From: Podarcis gaigeae
Lineage: Eukaryota
DNA: 64,000 nt
NCBI GenBank assembly: GCA_964106915.2
Contig: OZ066916.1
Reading direction: 5' to 3' (one strand)
Position 1 is the first letter of the stretch; each line of letters begins with the position of its first letter. Positions 1 to 64,000 of the stretch are shown here, in pieces. A program made the position numbers and the translations under genes. The notes beneath the pieces were generated by a model. It did no database searches. It had not been told where the DNA came from and worked only from the letters and a program-made list of their open reading frames with translations.

Positions 1-759
1 CAGTTTAAGTGTGGGAGTTTGGTTTCTACGTGGTTCTTCATTGTGAGTGGAGGAATCGGTGGCTCAGCTTTTGGTCACACACGGTTCTGGGTGGGAACGA
101 TAGAAGCCTGGGGAATGCTGAATTGTGGGTGGGCGGGTGCCTCTGAATCCTGGGGGTTGCTTTGCAGTCCAAGCTATCTCTGTACCCTCATTGAATGCGT
201 TTCCATCTCTCCACCCTTGTTGCATGCCGCTGCATTGCCCCCTCACCTCTGGGTGTGAGGGGATGGCAGTGGCTTAGGTGGAAAGCAGCTGAGGTGTCAA
301 GAAGGGAGAGGAGAGTTGTGGCAGGAATCCTAGTGCTGCTCCAGAAAGAGTCAGATTGAGTCCTTCCTGACCAACACCTCCTGTTGTGGTTTTGTTTTCA
401 TTTGTGGGGAGGGGGTCCTGCTCTGTCATCATTCCCCCATTCTCTTGCTCTCATAGGTTTGGTGTAGGGAAGTAATAAGTGCCCCCCACTCCTTTCCCAC
501 ATGTACATTCTGTCAGATGTTGCCCTTGGATCCTCTACCTCTAGCCTGCATGGGGGAATGTTTTCTGCCTCCCTTCCCCTCCCCTCAACATGCTCCAACC
601 TGACTTAATAACAACAGCGCAATGCAGAGTGTTTAAGTTCTTGTTACATTGGGGGGTGGAGAGGCTCTGTCTTTCCTCATCCCTTCAGGTTGTGACTAAG
701 CAAAATCATAAATAATGAGCACCCCAATTTTAATTGGCAACATGTTGGAGGGTATGGAG

Positions 760-990
760 CATGGGTAGGCAAACTAAGGTCTGGGGGACGGATCTGGCCC
801 AATCGCCTTCTAAATCTGGCATGTTTTTACATTAGTAGAATGTGTCCTTTTATTTAAAATGCATCTCTGGGTTATTTGTGGGGCATAGGAATTCATTCAT
901 TCCCCCCCCCCAAAAAAAATATAGTCTGGCCCCCACAAGGTCTGAGGGACAATGGACTGGCCCCCTGCTGAAAAAGTTTGCTGGCCCCTG
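760..990. mobile_element. Non-autonomous hAT (Charlie-like) MITE
   Basis: Termini catgggtaggcaaact / agtttgctggcccctg; perfect 8-bp TSD gtatggag (752-759 / 991-998). Confidence 0.9.
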
Positions 991-1875
991 GTATGGAGTC
1001 TTAGAATGCTAACTATGGCTTAGCAGTTTGTGTGTACCAGGCCAAGGGCACGTCTAAGGCTGTCTATTCAAATCTCACTGCACTGAGATTTGAACTGGGA
1101 GGACATTTTGGCTATCATTTCACACTCACAGGGTGGGATTGAACTAATGAGTAGAAATCCTGAATAATGACCACCACCACCACCCCAGTTCTCCCCTGCA
1201 TATACACTCTTGCAGCCAAAATTGACAATTGCGGAGAACTCCAGGTATAGCACACAGGGGGAAGATAGGGGTTTCGTTCCATCTGGTAAGCTGAAATGTT
1301 TGCCTGAGGGACCCCTTTGCTTTAGTGCAACATTGATTCCACCCACAGAAAATATAACCACCACCACCCGCCTCTCTGTAGCATTATTCCTGGCCATTGG
1401 GATAACCCAACAGATACTCTTCAACAGCTGTTGAAGGGTGGTTGGAATATGTTTTCCTCTTTTTTTAGTATTTTGCTATCATACTGAGGAATTCCCCAGG
1501 GAGAATTACATGTGGGAATACATAACCTGAGAGTTCCTTTTTAATTGGAATGTATTCAGAAGCAGGAGTGAACAGTGACCTGCTTGGACATGTTTATCCT
1601 TTCAGTTCAGTTAGTTTAGCAAAGCCCAGGGTGAATCAAAGCGACTATCAGAATTGCCCTGTTTTCTTCATCCTTCATATTACTAATTTGGGTTTTGGGG
1701 GTTATCACTCAAGCTGTACTCAGGAGAATATCCTACTGATTTTTATTATTATTTATTTATTTGCTGGAGCAGAATATGGAAGGAGGAAAAACAGAAAGAA
1801 AAAGCAGATTCTCATTTTTACTGCAGCGATCTGCAGCTTAAAATTAAGGCCCATCCTGCCATCTAGTGATGAAAA

Positions 1876-1879
<4 letters not shown>

Positions 1880-1911
<32 letters not shown>
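1880..1911. repeat. (CA)n microsatellite
   Basis: Seen directly; other simple repeats at 9199-9222 (GT), 34901-34930 (CA), 45260-45287 (GGGA) and 52557-52592 (TAGT). Confidence 0.95.
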
Positions 1912-1912
<1 letters not shown>

Positions 1913-3063
1913 AGCCAGTTGTGGGTGTGACTAAAACACCTATTGAGAGGAAATTTAGAAAAACAACGTGAAGTAACAGCAAATGATGCTGAACGCTCTG
2001 TGCTGTTTCACTTGGTGTGACAGAACTGTGCTAGGAAATATGGAAAAAAGGAATAATGCATTAAAAAGTGTCAAGCTTCCTGGGTCTTAAAATGAAGCTT
2101 ATCTATAGAAGCAAAGCACCTTTTCTGGTTTCAGCATTAATCGTCTAATACAGCTCTTCATACTGATTATTTGCAGATCTCTCCAGACAGGCAATTTTGC
2201 ATTTTGGCTTGGGAAATTTTCATATGTGCTGGTATGGGCACCCATATCAAGGAGGCAGCAATAATTTTTATACAGGTTTTTATCTCCCCACCCCTGGCAA
2301 TCACACCAATTAGGTGTATCACAGCACAGCAATGTTTTGGCTGAAACCAGGAGTGACGCAGAGCCCTGAAACTTATCCACAATCCAGAGAAGTACATAGA
2401 TACATCCATGGGGAATCCCCATTCTTCTTTGTCCCTCAACCCTTGTGCCATTTTCAATGTGCTTTTGGGAAAATTTGATATATTTTGTATACGGCACCTC
2501 AGTGCTAAACCTGTTGGCCATGATCCAGCTCCAGTTATATGTAACTAGTAGTACATAATGTCAAGTAGCTCTGGAAGGGTACACCATAGAGCACATTAAT
2601 GGGCCAGCCCATTTAGTTTCATCGTGATGTTGTACCAATAGGGGAACCTTTGTACTTTTATCTTCAGCACTACAGCATAGCGCTACAAAGCTGTGTTCCT
2701 TAAGCAGTTTTCATCAACCTAGTGCCCTACAGATGTTTTCAGCTGCATTTTCAATCAGCCCCAAACAGCCCAGTGAATCCTTACCTACAGACTGGAGATT
2801 CAGCAACCTGGCATTCACTGTTACTGTTTACATTATTTTTTTTAATGGTGCATTAAAGTCCAGGAGGAGCGCTATGGTTGCATGCCTTCTCTCCAACACA
2901 CGCATATTACAATGTAGGCATTACAACTCAATGCATCTTTAGACTGTGATTGTATGCCCACTGCCTTACCTATAAAGTCACTGGAGATCAAATATGGATT
3001 AAGTCATTGTGTTTGGTCTATTATGAAGTTCTGTAAGCACAGGGCATTTCTTCTTGCTATATA

Positions 3064-3592
3064 CCGTATTTTTCGCCCCATAAGGCGCACCGGCCCATAG
3101 GACGCACCTAGTTTTTTTTTTGGGGGGGGAAATAAAGGGGAAAATTTTATTCCCTCCCCCAGGCACAGGGCTGGAGTGGGAAACTGTCCCCCGAGCTTGT
3201 GGGGCTGGTGGCGGGGAGAAGCAGGCTTCTCCCGCTGCCAGCCTTCAAACCAAGTCGGGGAACAGCGGGAAAGGCGTGCTGCGCCTCTCCCGCTATCCCC
3301 CGAGTTTGTGGGGCTGGCGATGGGGAGGAGCAGGCTTCTCCCACTGCCAGCCTTCTAACCAAGTCAGGGGACAGCAGGAAAGGCGCGCCGTGCCTCTCCC
3401 GCTGTCCCCCGAGCTTGTGGGGCTGGCGGTGGGGCTCTCCTGAAGCCTGCAGAGCGAGAGGAGTCGGTGCGCACCGACCCCTCTTGCTCTCCAGGCTTCA
3501 GCGATAGCCTGCATTCGCCCCATAGGACGCACACACATTTCCCCTTCATTTTTGGAGGAGAAAAAGTGCGTCCTATAGGGCGAAAAATACGG
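3064..3592. mobile_element. Tc1/mariner-superfamily (Tc2-like) MITE with internal 109-bp GC-rich tandem repeat
   Basis: TA|ccgtatttttcgcccc ... gggcgaaaaatacgg|TA; repeat units at 3184, 3293 and 3402. Confidence 0.88.
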
Positions 3593-5338
3593 TATATTGT
3601 TTGGGTAAATCATCTCCCCTCAGGTGTGTACACATTTTTCCATATCATTGGTAGCACTACATTGCTGGGTACCAAACTGTAATCCTACTCAGCTGCTATC
3701 CCATGACATGAAGACATTTGTCACCATTTAGAAGCCATATTGGGTTGAGTTCTGCCTTGCTCTCTGGCCCCTGTGTGACAAAGTCCTCAGAGGTGGTTTT
3801 TGGGCAACACAACCAATTTCCATGCACAGAGCACAGAGCTGAGGGGGCATCTTTCTGCCTCCTTCCAAAAGCCTAGTAAACTCTTGTAAGGTGTAAGGTC
3901 TCTGATGGGGTCCGTGAGTCCTCCTCTCTCCTTTCCAAAGTCTTATTAGTGCTTACCCAGCTTTGGGAAGGAGATGGGAGGGCTCTAGGACCCTGCCAGA
4001 GTTCTCGCACCTCCTCCCCCAAGCCTAGAGCCTCACTTACCCTGATTTGGGAAGGCAGTATGAGGGCTGGGTAGGGGCATCAAATTTTGGCCTTGCACAG
4101 GGTGCCACATTGCCAATGTCCACCCCTGAAGATCTGAACCTCCTATTAGTTCTATTATTCATACTGTCCAGTGCAATCAAGCTAGATAATCACCTAATAT
4201 CTTGAATTTGCAATCCTATGAACACATATGAGATAGTAAGTTCCATTTAACTCAGTAGGACCTGTATGGACTGTGATGTTAGAAGATCTACTATCTTTGG
4301 GGTTTGTTCAGCATATCTAAACAAGAACTTTAAAAGGTGAGGAAAATGAGGAGAAATAACCTTGTCTTCCATCCAAAGTGAAGGGGATCAGGCACAGAGG
4401 GATAGGCAAGAAAGGAAGCAGTGACAACAGGGGTGGTGATAAGGAGAAAGATGGATGCCACCCACAGAGCAAGGAACCACTGAGACCATAATTCTCAGGG
4501 GCCTCTCAGTAGCCTGGATCCTGCACAAGCTGATGGGCCTCAAATGGGTAGAAGTGTCACATTTTTTTATTAATTGGAACGTATATATATATTTAACCCC
4601 GTAGTTACAGTATCTGTTTAATTCCAACTTTTAACTGTAACTCCCAGTGAACTTTCTAATAATTGTAGTAATGCTAGTACTAGTAGTAATGATCATAATT
4701 TTAAAAAATATTGTTTCTACACCAGGAAATGCAAACCATCGAGTAAAATTAAGATTAGATTTAGCACTGGGGGGGAGGAATGGGTTGAATATTAAACAAT
4801 GAATTCCGTAGGCATTTTTAGAATTCATGTAAAATGTATCAGAAAATTTATTTTATTAATAAGGTTTTAAAAATATTCACTGTAAGATGCAAAATGTGCA
4901 GCTATTCTTAGCGTGGATAATTATTACTATTTAAATAAAAAATAAAATTAAACCATGAATATTTAGAGACTTGTACCATTTTGGAAAAATGAAAACCTTT
5001 CCAGTATTAAGAGAGAGAACTCAAAATTTCTTAGGAGTGTGGGACCTGTCACTGGGTTTATAGCAAGCCCCCCGCTCACAGAAGGGTGTCATTTGTGAGC
5101 ACTGGCACAGCAAGGTGTGAGTTATACGCACAACCACCACAATTTGACCACTGCAGCCTTTATTCAAACTATCTTTGCCTTGCATATAACTTTCAGATTG
5201 AGACTCCAGATTTCATCCATCAATACACAGGCAAATGGAACCTGACTGTGAGCCCAATAGTGACCACTGAGCTCTCACTCTCTTCCGATGCATTTGCATG
5301 GAGGCTGTCATATATACAAAATGGCTCATAGAAAGGAG

Positions 5339-5459
5339 TAGGGCTTTCTTTCAGCCGGAACTTGCCGGAACTCAGTTCTGGCATATCTCAGGTGGGCCTC
5401 ATTGCTGTTCCATGACAACAGTGAATTCTGGCACCTCCTTTTCTAGAAAAATAGCACTG
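5339..5459. mobile_element. Short hAT-like MITE
   Basis: agggctttctttcag ... ctagaaaaatagcactg; 8-bp flanks gaaaggag/ggaaggag; second copy at 51942-52058. Confidence 0.75.
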
Positions 5460-6551
5460 GGAAGGAGCTTGGAAAAGGGGCTGTTGCAATGTGGGATTTC
5501 ACATTATTAAGGACTAATGATGTCTGCTACAGTGATCTCAACCAACACAGTGGCCCTGCTCACTCCTGAGGCACTTCCCACCATGAGTGTGATTGAGGCC
5601 TACTTGTGTGTGCTGTAGGGAACTCATCTGTACATCTTGAATTTGGCGCCCTGGTGCTTATTGTGATGGCTTACCTGCCTCTGTTACTGATATAAACACA
5701 CTGTGATGATGCAGGGCTGTAGGTGTCCAGGCACCCAGTCATAAGCATTTATGTACAGGCATAGCAAATCTTAGGCTCAAGCTGTTAGAGGTTAAGTGAT
5801 TTGCCAAAGGCAGTGAAGAAAATTATCAGCAGAGCTGGGTTTTATTTCAAGCAGCATCTCACGATTCCCACATGGGAGTTTTTAACATAGATTTTCCCCT
5901 ATTAAAATCAAAGAGAGTTCTGTTTTAGAATCAACAGCAGGGGGGGAAAGCCTTGGGCCTTCCACACGCTTTGTTAATAACTATGAGAGTTTTCTGAAGC
6001 AATGAAAGTAACAGACACAGCTGCCATTGCATCCAGCTTATCACTGAGCATTTTATGGGCCACTTCATTATGTGACGTTGTCTCTGTTCTCATGAAGATA
6101 TGCTTACCAGTCCATCAGGCTGAATAATGAGCAGGGAAGGTATTGATCTCCACAGGAAACACTAGCTTCTGTCATAGAACAACAACACTTAACTCAGAGG
6201 TGGTAGTTCTCTGGTGTGGTTTGCACTGATTTAAAATATTCTGAGTAAAATGTCTCCAGTCTAAATAACTGATTTTTGTCCTGCAACTGATTTTTAGTAT
6301 GTGTCAAAATACTGATATGTGTCTATTTCCTATTTAAACAAGCCTCTGGTTTAAAACTCTCTCCAGACACAGAATTAAGCCTAATTATAATTTTTTATCT
6401 AGCCTAGCAAACTAAGTTGATGTTAATTGCCATGGTCTGAAGTTTTACCAGTGCCCTCTCCAGGTGGTTTTTTTTATTATTTTTGTTATTTTTTGACAAA
6501 CATATTGCATGAGATAGTATGTAAATTTTTGAGAAATGTCTGCACACAAGC

Positions 6552-6707
6552 NNNNNNNNNNNNNNNNNNNNNNNNNNNNNNNNNNNNNNNNNNNNNNNNN
6601 NNNNNNNNNNNNNNNNNNNNNNNNNNNNNNNNNNNNNNNNNNNNNNNNNNNNNNNNNNNNNNNNNNNNNNNNNNNNNNNNNNNNNNNNNNNNNNNNNNNN
6701 NNNNNNN
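6552..6707. other. 156-nt N-run; possibly hides the short ADGRB3 exon preceding TSR1
   Basis: The run of N is seen directly. The expected upstream exon (DHTIK...KFMAQT-like) was not found in 1-15 kb, but it could also lie outside the window. Confidence 0.4.
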
Positions 6708-7643
6708 TTTTTCTACTTACTGTGTTTAATTTTAGAAAAGCCACTGCATGTCTCCATAATCTTTTGCTGCATATTTGTCAGTTTTCTAAGCTGATACTTT
6801 TTTTAAGCCATTTCTTCTTATTTTTATTTTTGCCACCAGTTAAAGTCCATAAATAAAGTAGCCGAAAATTAGACAGATTGTTTATAAACAAACAGTGTCA
6901 AATGTGAATACTGTTAAATTTGTCCTCCTCTAAATATAAAGCAATATCTTTTTAATATAATAATGATGTTGAATGTAAACATTTAAGGAAAAGCACACAA
7001 AACAACAACACAGCTTCTTAGAAGGAAATTAAGTGTAGCCCCTATTAAGGACACATATGCCTGTTTCATAAATAAGATGCCTAGATACTCACAGAGTAGT
7101 CTCGGGGCCATATCTGTGCCCCTGGGAGTGCCTTTCCTCTCCCCACACAAGGTGCCAATTAGCATGCACAATAATAATAAAGAGGTACTGATATATGGAG
7201 CCATGAGACTTGTTTGCACTTCTGGGTGGGAGCAGAGTTGGCCCATTCCCTTGATTCCTCCTCAAAGTGACTGGATAGTTACTCAATGGGAAATCAGAAA
7301 ACCAGAAGTAATATACTAAAGGAAAATAAAAGAACCTCAGTGTTCAACTTATAAGATGTTCTTTGTAATGGTCCTTTAACAAGGCCCTGATTATCCAATT
7401 CTGTTGACTTGAAAATAAAAACCTGCACTTACCGTACAAACCTGTATATGCTTACTCCGAAGTAAATATGAATGGGTGGAACAAAAAGTTCCACTACCTT
7501 ATTCCCAGATGAGTGAGTGTTAGGCATTGAGTGCAGCTCTCATTGGTACTTCAAAGTGTACTAGTGCATTGCATCTCAGAAGGGGATCCCAGTCATTGTC
7601 TTAGGCTGTGCATACATATTTGCACATGGCTATATCTGGATCA

Positions 7644-8007
7644 GGGACGCAGGTGGCGCTGTGGGTTAAAGCCTCAGCGCCTAGGACTTGCCGATCGAAA
7701 GGTCGGCGGTTCGAATCCCTGCGGCGGGGTGCGCTCCCGCTGCTCGGTCCCAGCGCCTGCCAACCTAGCAGTTCAAAAGCACCCCCGGGTGCAAGTAGAT
7801 AAATAGGGACCGCTTACCAGCGGGAAGGTAAACGGCGTTTCCGTGTGCGGCTCTGGCTCGCCAGAGCAGCGATGTCACGCTGGCCACGTGACCCGGAAGT
7901 GTCTCCGGACAACGCTGGCCCCTGGCCTCTTGAGTGAGATGGGCGCACAACCCCAGAGTCTGTCAAGACTGGCCCGTACGGGCAGGGATACCTTTACCTT
8001 TACCTTT
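7644..8007 (+). mobile_element. Sauria SINE, full length (subtype A)
   Basis: tRNA-like head gggacgcaggtggcgctgtgggttaaa, B-box ggttcgaatcc, (accttt)n tail; TSD tatatctggatca/tatatctagatca. Confidence 0.93.
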
Positions 8008-11000
8008 ATATCTAGATCAGATGCCAGAAAGTTTGCTAAACCAGTTAAAGCACTTGAAAACTAGCAAATGAACCTGGCCAAATACATCAATGCAAATAAA
8101 AAGTTATGCACATTAGTCGCTAAATGAAATTATTTACTCATAGAAGCTACACTGAAAAAGAAAAGACCAGTGTTGTTTCAGCAAGCTCGGTGCCATTAAA
8201 CCACTTTAATCAGTTTAATCAGTAGTGGGATTATTCAGGGGTAAATTACAGCTATTAGTACACATGCTTCTTTATCATTAGGCCACAAACGCCCAACCAC
8301 TTATTCCATGTAATTCCATGAAATAAGTGTATGTGTGGTGGAGTAAATTGTATTCAGAATGCAATCAAGGAATAGATTGTACCTGTTACAACAGTGTTTT
8401 GTAAGATTTAGCAAAATCTAACATCTTAATATGGAGGCCTTCATTGTATCTAAGGAGTAGGTGACGCCTTATAAGCTTCTAAGCTCTAGCTATTGTGTGG
8501 TAGGTCATATGATAATCATATCTCCTCCCACCCTTGATATCCATTGCTGGGTAATTGATGTAATCAGTGGTCCCTTGTGGGGTGACTGATTATAGAAGTT
8601 GCACAAGTTCAAGTTATCAAGTGATACCTTATAGTTATCACCCAAATAGCACAGTTTCTGAACTTACCATCCATTGATTGTGCTAAATGGCACACTGTGT
8701 TTCCTGAAATGTCTTGTTCTGTACAAGATATTAAGCATGAACCCCCCAAATCCCTCACCTACATTTCCCCCCAACCATAGTGCTTATAGACCCACATTAG
8801 TAAATTAGCTATGATTCCATTATGGTGCATCCTGATTTTTCAAATATAGGTATAGCACACCACTATACTTCTAGAGTAGGAACACTCAAAACACTCTAGC
8901 AAAATTAAGCAAAAGACTCTTATCATGAACATCACTATCTGGAAAACTTCACCTTTAAGGGGAGCTGCTTCAATATGGTAGAATGCTACACTGCGGGGGC
9001 ATGACTGTGAATAATGTGGCCACATGGGATGGGCTGACCATTTGCATATTTCCCCATGGAATTGACATGCTCTCTCACAGTGTACTGATTCCATGGGAAA
9101 GACCCATGTGATCAGCCCCACATAAGTGGTTTTGTACTATTCACACGTGCCCATGCAATGAGGTATCATATCACCTTGAAACAGCTCCCATGTTTTACGT
9201 GTGTGTGTGTGTGTGTGTGTGTAAGGATGTTAACTGAACATGGAAACAAGAGGCTGTGACCTGATACAGCACCACAAACATCTGATATAAATCACTCTCA
9301 AAAGAGGCATACATAAGGGGGCTCTCTGGATCATACCTTGAAACCCAGTTATAATGCCTAGAAAATATAAGTATGATTCCGTCAAAGTTAAGCTCTGTTA
9401 AGTCCCACTGGTTTTAAGCTAAGGGTGTGCTTTAAAATCTTCAGAGGAAATCAAGGGGCATAAGAGGATTTAACTTTGGTTTAATCAGTGGCCCATGTAC
9501 AGCTGTAAATTATACATAGAATTCCAAAAGATATTTAGTCACATATCTCTTCCAGCAGCACTGGACTTTATTGACAATTCCAGCAGGTTTATTATATCAG
9601 CTTCTTCTGACCCATGCGCTTTTAGTCTGCTTCTTAGTCCCAAAGAATTACCATAGAACTGTGCCATAGTCTGCTGTAGCTCCTCTTATATATATAGATA
9701 TATATGCAGTTTTGCTTTAGCATATACTTCAGTGCACTTACTTTGGTCCTTAGAAAACAGTACCCTCTATCCATTGTAAAAATATGAAGAGGTGATGATT
9801 ATGAGGCAAATCCTCGCTTGAAAACGCTTGCATAATACCGAGGAAACAGTGGTCCAGTTTGCATGCCATGCTAAGCCAAACTATGGCTTGCTGAGAACAA
9901 ACAAGTGTGTGAATATCCAGAGCAAAAATCACAGGCACTTCACATCTTCCTTGATCCTCATATTGCAGTGCTACCTGGCACTAAACTATGTTTTGGATCA
10001 GTGCTGCATATAACTCCAAACTAATGGTTTGTGTAGCTCCTCTCCCAAACAATGAGATGTAACCAAGGTTTCCTCTTGGTTTACCACTTTTGATGTCTTG
10101 GGGAAGACAACCCATGAGGCTTCATGTAATGCTAAGCCAAACCATGGCTTACCTATTGGTAGTGCAGCAGCAACAGGACCAGGGGAGGAGTGAAGTGGCC
10201 ACAATTTTTGCTCTGGGTACTCACAATTTTGCTTGTTCTTACCAAGCCATAGTTTGGTTAAGTGTTATATGTAAACTGGGCCATTCTGTAGCTTGCATAC
10301 TGCAGAATAATTTATTTTACAAAATACTGTGCGCTTTTTTCAACATAGTTACTAATATCCATCTCTTACTTTTTTTTTCATCCTGGTTTTCTTTTCCTTT
10401 TCCTTTTTGGTACTGATCATTGCGTATGTGGTTCACTGTGCGGCTTTTCTTTTCTCTTGGTTAAATTAATGTTGTATCTCCTTCAGTAGAATCATTAGGA
10501 TCTTCTAACATGCATCATAGATTTACCTGTACGCATTCAGAAATTAATAAGCCTGATAAAAAATGACTTTTGGATGTGGAATTCATTTGTTTCTGTGACT
10601 CAAGATTATTCCTGGTTTATTTTCTTTTTATGTAAAGACAAATTAATAAAAAAAGAGTCTAGAAATAAAATCCTGGTTGCGTGGCATGCCATACAATTAT
10701 TTCTGCAAAATGGTGGAAATTGTTCAGAATAATGGATTTGTTCTCTCCTTGAACTCGTCCTTGCCCCCTGCAAAAAAAATAAACAAATAAATTACTAAAA
10801 ATTGGGGGGGGGGGTTGGAATGTGTGTGTGCTAGGGAGTGGCAGATTGTGTGTGTCTGATAGCAGGCAATACAACATGTCCAAACATTTCGGGGTGAAAT
10901 TATGCTGCATTCATGTGCTCATTTATCACTCTGATGCTCACACAGAACTTTTGCCCTTGCAGACTGTCCCCTTCACTTCACTAGAACACGGAGAGCTAGT

Positions 11001-13739
11001 TTTGTACATGCATCATTTGCCCCCTTCCATTGAAAGGCGCAGGGAAACCTTTGTAGGATGAGGAGATCTGTATATAAGCAGTGAAACAAATCTGTATAAG
11101 CATATCTAAAGACAAGATGACATGATCTCTGCTCCTGCAGAGATGTGGATTAATTTTGGCTTATTGTAAAACTGTCATCGTCTTGCATCTCCATGCATCT
11201 TATTTCTCTTTCAAAGTATGATCAGCAGGATGGAGGTGGGTGGGAAATACGTTGCCGAATCATGACTAAACTAGGCAGCTGAGTGCATGGTGAAGGAAGG
11301 AGACGGTGATCATATATCACAGCAAGCACACAGCTTATTGCAAGCAGGGCATCGTGGTCATTGGTCCTAACAGCACAAGACTGCAGCATGACTGTCTGTT
11401 CCTTTCCAACCACAAGTTGTGCATTCCTCCAGATTGTCCTCTCTTTAGGCATAATGGATTGCAGAATTATAATGCAGGTAAGTGTTAAATGGATTCATGA
11501 GCTGCTCCAGTCAATAACTCATGCTTTTGCAACCCCTTTAAAATTAATTTTTAATATTTATTTATGGCCTAAATCACCCTTAGTGCTTTGAGGGAAAGTA
11601 ACAATGCTTTAAGGACCGAGCCCATGAGAAAGTAAAACCATACTGCTACATAAAACATCCCTTGTATCCTAATTTAGTTCAAGGCATAAATTGTCAATTC
11701 AGAGGTCTCTGGCCCACACCTACATGCCTGCAAGCAGATTTTCCCATCCTCTTTCAAAGGAAGCAAAGATAATTTAAAATCCTTGTTCGTGTTGGAGTTT
11801 CATTTGCATGTTGTTCCCAGAATCTCAAGGAACCATTGTAGCAAGACGAGGCACTTGTCTGGCAAGATTGTGTAGAGTTGAGGGAATGGAGCAAAGCAAG
11901 GAAAAGGTATTTAAAACAACATCATCTCCCATTCATTTCAGTTGACATGAAGCATAGGCAGTGGTTCAGTCTATAGAAAAAATTGAACCCCATGCACATC
12001 GGTGGAGCGTGCATATGCCCACCCCATTCTGCCCCCATTTTCAGGCCACTTCCAGGTCAGCAGTGACGAGTGTGTGTTTGATCGGATATCAGTCAGAGAC
12101 ACGTAAAATGGTCACTGCCTGTGTTGGAATTAGTTACATAAATATTCACTTGTTTGCAGCTTAAATGTGCATATAGAAATTTGAGATAAATTACTACATT
12201 TAGATTTGTCCGTAGGGTAATCAGATGCAAAGGAGGTCAAAGGTCCAAGGCATTTGATACTTGTGATAGGGAAAGAGAAAGAGATTTGATTCAGTTTGCA
12301 TTTATAGGCGCACTTCACAATTTCCAAAACAATGAGCAACCAAAATGCAGCCATTCTTCAAAATTCACACTTCTCTGAATTTTGCAATGCAGTTCTCCAG
12401 CGAACTAATGCGTATGTATATCATATACCAAAACTGTGCATAAAAATAGTGAAAATAACATAAAGGCACATTATATTGGTGTAAAATGCTTTGCAAAAAC
12501 ATGTATGTTAGGCAAAATTCCATACATATGTGTTCATTAGGAGAGGGTTGCTGATGAATTTTCATTATGCTTTTTTAAACTGATGCAGAAGCTGAACTTC
12601 AATGTAGAACTGGGAGAATCCAAAATTGACAGGTTCTCCCATCCCTACTTATGAGGAAGAAATTGAGGTTAGGTGAAGCTTTCCTTGAACATTTGTCCTC
12701 CTGTGCATTTCAGACAACCTGCTCAGCAGTGCTTGTCACTGCCTATAATCAAAAAATGCAATACCCAGTCATAATACCTGTGTTCTGTCTTTTGATTATC
12801 AAATCACAGAGACCCACACAACACTGAAAATGAAAATTTCTTACTTACTTACTTCGCCAAACCGTTATTAGGCATTACAAATATAGGCCATCATAAAACA
12901 TCCATATATAATTTTGAAAAAATATATACAAAAACAACCATGTAAAATATATCATAATGAGGATTTTCATTGGAATTTATTCCCACTAAATAGTGCCATT
13001 CACCACTCTAAAAGATACTATTGTCAATTTCAATAATAATGAAAATTTCAATAATAAGGAAGTACTATTAAGAATAAGAAAACACTATTATTACTGAATA
13101 TTTAGATTTTAACGCTAGTACACTGTCAGTAGGTCATTGTGGGATAAATGATCATTTGCATTCAATGTATAGATTTAATTTACATAATGAGGAACAAATC
13201 GAGCACGGCTTTGACTATGGGTTCCATTTTGGCCTTTCCTTTAAGCAACCTTGACAAAAGCAAAAGCGAATGTCAGGCATGTAGGAAATTAAATAACATT
13301 TAAAAGCCTTACTTAGGAGTGTACAAGACTGTTACTGCAGCAAGATCTTTACCATGTTTTAAACAGGTCCCAGAGTATTGAATCCAGAGGAAGTTGGCCA
13401 TGCTTTAATCCCATTGAAATAAATGGGAGAAGTCTGTAATGGATAATTTGTCATGACCTATTCTAATTATTATTTTTTAAGTGCTCCATTGATTTCAATT
13501 GATGTCTTAAATAAAATCTTAATGCTTTAAACTTGATTGTAAGTCACCTACAGAATGTTTTGTGTTAGGCAACTAGCTAACTAAACATGACTGATTTCCT
13601 CTGGATCCAAACTTTAGTCAGTATTATTAGGGCTGCAAGACAAATATCACTTTCATATACTTTATGTATATAGGGTGGGTTAAGTAAATGCGCTCAAGGC
13701 CTTCCATTTCACAGAGGAAGTGAGAATATTATTGTTGTT

Positions 13740-14285
13740 ATTACTATTATTATTATTTGCTTATTTATTTATTTATCCCCTATCTTTTTCCCTGACAGGA
13801 CTCAAGGCGGCTTACATATAAAAATGAGAACTACTAAATACATAGGAAAAACCCAGCAACCATTTTAAAAAAAACACCAAAGGAAAACTATATACATACA
13901 TAAAATCTATTAAAGCAAATGTGTCTTATGTTCCCTGTAACCAAATGGTCAGAAATCTGGCTGCAGCTCTTTGAGTCATTTTAAGTTTCGGAGCACATTT
14001 CAAAAGCAGCACCATGTAGAGTGTGTTACAGTAATACAAATGGGATGCAACTATGATGTGTGCCGTTGCAGCCAAATCAGACATCTCAAGGACTAGGTGC
14101 AGCTGATGCACTAGCTTCAACTGTACAAATGCAGAAACCTGAGGATCCATGCTCAGGGTTGAGTCCAGGAGCACACCTAAACTGTCAGCCTGTATCTGTG
14201 TTAGCCCACCCAGCACAGCCTGAATCCCTATTCCCTGTGCTGCCTTCCAACTGACCAAGAGCACCTCTGTTTTGTCCAGATTAAG
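13740..14285 (-). mobile_element. Decayed L2-clade LINE 3' fragment(s)
   Basis: Minus-strand SLGVLLDSTLSM...QLKLVHQL...LYYCNTLY...QRAAARFLT resembles the L2 ORF2 C-terminus; (att)n-rich tail at 13740-13775. Confidence 0.7.
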
Positions 14286-14998
14286 TTTTAATTTGTTCCC
14301 CCTTAATTAACTTGGAATGTGGGAAATCAGTATTTTTGTAACAGAGGCAATAAGAAAAATCGAACTTGTTCTTCCCAGTGTTTATCTAGTGCTTTGTGTA
14401 ACTGTAAGAAGAAGAAGCCATTCTTTATTTAGAAAGCACAAACTAGGGTGAAGAAGTTTCATACTTTAAACTTTTGGAGCTTTTTCCAGTAGAAAAAGAA
14501 ATGATAGATTAAAAAAGAAAAGCACGTTACAACCTTCAAGTTTTTTTATTTAAAAAATGGAGGCTGGTTGGTTTTTTTTTGCTGTCATCCCTCCACTTTC
14601 ATTTTGATGTGATAATTATAATTCATGTGCATTCATTTGTTCTTCTGTCATCTAAAATAGATTTCTCTGTTGGTGTAGGGTCCAGAGAGCAGTGCAATTT
14701 CTAGAACAATGAAAGGCAGCGGACTAAAATGGTGAATGCCAGTAAAACCAGATCCCAGTTTCTTTGTTTTTAATGCCACATATTACATGACTCTTTTCTT
14801 TTTCAAGTGTTTATTTTCGACTCTGCTGCATATTTTTCCATAGGTACTTTATTTTAGTGAATCTTTCATTTTAAATATAAAGTATCATTCTTATTATTTT
14901 CTAAATGATGCTTGCATGCCATTATTATTATTATTTTACTACAAATCTATATTAATACTCATTGCTGTATTCATGTTTGTTTATTGTCTTGGATACAG

Positions 14999-15160
14999 GT
15001 GAATCTGGTGTGGAAGAGTGGGCCCAGTGGAGNNNNNNNNNNNNNNNNNNNNNNNNNNNNNNNNNNNNNNNNNNNNNNNNNNNNNNNNNNNNNNNNNNNN
15101 NNNNNNNNNNNNNNNNNNNNNNNNNNNNNNNNNNNNNNNNNNNNNNNNNNNNNNNNNNNN
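14999..15160 (+). CDS. ADGRB3: ADGRB3 TSR1 exon (human-like exon 5); only 14999-15032 is visible, the rest lies under the N-run
   Basis: ttattgtcttggatacAG|GT GAA TCT GGT GTG GAA GAG TGG GCC CAG TGG AG = (G)ESGVEEWAQWS, matching BAI3 GESGVEEWSQWS. The end coordinate is inferred from the recalled 162-nt exon length and falls inside N 15033-15188. Confidence 0.85.
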
Positions 15161-18100
15161 NNNNNNNNNNNNNNNNNNNNNNNNNNNNGTGGATGTTATT
15201 GAACTGTTTTAATGCTAAGCACTTGAAAGATTGTGACCAACTCACTGGGACTTTAATTTAGGACAAAAGACTGCGATTATTAGTCATCTCTTAAAACTTT
15301 GTGGTGTATTCATGCTTTTGGAACTGGCAACCAGCTTTGAGAGCATATTTTCGAGTTCCAGCTTTTTAAAGCAAAAGCCTCTGCTATCACTCTTGGGGGT
15401 AATAGCCCTGTAATATTTTGCATTACCTTATCGGTTTACATGACCACAACGTTCATCCGAAGCTGAGGTAATTGAACATGAAAAAGACGGCTGGGCAATG
15501 AAAGGTTCTTGCCTCGCCTCTGCTTTGGATTGAGCCAAGTCAAAATGGTCTTTTCCACCTCCAATTTCTGGAGGCAAGCAAGTTGTGTGAAGCCTTTTGC
15601 CAGATGCTATGACAACAGAGAATTCAGTGGGATGAGGAGAAGATGTTGCCTGTTAACCCCCATTTGTGGATTTGGTTTCAGGCAATTTAGGCTGCATTCA
15701 CAATGCAGTTTGTTCCATTTTGAGAAAGTTTACCTGTTAGTTTCCATATAATATTTGAGCTTTCACACAACAGAAAAGCCATTTCTGGAACTATAGTGGA
15801 GCACAGTGGAACTTTAGTAGAATACAGGCTTAACATTCATTTCCATATTATTTACAAACGAATTTTATTTTTTTTACCTGAAAGCAAATAACATGGAAGC
15901 AAACTCCAAACCCTATATTCCCCTATAGTTCCAAAATAGGCTTTTACATCATGTGAAAGTCAAGTATAATGAAGAACCTAACAATTAGGGGAAAGTCATG
16001 TAAATGGAACAAGCTTTCATGTGAACACAGCCTTATAGGTTGCACCTCTGTTTTGGTTTCTTTAAACTATCCCATCTCCCCCACCCCAAAACATTCACAT
16101 GTACAATCAGGGGTTTGCAGTGATCAGTAGTCTTATCATTACCATATTTCCACTTTAACAGTATAGTCTCATATTAAAAAAATAGCATCATTGAGTTCAA
16201 TGGAGTGTGTAGTGGATCACACACCCTAAAAGTAGTAGAGGATACTAGTGAATTCTTTGTGATATTAACTCTGGCAACATCAAATAGTAATGTCTGCTAG
16301 CATTTCTTTCCTCAGGAAGAAGTCTCAAGGAATCCAGAGGCTCATTCTCTAGACATACCCACAACTTTTCTGCCCGGCTCTCACACAGCATATGAGAATG
16401 GCTAGATTTGCTCATGAGGGGAGAAAAATAGGGCTGGTGCAGATATAGCACTGACTCAAACCTGACCATGGCTAAGAAATGAGAAGTCACACTGGGTTGC
16501 CATATGTCCTCTTTTTTTCAGAACACGTCCACTTTTTCATGGGTATGTAAAATGAGAGTCGCCATAGTGATCCATAGTTAAATGCAGACATTGGCAAATG
16601 TGTCCCTTTTTGCTCTTCTAAATATGGCAACCCTATCATCTCATCTCCTCCACTCTCTAAAGGCAATTATCCCTTCTCCCTTACCATGTTTAGAGGAAGT
16701 GTTGACATCGAGCTTCACCACAGTTAATGCTAACCAGGGTGAGGATTGACCTTAACTTTTGCATAATGTTGCACTGAAATCCTGGTTAAACAGGAACTTT
16801 GGTTTGAACTTTCCTGGTTAAACAGGAACTTTTGGTTTGGTTTATGGTTTATGGTTAAGTGAGTGAAGGAACTTGATCATTGTGGTGGGACAGGGAGGGC
16901 AATATGTTCCCAACACTGGCTCCTGATCTCTTAATTATCGCCTTCCAAAAGAAAACATGCCTGAAGCTGAGCATAAATTTCTATCCCAAAGTGAAAGGCA
17001 CTAGTTAAAGTAGAATATATTATCTAAGTAAGCAATTAGCTGTCATGAGAATGACTATCCATAGCTGATGGTATTACTTAGGGATGTGTTCCATATGTCT
17101 ACAGATATATCACTGAATCAGAAAACTGAAGAGGGGAAGATGAATCCTAAGAACTTCAGTTTTCATTTTTAAGTGCTGCTATTTGTGGATGAAAATTTAA
17201 ATATATATAAATAGCAATTATCCAGCCAGAAAACAAGAGGAAGTTGGGGGCTTCACAATAATAGAAAAATGCTATTTTTATTCCTCACACATTTTTCTTT
17301 TCTTTTTTATCTCCACCACTTTCTTGTCCCTGTTCACTTATCTTTTATCCGTGCCAGATACTTTTATCCCAATCTTGATACTGCAATCATTGGCAAAACA
17401 TTCAAGATGACTAAGTCAGAGTTTTAACTTTACACCGCTTCCATTTATGTATAACAGAACACAAAATGCTTATTTCCTTTGCATAGAATTTGGATTCCAT
17501 TTTAACAAAAAATTCACACACCTTGTTTCAGCTACACCCTTCAGATATAATTGCAGAAGGGTTGGACCAGCATTTGTGGGTTCAGTGGGTAGAAAAGGCA
17601 AGCCTATACTGTTTTACATCAGGAGGATGTGATCCTTGATAGAGCTGGTGGAACCCTTCTTGGAATTGGCAATTGTCAACATGCTTTGATAAATGCAAAC
17701 ATATTTTGATAAACAGGAGTTTTCATATCTGAACGTAGTTCGAGGCATAATAATGGAGATAATTTAAGCCACTTGGTATCTGATTCAGTACTTGATAACC
17801 AGAAGTTCTGGTCATGTCATCAAGGAAAAGATAAAAATATTAAACCTGCATGGATCCCTGGTTGACCTCTGTTACACATTTTGGATATAATGTGTCATTG
17901 GTGGATGCCAATGGAGAGAATAGCATTCAAAAATTGCTCATTATCATCATTATATGAATTAGACTCTACTAGAAATATGTCAGTTATATATTATATCAAA
18001 TGTGCGTATGCCAGGTGGTTCCAGGGTAGGCAGGCATAGTCCTGCATTTCTCCACATGTTGACTTGACATCCTTCCCCTTTACTTGAACAGGGCTAACTC

Positions 18101-20018
18101 CTCACCCCACTTGTGATGCTTTCTCTGAAAAAACTACATACATACAAAGCCCCATTGATAGCAGACAAGCAAAACTTGCTCTAGGCATTTCGTTCATTAA
18201 TATTTTACTGAAGACGAAATAATTTATAAAGGAATTTAGCCTCTTCATGTCTTAGGCTTTGACAGCGTTTGCAAATAACCTGCTATTATTGGTGTGCCTG
18301 TTCCATTTTAAAATAGATAGATATGGGTTGAAAGAGGTAAACAAAAAGGAAAAGGGTGTTTATGAGTATCTTCTTCATTGCAATTAGTATAGACATTGGA
18401 CACAATCCAAAGTATTGTAGGCATACTTAGGCTTAGTTCTCACTGAGGTGCTAAAACTCAGCCTGGACTTTATAGAATAAACTGCAGGTGGTTGCAGCTC
18501 ACATGATTTTGTGAATATATCACTGCACCTAGAAAAATGTCATGTCAAGGAGAGACAACTAGGCTGGCACCCTTATCCCTGGCACCTACTTTTCCTTGTA
18601 GATGGATACAGGGGTATAGATTTCTGAGCTCTCCTCTGCAGTTGGAAGGAACATAATCCATATGCAGATTTATCACCTGAATGAGAACTGAGTCATAATG
18701 TCCCATTGAAACTGTGCTTGTGTGTGTGTTTGCCTGCACACAGCTATAGAAAGGAATTCAACATCATGCTGTTATGATCTTTCTGTTAGCACAGGCACAG
18801 CAATCCTTCCCAATGCTCGTCTGGGAGTTCTCCTGACCTCCCTCAAAGCCAATGGGGGGGCATGCAGGGGGAGGAGAGGAAGGAAAGTCTCATTATGCTA
18901 GGAGGAATTGCTGTGCTGGTGCCTGCTAGCACAATCATTTAGTTGAATCTGGCCTGTTGATTTCAGAAACTTAGGCGTGCTTAATGTCTCTTGGTTGTCC
19001 CCATTGATTTAATAGAGATGCTATCTGCATGTGAATGTATACAAATAGAAGCAAATGAAGTTTAATGTTTATGTTTCATCCTAATTAAGGAAAGTGACTG
19101 AAGCAATGCTTATTTTTTAATTTATGTAAGACTGATAAATGGGTGAAATTCTTGTTACAAAGTGCAGAAAAGTGCAACTCTATCTGAACTAAATCAAATT
19201 ATGTCAGTGGTTCATGCTTTGAACTCTTATGAAAAACCTTACATGGAAATTCCACTGTTTCACATATATTTTTTTGAATCATTTGCTGCCCAGAATTTTC
19301 CTAGTCAAAACTGAGCCCTGATCAGTTTCGTCCTGTGTATAGTAAACAATCTGCATAAGAAGTTGAGTGATTGTTGGGTATAAGTGATCATTTACTGGAT
19401 CATGTCTATCCATTTACCTGATGGTAATCAATTTGTTTTGTATTTGTCACATGATAACTAAATACACATGACATAAAAACTGGCCCCATATATTGGGCTT
19501 TGTTACAATGTGTTGTTATTGAACAACACATATACCCTACTCCAGTGGTTTACTTCAGGTTCAAGACATTCCATTGCAACTCCAAAGCTCTCTAAACATT
19601 AATGGTATCCCATTCATTCTGTGGAAGAAACAGATCTCTGTCTACATTTCCTTTGCACATGTAGACCAGCTGTCCAGTGAAATGAATGCAGCGGACAACA
19701 CACACAAGAGCAACATATATCTTGGGCTGAAGGCTGTGGTTCTAGCCATATCTGCAATCTATAAGTCCTATTGACCTATTATTATTATGATTATGATTAA
19801 ATGAAAGGTTGCAATCATAAGCCTAGCTTGCTGATCACTAATGCTGCAATGCTCTAAACTTGGATTAACTTATATTTGTGAATGGTGGAAATGCTATTGT
19901 TGTTTTCTTCCTTCGGATGCTGGCCAAGTTATTCAAGTTACAGTTTTACTATGTTTGTTTTTAACCCACTTGGCTACTCATGTTATTTTCTTGTTAAAGC
20001 CTCTTTGCTTTATTACAG

Positions 20019-20183
20019 TACATGGAGTTTGGGAGGAATGGTCACCTTGGAGTTTGTGCTCATTCACATGTGGTCGAGGCCAAAGAACTAGAACAAGGTC
20101 ATGTATACCTCCCCAGTATGGGGGAAGATCATGTGATGGACCTGAAACACAGCATAAGCCTTGCAATATTGCTCTTTGCCCTG
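20019..20183 (+). CDS. ADGRB3: ADGRB3 TSR2 exon (165 nt, phase 1-1)
   Basis: ttattacAG|TA CAT GGA ... TGC CCT G|GTgag; encodes (V)[54 protein letters not shown], a thrombospondin type-1 repeat near-identical to BAI3. Confidence 0.97.
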
Positions 20184-23100
20184 GTGAGCATATATAGAAT
20201 AACTGTTTGCTACTTACAAGGTTTGTTTGTTTTTCCAGTGTAGTACCTTTGTGGTCTCCATTGTTGTTTTGTGCAGCTTGAGCTTAAACTCTACAGGAAG
20301 GATGCATTCCTATAGCATTATGGGGACCCTAACAGGGCTGGTTAGAAAGAGGAAAGTAAACTCGTGTTTTCCCTAGAAAACATCTGTGCACCTTGGACAT
20401 TAAAGCGGAATGCTTGGAAGTCCTCCAAGGTGTTCTCTGAGTGTGCAGCTTGATGGCTGCAAATGCCAGCCAGCCTTTTGCTGGATGCTTCTCAGTCGCC
20501 TTCCCCCAAAAAACAAATGAAACCCCTCATTGTAGAGAAGGAATAGCTCCAAGGAAAAGAGGCCCCACATGCCACCATTGGCTGGAAATGATGAGCAGAG
20601 AGTCATATCCTTCTAGGAATCATACAGCTTATAGTCTAGTCCATGATTCTCCAGTGGGAAAAGGCACTCTTGTGTGTCACTTGCTGCTGGAGAGGAAGCC
20701 CACCTGGACCTTCTTTATTAAGAGTCCTTCACTAGCTTTCACTCCATCCTCCTTCTCTATAGCCAGGTTCTTTTAGGGTCTTGGAAGAGGGGCTAGTTGC
20801 AGGCTGGGATTCAACAAAGCAGAAACATGGGTCTCGGTTCTGCTTGTGACATTTCAAGCAGGAGTGCTTGCAAAGTCAAGCATGCTTTGTTTGCATTCTC
20901 ACTCCATCCTTAGAGCTGGTGCTTTAGTGTGCTCTGTTTCTTATCCCTTAACCTGGAGGTAGAAGGTGGGATCCACAGAACCATACAAATCATTTTGTGA
21001 AGGGGTCTTCAGGCCTATGGTTCTTAAAGAGAAGCATGGCCACATAGCAAGCCATTTTGACATGAAGGGGAATTTCTTAAACAGTACATAGAATGCAGTG
21101 CTGGGTTACCCAATAGACTGACTAAGCAAAGCAGGGGCACAAAAAGAGAAATATTTTTAATAAAGAATTTGAATGAAAAATAAAACTTTATTTCATTTTA
21201 TGTATTAGTATTGTTTTTATTTTAAATTACATATTGAGGGCACCATAATCTTTTAAGTGGTTGGGGCCCCTAAATATCTTAATCCTGCCTTGGTGACATG
21301 GCACAGGAGTCCACAGCTCAAGGGAAAGAAATACCAACATTGAATATGGTATTGGGCTTACATTAACTAGTTCTTTGAATCCTGGCCACTAGAGAAAAAA
21401 TATATGAAACATGCATTGGATATATGTGCATCTAATAGTCAAATGATGTCTCAAGAACCCTGAGTGGGACCCAGAGAACAAGGAACAGAGCTCTGCTCAT
21501 GCCATTGAACTTTGTGATGCACAGGGTGGTTCACAGAACAAAAATGCAGCTGAATGAAAAAAGGACCTCATTTCATTCTCTAGATGCCACACGTTTATAT
21601 GCTAAGATGCTTGAGGGTGTTTGCAACAAGTTACAGAAGACAGCAGTGGGCTAATTAGTAAGAATGTGGGAATTCAACTGTTATAAGGTGCATCTTAAAA
21701 GTCATCTTTCTGATATTGTCCAGTACATAGTACCCACTGATAAATTCTATAAATGTCTGCTTTGTACTGCATGTTGGTCCATTTGTTTGAAATATTCAGC
21801 ATTTTGGGGCACTGTTACCAGGGTGGAAGCAATACCACTCAAAACTTTGGACTGCCAGTATAATGCCCAGGTGATAACTATGTGATACTGTAAGTGAAAT
21901 CTTTGACAGCTACTCCATAACTACACCTGAGTAAGAAGCATAACTGCATAAACATGTTACGAGCTGCATGACACCTACTGTTGAGACTAAACTGAAAATT
22001 TCTTGTGTTCAAATTCTGTTACTCCAATGATTTTCTTTCTCCCAAACTGCTACTGAAAGGAAAAGGAAAAAGTAGTTTAAGATATGCTTAGCTATGGCAG
22101 CAACAATCCCCACGATTTAGAGCAATATTAAATGATAGAGTACCATCAGAGTTACTTAGCAAGTTTAGTAGATGGAGGCAAAAGTCAAGTGTAAAGACTA
22201 CAGTACAGTTCATGGGCATCAGTAGCTAAGGAATCTTGGGTAGCCTGCTAACCATTCATTTCAACCAATTTCACAATACCTAATTGTGTTTCATAAACAT
22301 GTCATACTCTGTAATCATTGTTTGGCCTGCCTCTTCCCTGTAATATCATAGTGCCATAGAATCAAAATAGGAAGAAATTAAATTTAAGTTCATAGAATTG
22401 TAGAGTTGGGAGAGATCCAGCCACCTGCAGTGCAATTAAGTTCTGTAGGACATCTTTAGATGAGGTCACAAAATAAGCAGATTTGGTGGGTAGCCATATT
22501 TTGAGATGCTTCTCCAGTTTCCTACTCAACCAAGATGTTACTAATCCTTCATAATCATCTGCGAACAGTTATATTCCCGAGACTTTGTAAGACTTTCTGA
22601 GGAAACATATATATCCACATTGAAACAGATCTTAGCACATGGTGCTATTTTCAGAATACATACACACACTCTTCCAAGGATGATAATATAAGTTAGATAT
22701 GTATCATGTAACTGTCTGAATGTTATGTGTCTCCTGCAATCCCCTTGCTAGCATACCCAGTCCTATGTAAAAAGCTTTTCCTGTTATCCAAACATCTGTC
22801 CGTGCAACATTTTTGTATGTCTCCTAAACCTTAGATGAAATGAAAGATGTACAAAATGATGTTAATCTTTGTGTAAGTTCAGAGTTTTATATTGTTGCCA
22901 ACGATTCACATTTGTTTTATTCTGCTCTTGAAATGTTGTCCTTCTTTCTTCTCGCCATCAGATGCATTGAGTAATTTTTTTCCTCCTTATCATCTAAGTG
23001 ACAAATTTCTTAAAATCCATGTCACGCAACACAATCCTATGCATGCTTACTTGAAAGCAAGTCTATGTCTAATACCGCTTAGTCCCTACTAAACGTGATC

Positions 23101-24199
23101 AGAATTGTTGTGTTAAAACATATTACAAGGGAGTATGTTGTTTCATCAATGTCCGTGCTACTTTCTTAGAAGTGTAGTAAAACAAAATACAGCCTAATGT
23201 GAATCTGTGTTTTGCACTGTTTCACCTAAAATAGTCTCTTCTCTTACTCTTGACCAGTATAATACAGCCATCCATCTCTCCTCACCTACCATGGCTGACT
23301 CCTTTTTAAAAACAAAGCACTTGACTAAACGGATAGCTAGACTCTGAGACTTCTCACAGGGTCCTTAGGTTGCCATGCTTCAACATTAGTATCACCCTGC
23401 CAAATCTGTGCATGATCATGCTGCATCAGCATGTAGAAGGCTTCAAGTACTAGTGCCCATGGTCTAACAGGGTAGCATCAGCAAGACTCTAAGTCAGCGA
23501 CAGGCGATCTTGTCACAAATCAAGCCTGAGTGTGTGAAACAATGCCACTTGACTGTACATAGGCACCTTAGGGTGGTTTTTCATCTAGTCTGCTGTGATG
23601 GGGATCAAGCAGTACAATGGAGCAGGAGTAAAACCATGGTTCTGCCTTGTACTCGGGCTTGAGGCCCATCCGGATGAATGTGCTGGTTATGGCTTCCATC
23701 ATGGTGCAGATTGGTTAATCATACAATAAATGCTGTGCCTAGAGAATCAGATTTGCTTTTTAAGGCTCCAGTTAGTGTGGGAGATATGACTGGTGAGGTG
23801 GAATGGTAGGGAGTAGCTGGCCATCACCAGCGAGGGTGACTAAATCAAGGGGGGGGACACTTTCATCCTTAGGGGAATCAGAGAGTAGTGTCCAAGGCAA
23901 GCAGTGAATAGTGGAGGTACTGTGTGTGGCCTAGTCTGACGTTCTGCTACACTTGAGAAGGTCAAAATAGAACTCAGCGACCACATTTACCCCTCTCTTG
24001 ACACACGTGCACACATCACCTCAAGCGTGCCCATTATATAGAAGAGAAGGTCAGAATATTCATCTCCCTCTTCTTCCCAGCACCTGGGCTATCAGGTAAC
24101 CCCTGCACAGCCTTTTGTATAATGGTTGGCGTGCTGAAAGCTATGTATAGGTTGAACAGAGGAGGGGTTCCCTTTAGCAGCCCTCTCCATGGGCACATA

Positions 24200-24558
24200 G
24201 GGACGCAGGTGGCGCTGTGGGTTAAACCACAGAGCCTAGGGCTTGCCAATCAGAAGGTCGGCGGTTTGAATCCCTGTGACGGGGTGAGCTCCTGTTGCTC
24301 AGTCCCTGCTCCTGCCAACCTAGCAGTTCGAAAGCACGTCTAAGTGCAAGTAGATAAATAGGTACTGCTCCTGCGGGAAGGTAAACGGCGTTTCCGTGCA
24401 CTGCTCTGGTTTGCCAGAAGTGGCTTAGTCATGCTGGCCACATGACCCGGAAGCTGTACGCCGGCTCCCTCGGCCAGTAAAGCGAGATGAGCGCTACAAT
24501 TCCAGAGTCGGTCACGACTGGACCTAATGGTCAGGGGTCCCTTTACCTTTACCTTTTA
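24200..24558 (+). mobile_element. Sauria SINE, full length (subtype B)
   Basis: Same head; tail ggacctaatggtcaggggtccctttaccttt; TSD ccatgggcacat/ccatgtgcacat. Confidence 0.93.
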
Positions 24559-24776
24559 CCATGTGCACATCAATACCCCGCCCCCGGCCGAAGACTGTGT
24601 ACTCCTCATTTCTGTGTACTCCTAATTATTTACTTGAATTATATTTTCCAGGATAAAGCAGGATTTTGTAACCCATAAGATTAATAACCTGCACTAAACA
24701 AACAAGAAACTGTCATGGTACCCTTGCTGGTAAAGGTAATCTGGATTTTATCTCTGTTTTGTGTGTATTGCAATAG

Positions 24777-24941
24777 TTGATGGACAATGGCAAGAGTGGA
24801 GCGCTTGGAGTCAGTGCTCGGTGACCTGTTCCAATGGCACACAGCAGAGGAGTCGGCAATGCACGGCAGCTGCTCATGGAGGCTCAGAGTGCAGAGGCCC
24901 ATGGGCTGAAAGCAGGGAGTGTTACAATCCTGAATGTACAG
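24777..24941 (+). CDS. ADGRB3: ADGRB3 TSR3 exon (165 nt, phase 1-1)
   Basis: gcaatAG|TT GAT GGA CAA ... TGT ACA G|GTac; (V)[54 protein letters not shown]. Confidence 0.97.
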
Positions 24942-25583
24942 GTACATAAGGTCCTCTCTAGGAGAGAGAGAAATGAAAGTTATTATGGGGAAATATTTCA
25001 GTTTGTTTAAAAATGTTAATTTTCCTTAAATAAATATTTTCCCCTTCAAAGAGGTTAGGATGGTGCACAAGATCAACCCCACAAAGTGAGTTAGACTAAG
25101 AGATAGTGGCAAGGCGCATGCTCACTCAGTGAGCTTCATGGCTGGGTGGCAATTTCACCCCTGCTCTCCCCACTACAATATTCTAAGCACTCTTGACATT
25201 TCAGACCTTCACTACATGGCAGCGTGACACATTCCTGCTACACCGCAGTCATAAGATATGAGACAGGGCCTTTTTGGTGGCGGCTTCCTCTCTTTGGAAC
25301 AAGCCTTCTGAGGAAGCTTTCCTGGTGCCAATTTTGTTATCTCTTTGGTGCAAGTGAAGACCATTTAATTGGCCCAGACTTTTTAGTACTAGGGTGTTTT
25401 TTGTTTTAGTTTTCATGGTGGCCTTTTGGCAAGCCTGCAAACTGCTTTTTTAAAAAATAAAAAATAAAAAACCGTTATATATAAAAGAAATAAATGAAAA
25501 ACAGAACTCATTAAAAATCAAGGAAATGTTTAAAGTGAAGATAGAGTAATAACCACACTTGCTGTTACTGGATACGTGTATAA

Positions 25584-25979
25584 CAGGGGTTAGCAAACTT
25601 TTTCAGCATGGGGCCGGTCCACTGTCCCTCAGACCTTGTGGGGGGCAGGACTATATTTTGGAAAAAAATAATAATGAACGAATTATTATGCCCCACAAAT
25701 AATCCAAAGATGCATTTTAAATAAAAGCACACATTCTACTCATGTGAAAACACCAGGCAGGCCCCACAAATAATCCAGAGATGCATTTTAAATAAAAGCA
25801 CACATTCTACTCATGTGAAAACACCAGGCAGGCCCCACAAGTAATCCAGAGATGCATTTTAAATAAAAGGACACATTCTACTCATGTAAAAACACGCTGA
25901 TTCCCAGACCATCCGCAGACCAGATTTAGAAGGCGATTGGGCCGCATCCAGCCCCCGGGCCTTAGCTTGCCTACCCATG
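25584..25979. mobile_element. Same hAT MITE family as 760-990, opposite orientation, with an internal 71-bp unit repeated about three times
   Basis: caggggttagcaaact ... agcttgcctacccatg; ccccacaa unit starts at 25691, 25762 and 25833. Confidence 0.88.
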
Positions 25980-27752
25980 ATAGAAATTAAGGTTAACTTG
26001 ATTTTCTGCTGTCTGCAGGGATGTAATAATGAATAATAATACTGGTAAATACTGGGGGGGGGGCGCGGAGTGTTAACTAGAGATTAATTGAAAATAGAAG
26101 CAGCAACTGGAGTTCATTCAGCTTTGAAATATCTTAAAAGGAGAGCGAGAAGCCAGTTTTGAAAATTGTATGGAAAATTGAATTAATTTGACAATGATTT
26201 GTAATTATTTGGAAAATCAAGAAAAATAATTGGGAGGGAAATGAGAAACAAATGAGTAGCTGCCTCCAAGTGTGTTACTGAAGGGGAAAGTATACATTCC
26301 TTTTGACCATTGGATCAGATGCCAAAGATGACTCTTTATAAGGAAACCATGAATCCTCTATAGATTCTGGATTTCTTACATGTTTAATTTGTTTGGAAAC
26401 AATTTTCAAATAGGGGGGGGAATATTCTTGAAATATACCTGAAAGATTAAAATACTCTGCAGGATGAGCAAAAGCTGCAAATTTCAGCTATTATAAACAG
26501 ATTACAGGGATTCTTTCTTAGGCCTTTCGAAATGAATATTTGTAGTGAGATAACACAGTGCCGAGGTATTAATGAAAATCATACTGAGAAAAACATAATA
26601 GATATGAACACAAAAAGCACATTCATTAACACAAAGAAAACAGGACAAAGAAAAGTTAGGATAGCAGTTTAAATAAACACAACGTGGGATAGCTGTATAA
26701 AATATTGTGCTTTTGTGGAACCTATGAAAACATGGTTGGCATGCTTGACAGTGCTAATCTGCGCATGATTATTCAGAAGTAAGCCCTATTCAGTTCAGGA
26801 AAACTTACCCCCAGGTAAGTGTGTTGCAGCCTAGTGCAGCCATCTCCTTGCTGTGGAGATTTAAGCTAATTGACTTGCTTTAATGCTACCTTTCTCTTGG
26901 AGCTTCGGATGCTGGGCTCAGAGCCCAGAAAGGAAACTCAGTAATGTTTGGGTATGTGCCAACTGTGCCCTTAACTGGGCAAAGGGGGCGATGGAAAGTA
27001 CTGGGCAGTGTGACATATGTTGTTTTCTTTATAAAGAAGGTGTGCACTTTTGCTTGGGTGCAGACAAGTGACCTTCAGGTGGTTTGAACCTACGCCGGGT
27101 TGCAGCATCTATGCTTTGAAACTATTTGCCTATTAACATTAGGCAGGCACCTTCACTATACCTCAAAAGAATCTATTCCAGAAGTCCATTCGACTTCCAA
27201 AATGTTCAGAAACCAAAGCGTGGCTTCTGATTGGCTGCAGGAAACTCCTGCAGCCAATCAGAAGCTGCGGAAGCCCCTTCGGACGTTCGGGTTCCAAAGA
27301 ACGTTCACAAACCGGAACACTCACTTCCGGGTTTGTGGCATTCGGGAGCCAAAATGTCTGAGTAAAATGTCTGTTTGAGACACCTGCTAAAAACATTTTC
27401 TTTTTTATTTCATCAAGCTGATCCAGACATATAATTTAGGTATTTTTAAAAAAAGTTTCCTGATTTTATCTGTGTATTACTAATTATTACTTTATATTAT
27501 TTTATGTGTACACCATTTAGAGCTTTTTAAATTATTATTTTTTCTAAATAGGTAAATACAATTTTAAAATGACCATTAGCTAATTTTAAACCGGCAGGCT
27601 GGTCTAAGGGAATGGCTAAATCAACAGTGATACTGTGCTTGAGGGTGGGATAGGGGAAGTGTTGAATGACATTTTTGGGCTTGGTTTATGTACCTTAATA
27701 TTTGTGATCATGCCACTTGTTCGTATCATGACTATTGCCTTCTTCCAAGCAG

Positions 27753-27917
27753 CTAATGGTCAGTGGAACCACTGGGGTCACTGGAGTGGGTGTTCTAAGT
27801 CGTGTGATGGGGGCTGGGAGAAGAGGATACGAATATGCCAAGGAGCAGCTGTTACGGGGCAACAATGTGAAGGAAGTGGAGAGGAAGTTAGACGGTGTAG
27901 TGAGCAGCGGTGCCCAG
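27753..27917 (+). CDS. ADGRB3: ADGRB3 TSR4 exon (165 nt, phase 1-1)
   Basis: ttcttccaagcAG|CT AAT GGT ... TGC CCA G|GTaag; (A)[54 protein letters not shown]. Confidence 0.97.
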
Positions 27918-29690
27918 GTAAGAAGCTTATAGTTTGAGGTCCTAGTTGAACACGATCACGTGTAGCATTTACATTTAAGAATAAGACAACAGTTACCCAA
28001 AACCCATCAGAAACATTCCTGTGGTACTTTTTGGGGTGAGAAATGTTGGGAGTTATATGTTTGGTCAGTGTACAAATTTTGTTACCCCACACTCACTCAT
28101 GAATTCAATTTTGACTTTGACACAGAAAGCCATTCTAATGATCCAAAGGCAATGAGATACACAGCCAAATTAAGTTAGAATAATTTTGAGAGGAGGTGAT
28201 ATAAGGGAGTGTTCTCCTATTGGGTTTGAGAGACAAAACCATGCCAGAACTGCAGTGATACATTACAGCTTAATTCCTGAAAGCGTGATGAACATTGTTA
28301 GAAGTCATATTTGATAATCCCAAGTGAGTTTTGGTGGGTGTTTGAAAACTCGGAAATTAAATGGTGATAGCTGACAGTCACTTTAAATATGATTAGCAGC
28401 CTTCACATCTGTAAGTCTGAAAAGTGATTAAATGTACAACTGTTTGAGGGTTTTCATAAAATTCATCTGAGATGGTACACATTTACATGGGAATGCCAGT
28501 CAGATTCATGGCATCCATAGGGAAAACCTAGGAAGCTGCCTAATATCAGGACCCTCTAGTCAATCATGTCCACTCTAACTGCGAGTGGCTCTCTTAAGTC
28601 CTCAAGAAGAAAGGTTTTTCTGATCACCTGCTACCTGGAGATTCTCGGAACTGAAGCTGGAAGCTTCAGCATGCAAAGTATATGTTCTGTCATTAAGCAG
28701 CAGTCCTTTGCCTGTTATATATAGAATGAAAGCTATGCAAGAGAGACGCCTTAAAATAACAATAAAAACAGGCAGGACTACTATCCAGTCAAAGCACTTT
28801 TAAGTCTCATTTATTTCAATGGGAATTTAAGTATGTGTTTAAATCACCCAGTGAAATCACTTAAAAACATTTAAACATACTTAACTTTGGCTAATTTGTG
28901 TTCAGATATAATTATGGATTTTTCTTCTTCTTGGAGAAGGCAAATTTTAGTTAAATCGTCTGAAATAATAACTGGGCAAAATTAATGGGTGAATATTACT
29001 CTTTCTATCCCTGGTTTTCTGCAAACAACAAATTAAGAAGCTGTTCATCTAACTGTTATGCACCATCCAAATTATACTTTCTGAATACCCCCTTCCTTCT
29101 CATTGTGTGTATCATATACATATACATATAAAATAAACCAGCTAGTAAAACATGAACTATAAAACCACAAATATAGTAGCAAATTAACAAACAAGTTTGT
29201 GCAACAAACAAGGTTTATTATAATTCCCGGGTAGCTGGGTAGCTTGACCTAAAGTTTTAATACTTAACAAATTGTTGTTCCCTATTCTGAAATTCATCAA
29301 GCAGGTTGGTTTCATTGAACCTTCCCAATAGATGAGAATTTAACCTCTGTTGGGAGGGATTGTTGTTGGGCTCAACAGAGCTTTGTTTCTCTACTCCTTT
29401 TTGGTGAGTGTATATGGGTGCTTAAGGAGACAGTGCATAATGGAACAGGGCATTTGCAACCATCTATTATGGGCAATGGGAAGTGTATCGCTTTAAGATG
29501 CTGCACATTTTTTCAACTGCAGTGGCTATGAGAACACACACACACACACACAGACATACACTTCAATAAAGCATAGGGCAAATGTGAATTGTTTCAGTAA
29601 GAAGAGCTTCAGATGAACAGCATGGAAAATATTTCTCGCCGCTAGTAAATATTTCAAACATATACAATTTCCAAAGATTGCTACAAGTTT

Positions 29691-30000
29691 CCATATTTTT
29701 CACTCTATAAGACGCACCCAACCATAAGACGCACCTTGTTTTAGAGGAGGAGAACAAGAAAAATAATATTATCTCCCTGTCTGCTCAGCGCCTCTCCAGC
29801 AAAGCGGGAGGAGCAACGGAGCCCCTTCCAGGAGGCTTCAGGAGGCTATCCCTGAAGCCAGGAGAGCAAGAGGGATCGGTGCATTGTTCTCCTGGCTTCA
29901 GCGAAAGCTGCGCAGCCTGCATTCGCTCCATAAGACGCACACACACTTCCCCTTACTTTTTAGGAGGGGGAAAGTGCGTCTTATAGAGCGAAAAATACGG
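29691..30000. mobile_element. Tc2-like MITE
   Basis: ccatatttttcactctataagacgcac ... gtgcgtcttatagagcgaaaaatacgg|TA. Confidence 0.85.
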
Positions 30001-30612
30001 TACATGTACTGTAAATAGTAGATGATGTTCACCAATTAAGTCTATGGTCTTGATTCAATCAAGGCCACCAATTAGGATGCTTATAGGAATTGCGCATGTT
30101 ATTAGCATCAACACCTTGAGCACCTAATGGTGGAAAAGTGGAATATGACTGAATAAATAATTTAAGACTTGATGCAGACACAGTTATTATTGACATATAG
30201 CTACATAAAAGTTATAGTTGAAGAGTTTCACCTGGATGCAATCCTGTACAACTCACATTATACCAGTACCAGAAATACACTGTTGCTATAGCCATTGCCA
30301 GTGTGTACTCAGCCCAGGAAGAAAGGGGGAAATCACAACACCAGAGCACCCAAACAAGGGATAAAAAGACACATGTGCAGCATCTCACTGCCGCAGTCCA
30401 TCACTCCGGGACTGAGCTGGCCATGACCCCTAAACACCTCACAGATAGACACAGCCAATTCAGAGGCATTTCTGTTACTCACCTGGCTCCCAACATATAA
30501 GAAACTGCAGAGAACTGGTCTGCAGTCAAAGGCACAGACAAGGGAACCATGTGACACCATTCATTAAAGCAGCCACAAGCACACCTAAGAGGTTTTTGGT
30601 TCTTTAAAAAAA

Positions 30613-31004
30613 AAAGGTAAAGGACCCCTGGATGGTTAAATCCAGTCAAAGGCGACTATGGGGTTGCGGCACTCATCTGTCATCAGCTCATCAGCTTTCA
30701 GGCCGAGGGAGCTGGCGTTTGTCCACAGACAGCTTTCTGCATCATGTGGCCAGCATGACTAAACCGCTTTTGGTGTAATGGAACACCGTGACAGAAACCA
30801 GAGCACATGGAAACACCATTTACCTTCCTGCCACAGTGGTACCTATTTATCTACTTGCACTGGCATGCTTTTGAACTGCTAGGTTGGCAGGAGCTGGGAC
30901 AGAGCAACGGGAGCTCAACCCATTGCGGGGATTCGAACCGCCAACCTTCCGATCGGCAAACACAAGAGGCGCAGTGGATTAGACCATAGAGCCACCCGCG
31001 TCCC
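30613..31004 (-). mobile_element. Sauria SINE, full length, more diverged (subtype C)
   Basis: aaaggtaaaggacccc tail and gccacccgcgtccc head on the minus strand; TSD tttttggttct (30593-30603 / 31006-31016). Confidence 0.9.
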
Positions 31005-31700
31005 TTTTTTGGTTCTAAACCCCCTAAGGGTGCAATATTGTTCTCCCTCCACCCACCAAGGGTAGGAAGACAGCAATGCAGCCAACAAAAACAAGAAGTA
31101 GTAACAGCAATAGAACTCTGTAATGCAGTCTGCAAAGCAGGCATAATCCAACCCAGGATATTTTAATTTCAGTGATGTTTTCTGGAGGTTGAAAGCTTCT
31201 ATTTACTTTTACGGTATTTTAAAAGGCATTATTCACACTTCGTTTAATTCTGAAGCAAAACAAATATGTCAAGTAAGGAACAGAGTTTGCAGAACTGCTT
31301 CTCAAATCTGGGGGGCGGGAAGAACTACCCATAATATAGAAATGTTTGTGACTAGATAATTAATGTATGCAATGGCTCAGCAGGTTTGGAGCTAACCTAA
31401 AGAAGCGGGTCCACCAACACTTTTGTTGAAGTACAGCTATGATTTCTTTTTGAATTAAGAAGATTCAGTGGCGGAGATGGAAACACTGCAGTGATATGTG
31501 ACACAGAATGAATGACAAGCTACGGTTCTGCAGATTCTATGGGGAAAGCTATGGCAGTAAAAGTGGAATAGGAGGGCTTTGAATGCGTGGAAGTGGCCTC
31601 AGTCAGGATCTTGCATAGCCACTATCAAGCCTGCCTCTTTCTCCACCGCTCCTCCCCATACTTGCCCTCATTACAGCCCTCAGTCACTCTTTCTACAATA

Positions 31701-31940
31701 CAGTGGTACCTCAGGTTACATGCTTCAGGTTACATACGCTTCAGGTTACAGACTCCGCTAACCCAGAAATATTACCTTGGGTTAAGAACTTTGCTTCAGG
31801 ATGAGAACAGAAATCGTGCTCCGGCGGCGCGGCAGCAGCAGGAGGCCCCATTAGCTAAAGTGGTGCTTCAGGTTAAGAACAGTTTCAGGTTAAGAACGGA
31901 CCTCCAGAACAAATGAAGTAGTTAACCTGAGGTACCACTG
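31701..31940. mobile_element. Tigger/pogo-like MITE
   Basis: TA|cagtggtacctcaggtta ... taacctgaggtaccactg|TA; internal gcttcaggtta repeats. Confidence 0.88.
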
Positions 31941-34111
31941 TATTGCAACAGCAGCAGGCGGGGGTGGGGGGCATAGGATGCACATTGATCAGGGATCCTA
32001 GTTAAGAGTTGCTCAGCTACCCCCTTTTAATCTTGGACCGAAATAGGCATGAGCAGAGGCAGGACTCCAATACATGTCTGTCGCTTTGGTTTCCCGAAAC
32101 TGCAGTTCAATATGCACAAATGGTAGCAAGCAAAAAGAGCAAATGACGCTTTCGCAAGCAGATATAAGCTTGATGTATATCTCTTTGAGCCCATTTCTTC
32201 TCTTTCCTTGTATATTTTATGCTTATGCAGCAGTGAGGGAGTCAAAATATACTTCGTATCGTGATTCCTATGAAATAACTGAGGATGCTTGTCTATGCAT
32301 TTGGCTGCCTAATATCTCTCTGCAAACGTGGGTAAAAATCCATCAGAATATATCCAATATATGCATACAGCTATGCCAGTAGTCCTGGTGTCCATGCGGA
32401 AACTTTGTTGCTCATATGCGGTTCCAGAGTCTGCCTCAATCGCGGGGTGTATTCCAGAGAACATTGCAGCCACCTGCTGCAGTCTGCAGGATATGCTTGG
32501 CCATCTTTCTGATTATGACTATACCAAACTAGGTAAAGAAAGCAAAATATTGAAATGGAGTGCTGTCTTTCCTACAGAGTCATCTATAATATGGAGACAT
32601 ATCATTTGGGACATTTTTCCTCTTCTTTCAGATGAGACATTAGCCTGGCTGTGAGATTGTAGATGCAGTAATGTGCTGTTCCAATTAAGGGGGAGGCTCA
32701 GTCATAAAGCTGTGTTTTTGCAAGCAGAACACCCCACATTCAAACCATGTTATTGCCAGCTAAAAAGATGGTAATGACCTCTGCCTGAGACTCCAGAGAG
32801 CTGCTAGAGTTAGAGGAGTTAGAGGAGACACAACATTAAGTTAGATTTCTAGTAATGAATAATTTTGTGCTTCTTAACTATGTGTGGCTTTGTGGTTTTT
32901 AAAGTCCAAATATGCACACAGATCCCTTAACACATATTCGTTCCTGTTAGCAAAGGTGCTGGATTCCATCCAACTTTGGGGGTGCCTTGCACACGTTCAT
33001 GTGATGTCATGTGGCAGGAGGAGGCTGTGAGGCCTGTCACGACTGTGGGGAGGTCTTGCAAGGCCCGGTGGGCCCAACGCAGCCACAAGGAGACCCATCA
33101 CAGGCTGCAGAATATTGAGGGTGCCTGGCCTCCTCCTTGAAAATTTCAGGGGGGCCCTCAGCCCCTTGCCTGCCTGTTAGTGTTAGGTATGTTAATAATA
33201 TGGTTTTTTTCTCAAAAGTATGGATAAAAACCATACAAATGTTAGTTCCAGAAAGTGCAGGAGTGTCCACCCCAAAGACCCATGGAGTGGTATTCAACTA
33301 AGTTTTACTCAGAGGAGATAAACAGGAATTAAAGAACTAAACATTACCGTTCATTTCAGTGGGTCTGGTTTGAGTAGAACTTAGTTGAATACCACCCATT
33401 AGATTTAATAAACATATCTCATCACAAGTTATACCCATACCCTGGTGCTACTGTAAGAGAAGACACCAGTACGAAACCCTCCTGTGGGGAAAAGAACAGA
33501 ACACTTTAGAATTATTTTTTCTACGGCACTTGGGATAAAATGAAAACAACTCCTTTTCTTAAACATTTGCCATTAAGACATATTCTTGCTCTTCTGGCAC
33601 TGTCAGCTTTCTTAAGGATTTGAGAGAGCTGATGCTGAAGCATATTTAGCAACCTATTTTATGCACTTCATATTGGCATTGCTGAAACAGCTGCAAGGAT
33701 ATGTTTGTCAAGGCACTAACTTGTTGCCACCGGGGGTCTTGCTCATTTCCATGAAATGTGTTTTGTTTGTAACCTCATGGTAAGAATCAAATTGTTTCAA
33801 GTAGACAGGGGTCGCCTCCAGGCTGTTACTGTTTTGTGGGAGGGATTCAGTCACATACTGGAAATGTAGACTTGCAGATTTAAAGCAGATTCAAGTGCTG
33901 CCGTGGAATAAAAAATAAATTCAACTTCAAAGAAACTCAGACTTTTGTGGTTAGGAAAGTGACAGGCAAAAACACAAAAACCCCGCGTTACAACGATTGA
34001 TAGGAAGAAATATAACCTCTGTGTAAGCAAATCAGGAGCAAATGAGGATGAATGCTTAATACTTTAGAACCACCTTGCAAGCACATCAGAATGAATACTC
34101 ACTAAGCAGGT

Positions 34112-34326
34112 TTCGAAAAGTGCAAGTAGATAAATAGGTACCGCTCTGGTGGGAAGGTAAACAGCGTTTCCGTGCACTGCTCTGGTTCGCCAGAAGCGGC
34201 TTAGTCATGCTGGCCACATGACCCGGAAGCTGTACGCTGGCTACCTCGGCCAATAAAGTGAGATGAGCGCCGCAACCCCAGAGTCGGTCACGACTGGACC
34301 TAATGGTCAGGGGTCCCTTTACCTTT
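34112..34326 (+). mobile_element. Sauria SINE subtype B, 5'-truncated
   Basis: gtgcaagtagataaataggtaccgctc ... ggtcaggggtccctttacctttt. Confidence 0.9.
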
Positions 34327-34897
34327 TATTGAGAAGCCAAATTACTTTCTCATATAAATATATGAACAGCAAAATAGTTGCCCAATGAACCTGTTGCAGA
34401 AGTAGGGCTACACAACCATGCATGAGATACATACACAATAATGGATGTGGTGATTGAATGTTCAAAATATTGGGTTCGGCCCAGGTGTTCTGCTATTGTT
34501 GGTGGAGGGGGAAGGGGAGGTGAGAGATGCAGATACAAGAGTTGTTTACACTGCAGTCTTAATTTAGTATTAAACCAGTTTAATTGCCCTACTTCCCCAA
34601 GACACCCTGAAGTGATGATTTGATGATGGTATGTTTGGATGGTGGCCTTCTCTTTGAGAGGTCCCTCTCACTCCCTCACAGAGCATTGGATAAAAACCTC
34701 AGGAGGGATAGCCACATTAGTCTGTTGCATCAACTGGCTCCAAAGCATGTGCCAGGAATGGGGAACTTTTTTCATCTCAAACACCACATTCCCCCACAAA
34801 GAACTTTCCAGGGACTGCATACCAGTTGTGTGGGTGGAGACAAAGACACAAGTGGGCAGATCAATGCTACATTCCAGCCACACACAAGTCACAGGTT

Positions 34898-34935
<38 letters not shown>

Positions 34936-35050
34936 CACACACACCTCTTCTATCCAAGAAAGTAAGAGGCGTTATCATAATTCAAGGACACATTCGAACA
35001 TGTATGTTTGTCAAACACTCTATTCACTTTCCGCATTTTTTAAATTACAG

Positions 35051-35152
35051 CACCTTATGAAATATGCCCTGAAGATTATTTGATATCGATGGTCTGGAAA
35101 AGGACCCCAGCAGGGGACCTCGCATTCAATCGGTGTCCTCTTAATGCTACAG
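35051..35152 (+). CDS. ADGRB3: ADGRB3 hormone-binding-domain exon (102 nt, phase 1-1); absent from the ORF track
   Basis: aaattacAG|CA CCT TAT GAA ATA TGC CCT GAA GAT ... AAT GCT ACA G|GTact; (A)[33 protein letters not shown](G), matching BAI3. Confidence 0.96.
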
Positions 35153-35738
35153 GTACTTTTATTTTGTGTTTTTTTAAAAATCCAGCGTGCATGAGTATTA
35201 TTAAATAAAAGGGGTTATAACTACGTATATGAGAATTACGAAATAAGAGGGGGTTGTAGCCAAGTGCATTATAAACAGAGTAGATCTACTGCAATTAATG
35301 GATTTAATTATGTCCATTAATTTCAATAGGTCTGCTTTGAATAAGAGCAACATTGGATTCAACCCACGTTTTTGAAATAAAAACATAATGTTTCTGTGAC
35401 TGAGTTTTCATTGTTTTCCCCAAACCCTAACTAACCATCTAGATGAAATGTGTTAAGTTGCTATATTACACGCTTAGCAGCCATGTATGAAACAGTAATG
35501 ACAGTAATTGATACAGCATATAGTAGAGGCAGCTTGCTGGAAATTATGGCACCCTCTTTTCAAATTAAAGAATGCTTTAAAGGTCAAGCATTGCAGAAAA
35601 AACACGAATGGGTGCTAATTCTTCCTTGCATGAAATTGTATTTGTGTGTGCGTGCCTGAAAAGAATATGGAATTATTCTGACTGGGCTTCTTTGGCTCTG
35701 ACTGTTGTTTCTGTTCCATAAATGCCTTTCCTCTCTCT

Positions 35739-35902
35739 NNNNNNNNNNNNNNNNNNNNNNNNNNNNNNNNNNNNNNNNNNNNNNNNNNNNNNNNNNNNNN
35801 NNNNNNNNNNNNNNNNNNNNNNNNNNNNNNNNNNNNNNNNNNNNNNNNNNNNNNNNNNNNNNNNNNNNNNNNNNNNNNNNNNNNNNNNNNNNNNNNNNNN
35901 NN
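35739..35902 (+). CDS. ADGRB3: Inferred ADGRB3 exon (expected about 107 nt, TTSRRC...HLQHS) hidden in the N-run
   Basis: The preceding exon ends in phase 1 and the next visible one starts in phase 0, so a 3n+2 exon is required. I could not find it in the readable sequence, and a polypyrimidine tract (cctttcctctctct) abuts the 5' edge of the N-run. The exon sequence itself is not visible. Confidence 0.65.
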
Positions 35903-37054
35903 CCTTGCTAAAAACAAAAACATCGGCATTAATGGGATTAACTGTTTGCTCTCCTGTCAGATCTGCTGTTTTAAAGGACAGAAATGCTACTAAGGAGATG
36001 GGGGGAAAATATAAAAATCAAATAGACTTAATTTATTTTCCTCCCACCTTTCTTTCTCTCTCTCTCTCTTTTTTACCACCGTCAGAGTTCCTGTAACTGT
36101 TAGAACATTGCAGAGTTTCTGGGTTTTTTTCATTACTCCCTTTATAAAATGTTTATAGGGACTGGAAGGCAAAGAACATATTTAGGTTTATTGGGAAACG
36201 TGACAGTGAATAAATTAGATTTACTGGAGCTACAGTGCAACATTTTATAACTCATTCAGCACTTTAATGCCATGCTCATAAATCAGTGACACTGATGGAT
36301 CTTTCTTTGTTCAAATGTTGCTCTTCGGCTGGGCGCAACTACGATAGCACAAAATTACCATAGGAGATACACACACACACCCCTACCTAAAGCAGTAGCT
36401 AGCTTCACATGTTGAAGTACTGGGTGCTTTCCAAAAGTTAATTAAAAGCCTTATAAAAATAGCATGCAAATTAATTTTCCCTGATTTATAAATTACTATT
36501 TGGACTTGTTCCTTGCATAGGTGGCGTTAGTGCTTGTTGGTGCAATAAAATAAAATAAAATCCATTGCGAGTAAACATGCCCTTTAAATATCCCTGAAAT
36601 ATATTTTCTTGGCATATTTCTTTTTACCCTTCATATTTGTACTGTTTCATTAACAGAAAGGTGCCCATCCTGATATGTGTTGGTCCTTTTCCTCGCCTCC
36701 AAAGCATGCGCACAACCAGGGGCAGTGGCAGGGATTGGCATCATTGGGCAACTGCCAAAGCCCATTCACCAACAGGAGGGCAGCTGCCAACATCTGGAGC
36801 TCTCTGGCCCTGAAGCTGCTCTTCCTTGATGAGTGAGCAAATAAACAGCAATGGGGGGCGGGAGGTGAGGGAGAAAACAGCAGTCTTTCTTTGCTTCACC
36901 CTTGTCCTTTGAGCAGCCATGCAGACTGGGCTCAGAGGAAGGGGGCAAGCGAATCAGTAGTGGTCCAGAGGAAGGGGCTTGACTGAGAACAGCTTGCTCA
37001 AAACCCCCCCCCGAAACTTGGAACTGACACTGTACACTGTAGTGTTTTTACTTA

Positions 37055-37282
37055 CCGTATTTTTTGCTCTATAAGACTCACTTTTTCCCTCCTAAAAAGT
37101 AAGGGGGAATGTGTGTGCGTCTTACGGAGCGAATGCAGGCTGCACAGCTATCCCAGAAGCCAGAACAGCAAGAGGGATTGCTGCTTTCACTGCGTAGTGA
37201 TCCCTCTTGCTGTTCTGGCTTCTGAGATTCAGAATATTTTTTTTCTTGTTTTCATTCTCCAAAAACTAGGTGCGTCTTATAG
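37055..37282. mobile_element. Tc2-like MITE, one end truncated
   Basis: TA|ccgtattttttgctctataagactcac ... ggtgcgtcttatag. Confidence 0.8.
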
Positions 37283-39578
37283 AGCTGTTTCTTGTGAGAG
37301 CGTTAACAGATGACAGTTTTGCATTTCTCTTCATTCAGTTCCATTGGTACTGTTCCATTAGTACAGCAAGGGCTGTAATGGCATGCTACAGAATGACAGT
37401 GGAATTTGGACCATGATGTGGAAACTCCTACAGAAAAGATACATGGCTATGGAAACTGAAAGCTAGAGGGCCTAGTAGCTACAATATGCCACCATCCCAT
37501 GCTCTTCAGATGTTTATAGCCTCTTTAATATATTGCTTGTCACTACCTCATTCTCTGTCAAGAAATTATGTGTGCTTTGAGTTTCAGCCTTAATCAGATA
37601 CGCTGTTTCTTAGAAGGAAATGAGGAGCATACTCACCAGCCCTGTGTCAGTTCAGTGGCTGACTAACCTGCAGGAGATGAATGGAGAATTAAATCCCATT
37701 TTGAATTCTCTGGGTATTAGGCATTTATCTATTTCCATTTAGGAAGGATTACAGGAGGAGGAGGAGGGTTGTAATTATTAGTAGTAGTAATAATGATGAT
37801 ACATTTTACAGTGTTTGTTTTCATTTTCATCCTACTGGAGCTTTCAAATGCAAAACTGAGGGATTTGTCTTCCAAGGCAATAAACATAGACAGATATTAG
37901 GCCTTTTGGGATGCAGCGTTCCCAGCTTCCGGGAACAAGGCCAATTCCACGTGTTCCTCCTTCATTCCTCCCCTAACATGCCACCTTCAACATGGTGGTT
38001 CTGCTTTCTTTAAACCATGGTTTCCCACTATGCCCCAAATGGGAAACTGTGGTGTAATGGTGGATGTTAGATCTTGGTTTGATCCTGCTTTGAGATCCTG
38101 CTTAGTAAATTCATCATTAAATTATAATTCCCCATCCTGCAGTTAGATGTAATGGGGAACCATGGTTCAAAGAGGCCAGGTTCATAGCACCTAAGAATAA
38201 TTTGGGGGAAATGAGCAAGGCAATACGGGTGAGAGGAGCACATGGACCTAAGGATCATTCATGCCTTAATCAACTATGGCTTAGGATGCTAGGAATGTCG
38301 CATCCAAACTGGCCAATTTTGACCTAAAGGTGATACACAATTAGAAAGAAAATGGACATATCTGTGAACTCTAGATAGTCTGGAAGGGCATACAACACTT
38401 ATCTTCTTGGTTGAAACTATATCTCAGCCTGACATATTGGAAGCCATGAAGGTAACACACACTCTCTCTCTCTCTCTATATATATATAATTACTTCTGTG
38501 CTCCTTCAAGTTCATGCCATAATTTTGCTTTCACTCTTCCCTCACATTCTTGCAAATGCCGAGATGAAATGTAATTTGATCAAAAAAACTCTGAGGTGAA
38601 TAATGATTTGCTTCAGCTGCAGCTCATTAGAGCTGATTTCAATTTTTTCCAAATTATATTACAAGGGCCGCATATCATCCAGTCTCTCTCTTCCTCAGCG
38701 AAATGAGTGTTCTGAAACCGGGAATGAAAGGCTTCCTCTTTCACAATTTATTCCTTCCCCAGACAGTTTATTAAAAAGGAGTCAGCCTAAAGTTATTATT
38801 ATTATTATTTATTTTAAATGGATTTGAATTTGGAACGATGGTCATCCACTCTCTGCAAAGGCTCATTTATTTTTACCACTGGCTTTTGTTCCAAAACCAT
38901 CTCCTTTCCACTCCCTATATTGTGCTTAACCAAGGACCAACTTGTAAACTTGCAGTTGGCTAAATTCTCCTCTTAAGAAGCATCTGTAACCCTGTACTCC
39001 CCTGGGGAGCGCTGTTGTTTGAACCCATTTTTTGTTTGCAAACGGTTTCAGGGTCAGTCCCAGGTAGGGTTCCGAAAGACTACATAAAGACTACCTGGAG
39101 AGTCACTGCCAGTAGATTTCATTAATATTGAGCTAGATAAACCAGTGGTCTACCATGTTATACAGAAGCTTCCTGTGTTCTTATGTACTAAGACATTCCT
39201 CACCAACTGCTGCTTCTGATCTCTTCTGTGTTTTTATGAGTCACTCACAGATACGTGCAAAGAGTAAAGTCTCCGCTGTTCAATACAGTTTTACTCTCTA
39301 CTGGTGCAACACATAACTACTGGTGCAACACGTACCAGTACTACGTGTTTACTACTGCTGGTGCAACACATAACTACTACAATTGTTCCCTGACTGCACA
39401 TATATTTTTAGCAAAACCAGACTGCAATCAAAGGATGTACCCCAATTCTTTTATATGAGAAAAGGGAAGAAATAAAAGCCATTTAAATTTTCTTGAAAAG
39501 GGGACAATCACATGAGGTCTTCCTTGTATGCTCTAGAGTGCACCATAGTTTATCTAATTCCAGGAGAGTAACTGTCTT

Positions 39579-39891
39579 AGGCCTCATCTGCATTATACAT
39601 TTACTAGCAGTGTCATACTATTTTAAACAGATATGGCTTTTTCCAAAGACTCCTGGGAACTGTAGCTTGTTAAGGGTGCTGAGAGTTGTTAGGAGATTTC
39701 TCAAAGAGCTATAATTCTGAGCGGTTTAGCAGTCATCCCCCTTTCCCAGAGAATTGTGGCTCTGTGAGGGCAATAGAGGTCTCCTAACAACTTCCAGCAC
39801 CCTTGACTACAGTTCCCAGGATTCTTTTGGAGAAGCCGTAGCTGCTTAAAATGGTATGCTGCTACTCTCAACTTATAATGCAGATGATGCC
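39579..39891. repeat. Degenerate palindromic MITE-like element
   Basis: cctgggaactgtag...gggtgctgagagttgttaggaga (about 39652-39696) pairs with tctcctaacaacttccagcaccc...ctacagttcccagg (about 39780-39820); outer catctgcattata / tataatgcagatg. Confidence 0.7.
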
Positions 39892-42800
39892 CATTCTGCT
39901 AGAAGAAGCCCATTCAAGGATGCCTGCTAGCATTTCCTCCCTGAAATCAGTTCTGGATGGTTGGGAAAACCCCCATAATAGTGGGGGCAGGGAAGGGAGA
40001 TATTTCCATCTGGCAAGCAAAAATGGAACAATCTCCTCAGTGCTATGTTTAATTCCACCCTTTGTTTCCTGTAGCAAAAACAAAACAAAAAAACCCCCAC
40101 ACAAACCAATTGTGTTTTCAGGCCTAAAGTGGTTCTTGCTTCAATCAGTTTGTCATACAGATAAACTACATTGGCTGGAATGACCATGCATCTTATAACG
40201 GCCTCTCTTTTGCTTTCCCTGCCTTAATCATAACCAACCATTCATGGGAGACAGACTCAACATCAATTTAACCTTCATGTATATAAACATCAACTTAGTC
40301 CTTTCCCATCATAAGGACTAGCTATATTTGTGGCAAGATTTTTTTGTTGGCAAGAGACTAGTGTAGCTTAAGCATTCAGCAAGCAGCAGCTTTGGCACAT
40401 TAACACTTCCATATATTTAAACTCTTAATCTTACTGCTGCCTTTTGCTCTGCCAACAGCTCTTTAACTTAATGCAGGATCCTTGAAGAAATAGCTGCCCA
40501 AGCAAAGCATACCAAGTTTTATAAAAGGGGGGGGGGGATACAGTGCACATTAAAGGAGGTGGAAAGAAAGGCCACCCCAGGAGTAGTCAGATTACATGAT
40601 CATACAAATAATGTAGAGAAATCTGTGTAATTTAATTTGGTTAGTGTGGTTCTGACTGCAAGACAGTTGAGTTGTAGTTGATTTGGAATGGTTGCTTTGG
40701 TGAGAGAAAGGGGGTATGGAGGCCAACTGATGTATGATCAAGAAACAATGTTTTGTTTACCTCAGCAGCCCTAAGGACCTGTTAATTTGATCAGGAAGCT
40801 GTCCTAGAAGAGGGGAGGTTAACCCTCTCTCCTTTCCCCCATCTCCAGATAGACCCAGCAGTTGTTATTAGCTCTGCTGAGGGGGTGGGAATTCATGGAA
40901 CTATGCTATACAGTTGTCCCCCACTTATGTGGGAGTTAAGTGTAAGTGGGAAGCCGTCTCTAAAAAGCCTATAAATGCCTGTTTCCCCCTGCTCTCCAGC
41001 TGCTTCTCTCCAATCCAGACCTAAATATCTAGAGTTGAAGCACTGGGGTTGGCTGGAGGACACATAGGAAAGCAGTTGCACCAGCTGTTAGGCAGGGAGG
41101 TTGAGCAGCCTAAACAAAGCCCTGTTGCACTTTTGGGAGCCTCCTCTGCCCCCATTCACATCCTCTTTGGGCTCCAGGTCTCCTCCCATCATTTCCTGGT
41201 ATGATTATATTTATTTATTTACTTCCCGGCACCACATGTATATGTGGTCATGCACCAGTTGATAGTGTGTAATTGGGTTGGGAGGAGCATGTACTCTCTC
41301 TAGGAAGCAGTTCCATTTGAGGAAGCATTGACTCCATCCTCCTCAAGCCATACCTCCCTGATCAAATTAGCAGGCCCCTGTGGCTGCTTTGAAGCATAGA
41401 AAAGGACATCAGATCTCACCTTGGATCAACTGCATCATGTCTTGTTTGGCCCCAAGACATGAGGGAAACCAGCCACTGTCAACTCATTAAAACACTTGCC
41501 ATCTGATGCAGAACAAAACCTATTGGGGTTATTTTTATTTTTAGCATGGTTACATGTTTCACAGAAAATGTGCCAAATTCACAAGTGTTGAATTCTAGCA
41601 GTAGCTGGAAAAGAAGAGTTGGGAGCACAACTAAGGACACCACAGCTTCGCCAGTCCAGCACCTGACATGTCAGGTGATGAGGGAGAAGTGGATGTGGCA
41701 TTGGTAAAATGGCTTTTCAGACCAAATGGAGAGGCCTAGATGGTCTAATTAGGCCCATGGGATGGAGGATCCCCACCACTGCTTTGTGTGGCCATTCTGT
41801 GGACCAACTTTACAAATACTTGTCCTGTACATGAGTCAGGGAGAGGTGCTTCAAGGAGACTTATGCATAGGGTGTTTGCATCTGTTGTCCACACTTCACA
41901 TTTGTTGTTAAAAAATACTATGCCTCGCACGGCATAGTCATGGAAAATGCCATGGTAGCAAGTGTGCAGTCGTCAAGGCAGTAGCTTGTCCCCTCATGTA
42001 TGCTGAGTGTTCCGTTATCACAAAACAGCTATTCCTAATCCTGTGCTGCAGCAGTATTTATTTCCAGACTTCATCCTGCAATAGAAGACTTTAGAGGTCA
42101 AGGGTTAGCACCCATGTACTAATGTTGAGTGTAATGAAAGGGACACAAAGAGATACAGGAGCGGAAGGAAATGCAGAGAGTTCATCCTCTGGCCTCTAAA
42201 AAGTTCACACCAAGGCATTTTTTTGCAGTGAAAAATTCTGCATAAATATAACTGCTTTATACTTCCTTTCGCTCTACATTTTTCCTTTGAAAGGTGTTCA
42301 AGTAAGCCTGCATCAGGAGTCTGAGCACTTCCCAGATATGATAGACACACATTGTTCGGTTGTCAGATGTTGGCCAGAGGACCAGGAAGTTCAATTTATG
42401 CTGTGTTGCTAGGGTAGCCAGTTGAAGAAGGCATGGCTCCTGCACCTTTAATAGTTGTGTAGAGAGGGCATGTGAGCAGAAGCTGATTGCCATGCATGCT
42501 TCACCTGCTGAAATTCCCCCTTATATGGAACTATTAAGCTCATTTTTTTCACCTGGCCACCTTAGCTGTTGGAGAATCCCCCAAACCAAACAGGTTCCTA
42601 AATACCTATTGTTATTCTGCTACAGAAACAGCTTAAACAGCATGTTTTGCACTGAATTCTGATTCCTGTGTATTTTTGAGGCTTTTAGACCACCTTCTGT
42701 CTTAAATGCCAGATGATGGTAAGTTTGATTGCACTGTGATATCCTAATTCCCAGCACTAGATTTTGTTTGCAACTGTTTATCTTGCATGACACAAAAAAA

Positions 42801-45800
42801 AGTTGTTTTGAAGTGTATGTTCTTTAGCCATTTTCAAAAGGTTAATTCTTAAGAACTGCACTTTTATTTAGATACAGGATGAGTTGAAAGTACATCAGCT
42901 GTTCTATGCAGATGGGGGTGGGCGGGCTCAGTGGTGGTTCTTTATCAGAAGCGGCAAGAGGTAAAATGTGGGAAGGGATTATCACAGAAATGGGGTTGCA
43001 GGGAGTATGGAGCCAACTGACTGCATATTCTAGTTGCCACACATCACAGAGAAATGTTTGACTACCATTTCCACTGCTGTTAGCATCTTGTCATTTCAAG
43101 GGCATAGAAAAATTCAACAGCAAATAAACTTCAGTTACGTGAGGAGTCAAGACATAAAACAAGGGCAATTTCTACGTCTTGCCCTCTGCGGCCAGCACCT
43201 CAGTTTTTTCCTGTCACGAAAGGTAGCAATAAGAATTATTTCCTGCGAAACTGAGAGTACATCACCTGAATAACTATGAAAACAAGGAATGCAATAAATT
43301 AATCAAGCATCTATGCCATTTTATATTTTGTGGAAAGGAACAATTGGAAACAAAATCGTATATCTCCATGACACAATGCCTTTTATGTAATAGTTCGGGA
43401 ATTATGATTCTATTTTTGTAGCATCCAATTAATGAATGACTTACGCAACAAGCCATGCATAGCTTTTTAAAACTATCACGTGGATGCTGAAGAGAATAAA
43501 TTACTTGAATTTTACATTTTTGTGCTTAAAGAAACAACAACCCTGTGTTCACCTTGTGTCTTCAGTTCTGTACTCTATTAAGCTTTCTTTTTTCCCCATA
43601 CTGATTGTAACAAATATGTATGGACACAATCCAGACATGTAGACAGAATTACCATAGGCTCAACAGAGCCCTGTTTTTATCCATCCTATATTGCCGCCAA
43701 CACATAGCCACTGAGGGAATGAGGGTGCATGTGTGGATCTCACATACCCCCACCCAGCTTCCCCCCTCACTGTTCCTTAGGGAACAATGAACTTGCTCTG
43801 AAAAGATGAGAAAAGTATCAGTGGGAATATGGTGAATGTGTACAGACTTCCCATTCCCCAATATGGCCCGTAATTCTGCCTGCATGAATATTCCTTTGCT
43901 CACATAGGGAGAGTGGCAGGGGGAGGAACTCCTCCACACACAGGTACTATGCCTCTGGTGAACTGAACATGAACCAATAGAATTTTAATTCTCGGCCGTA
44001 ATTTGAGAAACACTGCAGCACGACAAATGTAATTCATGTTTGAAAAACAAATATCTATAGCTAGAGATACCAATATTGCGATGAAAACCAAGTGCCATGA
44101 CACAGTGTCAAAAAAACAGGGTTAATTTGAAGAACACTTGCTGTTTAAAACCCAAAGTCTTAGTTCCCTGAATGAGAAGACTCATGCAATTTAACTTCTG
44201 GCTATAATATATCTGTCGCTCTGTGTGTGCATGCACGTGTCACAAACTTTTCGAAGACCTCATTCTCCTTTCCTTTGATTTTTTTTCTCTTGTCAATTTA
44301 CATTACGTAAGGCAGAACACAACATCTTAAAGACATGGCCCATGGTTAAGCACCAGCAGTAGCCAAATTGTTCCCACAGCATTCCAGTGTCAGCTGGTTT
44401 AATCGGCAACAATTGCAGTATTTAGAGAAAAGAATGAATGCTATAAAGCAAACATGGGGAGAATTTTAAGAATGAAACTATTTCCAGGGCTGTATCTACT
44501 ACATTTGCTCTATCTGTCCTTGCTTTCTGATGAATGTTGTACTTCTTAGTGCTACAAATCCTATGCGCTTCAATTCTTCTGCTTCATATATATTTATTTT
44601 GTACTTTTTTCCAAAATAACCTTTGCAAGGTAAAGACTTGAGAAAATGTACAACAAAAATAGTAAGAATATATATGTAAAAACCACAAAACCTAAGGAAG
44701 TTATGCAGCAGCAGCTAGTGGTTTCACAAAAAGTAGGCCGATTTTTGAAACTATTCACAGGAATAATTCTATACCAAACACAATAGAGAAATAAATTTTG
44801 TAATAATTCTACTACATGTGAAATAGATCTTTCATTTCATAGAATTATAGAATTGTAGAGTTGGACGGGAGCCCAAGGGTTATCTATTCCAACCCCCTGC
44901 AATGCAAGAATCTCAACTAAAGCATCCATGACAGATGGACAGATTTTCTTACCACATACCTGGCCGTGCTTCGCTGTTTTCCTCTATTGTTGAATTGTTA
45001 GTTTTGTTTGTTATATATATAATAAATTATTTAAAAATTCTTCTACATACAACAAAATTTACAAAACAAATACCGCTCAAAGGTTTGCAGGCCCACTGAA
45101 ATTAAAGTAAGGTCCATTCATTTAAATGGGTTCACTCTGTGTAAGTAGAATGACTGTTGACCACAGCCCCATAGGGTGTAATCCTGTGACCCCTGGGAGG
45201 ATGACATAGGAGCCATAGGATGCACCAGAGCTTCTGCTCTGGTGTGGGTGGGTGGTTGTGGGAGGGAGGGAGGGAGGGAGGGAGGGAGAACCAATGTTGG
45301 ATCCCTGCCATTTTGGCAACTTTCTCAACCCTGACCCAGCCAGGGAGCCCTGACATTGTTGATGTAATTTTGATCTGTTTTAGTATTTTAACTTTTGTAT
45401 GTTTTCAAGTATGATTTTGAGTTTTTTCCTCAACTAAGTGACATATGAATTTTATGTAATAAATAAATTATTTAACCTGAAGTACCCACATCAAATTACT
45501 AATGAACCCATAACATCCATATAAGTCTGCAAAGGTTGCAAAGTAAGTATAGTTACATCATTCACAATCCTTGTGATATTTCCTTTCAGCCTTACTGTAC
45601 CCCATCAACCCGCTTTGGTTTTTAGTAGCTATAGTGATTGGAAAAGAAGTAGCTGTACACTGCACTTTGGGTTTCCAACTTTCACTATGTACTGTGTTTC
45701 AGCAAAAATTAGGGTACTCTGGATCCCAGATCAATGTCCACTAACTAATGAAAGCCAATTTTCAATATGCACATCTATTGTGAGACAGCAGCTAAAGTAC

Positions 45801-47000
45801 CACTTTAACAGCTCCTTTATTCCACCATCTCGTGGCTCATAAACTGCATCTTAATAAGCCTGCATGTAAGTGCACTAAAAGATGACCTTCACATAGGAAG
45901 AAGAGCACTGTCGACCAGAGCAACTTTCTTCAGCAATGTAAGATTCCCCCCGCCATGTTACTTTGTGACTTACACATTAACCTGATAACTACAAGAAGTT
46001 GAGTTATATTCAGAATCTCAGTCAAATTATATATCAAGTAACAACTTCTCCTTTCTGTAATTTGGAACACAACACATATTTGTCTCACTTTACAGGTCAG
46101 AGACCCAAAGGGAAGCCATCCATCTGAGCCCATCTTATTCTTACCAAATCATTCTAATAGTACCTTCAATCTATAGCAGGGGTGGCTAACTTATAGATCT
46201 CCAGATGTTGTCCTGGCCATTGATCAGGAATGTTGGGAGCTGTCATCCAGCAACATCCCCAGCTGTGATCTAAAGACCACTTTATGGAATGATATTGTAG
46301 TATATGGAGTATGTGAAGAACGGTTGATTTGCCATGAATATACAGACTGGCTGATAAGTGTAACAGCTGTTCAACTGATAAACTTGCAGCAGACACTCTT
46401 GTCACAGTTGATCACAAAATAAAACACACAGGGCAGTATTCAACTTATGAAGACTTCCACTTACACAATGGGGTTTCATCATATGCCCCTGTGCCCCCTG
46501 AAATTGACTCGGGGAGGGGATCAGGAGAGCTCCCAAAACGGGGTGTGTGGGAAAGGTGATTGTTCCATCTAACAAGCCAAAACGCCTGCACTGATGGAAC
46601 AATCAGAAGAGTGCAGTGTTGGATTCCCCCTCTGGTTTCAAGTTCATTTCCATGCCAGATTTGAACAGATTATGCACTCCTTATGGTCAGAGCCTACAGA
46701 CAAACAAACATAGAGCTCAATACTGTATAGCAATATGGAAGGATTTTTGCAAGAACCTATTTTCACAGGCAAAAAAATCTTGGCATTTGCCTTAAGTATT
46801 TACAAAACCAGTTAGGGAGAGATGGCAGTCCCCATGAGCTTGTTCTCCATCCTGCCTCTCCCTGGGCCCATTTGAGCATTCTTCCTCAAGTAAAGTATTG
46901 GGACCCTTTCTTGATAGTTGTAAGAAGTGATAAAAAGAAGTTGAAGGTGGTAAAAAGTGGTGACTGCCATTTTTTATTTATGCAGGCTGTTGTTGCATGC

Positions 47001-47346
47001 GGGTGGCGCTGTGGGTTAAACCACAGAGCCTAGGGCTTGCCGATCAGAAGGTTGGCGGTTCGAATCCCCGCAACGCGGTGAGCTCCCGTTGCTTGGTCCC
47101 TGCTCCTGCCAACCTAGCAGTTCGAAAGCACGTCAAAGTGCGAGTAGATAAATAGGTACCGCTCCTGTGGGAAGGTAAACGGCATTTCCGTGCGCTGCTC
47201 TGGTTTGCCAGAAGTGGCTTAGTCATGCTGGCCACATGAAGTGGAAGCTGTATGCTGGCTCCCTCGGCCAATAAAGCGAGATGAGCGCCGGAACCCCAGA
47301 GTCGGTCACGACTGGACCTAATGGTCAGGGGTCCCTTTACATTTTA
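47001..47346 (+). mobile_element. Sauria SINE subtype B, near full length
   Basis: Body as at 24200; TSD tgttgcatgc (46991-47000 / 47348-47357). Confidence 0.92.
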
Positions 47347-48565
47347 CTGTTGCATGCATCTCTCTGAAGCCATTTATCATTTGCTGTTTAGGAGGGCATC
47401 TTTCACTTTTCATTTTTACCTATGGTACAAAAATAATATGCTGGCTTTGTAACATCCCCCTGCTGCATGCTGTAATATATCTATTGACTTGGCTTAAGGG
47501 GCAGCTGAAACTAATGAATTTGCACCAACTGGCAGCTAAGGAGAAAAGTGTAATAGATGGTCCCCATAAATTCTGCATATGCATATAGTGATTCATAGAA
47601 TTTGTCTTTCCATGGGAACTGATTCCTTTTGTTCTCAACATTTACCTATGTCAAGCTTTCACAACTGGATGACTAGGTATTTGTTTTGTATTGTTTTTAA
47701 ACTCTTCTGTCTCTTCTGCAACTATTTTAAACTGCTTTTATTATATTTGGTACATTGTCTTGGGACATACATGTAAGGCAAGTAATAAATACTACTAATA
47801 ATACATATAAACCTACAGCTGTCAGGCATAAGAACTGTGGTAACATCAGCCACCAAACCCAGTCCCATACTCTGAAGTAGCTTCCTTTTGTATTCTTCAA
47901 ATGGATTAGGCCACACAATCCAAACAAACAGGAGAACAAGGAAAGAAGAAGCATATGAATGTCACCCGGAGACTGATAGGAATGGGATTTTACATCCTAC
48001 AAAACTATGTGTGCAAATTAGAGTTTATTATGCCAAAATAAATTTCAACAAGCCTGGAAACTATTGGTTGCTCATCTTTAGGGATAAATTGCTCAAAAAC
48101 ATAGTGAGCCTGAAACATTCTATTGTGATACTCTTTTCAGAGAGACACTCTTATCTCTAAGGCATCAAAATACAAAGGAATCTATAAATCAAGGTTTTGC
48201 CAGTGACTTGAATAGAATGTAGATTGCTCTCATAAAGTGGTTATTTATGTAGTCTGGCAATGTAATGTGTCTGAAGTTCTCATACAAAAAAAGTATATGA
48301 AAGCTAAGTATAATGACTGCAGCTGTGTGGCTTTTTGGGGTTTTTCAGGGGGGTTTTAATAACATGCCTCCAGATTCTCCAACTCAGTAGTTTACTCTGG
48401 CCCAGCATATTTCTTTGTGGAAAAATTAAGAAGTAGCTCTCTTATTCCCCCCCCCCCTAAATGTGTTTCATGACATCCTATGTAAAATTGACATCATGGC
48501 TAAGCTGTAAATTATTCCAGTTTATTTAGAATATCCTCATAGCAATCCAACTAAGTTAGTTCTTG

Positions 48566-48603
48566 GTATGAGCTTTCGTGTGCATGCACACTTCTTCAGA
48601 TAC
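48566..48603 (-). ncRNA. Minimal type I hammerhead ribozyme motif (antisense copy, intact G-C base of stem II)
   Basis: Reverse complement reads GUAUCUGAAGAAGUGUGCAUGCACACGAAAGCUCAUAC. Confidence 0.72.
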
Positions 48604-48609
48604 AGATGT

Positions 48610-48647
48610 GTATCTGAAGAAGTGTGCATGCACATGAAAGCTCATAC
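48610..48647 (+). ncRNA. Minimal type I hammerhead ribozyme motif (sense to ADGRB3)
   Basis: GUAU [stem I] CUGAAGA [core] a-GUGUG-caug-CACAU [stem II] GAAA-GC-UC [palindromic AGCU stem III, cleavage 3' of C48643] AUAC [stem I']. Confidence 0.7.
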
Positions 48648-48832
48648 CAAGAACTAACTTAGTTGGTCTTTAAGGTGCTACTGGAAGGAATTTTTTTTGT
48701 TTTGACTATGGCAGACCAACACGGCTACCTATCTGTAACTCATAGCAATCTCTCAAGTTCATTTGGTGATGAGTCTGGGACTATTTAGTAAAGTAGGTTC
48801 TAATATTTATCACACTGTTTTAACTTTCACAG

Positions 48833-49027
48833 ATTAAAGAACATCTTGCAAAAGGACAGAGGACACTGGCAGGTGAAGGAATGTCCCAGGTGACAAAGAC
48901 CCTTCTGGATTTAACTCAGAGGAAGAATTTTTATGCTGGGGATCTCTTGGTTTCTGTGGAAATTCTCAGAAATGTTACAGATACATTTAAAAGAGCAAGC
49001 TACATTCCAGCTTCTGATGGAGTCCAG
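48833..49027 (+). CDS. ADGRB3: ADGRB3 GAIN-region exon (195 nt, phase 0-0); absent from the ORF track
   Basis: aactttcacAG|ATT AAA GAA CAT ... GGA GTC CAG|GTaag; [65 protein letters not shown]. Confidence 0.97.
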
Positions 49028-50943
49028 GTAAGTGAAACTAGTAGTAGAGCATAGCTAAGTAGCCATAGCTAAGTAAGTAGAATGTTCTTGGCATCTCCAG
49101 TTAAAATGATCTCTAGTGAGGAGAGCAGCTGCCTGAGATCTTAGAGAGCTGCTTTCACTGAGAGGACCAAATGCTGAACTAGATCACTCTTCTCCAATAT
49201 GGTGCCTTCCATCTGTTGTGGACTACAACTCCCATCTGCCCCAGATAGCATGACCAATGCAGGGAAGGAGAGTAGGAGAGCTCAGCTTTGGCAGTAACGT
49301 GAAATCTGTTTCTGCATTCCACATTCTGTTTTTACATTCACTGTGTAGTGAATGGCCACTAGGATTAAAGGCACGACAGTTTCCATTATTGCTGACATGT
49401 AATATTTGATAAGAAATTGATGCTCTGTAACTGGCATACCGGCCTTCAATACAGACTCAATTGGTTGCAAAGCCAGCACAATTAATTGTTTTGTCACACT
49501 GAGCTATGAGATAGCTGGAAGTGCACCACCTCCTGAACATATGTGCTGATTCAGAAAGTCTTTGTATCAGGCATTTAGGCTGCAGCAAAAGCAAACATAA
49601 CAATGGCAACATCGTTAATTTGACACCGTTTATCCTAGGTACTTCAATCTGATAAAGCCACATCCTAATTAGTGTTAAAAGAGAAGACAACAAAGGCTGC
49701 TTTAACTCAACTCTACAGCCAGACCCAGACAGAGAGGATAGTAGTTTTGCTCATCCTTAAAATAAAATTAAAAAACCCACTGTGGGCAGCATGAGAAGAA
49801 TTTAAGATAAGCCCCAAAGCTTCTCTTTTCCAACATTCTGTTTCCTGCAGTGGCCAACGAGATGCCAGTGGGAAGCTCACAAACAGGCACATGAAGGCAA
49901 TAGCCTCACACTGCTCTTCCCTGGTGACTGGTATCCAGAGGCGTGCTGCCTCTGATCTTGCCGGTGGCGCAAAGCCATCCTGAATAGTAGCCACTGAGAG
50001 CTAGCTAATCACAAGAGACATAATCTTTCTTAAGCACACCTCCTGTATCAAAACCTAAAGCAGAATGTTAAGTAGTAAGAATGGCCATGAACGCTAGTGT
50101 CTGGTGGTCCCAGGATATAACCTAAAGGCACATGAGACCACCAACTTGCTGAAATTAAGCAGGTTTGAATCTAGTCAATGTGTGCATGGGTGATTGCTTG
50201 GGAACCATATGTACACCGCCTTGGGTCTCATGATGGAAGAAAGGAAGGATATTAATTTAAGGGAATAAATAAATAAAATGACCATCCATTAAGCTACTCA
50301 GAATACATCATGCAACTGTCTGCTAGGACAATAAATTATTTTAATTAGATGATAGCAGTGTGACTTTAATTGAAGTCTATGAGGGGAAAGAACTTCATGC
50401 TAGCTAATAACTTTGAATATATGGACTGCATTTTTCTGGGTTTCCTGTACTCGGCTTCCTGTACCAAACTTTTCCTTTTAAAAAAAAAACACCACAGAAA
50501 TTTGCATGTCAATCCTGCACAGAATGGACATTATATTGGCTATTTTCTGTAGTTTAAGATTTCATCTTGAACTACTGTCATTAAGAGTTTAGGGCTTTTT
50601 AAGTAAGCAAGAAAGTACCTCCCCCAATACCTCCTGGATGCAAACTTTCTTTCTACAATGGCAAATAAATGACACTGCCGGGGCTAATACAGATGTGCTG
50701 GTTTGTTTAAGCATGGCTGGATGCAGGATTGCATGTTCTTTACCCACAACTCCTCAAACCCTACCTGAAGACAACTGATATCTTGATGCTGACCTTCTTG
50801 ATAAACCCAGGATCTGAAACCATACAAATATGAACACATTTGCAGTGTTGTTTCTGCAGCATCCTACTGTATCCCAAAGTCAAATGTTGAGCATGCATTT
50901 AACACTGGCCCACACTTGTGGTTTGTTTTTGTTTTTCTGACAA

Positions 50944-51505
50944 AGAATCTTAGAATTGGAAGGGATCCTGAGGGTCATGTAGTCCAGCCCCCTGCAATGC
51001 AGGAATCTCAGCTAGAGCATCCATGACAGATGGCCATCCCGCCTGTTTAAAAACCTCCAAGGAAGGAGAGTCCACCACCTCTTGTGAGAGTCTGGTTCTA
51101 CTGCTGAACAGCTCTTACCGACAGAAAGTTTTCCCAAATGTTTAGTTGGAATCTCCTTTCTTGCAACTGGAGAAAACAAGCATGCTCCCACCTTCATGTG
51201 AAAGCCCTTAAGATATTTGAAGATGGCTATCATATCTCTTCTCAGTCTCCTCTTTTCCAGGCTAAACATATCCAGCTCCTTAAGCACTCCTCATAAGGCT
51301 TAGTTTCCAGGCCCTTGATCATCTTGGTTGCCCTGCTCTGCACCCATCCCAGCTTGTCAACATCCTTCTTAAATTGTGGTGCCAAGAAGTGTGTGGTGCC
51401 ACACAGTATTCCAAGTGTGGTCTGACTAAGGCGGAATAGAGTGGTTCTAGTACTTCCCTTGATCTGGACACTATACTTCTGTTGACGCAGCCTAGAATAG
51501 CATTA
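50944..51505 (-). mobile_element. CR1 LINE 3' fragment
   Basis: Minus-strand [27 protein letters not shown] is the CR1 ORF2 C-terminal motif; CR1-type ttctaagattct end; a shorter related 3' end lies at about 44839-44940. Confidence 0.85.
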
Positions 51506-51941
51506 CCTATTCATGTGTCTCAGCTTGCTAAGCACCTATACTTGAGGCATAAACTGAAAAAAGAGACAGAAAACAGATGTTGCTGTAAATTGACTCTGGC
51601 TGTAGGATGTTTCCATCATCTGTTGCAGAACTTTCATTAATGATTCATGGAAAAGTGAAGAATTAAAGTCAACCAAGTTGATTAGGCTCTTACCCTGCTT
51701 TTTTTAAAAAAATGCTTCAAATGTTCATAGAAACACAACGGCATAGATCTTAAGTTCCCATGAGCTGAACTCTGCTCACATTCTTGTATATGGGGGGGGG
51801 GGGGAGCGCTTTTTTTTTACTTTTTTCTTTTGCAATTCTCTGTTCCTTTCTATAGCCCCTATATCCTCTGGAAATATGTTCTGGAGGTTTTCATGTCCAT
51901 CAAAACAGTGCAGGGTGGCAGCACAGGGGCAAGAAAAAGGT

Positions 51942-52058
51942 CAGGGATTCTTTTTCAGCTGGAATTCGCTAGAACTCAGTTCCATTGCCATTATAAAGAG
52001 AACAAGGGAGGCGTTCATGGTGAGTTCTGGCACCTCTTTTTCTAGAAAAATAGCACTG
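51942..52058. mobile_element. Short hAT-like MITE (family of 5339-5459)
   Basis: cagggattctttttcag ... ctagaaaaatagcactg; 8-bp flanks aaaaaggt/agaaaggt. Confidence 0.75.
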
Positions 52059-52152
52059 AGAAAGGTACAAAGAAAATCCTCCTTCCCACTTCCACATGCA
52101 GAAAGTGCATATGAACAGAAGGGAAGCTTAAGATTGAAGCCAGAGTTGGCTA

Positions 52153-52556
52153 CTGTATTTTTCGCCCTATAGGACGCACCTTTTCCCCTCCAAAAATGAA
52201 GGGGAAATGTGTGTGCATCCTACGGGGTGAATGCAGGCTTCAGGAAGCTATCCGGTGGGAGTTCCCGCCGGGCTCGCAAGGCTTGCGGGCAGCAGCCTGC
52301 AGCCCGAAGCATAGGGCGTGCTCCGGAGCGCACCTCGGGCTTTGGGCAGATGTCCGAAAGCCTTGCGAGCCTGGTGGGAGTTCCTGCCAGGCTCGCAAGG
52401 CTTGCGGATAGCAGCCTGTTCTGGGGGTTGGGGTCGGGGGAAGCTTGGGCTTCCCCTGCCCCAGCCCCATGGCTGGGGGGGGAAGTAATTCCCCCCCCAA
52501 AAAAAACACCTAGGTGCGCCCTATGGGCCAGTGTGACCTATAGGGCAAAAATACGG
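52153..52556. mobile_element. Tc2-like MITE followed by (TAGT)n
   Basis: TA|ctgtatttttcgccctataggacgcacc ... tagggcaaaaatacgg|TA; internal duplicated ggctcgcaaggcttgcgg. Confidence 0.85.
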
Positions 52557-52595
<39 letters not shown>

Positions 52596-53130
52596 CAGTA
52601 TATATATTTTCCATAATTCGTTATGAAAGTAATCACAATATTCATAATAGAATAATATTTATGAGAACATGAAATCAACAGTAAAATAATGACACAAATA
52701 TGCACATCTAAAACAATTACCTTTGATCAAACAACAAATAATCATCACAGGCCATTTTCATACTTTAGAAGGCCTAGCAGAATAAGAATCTTGTCAGCTG
52801 GTGATGAAAATTAGCTAACGTAGTGCCAACCTAATCTCAGGAGAAAATGTGTGCTCTTAATCAAAGTTGTTGCTTTAATTCTAAATCTTTCTCTTTAAAA
52901 ATTCTACACGTGCTTTAAGCATTTATATTTATTGTCCTTTAAGCAGTTAGACACACTTTTATTAATTCAGTTACAAATACAATGCATTTGCACACACAAG
53001 AGATTTTAGCTTGCAAACTTCCCGACAAGTTACTGGAAATATTTCTTAGTGGTATGTTATGCCTTATATAGCTGTAGTAAATGTTATTTTAAAATTGTAG
53101 CACAGTTCTCATAAAATTGGTGTGGATGGT

Positions 53131-53421
53131 CTATTCACAAGTATTTTGGATAACAATCAGAAGATATTCCTTATCTGGGGCAACCATGATTTCATGGTCC
53201 TTTGATCTAATCCCGAGAAAGGTTAGATCAGTCTGGGGATCAATAACTCTCACTGTGCTTTTTGCTTTCATCATGAGCTGATGAAGGAGACCAGCGTATT
53301 GTACTGTAGTTGAGTTGTCAAGAGTGGTTCTGATTGGGATGCCTTCTGCATTTACGACAATAGTTCCATTAACTCTTTTATGTGACTGGATCCTTTTTAA
53401 AGTTTCTTCTACCTCTGCCAC
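53131..53421 (-). pseudogene. DYNLRB2: Intronless processed copy of dynein light chain roadblock-type 2, antisense in an ADGRB3 intron
   Basis: 96-codon frame (M)[14 protein letters not shown]...[16 protein letters not shown] colinear with DYNLRB2, no introns. The start codon is GTG (plus strand cac, 53419-53421). Minus-strand AATAAA at 52958-52963 and 52928-52933. Confidence 0.92.
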
Positions 53422-53945
53422 TGCTCAGCTGGGAAGGCTCAAAGGCCTCCATTTTCTAAATATCTCAAGAGTTGTACCAAACTTCTAAGTGCCCAAGCAA
53501 TGCCTAAAATTGATTTGAATAAATATCTGATAAATATTTAAGTCACAAAGTCTAGTTTGTCTTAATTCTTTGCAAACAATTATAATGCATGATTAAAACA
53601 TGTTCCAACTCGGGTGTTAAAAAGGAGCAACCTGAGTGGTCCACCAGCTTTTCAGGCCTGAAATTTGAGAAAGTGTCATGAAGAGAATAAAATGGTGGCC
53701 TTGATAAGTGTGGCTAGTCAAAATTTGTGGCCACAACTAAATACCTATTTTCATAGATAGTATGGTGAGGCTGAAAGGGAAGACGCGTACCCAAAAAATT
53801 GAGTACAAGATAGTTTGGATCTGAGACCCAAATACCAAGCCACATATTTGACTCCACATAGCATCCCAAATCATCAGTCTAGCAGAAAGCAAAATGCGTA
53901 GGCTGGGAGATAGTTCACCTATTGCCCTGCTCTTCTCACCCCACC

Positions 53946-54186
53946 TGCCAACCTAGCAGTTTGAAAGAATGTCAAAGTGCAAGTAGATAAATAGGTACTG
54001 CTCTGGCAGGAAGGTAAATGGCGTTTCCGTGCTCTGCTCTGGTTTGCCAGAAGCAGCTTAGTCATGCTGGCCACATGACCCGGAAGCTGTACGCCAGCTC
54101 CCTTGGCCAATAAAGCAAGATGAGCGCCGCAACCCCAGAGTCGGTCACGACTGGACCTAATGGTCAGGGGTCCCTTTACCTTTACC
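53946..54186 (+). mobile_element. Sauria SINE subtype B, 5'-truncated
   Basis: Starts at tgccaacctagcag; TSD tctcaccccacc (53934-53945 / 54187-54198). Confidence 0.92.
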
Positions 54187-55399
54187 TCTCACCCCACCAC
54201 ACACCACTTCCTAACTTCATCTGCCCCAACTGCCTTTCCTGTCAACCCCTGCCCAACAAAGAGCTGGGGTAAAAAAGTGTGAGACTAGCAGCGCCATCCC
54301 ATGTTCCCCTGGATGGCTTTTGGCAGAATTAGATTCTCTAAGCTGGAATCTAGCCCAGAATTCATCAGATTCCAGCATATCTCTTTAGAAACAGGCCCCA
54401 GAACAACTGCTATGTTTCTAGTATGTCCTGCAATGCACATTGATTACATCATGACATTAAGTTGATTCATAACACTTTGCAGTCTTTGGATATGTGCAAG
54501 GAGTTCATAAAGCTTAAAAAATTTTTTTTTACAAAGCATGCTAAGTATTTAAGTATAGGGAAGGTAAACTATGTCAGCAATGGCACACATAAATGTTTGT
54601 GGGCCATGCCAGGTCTTGCATGTGTGTGGTGAGGATGCATATTTGAGGTTCAGAGATGTTGGCATTGCATGCACCAAAGTCTCTGAAGCAGCATGCACAT
54701 CAGTGATGGTGTCAGTCCTTGACATGGCACAAACTTCCACAAAGGTAATCATAATAATAATAAATTTTTATTTATACCCCGCCCTTCCCGGTTTAAAATC
54801 CGGGCTCAGGGCAGCTAACAGCAAATATAAAACATTGTTTAAAATGTGAATTTAAAACAGCATAGAATACAACATAAAATGCAGCATTAATATCAATAAA
54901 ATTCAAAAATTCAGGGGTCATTTTTTTTGGGGGGGGGGAAACCCCAGTCAGTAGACATTGAATGATCACCAGGGCTAACTGGTCCTACTAGGGCCAGCAA
55001 GGATGTGTGGGAATAAGAATTTAAATGTCGGGTCCCAGAAAGGGTTTCTTCATAGAAGAGGAAAGGGAAAAGGGAATAGAGGATCAGGCTAAATCAAAGG
55101 TGGAATAGCTCTGTCTTACAGGCCCTGCGGAAGGAGATCAAGTCTGGTACAAGGACTGGTAAAGTCAAAATACAAAAGCCCACTAAACCCTTAACAATGT
55201 GCTCAGTACTTTACTGGGGGAAAAAATTTCAGATCCATTCCCACTTGTTTGCTGTAGTTGATAAAGGCCCAGCAGAGGTAACTTTGACTCCAGCTTTTCC
55301 AGTGATAATGGATTCTTTCCCATTTGTACAGCCCAAGAATGTGAAGGGATCCTTGGAGAGCTACCACATGTGTGCTAGATCGTTGCCCTTCCTGTCTCA

Positions 55400-55803
55400 T
55401 TAAATAGGCCACTGGGGAACTGGCCAAGCAGGTAAAGGGAGTGGTCAGTGCCTCCTTACATACAACAAGTCAGGATCCTAGTATGCCTAAAGAAGGCAGT
55501 GTTAAGACCTCTATTGAAAAATCCTTCCCTGAATCCCACCATATTGGATAATTATCAGCAGTTTCCAGCGCTGCATTTCTGGGCTAGGTTACTAGAGCAT
55601 GTGGTGGAGTCCCATCTCCAGGGGTTTGGGGATGAGATGGATTATCTAGATCCATTTCACTCTAGTTCCAAACCTGGTTGTGGAACAGAAGCCTCTTGGT
55701 CCCCTAGGTGGATGACTTGCACCAGGAATTGGACAAGGGGAGTGTGTGCCTGTTGGATCTACTGGACCTTTCAGCGGCTTTCCTTACCATCACCCACAGT
55801 ATC
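55400..55803 (+). mobile_element. Decayed L2/CR1-group RT fragment
   Basis: LKKAVLRPLLKNPSLNP...LDPFHSSSKPGCGTE and, after a frameshift, LLDLSAAFLTITH (the LDLSAAFDTVDH RT motif). Confidence 0.8.
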
Positions 55804-55956
55804 CTCTCCATTCAACCCTTGAGCTCTCCCGAGGCCTATAAGCAAATCCACACTGGATTTCCCCCATGTAGACTATATGCAAACATTCAAGTGGAATATC
55901 TAGAGGAGCGGCAGGCAAGCCTAGTGGAATAATTCCACTGTCCACCCATGAATAGT

Positions 55957-56318
55957 AAGTAAAGGTAAAGGTACCCCTGCCCGTACGGGCCAGTCTTGAC
56001 AGACTCTGGGGTTGTGCGCCCATCTCACTTAAGAGGCCAGGGGCCAGCACTGTCCGGAGACACTTCCGGGTCACGTGGCCAGCGTGACATCGCTGCTCTG
56101 GCGAGCCAGAGCCACACACGGAAACGCCGTTTACCTTCCCGCTGGTAAGCGGTCCCTATTTATCTACTTGCACCCGGAGGTGCTTTCGAACTGCTAGGTT
56201 GGCAGGTGCTGGGACCGAGCAGCGGGAGCGCACCCCGCCGCAGGGATTCGAATTGCCGACCTTTCGATCGGCAAGTCCTAGGCGCTGAGGCTTTCACCCA
56301 CAGCGCCACCTGCGTCCC
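55957..56318 (-). mobile_element. Sauria SINE subtype A, full length
   Basis: Near-identical reverse complement of 7644-8007; perfect TSD acccatgaatagt (55944-55956 / 56319-56331). Confidence 0.94.
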
Positions 56319-56391
56319 ACCCATGAATAGTGCCTACCCACAAATAATATTATTCAGACAGGGCCTCTCATTTAGTACCATCAGTGCCCTA

Positions 56392-56742
56392 AAAAGGTAA
56401 AGGGACCCCTGACCATTAGGTCCAGTCGTGGCCGACTCTGGGGTTGCGGCGCTCATCTCGCTTTATTGGCTGAGGGAGCCGGCGTACAGCTTCCGGGTCA
56501 TGTGACCAACATGACTAAGCCGCTTCTGGTGCACCAGAGCAGCGCACAGAAACACTGTTCACCTTTCTCCGGAGCGGTACCTATTTATCTACTTACACTT
56601 TGACCTGCTTTCGAACGGCTAGGTTGGCAGGAGCTGGGACTGAGTAACGGGAGCTCACCCCGTTGCAGGGATTCAAACCGCCAACCTTCTGATCTGCAAG
56701 TCCTAGGCTCTGTGGTTTAACCCGCAGCGCCACCCGCGTCCC
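56392..56742 (-). mobile_element. Sauria SINE subtype B, full length
   Basis: Reverse complement of the 24200/47001 type; no clear TSD. Confidence 0.92.
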
Positions 56743-57756
56743 TAGATGTTGCAAAATTCTTAATAGGAGAGAAAACAACATCAGCATTTGAGAATATGGG
56801 GGGGGTACCACTAATTCTGTTTTTTAGAGCTTGTTGGCTTAAAATCACATTGCTTTTTAGATGTTTTGCATTGTGCTAATAAGACATTTAAAGCTAAATT
56901 AAAATCAATAAGGCTCTCTCATTTTTAACATGAAAGCCTTTTCTTGTGGCCTTTAATTAACCTTTTAGAAGTATGGACACATTTAGGGGATCTCTGTGTT
57001 AGCCTTGTAATCTTTTATGCTTCCAGAGGTGTTGGGAAGGGAATAATTATAGAAATGAAGTTATCTCTTTAGGGAGGAATATTGTAGGTTAAGCTCCTTC
57101 TCATCTCATATTCACACTCTGTTTTATAATGGGCTATATATTACTGCTGTTCCAGTGATGCAGTGTAGGATATTAGAGGGGTGTGTTACATATTTTCTGG
57201 CAAATATATATCCCCAATGTAAATTCAATGAAGAGTTTCCCCACTGCCTTGATATTGAAGACTGGATTGAGTCTTTAGAATTGTCTATCCCATTTCTAAT
57301 TAGTCAGTTTGCACTTGTGAATTTTCTAATTAAAGGTTTATTCACATTATGATGCCACTTAATGGCTTTCCAGCAATTTCGGAGAAGGGTTTTAACTCAG
57401 TTGTGGAGCACATGCAGGGCATACAGAATGTCACAGGTTCAGTCCCTGGCATCTCCAGGTATGGCTGATAATGGTCCCCTGCCTGAAATCAGTGTACACA
57501 GTCCTAAGCTAAATGGAAGAATGGTTTGGCATGATATGCAGCAACTTCCTATAGTCTATGTTCAGGAAAGGCCTCTTTGTTACCTGTTTTAAATCACCCT
57601 ATAGCCCAAATTCAACCAACATTCAACTGGCATGCATCCAGAAAGTCCATCAAAACCTTCATTATGTGAAATCCTCACCCCAGTTCAATCCCCTCTAAAA
57701 ATAAGTTATGAAGACAGGTGTTTGATATGAAATGTAATGGTAGTATATTACTAGAC

Positions 57757-58002
57757 TGTTATGTACTGAAGTTCTCACCCTGGGCCAGCAGGGGGATACT
57801 GTAGATAGTTATGCAAATGAAGGATCGAAAGTGACATTCAGTGATTGGCTAGTTACAGAAAATGGTTACTGTTTCATTCTAGTGGAGCTCTATATAAGCA
57901 GGCTGACTGAGCTCCTCAGTTCAGTTCTGTTCCAGCTTACAAATAAAGAGCTGCTTTGGAAGAATCACTGTGTCATCTGATATGTTTGCCCACAACTTAA
58001 CA
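57757..58002 (+). mobile_element. Solo LTR (246 bp) of an LTR retrotransposon; superfamily not determined
   Basis: TGTTA...TAACA termini; perfect 5-bp TSD TAGAC (57752-57756 / 58003-58007); ATTGG 57844-57848, TATATAA 57891-57897 and AATAAA 57942-57947 in U3-R-U5 order. Confidence 0.88.
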
Positions 58003-58241
58003 TAGACAATCCACAGTGTGTGGTGTGTCAGTTGCAGAAACAGGGAAGGTGAACACCACAGTGTACTAAGAGATTTTGTTATTAAAGTTTTGGCAACAAT
58101 TGGTTTAGCTGCCATGTTGCCATGAATATATATAATTAATGGAATTAACATTGACAAACTTTAAGTATGTTTAGACGTAACTGCGGTGCAGAACTGGTTT
58201 TTTGAGTAGTTTTATGTGTCTTCTGTAGAAGTAGGGTACTA

Positions 58242-58483
58242 CAGTGGCACCTCAGGTTACATATGCTTCAGGTTACATACGCTTCAGGTTACAGACTCCG
58301 CTAACCCAGAAATAGTGCTTCAGGTTAAGAACTTTGCTTCAGGATAAGAACAGAAATCAAGCTCCAGCGGCGTGGCAGCAGCAGGAGGCCCCATTAGCTA
58401 AAGCGGTGCTTCAGGTTAAGAACAGTTTCAGCTTAAGAACGGACCTCCGGAACGAATTAAGTACTTAACCCGAGATACCACTG
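58242..58483. mobile_element. Tigger/pogo-like MITE, same family and orientation as 31701-31940
   Basis: TA|cagtggcacctcaggtta ... taacccgagataccactg|TA. Confidence 0.88.
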
Positions 58484-59727
58484 TATGCACATACCAAGAT
58501 TATATTGGTAGTGATGAAGTATTTAAACTCTTCTCTGCAGTAATATGCATTATGAATGATTACTTGGAAACAAATTCCAGGGTGTTCAAAAAGAGTCAGT
58601 GATCTTTAGCATGTGCTTAGGAGAGGACCTCCATTATGACATAATCTGGAGCTGCTTTCATGATGTAGTTGTGAAAGTGAAAACCTTTCCCCCCCACTTA
58701 TAATCAAGTGTGAAGGATTGGTGTGTGTGTGTTTGATCATATGAATTTTAACTTTAATCAGCCACTGTGCAAAGTCACTGAGTGATGTGAAAAGCTTTCC
58801 TCCCCATGTGGAGATGTAAAATATGGAAGACAGAAAGGTTAGTATTTTAAATATTTATTCACACAATGCAGAAGGGATGTGCTTCAGCCTCCAAAGAGTA
58901 TTCAGGATTTGAGCACAGATTTATTTGTGGTTTGGCACTCTCACGTCACATTCACAACAACGGGTCTAGACACAAGATGACCAGACTATGCCCTGGCTTT
59001 GAAAACTTAGATTTATTTTGACAGCTAATATTCAGAATACCAGCATGCCATAATTTCTGAAGAACTGAGGGCTAGATTATGCATCACAAACATTGAGTTT
59101 GTGTGCTTAACTCTTCCTGCATCTGCCTCCTTCCTCCCATAGTTTCTCCCTCCAGATCCTGTTAATCTGCTTGGATTTCTGGGTGTATGTATGTTATGTC
59201 ACAGGGGGAAATGGACCCAGGCAGCAGATGAAGAAAAAAAGAGGCAGGTGGGAGAAAGGTTAAGACCCTTCTATCCACCACTTCCCCACCCCTAGGAAAT
59301 CATGTTTACCCCCACATTGCTTTGCAGCCATTTGGCAGAAACCCAGGTTCCCATATGTCTTGTTCAGCCCTTAATGACACCTGTTATGAGGGTCAGTACA
59401 GTGCGTGGCAGCACCTTAAGCAGCCATCCTACTACTGCTCTCATCTGTCACTCCTACACCTCTCCTCCCTTACTTTTAAATTGTTTTGCCATTGACAATG
59501 TGGGGGTAGCATGGGAAGTCTCTCCACTTTCTGTGAGCGAGGGGGTCCTTCCTCAGAATGAGGCATTATGGGTAAGGTGGTCCTGGAGAGTGCCTGTGCC
59601 ACTGCCACTTTGTCAGGACAACTAGAAATTCTCTTTACAGATTAGCTGGAGGTTTAAAGTTATTTTAGTATTTTTAGCTCTCTCTCTTTTCTAAATAAGC
59701 ATTTCTAGCTGCTGAGGTAAAGCTAGT

Positions 59728-59984
59728 GAGAGCCGTGTGATGTAGTGGTTAAGAGCGGTAGACTCGTAATCTGGTGAACCGGGTTTGCGTCTCCGCTCCT
59801 CCACATGCAGCTGCTGGGTGACCTTGGGCCAATCACACTTCTCTGAAGTCTCTCAGCCTCACTCACCTCACAGAGTGTTTGTTGTGGGGGAGGAAGGAAA
59901 AAGTGATTGTTAGCTGCTTTGAGACTCCTTCAGGTAGTGATAAAGCGGGATATCAAGTCCAAACTCTTCTCTTCTTCTTCTTCT
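59728..59984 (+). mobile_element. tRNA-derived CORE-type SINE (Squam3-like)
   Basis: A-box tgtagtggtt, B-box-like gggtttgcgtctcc, CORE-like gctgggtgaccttgggc, (ctt)n tail. Family name is from memory. Confidence 0.8.
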
Positions 59985-62077
59985 CCTCATGGTCACCTCA
60001 GCTATAAGACCTTGCCCTTAGAAAGATACATGAGGATGAGATGGGCACTTTGCAGAACACTTTGACAGGAGTCTTTCTCAGATGGGTGGCTGTTGCAGCA
60101 GTGGCCAGCCACGATCATCATCATCGTTTTTTATTTGTATGCCTCCTTTCTATAGTTAAAAAACAATGCTCAAGGCAGCTTGCAGCATAACAAGATTTAC
60201 CTAATTACAAAAGTCATAAACAATAAATAAACCACATTAAAAAAATACAGAAGCAAATGGGAAACAATTTCCACATAAATAAAAATCTAAAACTAAGAAT
60301 ACAGCATTAATGTCACAGTTTAAAATGACATAGGTAAAAAATAACAGCAATTTAAACAAAAACAAAAACAAAATGGAGTCCGTTCTGCCCAGCAGCGGCG
60401 GTGGCGGCGGCAGCAGTCCTTTATAGAGTCCATCAGTCCCTGCCCTAGGCCAGGTGTTGAGTGGCAGGACTGGGGCCCTCAGGCACTGAGCAGCGGAGTA
60501 ATGTTGCAATAATTCGCTGTTCCCCAGCTCCCACTGCTGAGGCAGTTGTCTCATTTCACCTCATGATAGGGCCAGCCCTGTCTAGCAACATCTATTTTCA
60601 TTTTGAAAAGGTGATTGGAACAGAAGGAATATAGAATGAATATATTGTGTTCACGTTTGGTTAAGCACAGTGCAAAAAACAGTACAGTTTGGCTTCTTTT
60701 TGACCTTGGATCAATCTGAAGGCCTGCATTTTAAAATGTAAATAGTAACAGGATAATTGACAGACTATGGATAAACCTGGATTACTTATTAAAAAAAAAG
60801 TTATCAAAACTGAGCCCAACTTTTACAGCTAAAGATAGAAGTGGTATAAATGGATTGAAGTATTTATTGTGGTTAAAAATAGAGTTTTGAGAATAACTTG
60901 AAAGAAACCAATTGACAGAAAATGTGGTATTTAAAAGCTACCTAGTACAATCCTAGATGTGGACTGTCCAAGATGTGGTTCATGTAAATATATTCCAGTA
61001 AGCAGGCTATAGAAACTAATAACTTAAGCTCAAAAAGGTTGAGAAAAGTATATTTTTATATTTCAGTTTCTACTTCTGACAGAAAAAAGTGTGTAATGGC
61101 ATTTACAAGGCTGAAACTTTTAATTGGTTTACCGGGTAGAATAGGATTGTGCTGCATAGGTTTGGTTTATTCATTATTGGCGGGCAATGTTAATTAATGA
61201 GACAAAATTTGTGAAGAAACGATTCAGGGACACAATTGTTTGCTCTTGTAGTTAAGACCATTTTGGTACTGGCCACATAACAGGGAATGAAAGACAAAAT
61301 AAGAAAAATGGCCTTTCTTCAACAATGGATTGCAACTTTTGCTTAACAGATGGTAGCTTTTCTTAACACTTTAGAAAGGCCTGCATGGTTGTGATAACAT
61401 GTGAACTGATTGCCATAGCTGGCAACCTCACTAGTCCATACAGTTCAATATACAAGTTTGTGTCCTTATAGCACTCCATCTGTTAAAAAAATCATTTTAG
61501 ATAAGGGGATTTTTTTTTAACATACTCATTTTGAAATGTATGCAATGCATTATAAACCCATACATCCGGGGGATGGGATAAATGATAAATTTGCTTCCTA
61601 GAAAATCTCTCTCATGTGAGCATTTCTGTTACCACAGATGCTCATATTCTATCTTTAAGGTAACTGCAGCAGCCAACAGAATTTAAAATGACCAATGGAA
61701 ACAAAATGTCCCTGATAAGTTCATTTGAGTATTGACAGAAGTATACTGGTACAGGTGAAAGCCAAAAGAAATCACAAACCCACAACTGTTATTTTTTACT
61801 TGGGCAGGGGTAGCCAACATGGTACCCTCCAGAGGTTTTAGACTCCCACTTCCATCAACCCCAACCAGCATGTCCATTAGTCAGGGATGATGGGAGTTGT
61901 AGTCCACAACGTCTGAAGAGCAGAACATGTGCTACTGCCAACAGAGGGGGACTCTCAGTTACCATGTTTCAGCTGCAAGCCTTATATAAAGTAGCATCAT
62001 ACATACTACAAAGTTTTTACTGCGTTGCATGCTATATATTTCTGTTATATAAGCTCATTGTCTTCTTGAATTTTCAG

Positions 62078-62146
62078 AACTTCTTTCAAATAGTTAGTAA
62101 CCTTCTGGATGAAGAGAACAAAGAGAAATGGGAAGATGCGCAGCAG
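62078..62146 (+). CDS. ADGRB3: ADGRB3 GAIN-region exon (69 nt, phase 0-0)
   Basis: aattttcAG|AAC TTC TTT CAA ... GCG CAG CAG|GTaaat; [23 protein letters not shown]. Confidence 0.96.
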
Positions 62147-63320
62147 GTAAATTTGTATAGATTTACCAGTCATTTGCTGTTGGAAACTTTCCCCCTTACC
62201 TGACCTAGAGAGAATGACATTACTTGTGTGCATTATTTAAGTGGTTATTTATCATTGGATTAAAACAGGCAAATTATTTAGAACCGAATGCTTGTCCGAA
62301 CAAATAGGTTTTCAATACCCACACACACTTGGAAAAGGAAGGTGCTTGTTGGACCACATTAGAGAGAGCATTCCAAGCTTTTGGTGCACCTACCTTTCTT
62401 ACAGGTGATGAGACAGAGAGCATGGCATCTCTATCAAACTCATGGTTTGAACAGAGAGAAAGTAGTTCTTCAGCATTAAAGGTTAATGCCATGACTTTAA
62501 ATTGAACTTGGCAATAAATAGATAACCAATATACATGACCTAAGTTCCCATTGTCTGTTTTGGCAGGAGATTCTGGACTTACGAAAGAAAGACCTTCAGA
62601 TAGCACATAGTTAATCTTAGGAACTTTGTTTCTGCAGGACGGGTGGTGAACACTATCTTAGATGGGGATTAGACAAATTCATGGAGGTTAAGGTGATCAA
62701 TAGCTATTATTCATAATGTATATATTTCAGGCATTATAGGTTCAGAGGCAGCATGCCTTTGAATTTCAGCTGTTGGGAAACAACAGTGGGAGAGGGATGC
62801 TGTGCCCTTGACACTTCTTAGTGGGCTTCCAATAGGCAACTGATGGGCCACTGTGGGAAGCAGGATGTTAAGACTAAGTGGGCATTTCTTCTGATCCAGC
62901 AAGGCTGCTCCTATGTAGTCATGCAGTCTGTGAAAATACATTTGCCAAGAGCATCCCTGTTTTACCCCAGCGTTGATAAAAATATGTTCAAATATAATTC
63001 CAAAGAATCCGACTCCTCCTCACATTTTAAAAGCTATAGCAGCCATTCATACAAGTATGTGTACATGGTGCATGCACATGCAGACAACCTTCACAACTGC
63101 ATAAACTGCATGCATTTGAAATAGATATTCTTATTTTATCAAGCTTTGTACGGCTGCTGTTTTATTAATGCTGTTTTTGAAGCTGTTTCTTAATGTCATG
63201 GTAATGTATGTATATTTTAACTTTTTATTCTACTTTTGCTGCAAGTTGCCCTGGATGCCCTTAACAGGTAGAAGGAAAAGGCATAAGCTTTCAGTAAATA
63301 AATAAATCCCTGCCAAAAAG

Positions 63321-64000
63321 TTAGGACATTTGGCTCCTAAGGTTAGGAAAGTGGAAATCTGCCCAAAGACCTGCTCCGATCATAACGCGTTGAAAATGGA
63401 CATGACACTATTACCAACCGGCTCCTTTAGATGGAAGATGAATGACAACTTGTTTAGAGATCAGGAGATTATTAAGAAGGCCAAAAAAACAATAAAGGAC
63501 TACTTTGAGATAAATTTGAACACTGCAGTGGAAAAAAGAACAATCTGGGACGCAAGCAAAGCTGTGATGAGAGGGTTCTTGATACAACAGAACGCCATAA
63601 AGAAAAGACTACAAAATGAGAAAAAGGATAAGATTTTGGGGAAAATTAAAGAGTTAGAGAAGAAACTAAGAGCAAATCCGAAGTCACAGCCGATCTTGAG
63701 AGAAATTAAACTTCATCAGGCACAATATTCCAAACTGATAAATCAGGAAATAGAATGGAAGATTAAATTAATGAAACAAAAAACATTTGAATCGGCTAAC
63801 AAATGTGGGAAACTGCTGGCTTGGCAGTTGAAGAAGAGACAAAAGTTGAACATAGTAACAAATTTGGAAACAGAAGGAAGATATATTCAGAACCCGGTGG
63901 AAATTAGAAAATGTTTCCAGAAATATTTTAAGAAATTATACACTCAAGGGCCACAAAATGAGGAAGAGATTGCAAAATTTTTGGAGAAAAGTGGACTTAA
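63321..64000 (+). mobile_element. 5'-truncated L1-clade LINE, ORF2 (end of APE endonuclease plus linker), frame open to the window end
   Basis: Stop-free translation ...VEICPKTCSDHNALK...FRWKMNDNLF...IWDASKAVMRG...NKCGKLLAWQLK...FQKYFKKLY...; SDH, WDAxKAVxRG and GKLLA are L1 ORF2 motifs; A-rich sense strand. Confidence 0.92.

Follow-up and report, generated by a model that had tools for sequence, protein, structure and literature searches.

A recent hairpin insertion with minimal hammerhead motifs, likely a truncated Penelope-like element end, in an intron of lizard ADGRB3

EN+ Penelope-like elements (PLEs) insert as units that join a 5'-truncated copy to a head-to-head inverted copy, as described in the available text of Craig 2021 (PMC8557442) and Arkhipova 2013 (PMC3846280); self-priming has been proposed for such palindromic junctions (PMC3846280). 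Single minimal hammerhead motifs showed no cleavage in vitro and dimers cut weakly in the account of Cervera and de la Pena 2014 (PMC4209133), which also notes paired minimal hammerheads on opposite strands. The hammerhead of an anole PLE requires protein, and the available text of Frangieh 2024 reports no cut-site ends in RNA-seq (PMC11167929). Penelope RNA is described as heavily edited in lizard brain (Porath 2017, PMC5625713), and editing of Penelope is also described in X. tropicalis (PMC10636886).

Here we describe a 203-bp insertion in an intron of ADGRB3, found in a 64-kb stretch of Podarcis gaigeae DNA (hereafter the window). We consider it very probable that this is a recent insertion, likely a truncated PLE end, whose hairpin is likely a by-product of insertion, whose hammerhead is, by prediction, inactive, and whose near-neutral duplex would likely be edited by ADAR.

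Layout and age of the ADGRB3 insertion

The insertion ends 83 nt before a coding exon of ADGRB3 (BAI3; 48834-49028, + strand), 64 aa of which match human BAI3/ADGRB3 (E 2e-34). Further + strand ADGRB3 exons were recognised by motif near 20.0, 27.8, 35.1 and 62.1 kb, the nearest upstream exon found being the one near 35.1 kb. The host branch-point-like motifs (48800 and 48820), pyrimidine tract and acceptor (together 48800-48833, + strand) all lie further downstream and were left intact by the insertion.

By sequence comparison, the insertion is bounded by 12-bp direct repeats at 48536-48547 and 48739-48750 that are 100% identical. From left to right it consists of an inverted, 5'-truncated copy of an element end (48547-48604, - strand, forming the antisense arm on the gene strand), a 4-nt apex (48605-48608), a sense hairpin arm that is likewise a 5'-truncated element end (48609-48666, + strand) and a 72-nt 3' extension present on one side only (48667-48738, + strand), which reaches the common 3' end of the repeat family at 48738-48740. 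The two arms are 58 nt each and differ at a single position, G48578 versus T48635, which gives a G.U pair in the + RNA; the inverted repeat with a 4-nt loop and one wobble in the sense RNA was thus located just as the original prediction had placed it. That prediction is corrected in a small detail, in that the duplication overlaps the element at both ends: the last base of the left copy is common with the inverted arm (1 nt), and the first 2 nt of the right copy also fit the natural 3' end of the family. Within the apex, 48608 corresponds to the natural upstream base of the family and the other three bases are likely untemplated, a reading drawn from contigs of public runs with loose ends at 48604 and 48608.

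The hairpin is far more stable than chance (folding z = -17.2; 0 of 200 shuffles equal it). Exact 12-mer repeats with the spacing of these two begin at 16 of the 63,700 start positions of the window, and the repeat alone is therefore weak evidence of a target duplication. Contigs of four public runs (DNA runs X1, X13 and X14; RNA run X23) were compared with 48300-49050 at 85% likeness. In run X13, from organism F, one unbroken contig passes from 48303-48535 directly to 48739-49050, with the 203 bp absent and the repeat present in single copy. In run X1, from organism A, contigs join the element to both flanks; in run X14, a second sample of organism A, the right junction is present as a flank-to-element contig, and the left flank has no contig coverage. 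The empty site in X13 proves that the 12-bp repeat is a target duplication, as originally claimed, and its occurrence in a related species shows that the ADGRB3 insertion is young.

Other inverted repeat pairs were observed in the gene region, at 760-994/25580-25979, at 9850-10001/10132-10283 (152 nt, 130 nt apart, 70%) and at 7644-8003/55959-56318 (360 nt at 97%); these are possible further sources of duplex in ADGRB3 pre-mRNA. At 63306-63998 the + strand has an open frame (about 230 aa) that resembles part of a LINE ORF2.

Hammerhead motifs and their predicted lock

Each strand of the hairpin carries a minimal type I hammerhead. On the + (gene) strand it occupies 48610-48647, with stem I at 48610-13/48644-47, the core at 48614-20 followed by an extra A at 48621, stem II at 48622-26/48631-35 with a G.U pair at its base, and GAAA at 48636-39. 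This motif is without stem III. Its predicted cut, after C48643, lies 190 nt upstream of the acceptor AG, whose last base is 48833, so that the motif anatomy bears out the earlier placement of a potential cleavage site there. The - strand motif occupies 48566-48603, with a predicted cut after 48570. In agreement with the published consensus (PMC4209133), both arms contain the CUGANGA and GAAA cores, an additional base ahead of stem II, a UH cut site and a palindromic 15.2-16.2. The arm mismatch sits on the 10.1-11.1 pair, which is G.U in the + ribozyme and canonical G10.1-C11.1 in the - ribozyme; a G.U pair at this place is seen in several natural motifs in Fig. S3 of PMC4209133. T48635 makes up about 11-18% of summed depth, and G>A at the partner base 13-19% (a crude estimate), which looks like ordinary CpG decay.

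The hammerhead core pattern has 2 matches in 64 kb, one per strand, versus 0.04 expected, which agrees with the core predicted on each strand. A looser descriptor, requiring 3-bp stems I and II, returned the identical two matches; the scan of both strands suggested with the original prediction thus recovers both motifs and no third in 64 kb. Rfam gave no hammerhead match on 701 or 101 bases, with sub-threshold hairpin matches only. A microRNA precursor was rejected, all 32 of 32 Rfam matches being generic hairpins below the gathering score. We also observed that the stem II region (48622-48635; 48578-48591) is a 14-nt palindrome. Two free monomers, when co-folded, are predicted to pair through this self-complementary stem II (about -29 to -32 kcal/mol) and not through an active stem III.

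In the predicted fold of a free monomer, stems I and II both form. Within the hairpin, forcing the hammerhead stems would cost 64.7 kcal/mol on the + strand and 58.5 kcal/mol on the - strand, and the duplex appears in predicted folds of transcript prefixes from 48612 on, before the core is complete. Folding prediction therefore supports the earlier claim that the upstream arm sequesters the sense ribozyme. As a prediction the lock holds, but it explains little. The antisense-first order, found on both strands, follows from the head-to-head geometry of any such inversion. A cis dimer of the two hammerheads was rejected, as they lie on opposite strands and cannot meet in one transcript. A transcript of either strand thus holds one hammerhead, without stem III and with no partner within the window, and the motif in the ADGRB3 copy is predicted to be idle rather than purposely switched off. 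For the same reasons the proposal that a locus-level off-switch explains why the insertion is tolerated is not supported.

A broader form of that proposal is that the sense hammerhead could cut ADGRB3 pre-mRNA with a distant partner or a helper protein, that the inverted arm allows the copy to persist, and that introns select hairpin forms. The strength and co-transcriptional onset of the predicted lock speak for it, as do the stems I and II predicted for a free monomer, the protein-assisted cutting by the anole PLE hammerhead (PMC11167929) and the under-representation of hammerhead retrozymes in Xenopus introns (bioRxiv 2026.07.22.740005). However, 42-44% of the retrozyme copies in that source are still intronic, and stem III and a partner in 64 kb are both lacking at this locus. 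Single motifs are described as inactive in vitro (PMC4209133), and cut-site ends are likewise missing from anole RNA-seq in the available text of PMC11167929. The end mapping suggested earlier has a counterpart in the family RNA of run X23, where no pile-up of RNA ends occurs at any place among 1,408 family reads, ordinary RNA-seq being weak for detecting ribozyme ends. The lock is also symmetric on both strands, the inversion is family-wide, and among the best 15 of 184 joints of the family, all 15 of them inverted, none retains both hammerhead cores (0 of 15). We therefore regard this broader proposal as very improbable, and favor a hammerhead that is idle.

The repeat family and its RNA

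The insertion belongs to a large dispersed repeat family. Matching contigs numbered 11,460, 18,471 and 9,034 in the three DNA runs, nearly all of them on the element. Summed depth ratios of 14,000-197,000 were rejected as copy numbers, summed depth being unsuited as a copy count. Loose ends cluster behind 48739-48740 in all four runs, marking a common 3' end, and no preferred end at 48666 was seen among the 24 of 773 loose-end rows listed. Other family copies run on upstream of 48609, so the ADGRB3 copy is 5'-truncated. The window contains no further copy of the element. Pattern scans of viral and prokaryotic genomes gave 0 copies of the repeat, and a scan of metagenomes gave 85 loci at the level of chance, the best aligning over only 24-30 nt and none with an upstream hammerhead.

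Several other features of the family were observed. Its natural upstream sequence has a pyrimidine run and CAG just before 48609, so that stem I begins at what resembles a splice acceptor; D. virilis Penelope reportedly has an acceptor-like sequence at the same place. In each DNA run, about 50 contigs break at 48603 (the mirror of 48610) into unrelated flanks. The 48603/48610 breaks hint at a preferred 5' boundary, part of which could be caused by the end of the reference sequence. In the DNA of organism A, A>G at 48656 is frequent, accounting for 32% of summed depth in X1 and for 20% in X14, whereas organism F almost lacks it; the change likely marks a subfamily expanded in organism A only.

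Among the best 15 of 184 joints, all 15 connect an antisense arm to a sense copy, with differing breakpoints and with joint sides only 20-28 letters long. Two of these 15 recur in all three DNA runs, and 12 share 1-4 letters at the junction. Head-to-head inversion is plainly a habit of the family and not peculiar to the ADGRB3 locus. The earlier supposition of a new arrangement is thus not supported, since inverted copies occur family-wide and are published for PLEs (PMC8557442, PMC3846280).

These junctions suggest how the hairpin may have arisen. A PLE endonuclease would make a staggered cut of about 12 nt at the target, and reverse transcription, primed at the right nick, would run through the 3' end of the element as far as about 48608. 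The resulting cDNA would then fold back on itself, be copied for 58 nt and join the left end. Such cDNA fold-back is somewhat favored, because both arms begin at one base and because 12 of the 15 listed junctions (of 184) share 1-4 letters. Priming from both nicked strands followed by end joining is a less probable but serious alternative. The element's two 3' ends both point toward the duplicated target and have 1 and 2 nt in common with it. Once in pre-mRNA, the duplex would zip during synthesis, and a lone motif without stem III would probably stay uncut anyway.

The element shows a terminal minimal hammerhead, 5' truncation with a common 3' end, head-to-head inversion, a target-site duplication and dispersed copies. 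Its layout of inverted truncated copy, one-sided extension, target duplication and minimal hammerhead is the published PLE signature. We have high confidence that it behaves as a PLE end and consider membership in the EN+ PLEs likely, the identification being one by anatomy. The Penelope-type minimal hammerheads of the original prediction stand. The alternative that the repeat is a non-autonomous element (retrozyme monomer, SINE-like or MITE-like) mobilized by some other enzyme would account for a very large family dominated by short pieces with no coding part seen, and for the many contigs that break at 48603/48610 into unrelated flanks. Against this, the head-to-tail hammerhead tandem of a non-LTR retrozyme is absent both at the locus and within the window, and the hammerhead is minimal rather than canonical. 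A MITE was rejected as well, in that the inverted repeat spans the first 120 nt only and the final 72 nt have no counterpart at the left end, so that terminal inverted repeats are not found at both ends. The family's constant 3' end, its varying 5' ends and its head-to-head inversions fit PLE insertion, and a non-PLE origin is most improbable.

Family RNA was analyzed in run X23, from organism F, of which about 12 in 100 was read (1,408 reads). Organism F is without the ADGRB3 copy, so all of these reads come from other copies, and none lies on the ADGRB3 exon. A>G and T>C together account for 21 of 35 differing places in the RNA, versus 5 of 27 in DNA of equal species label. Among 40 differing places listed of 49, 14 with RNA reads absent, very few or none differing were dropped and 26 were kept, of which 10 were RNA-only differences (<1% in DNA, >=5% in RNA). 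Every one of these 10 is of the kind expected of editing, A>G in one mate direction or T>C in the opposite one, and their 5' neighbor is U or A and never G. ADAR prefers such 5' neighbors and disfavors G. The editing-type pattern has p of about 0.001 if sites are taken as independent, which they are not. The strand-coupled A>G/T>C changes extend across 48568-48673, reaching 36% of reads at 48661.

The RNA differences of the family fit the pattern of ADAR A-to-I editing on both strands. DNA and RNA come from different individuals, and part of the pattern could stem from a few copies with high expression; a strand-skewed G>A at 48699, which is not editing, indicates that single copies carry weight. 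From the RNA of these other copies, the ADGRB3 copy itself would likely be edited by ADAR, and the family hairpins more likely act as ADAR substrates than as ribozyme switches.

An effect on the gene was also considered, in which the hairpin, by itself or by binding ADAR, would alter how the exon 83 nt further on is spliced. The near-perfect 58-bp duplex lies about 135 nt before the branch-point-like motifs, the insertion is found in two samples of organism A, and the family RNA carries the editing pattern, in keeping with the heavy editing of Penelope in lizard brain (PMC5625713). However, the branch motifs, pyrimidine tract and acceptor are outside the insertion, a close relative is without it, and the X23 reads include no RNA of this locus. 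An effect on splicing is accordingly highly improbable, and the reading of a near-neutral duplex is preferred.

Comparison with known systems

The element class, the motif, the inversion and the editing have each been published already. A search of the open literature yielded no paper that connects built-in inverted arms with editing or with tolerance in introns, and subscription papers or Repbase/Dfam may describe the family. The single ADGRB3 copy is of little weight, being a clean textbook Penelope-type insertion with a proven empty site. The family-level result is more useful: the A-to-I pattern on both strands, together with the built-in inversions, offers a testable cause of the heavy Penelope editing described for lizard brain. 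The route by which PLEs insert is likewise recorded in the inverted junctions.

A further suggestion, which we regard as unlikely though worth stating, is that the hairpin stubs of Penelope play in lizards the part of inverted Alus, acting by thousands as self-contained ADAR substrates made in one step, with introns favoring hairpin forms. If true, this would explain the heavy editing of Penelope in lizard brain, and the arm that disarms the hammerhead would cause hairpin forms to be favored over arm-less sense copies in introns. Young presence/absence cases such as the ADGRB3 copy make this last idea testable.

Among the described systems, the EN+ PLE insertion units (PMC8557442, PMC3846280) share with the ADGRB3 copy the 5'-truncated copy with its adjoining head-to-head inverted copy, and also the one-sided 3' extension, the target duplication and the terminal-repeat hammerhead. 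The ADGRB3 copy differs in that it holds only the terminal 130 nt without a coding part, its extension is 72 nt versus the 30-40 nt described for PLE tails, both of its arms begin at one base, and its target duplication is 12 bp versus 8-10 bp in the rotifer examples of the available text.

The minimal hammerhead of Chrysemys picta (PMC4209133, Fig. S3), compared by eye, has the same layout, with the extra base before stem II, a 4-bp stem I, a 5-bp stem II and a loopless G-C at 15.2/16.2. The ADGRB3 motif differs from it by paired substitutions in stems I and II, a self-complementary stem II region, and a C at the cut where the turtle has U. The available part of that paper does not mark the turtle motif as linked to a PLE gene. 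The opposite-strand motif pairs described there are separated by about 100-700 bp, and the ADGRB3 cores by only 14 nt.

Poseidon_Ac of the green anole is, by description, a similar lizard PLE with a terminal-repeat hammerhead; its enzyme nicks and extends both strands, and its RNA-seq shows no cut-site ends in the available text (PMC11167929). The hyper-edited lizard Penelope and the palindromic frog Harbinger (PMC5625713) are likewise repeats whose RNA is edited by ADAR. The available text of that study does not link Penelope editing in lizards to built-in inverted arms. As a self-contained hairpin that needs no neighbor, the ADGRB3 copy resembles the frog Harbinger described there.
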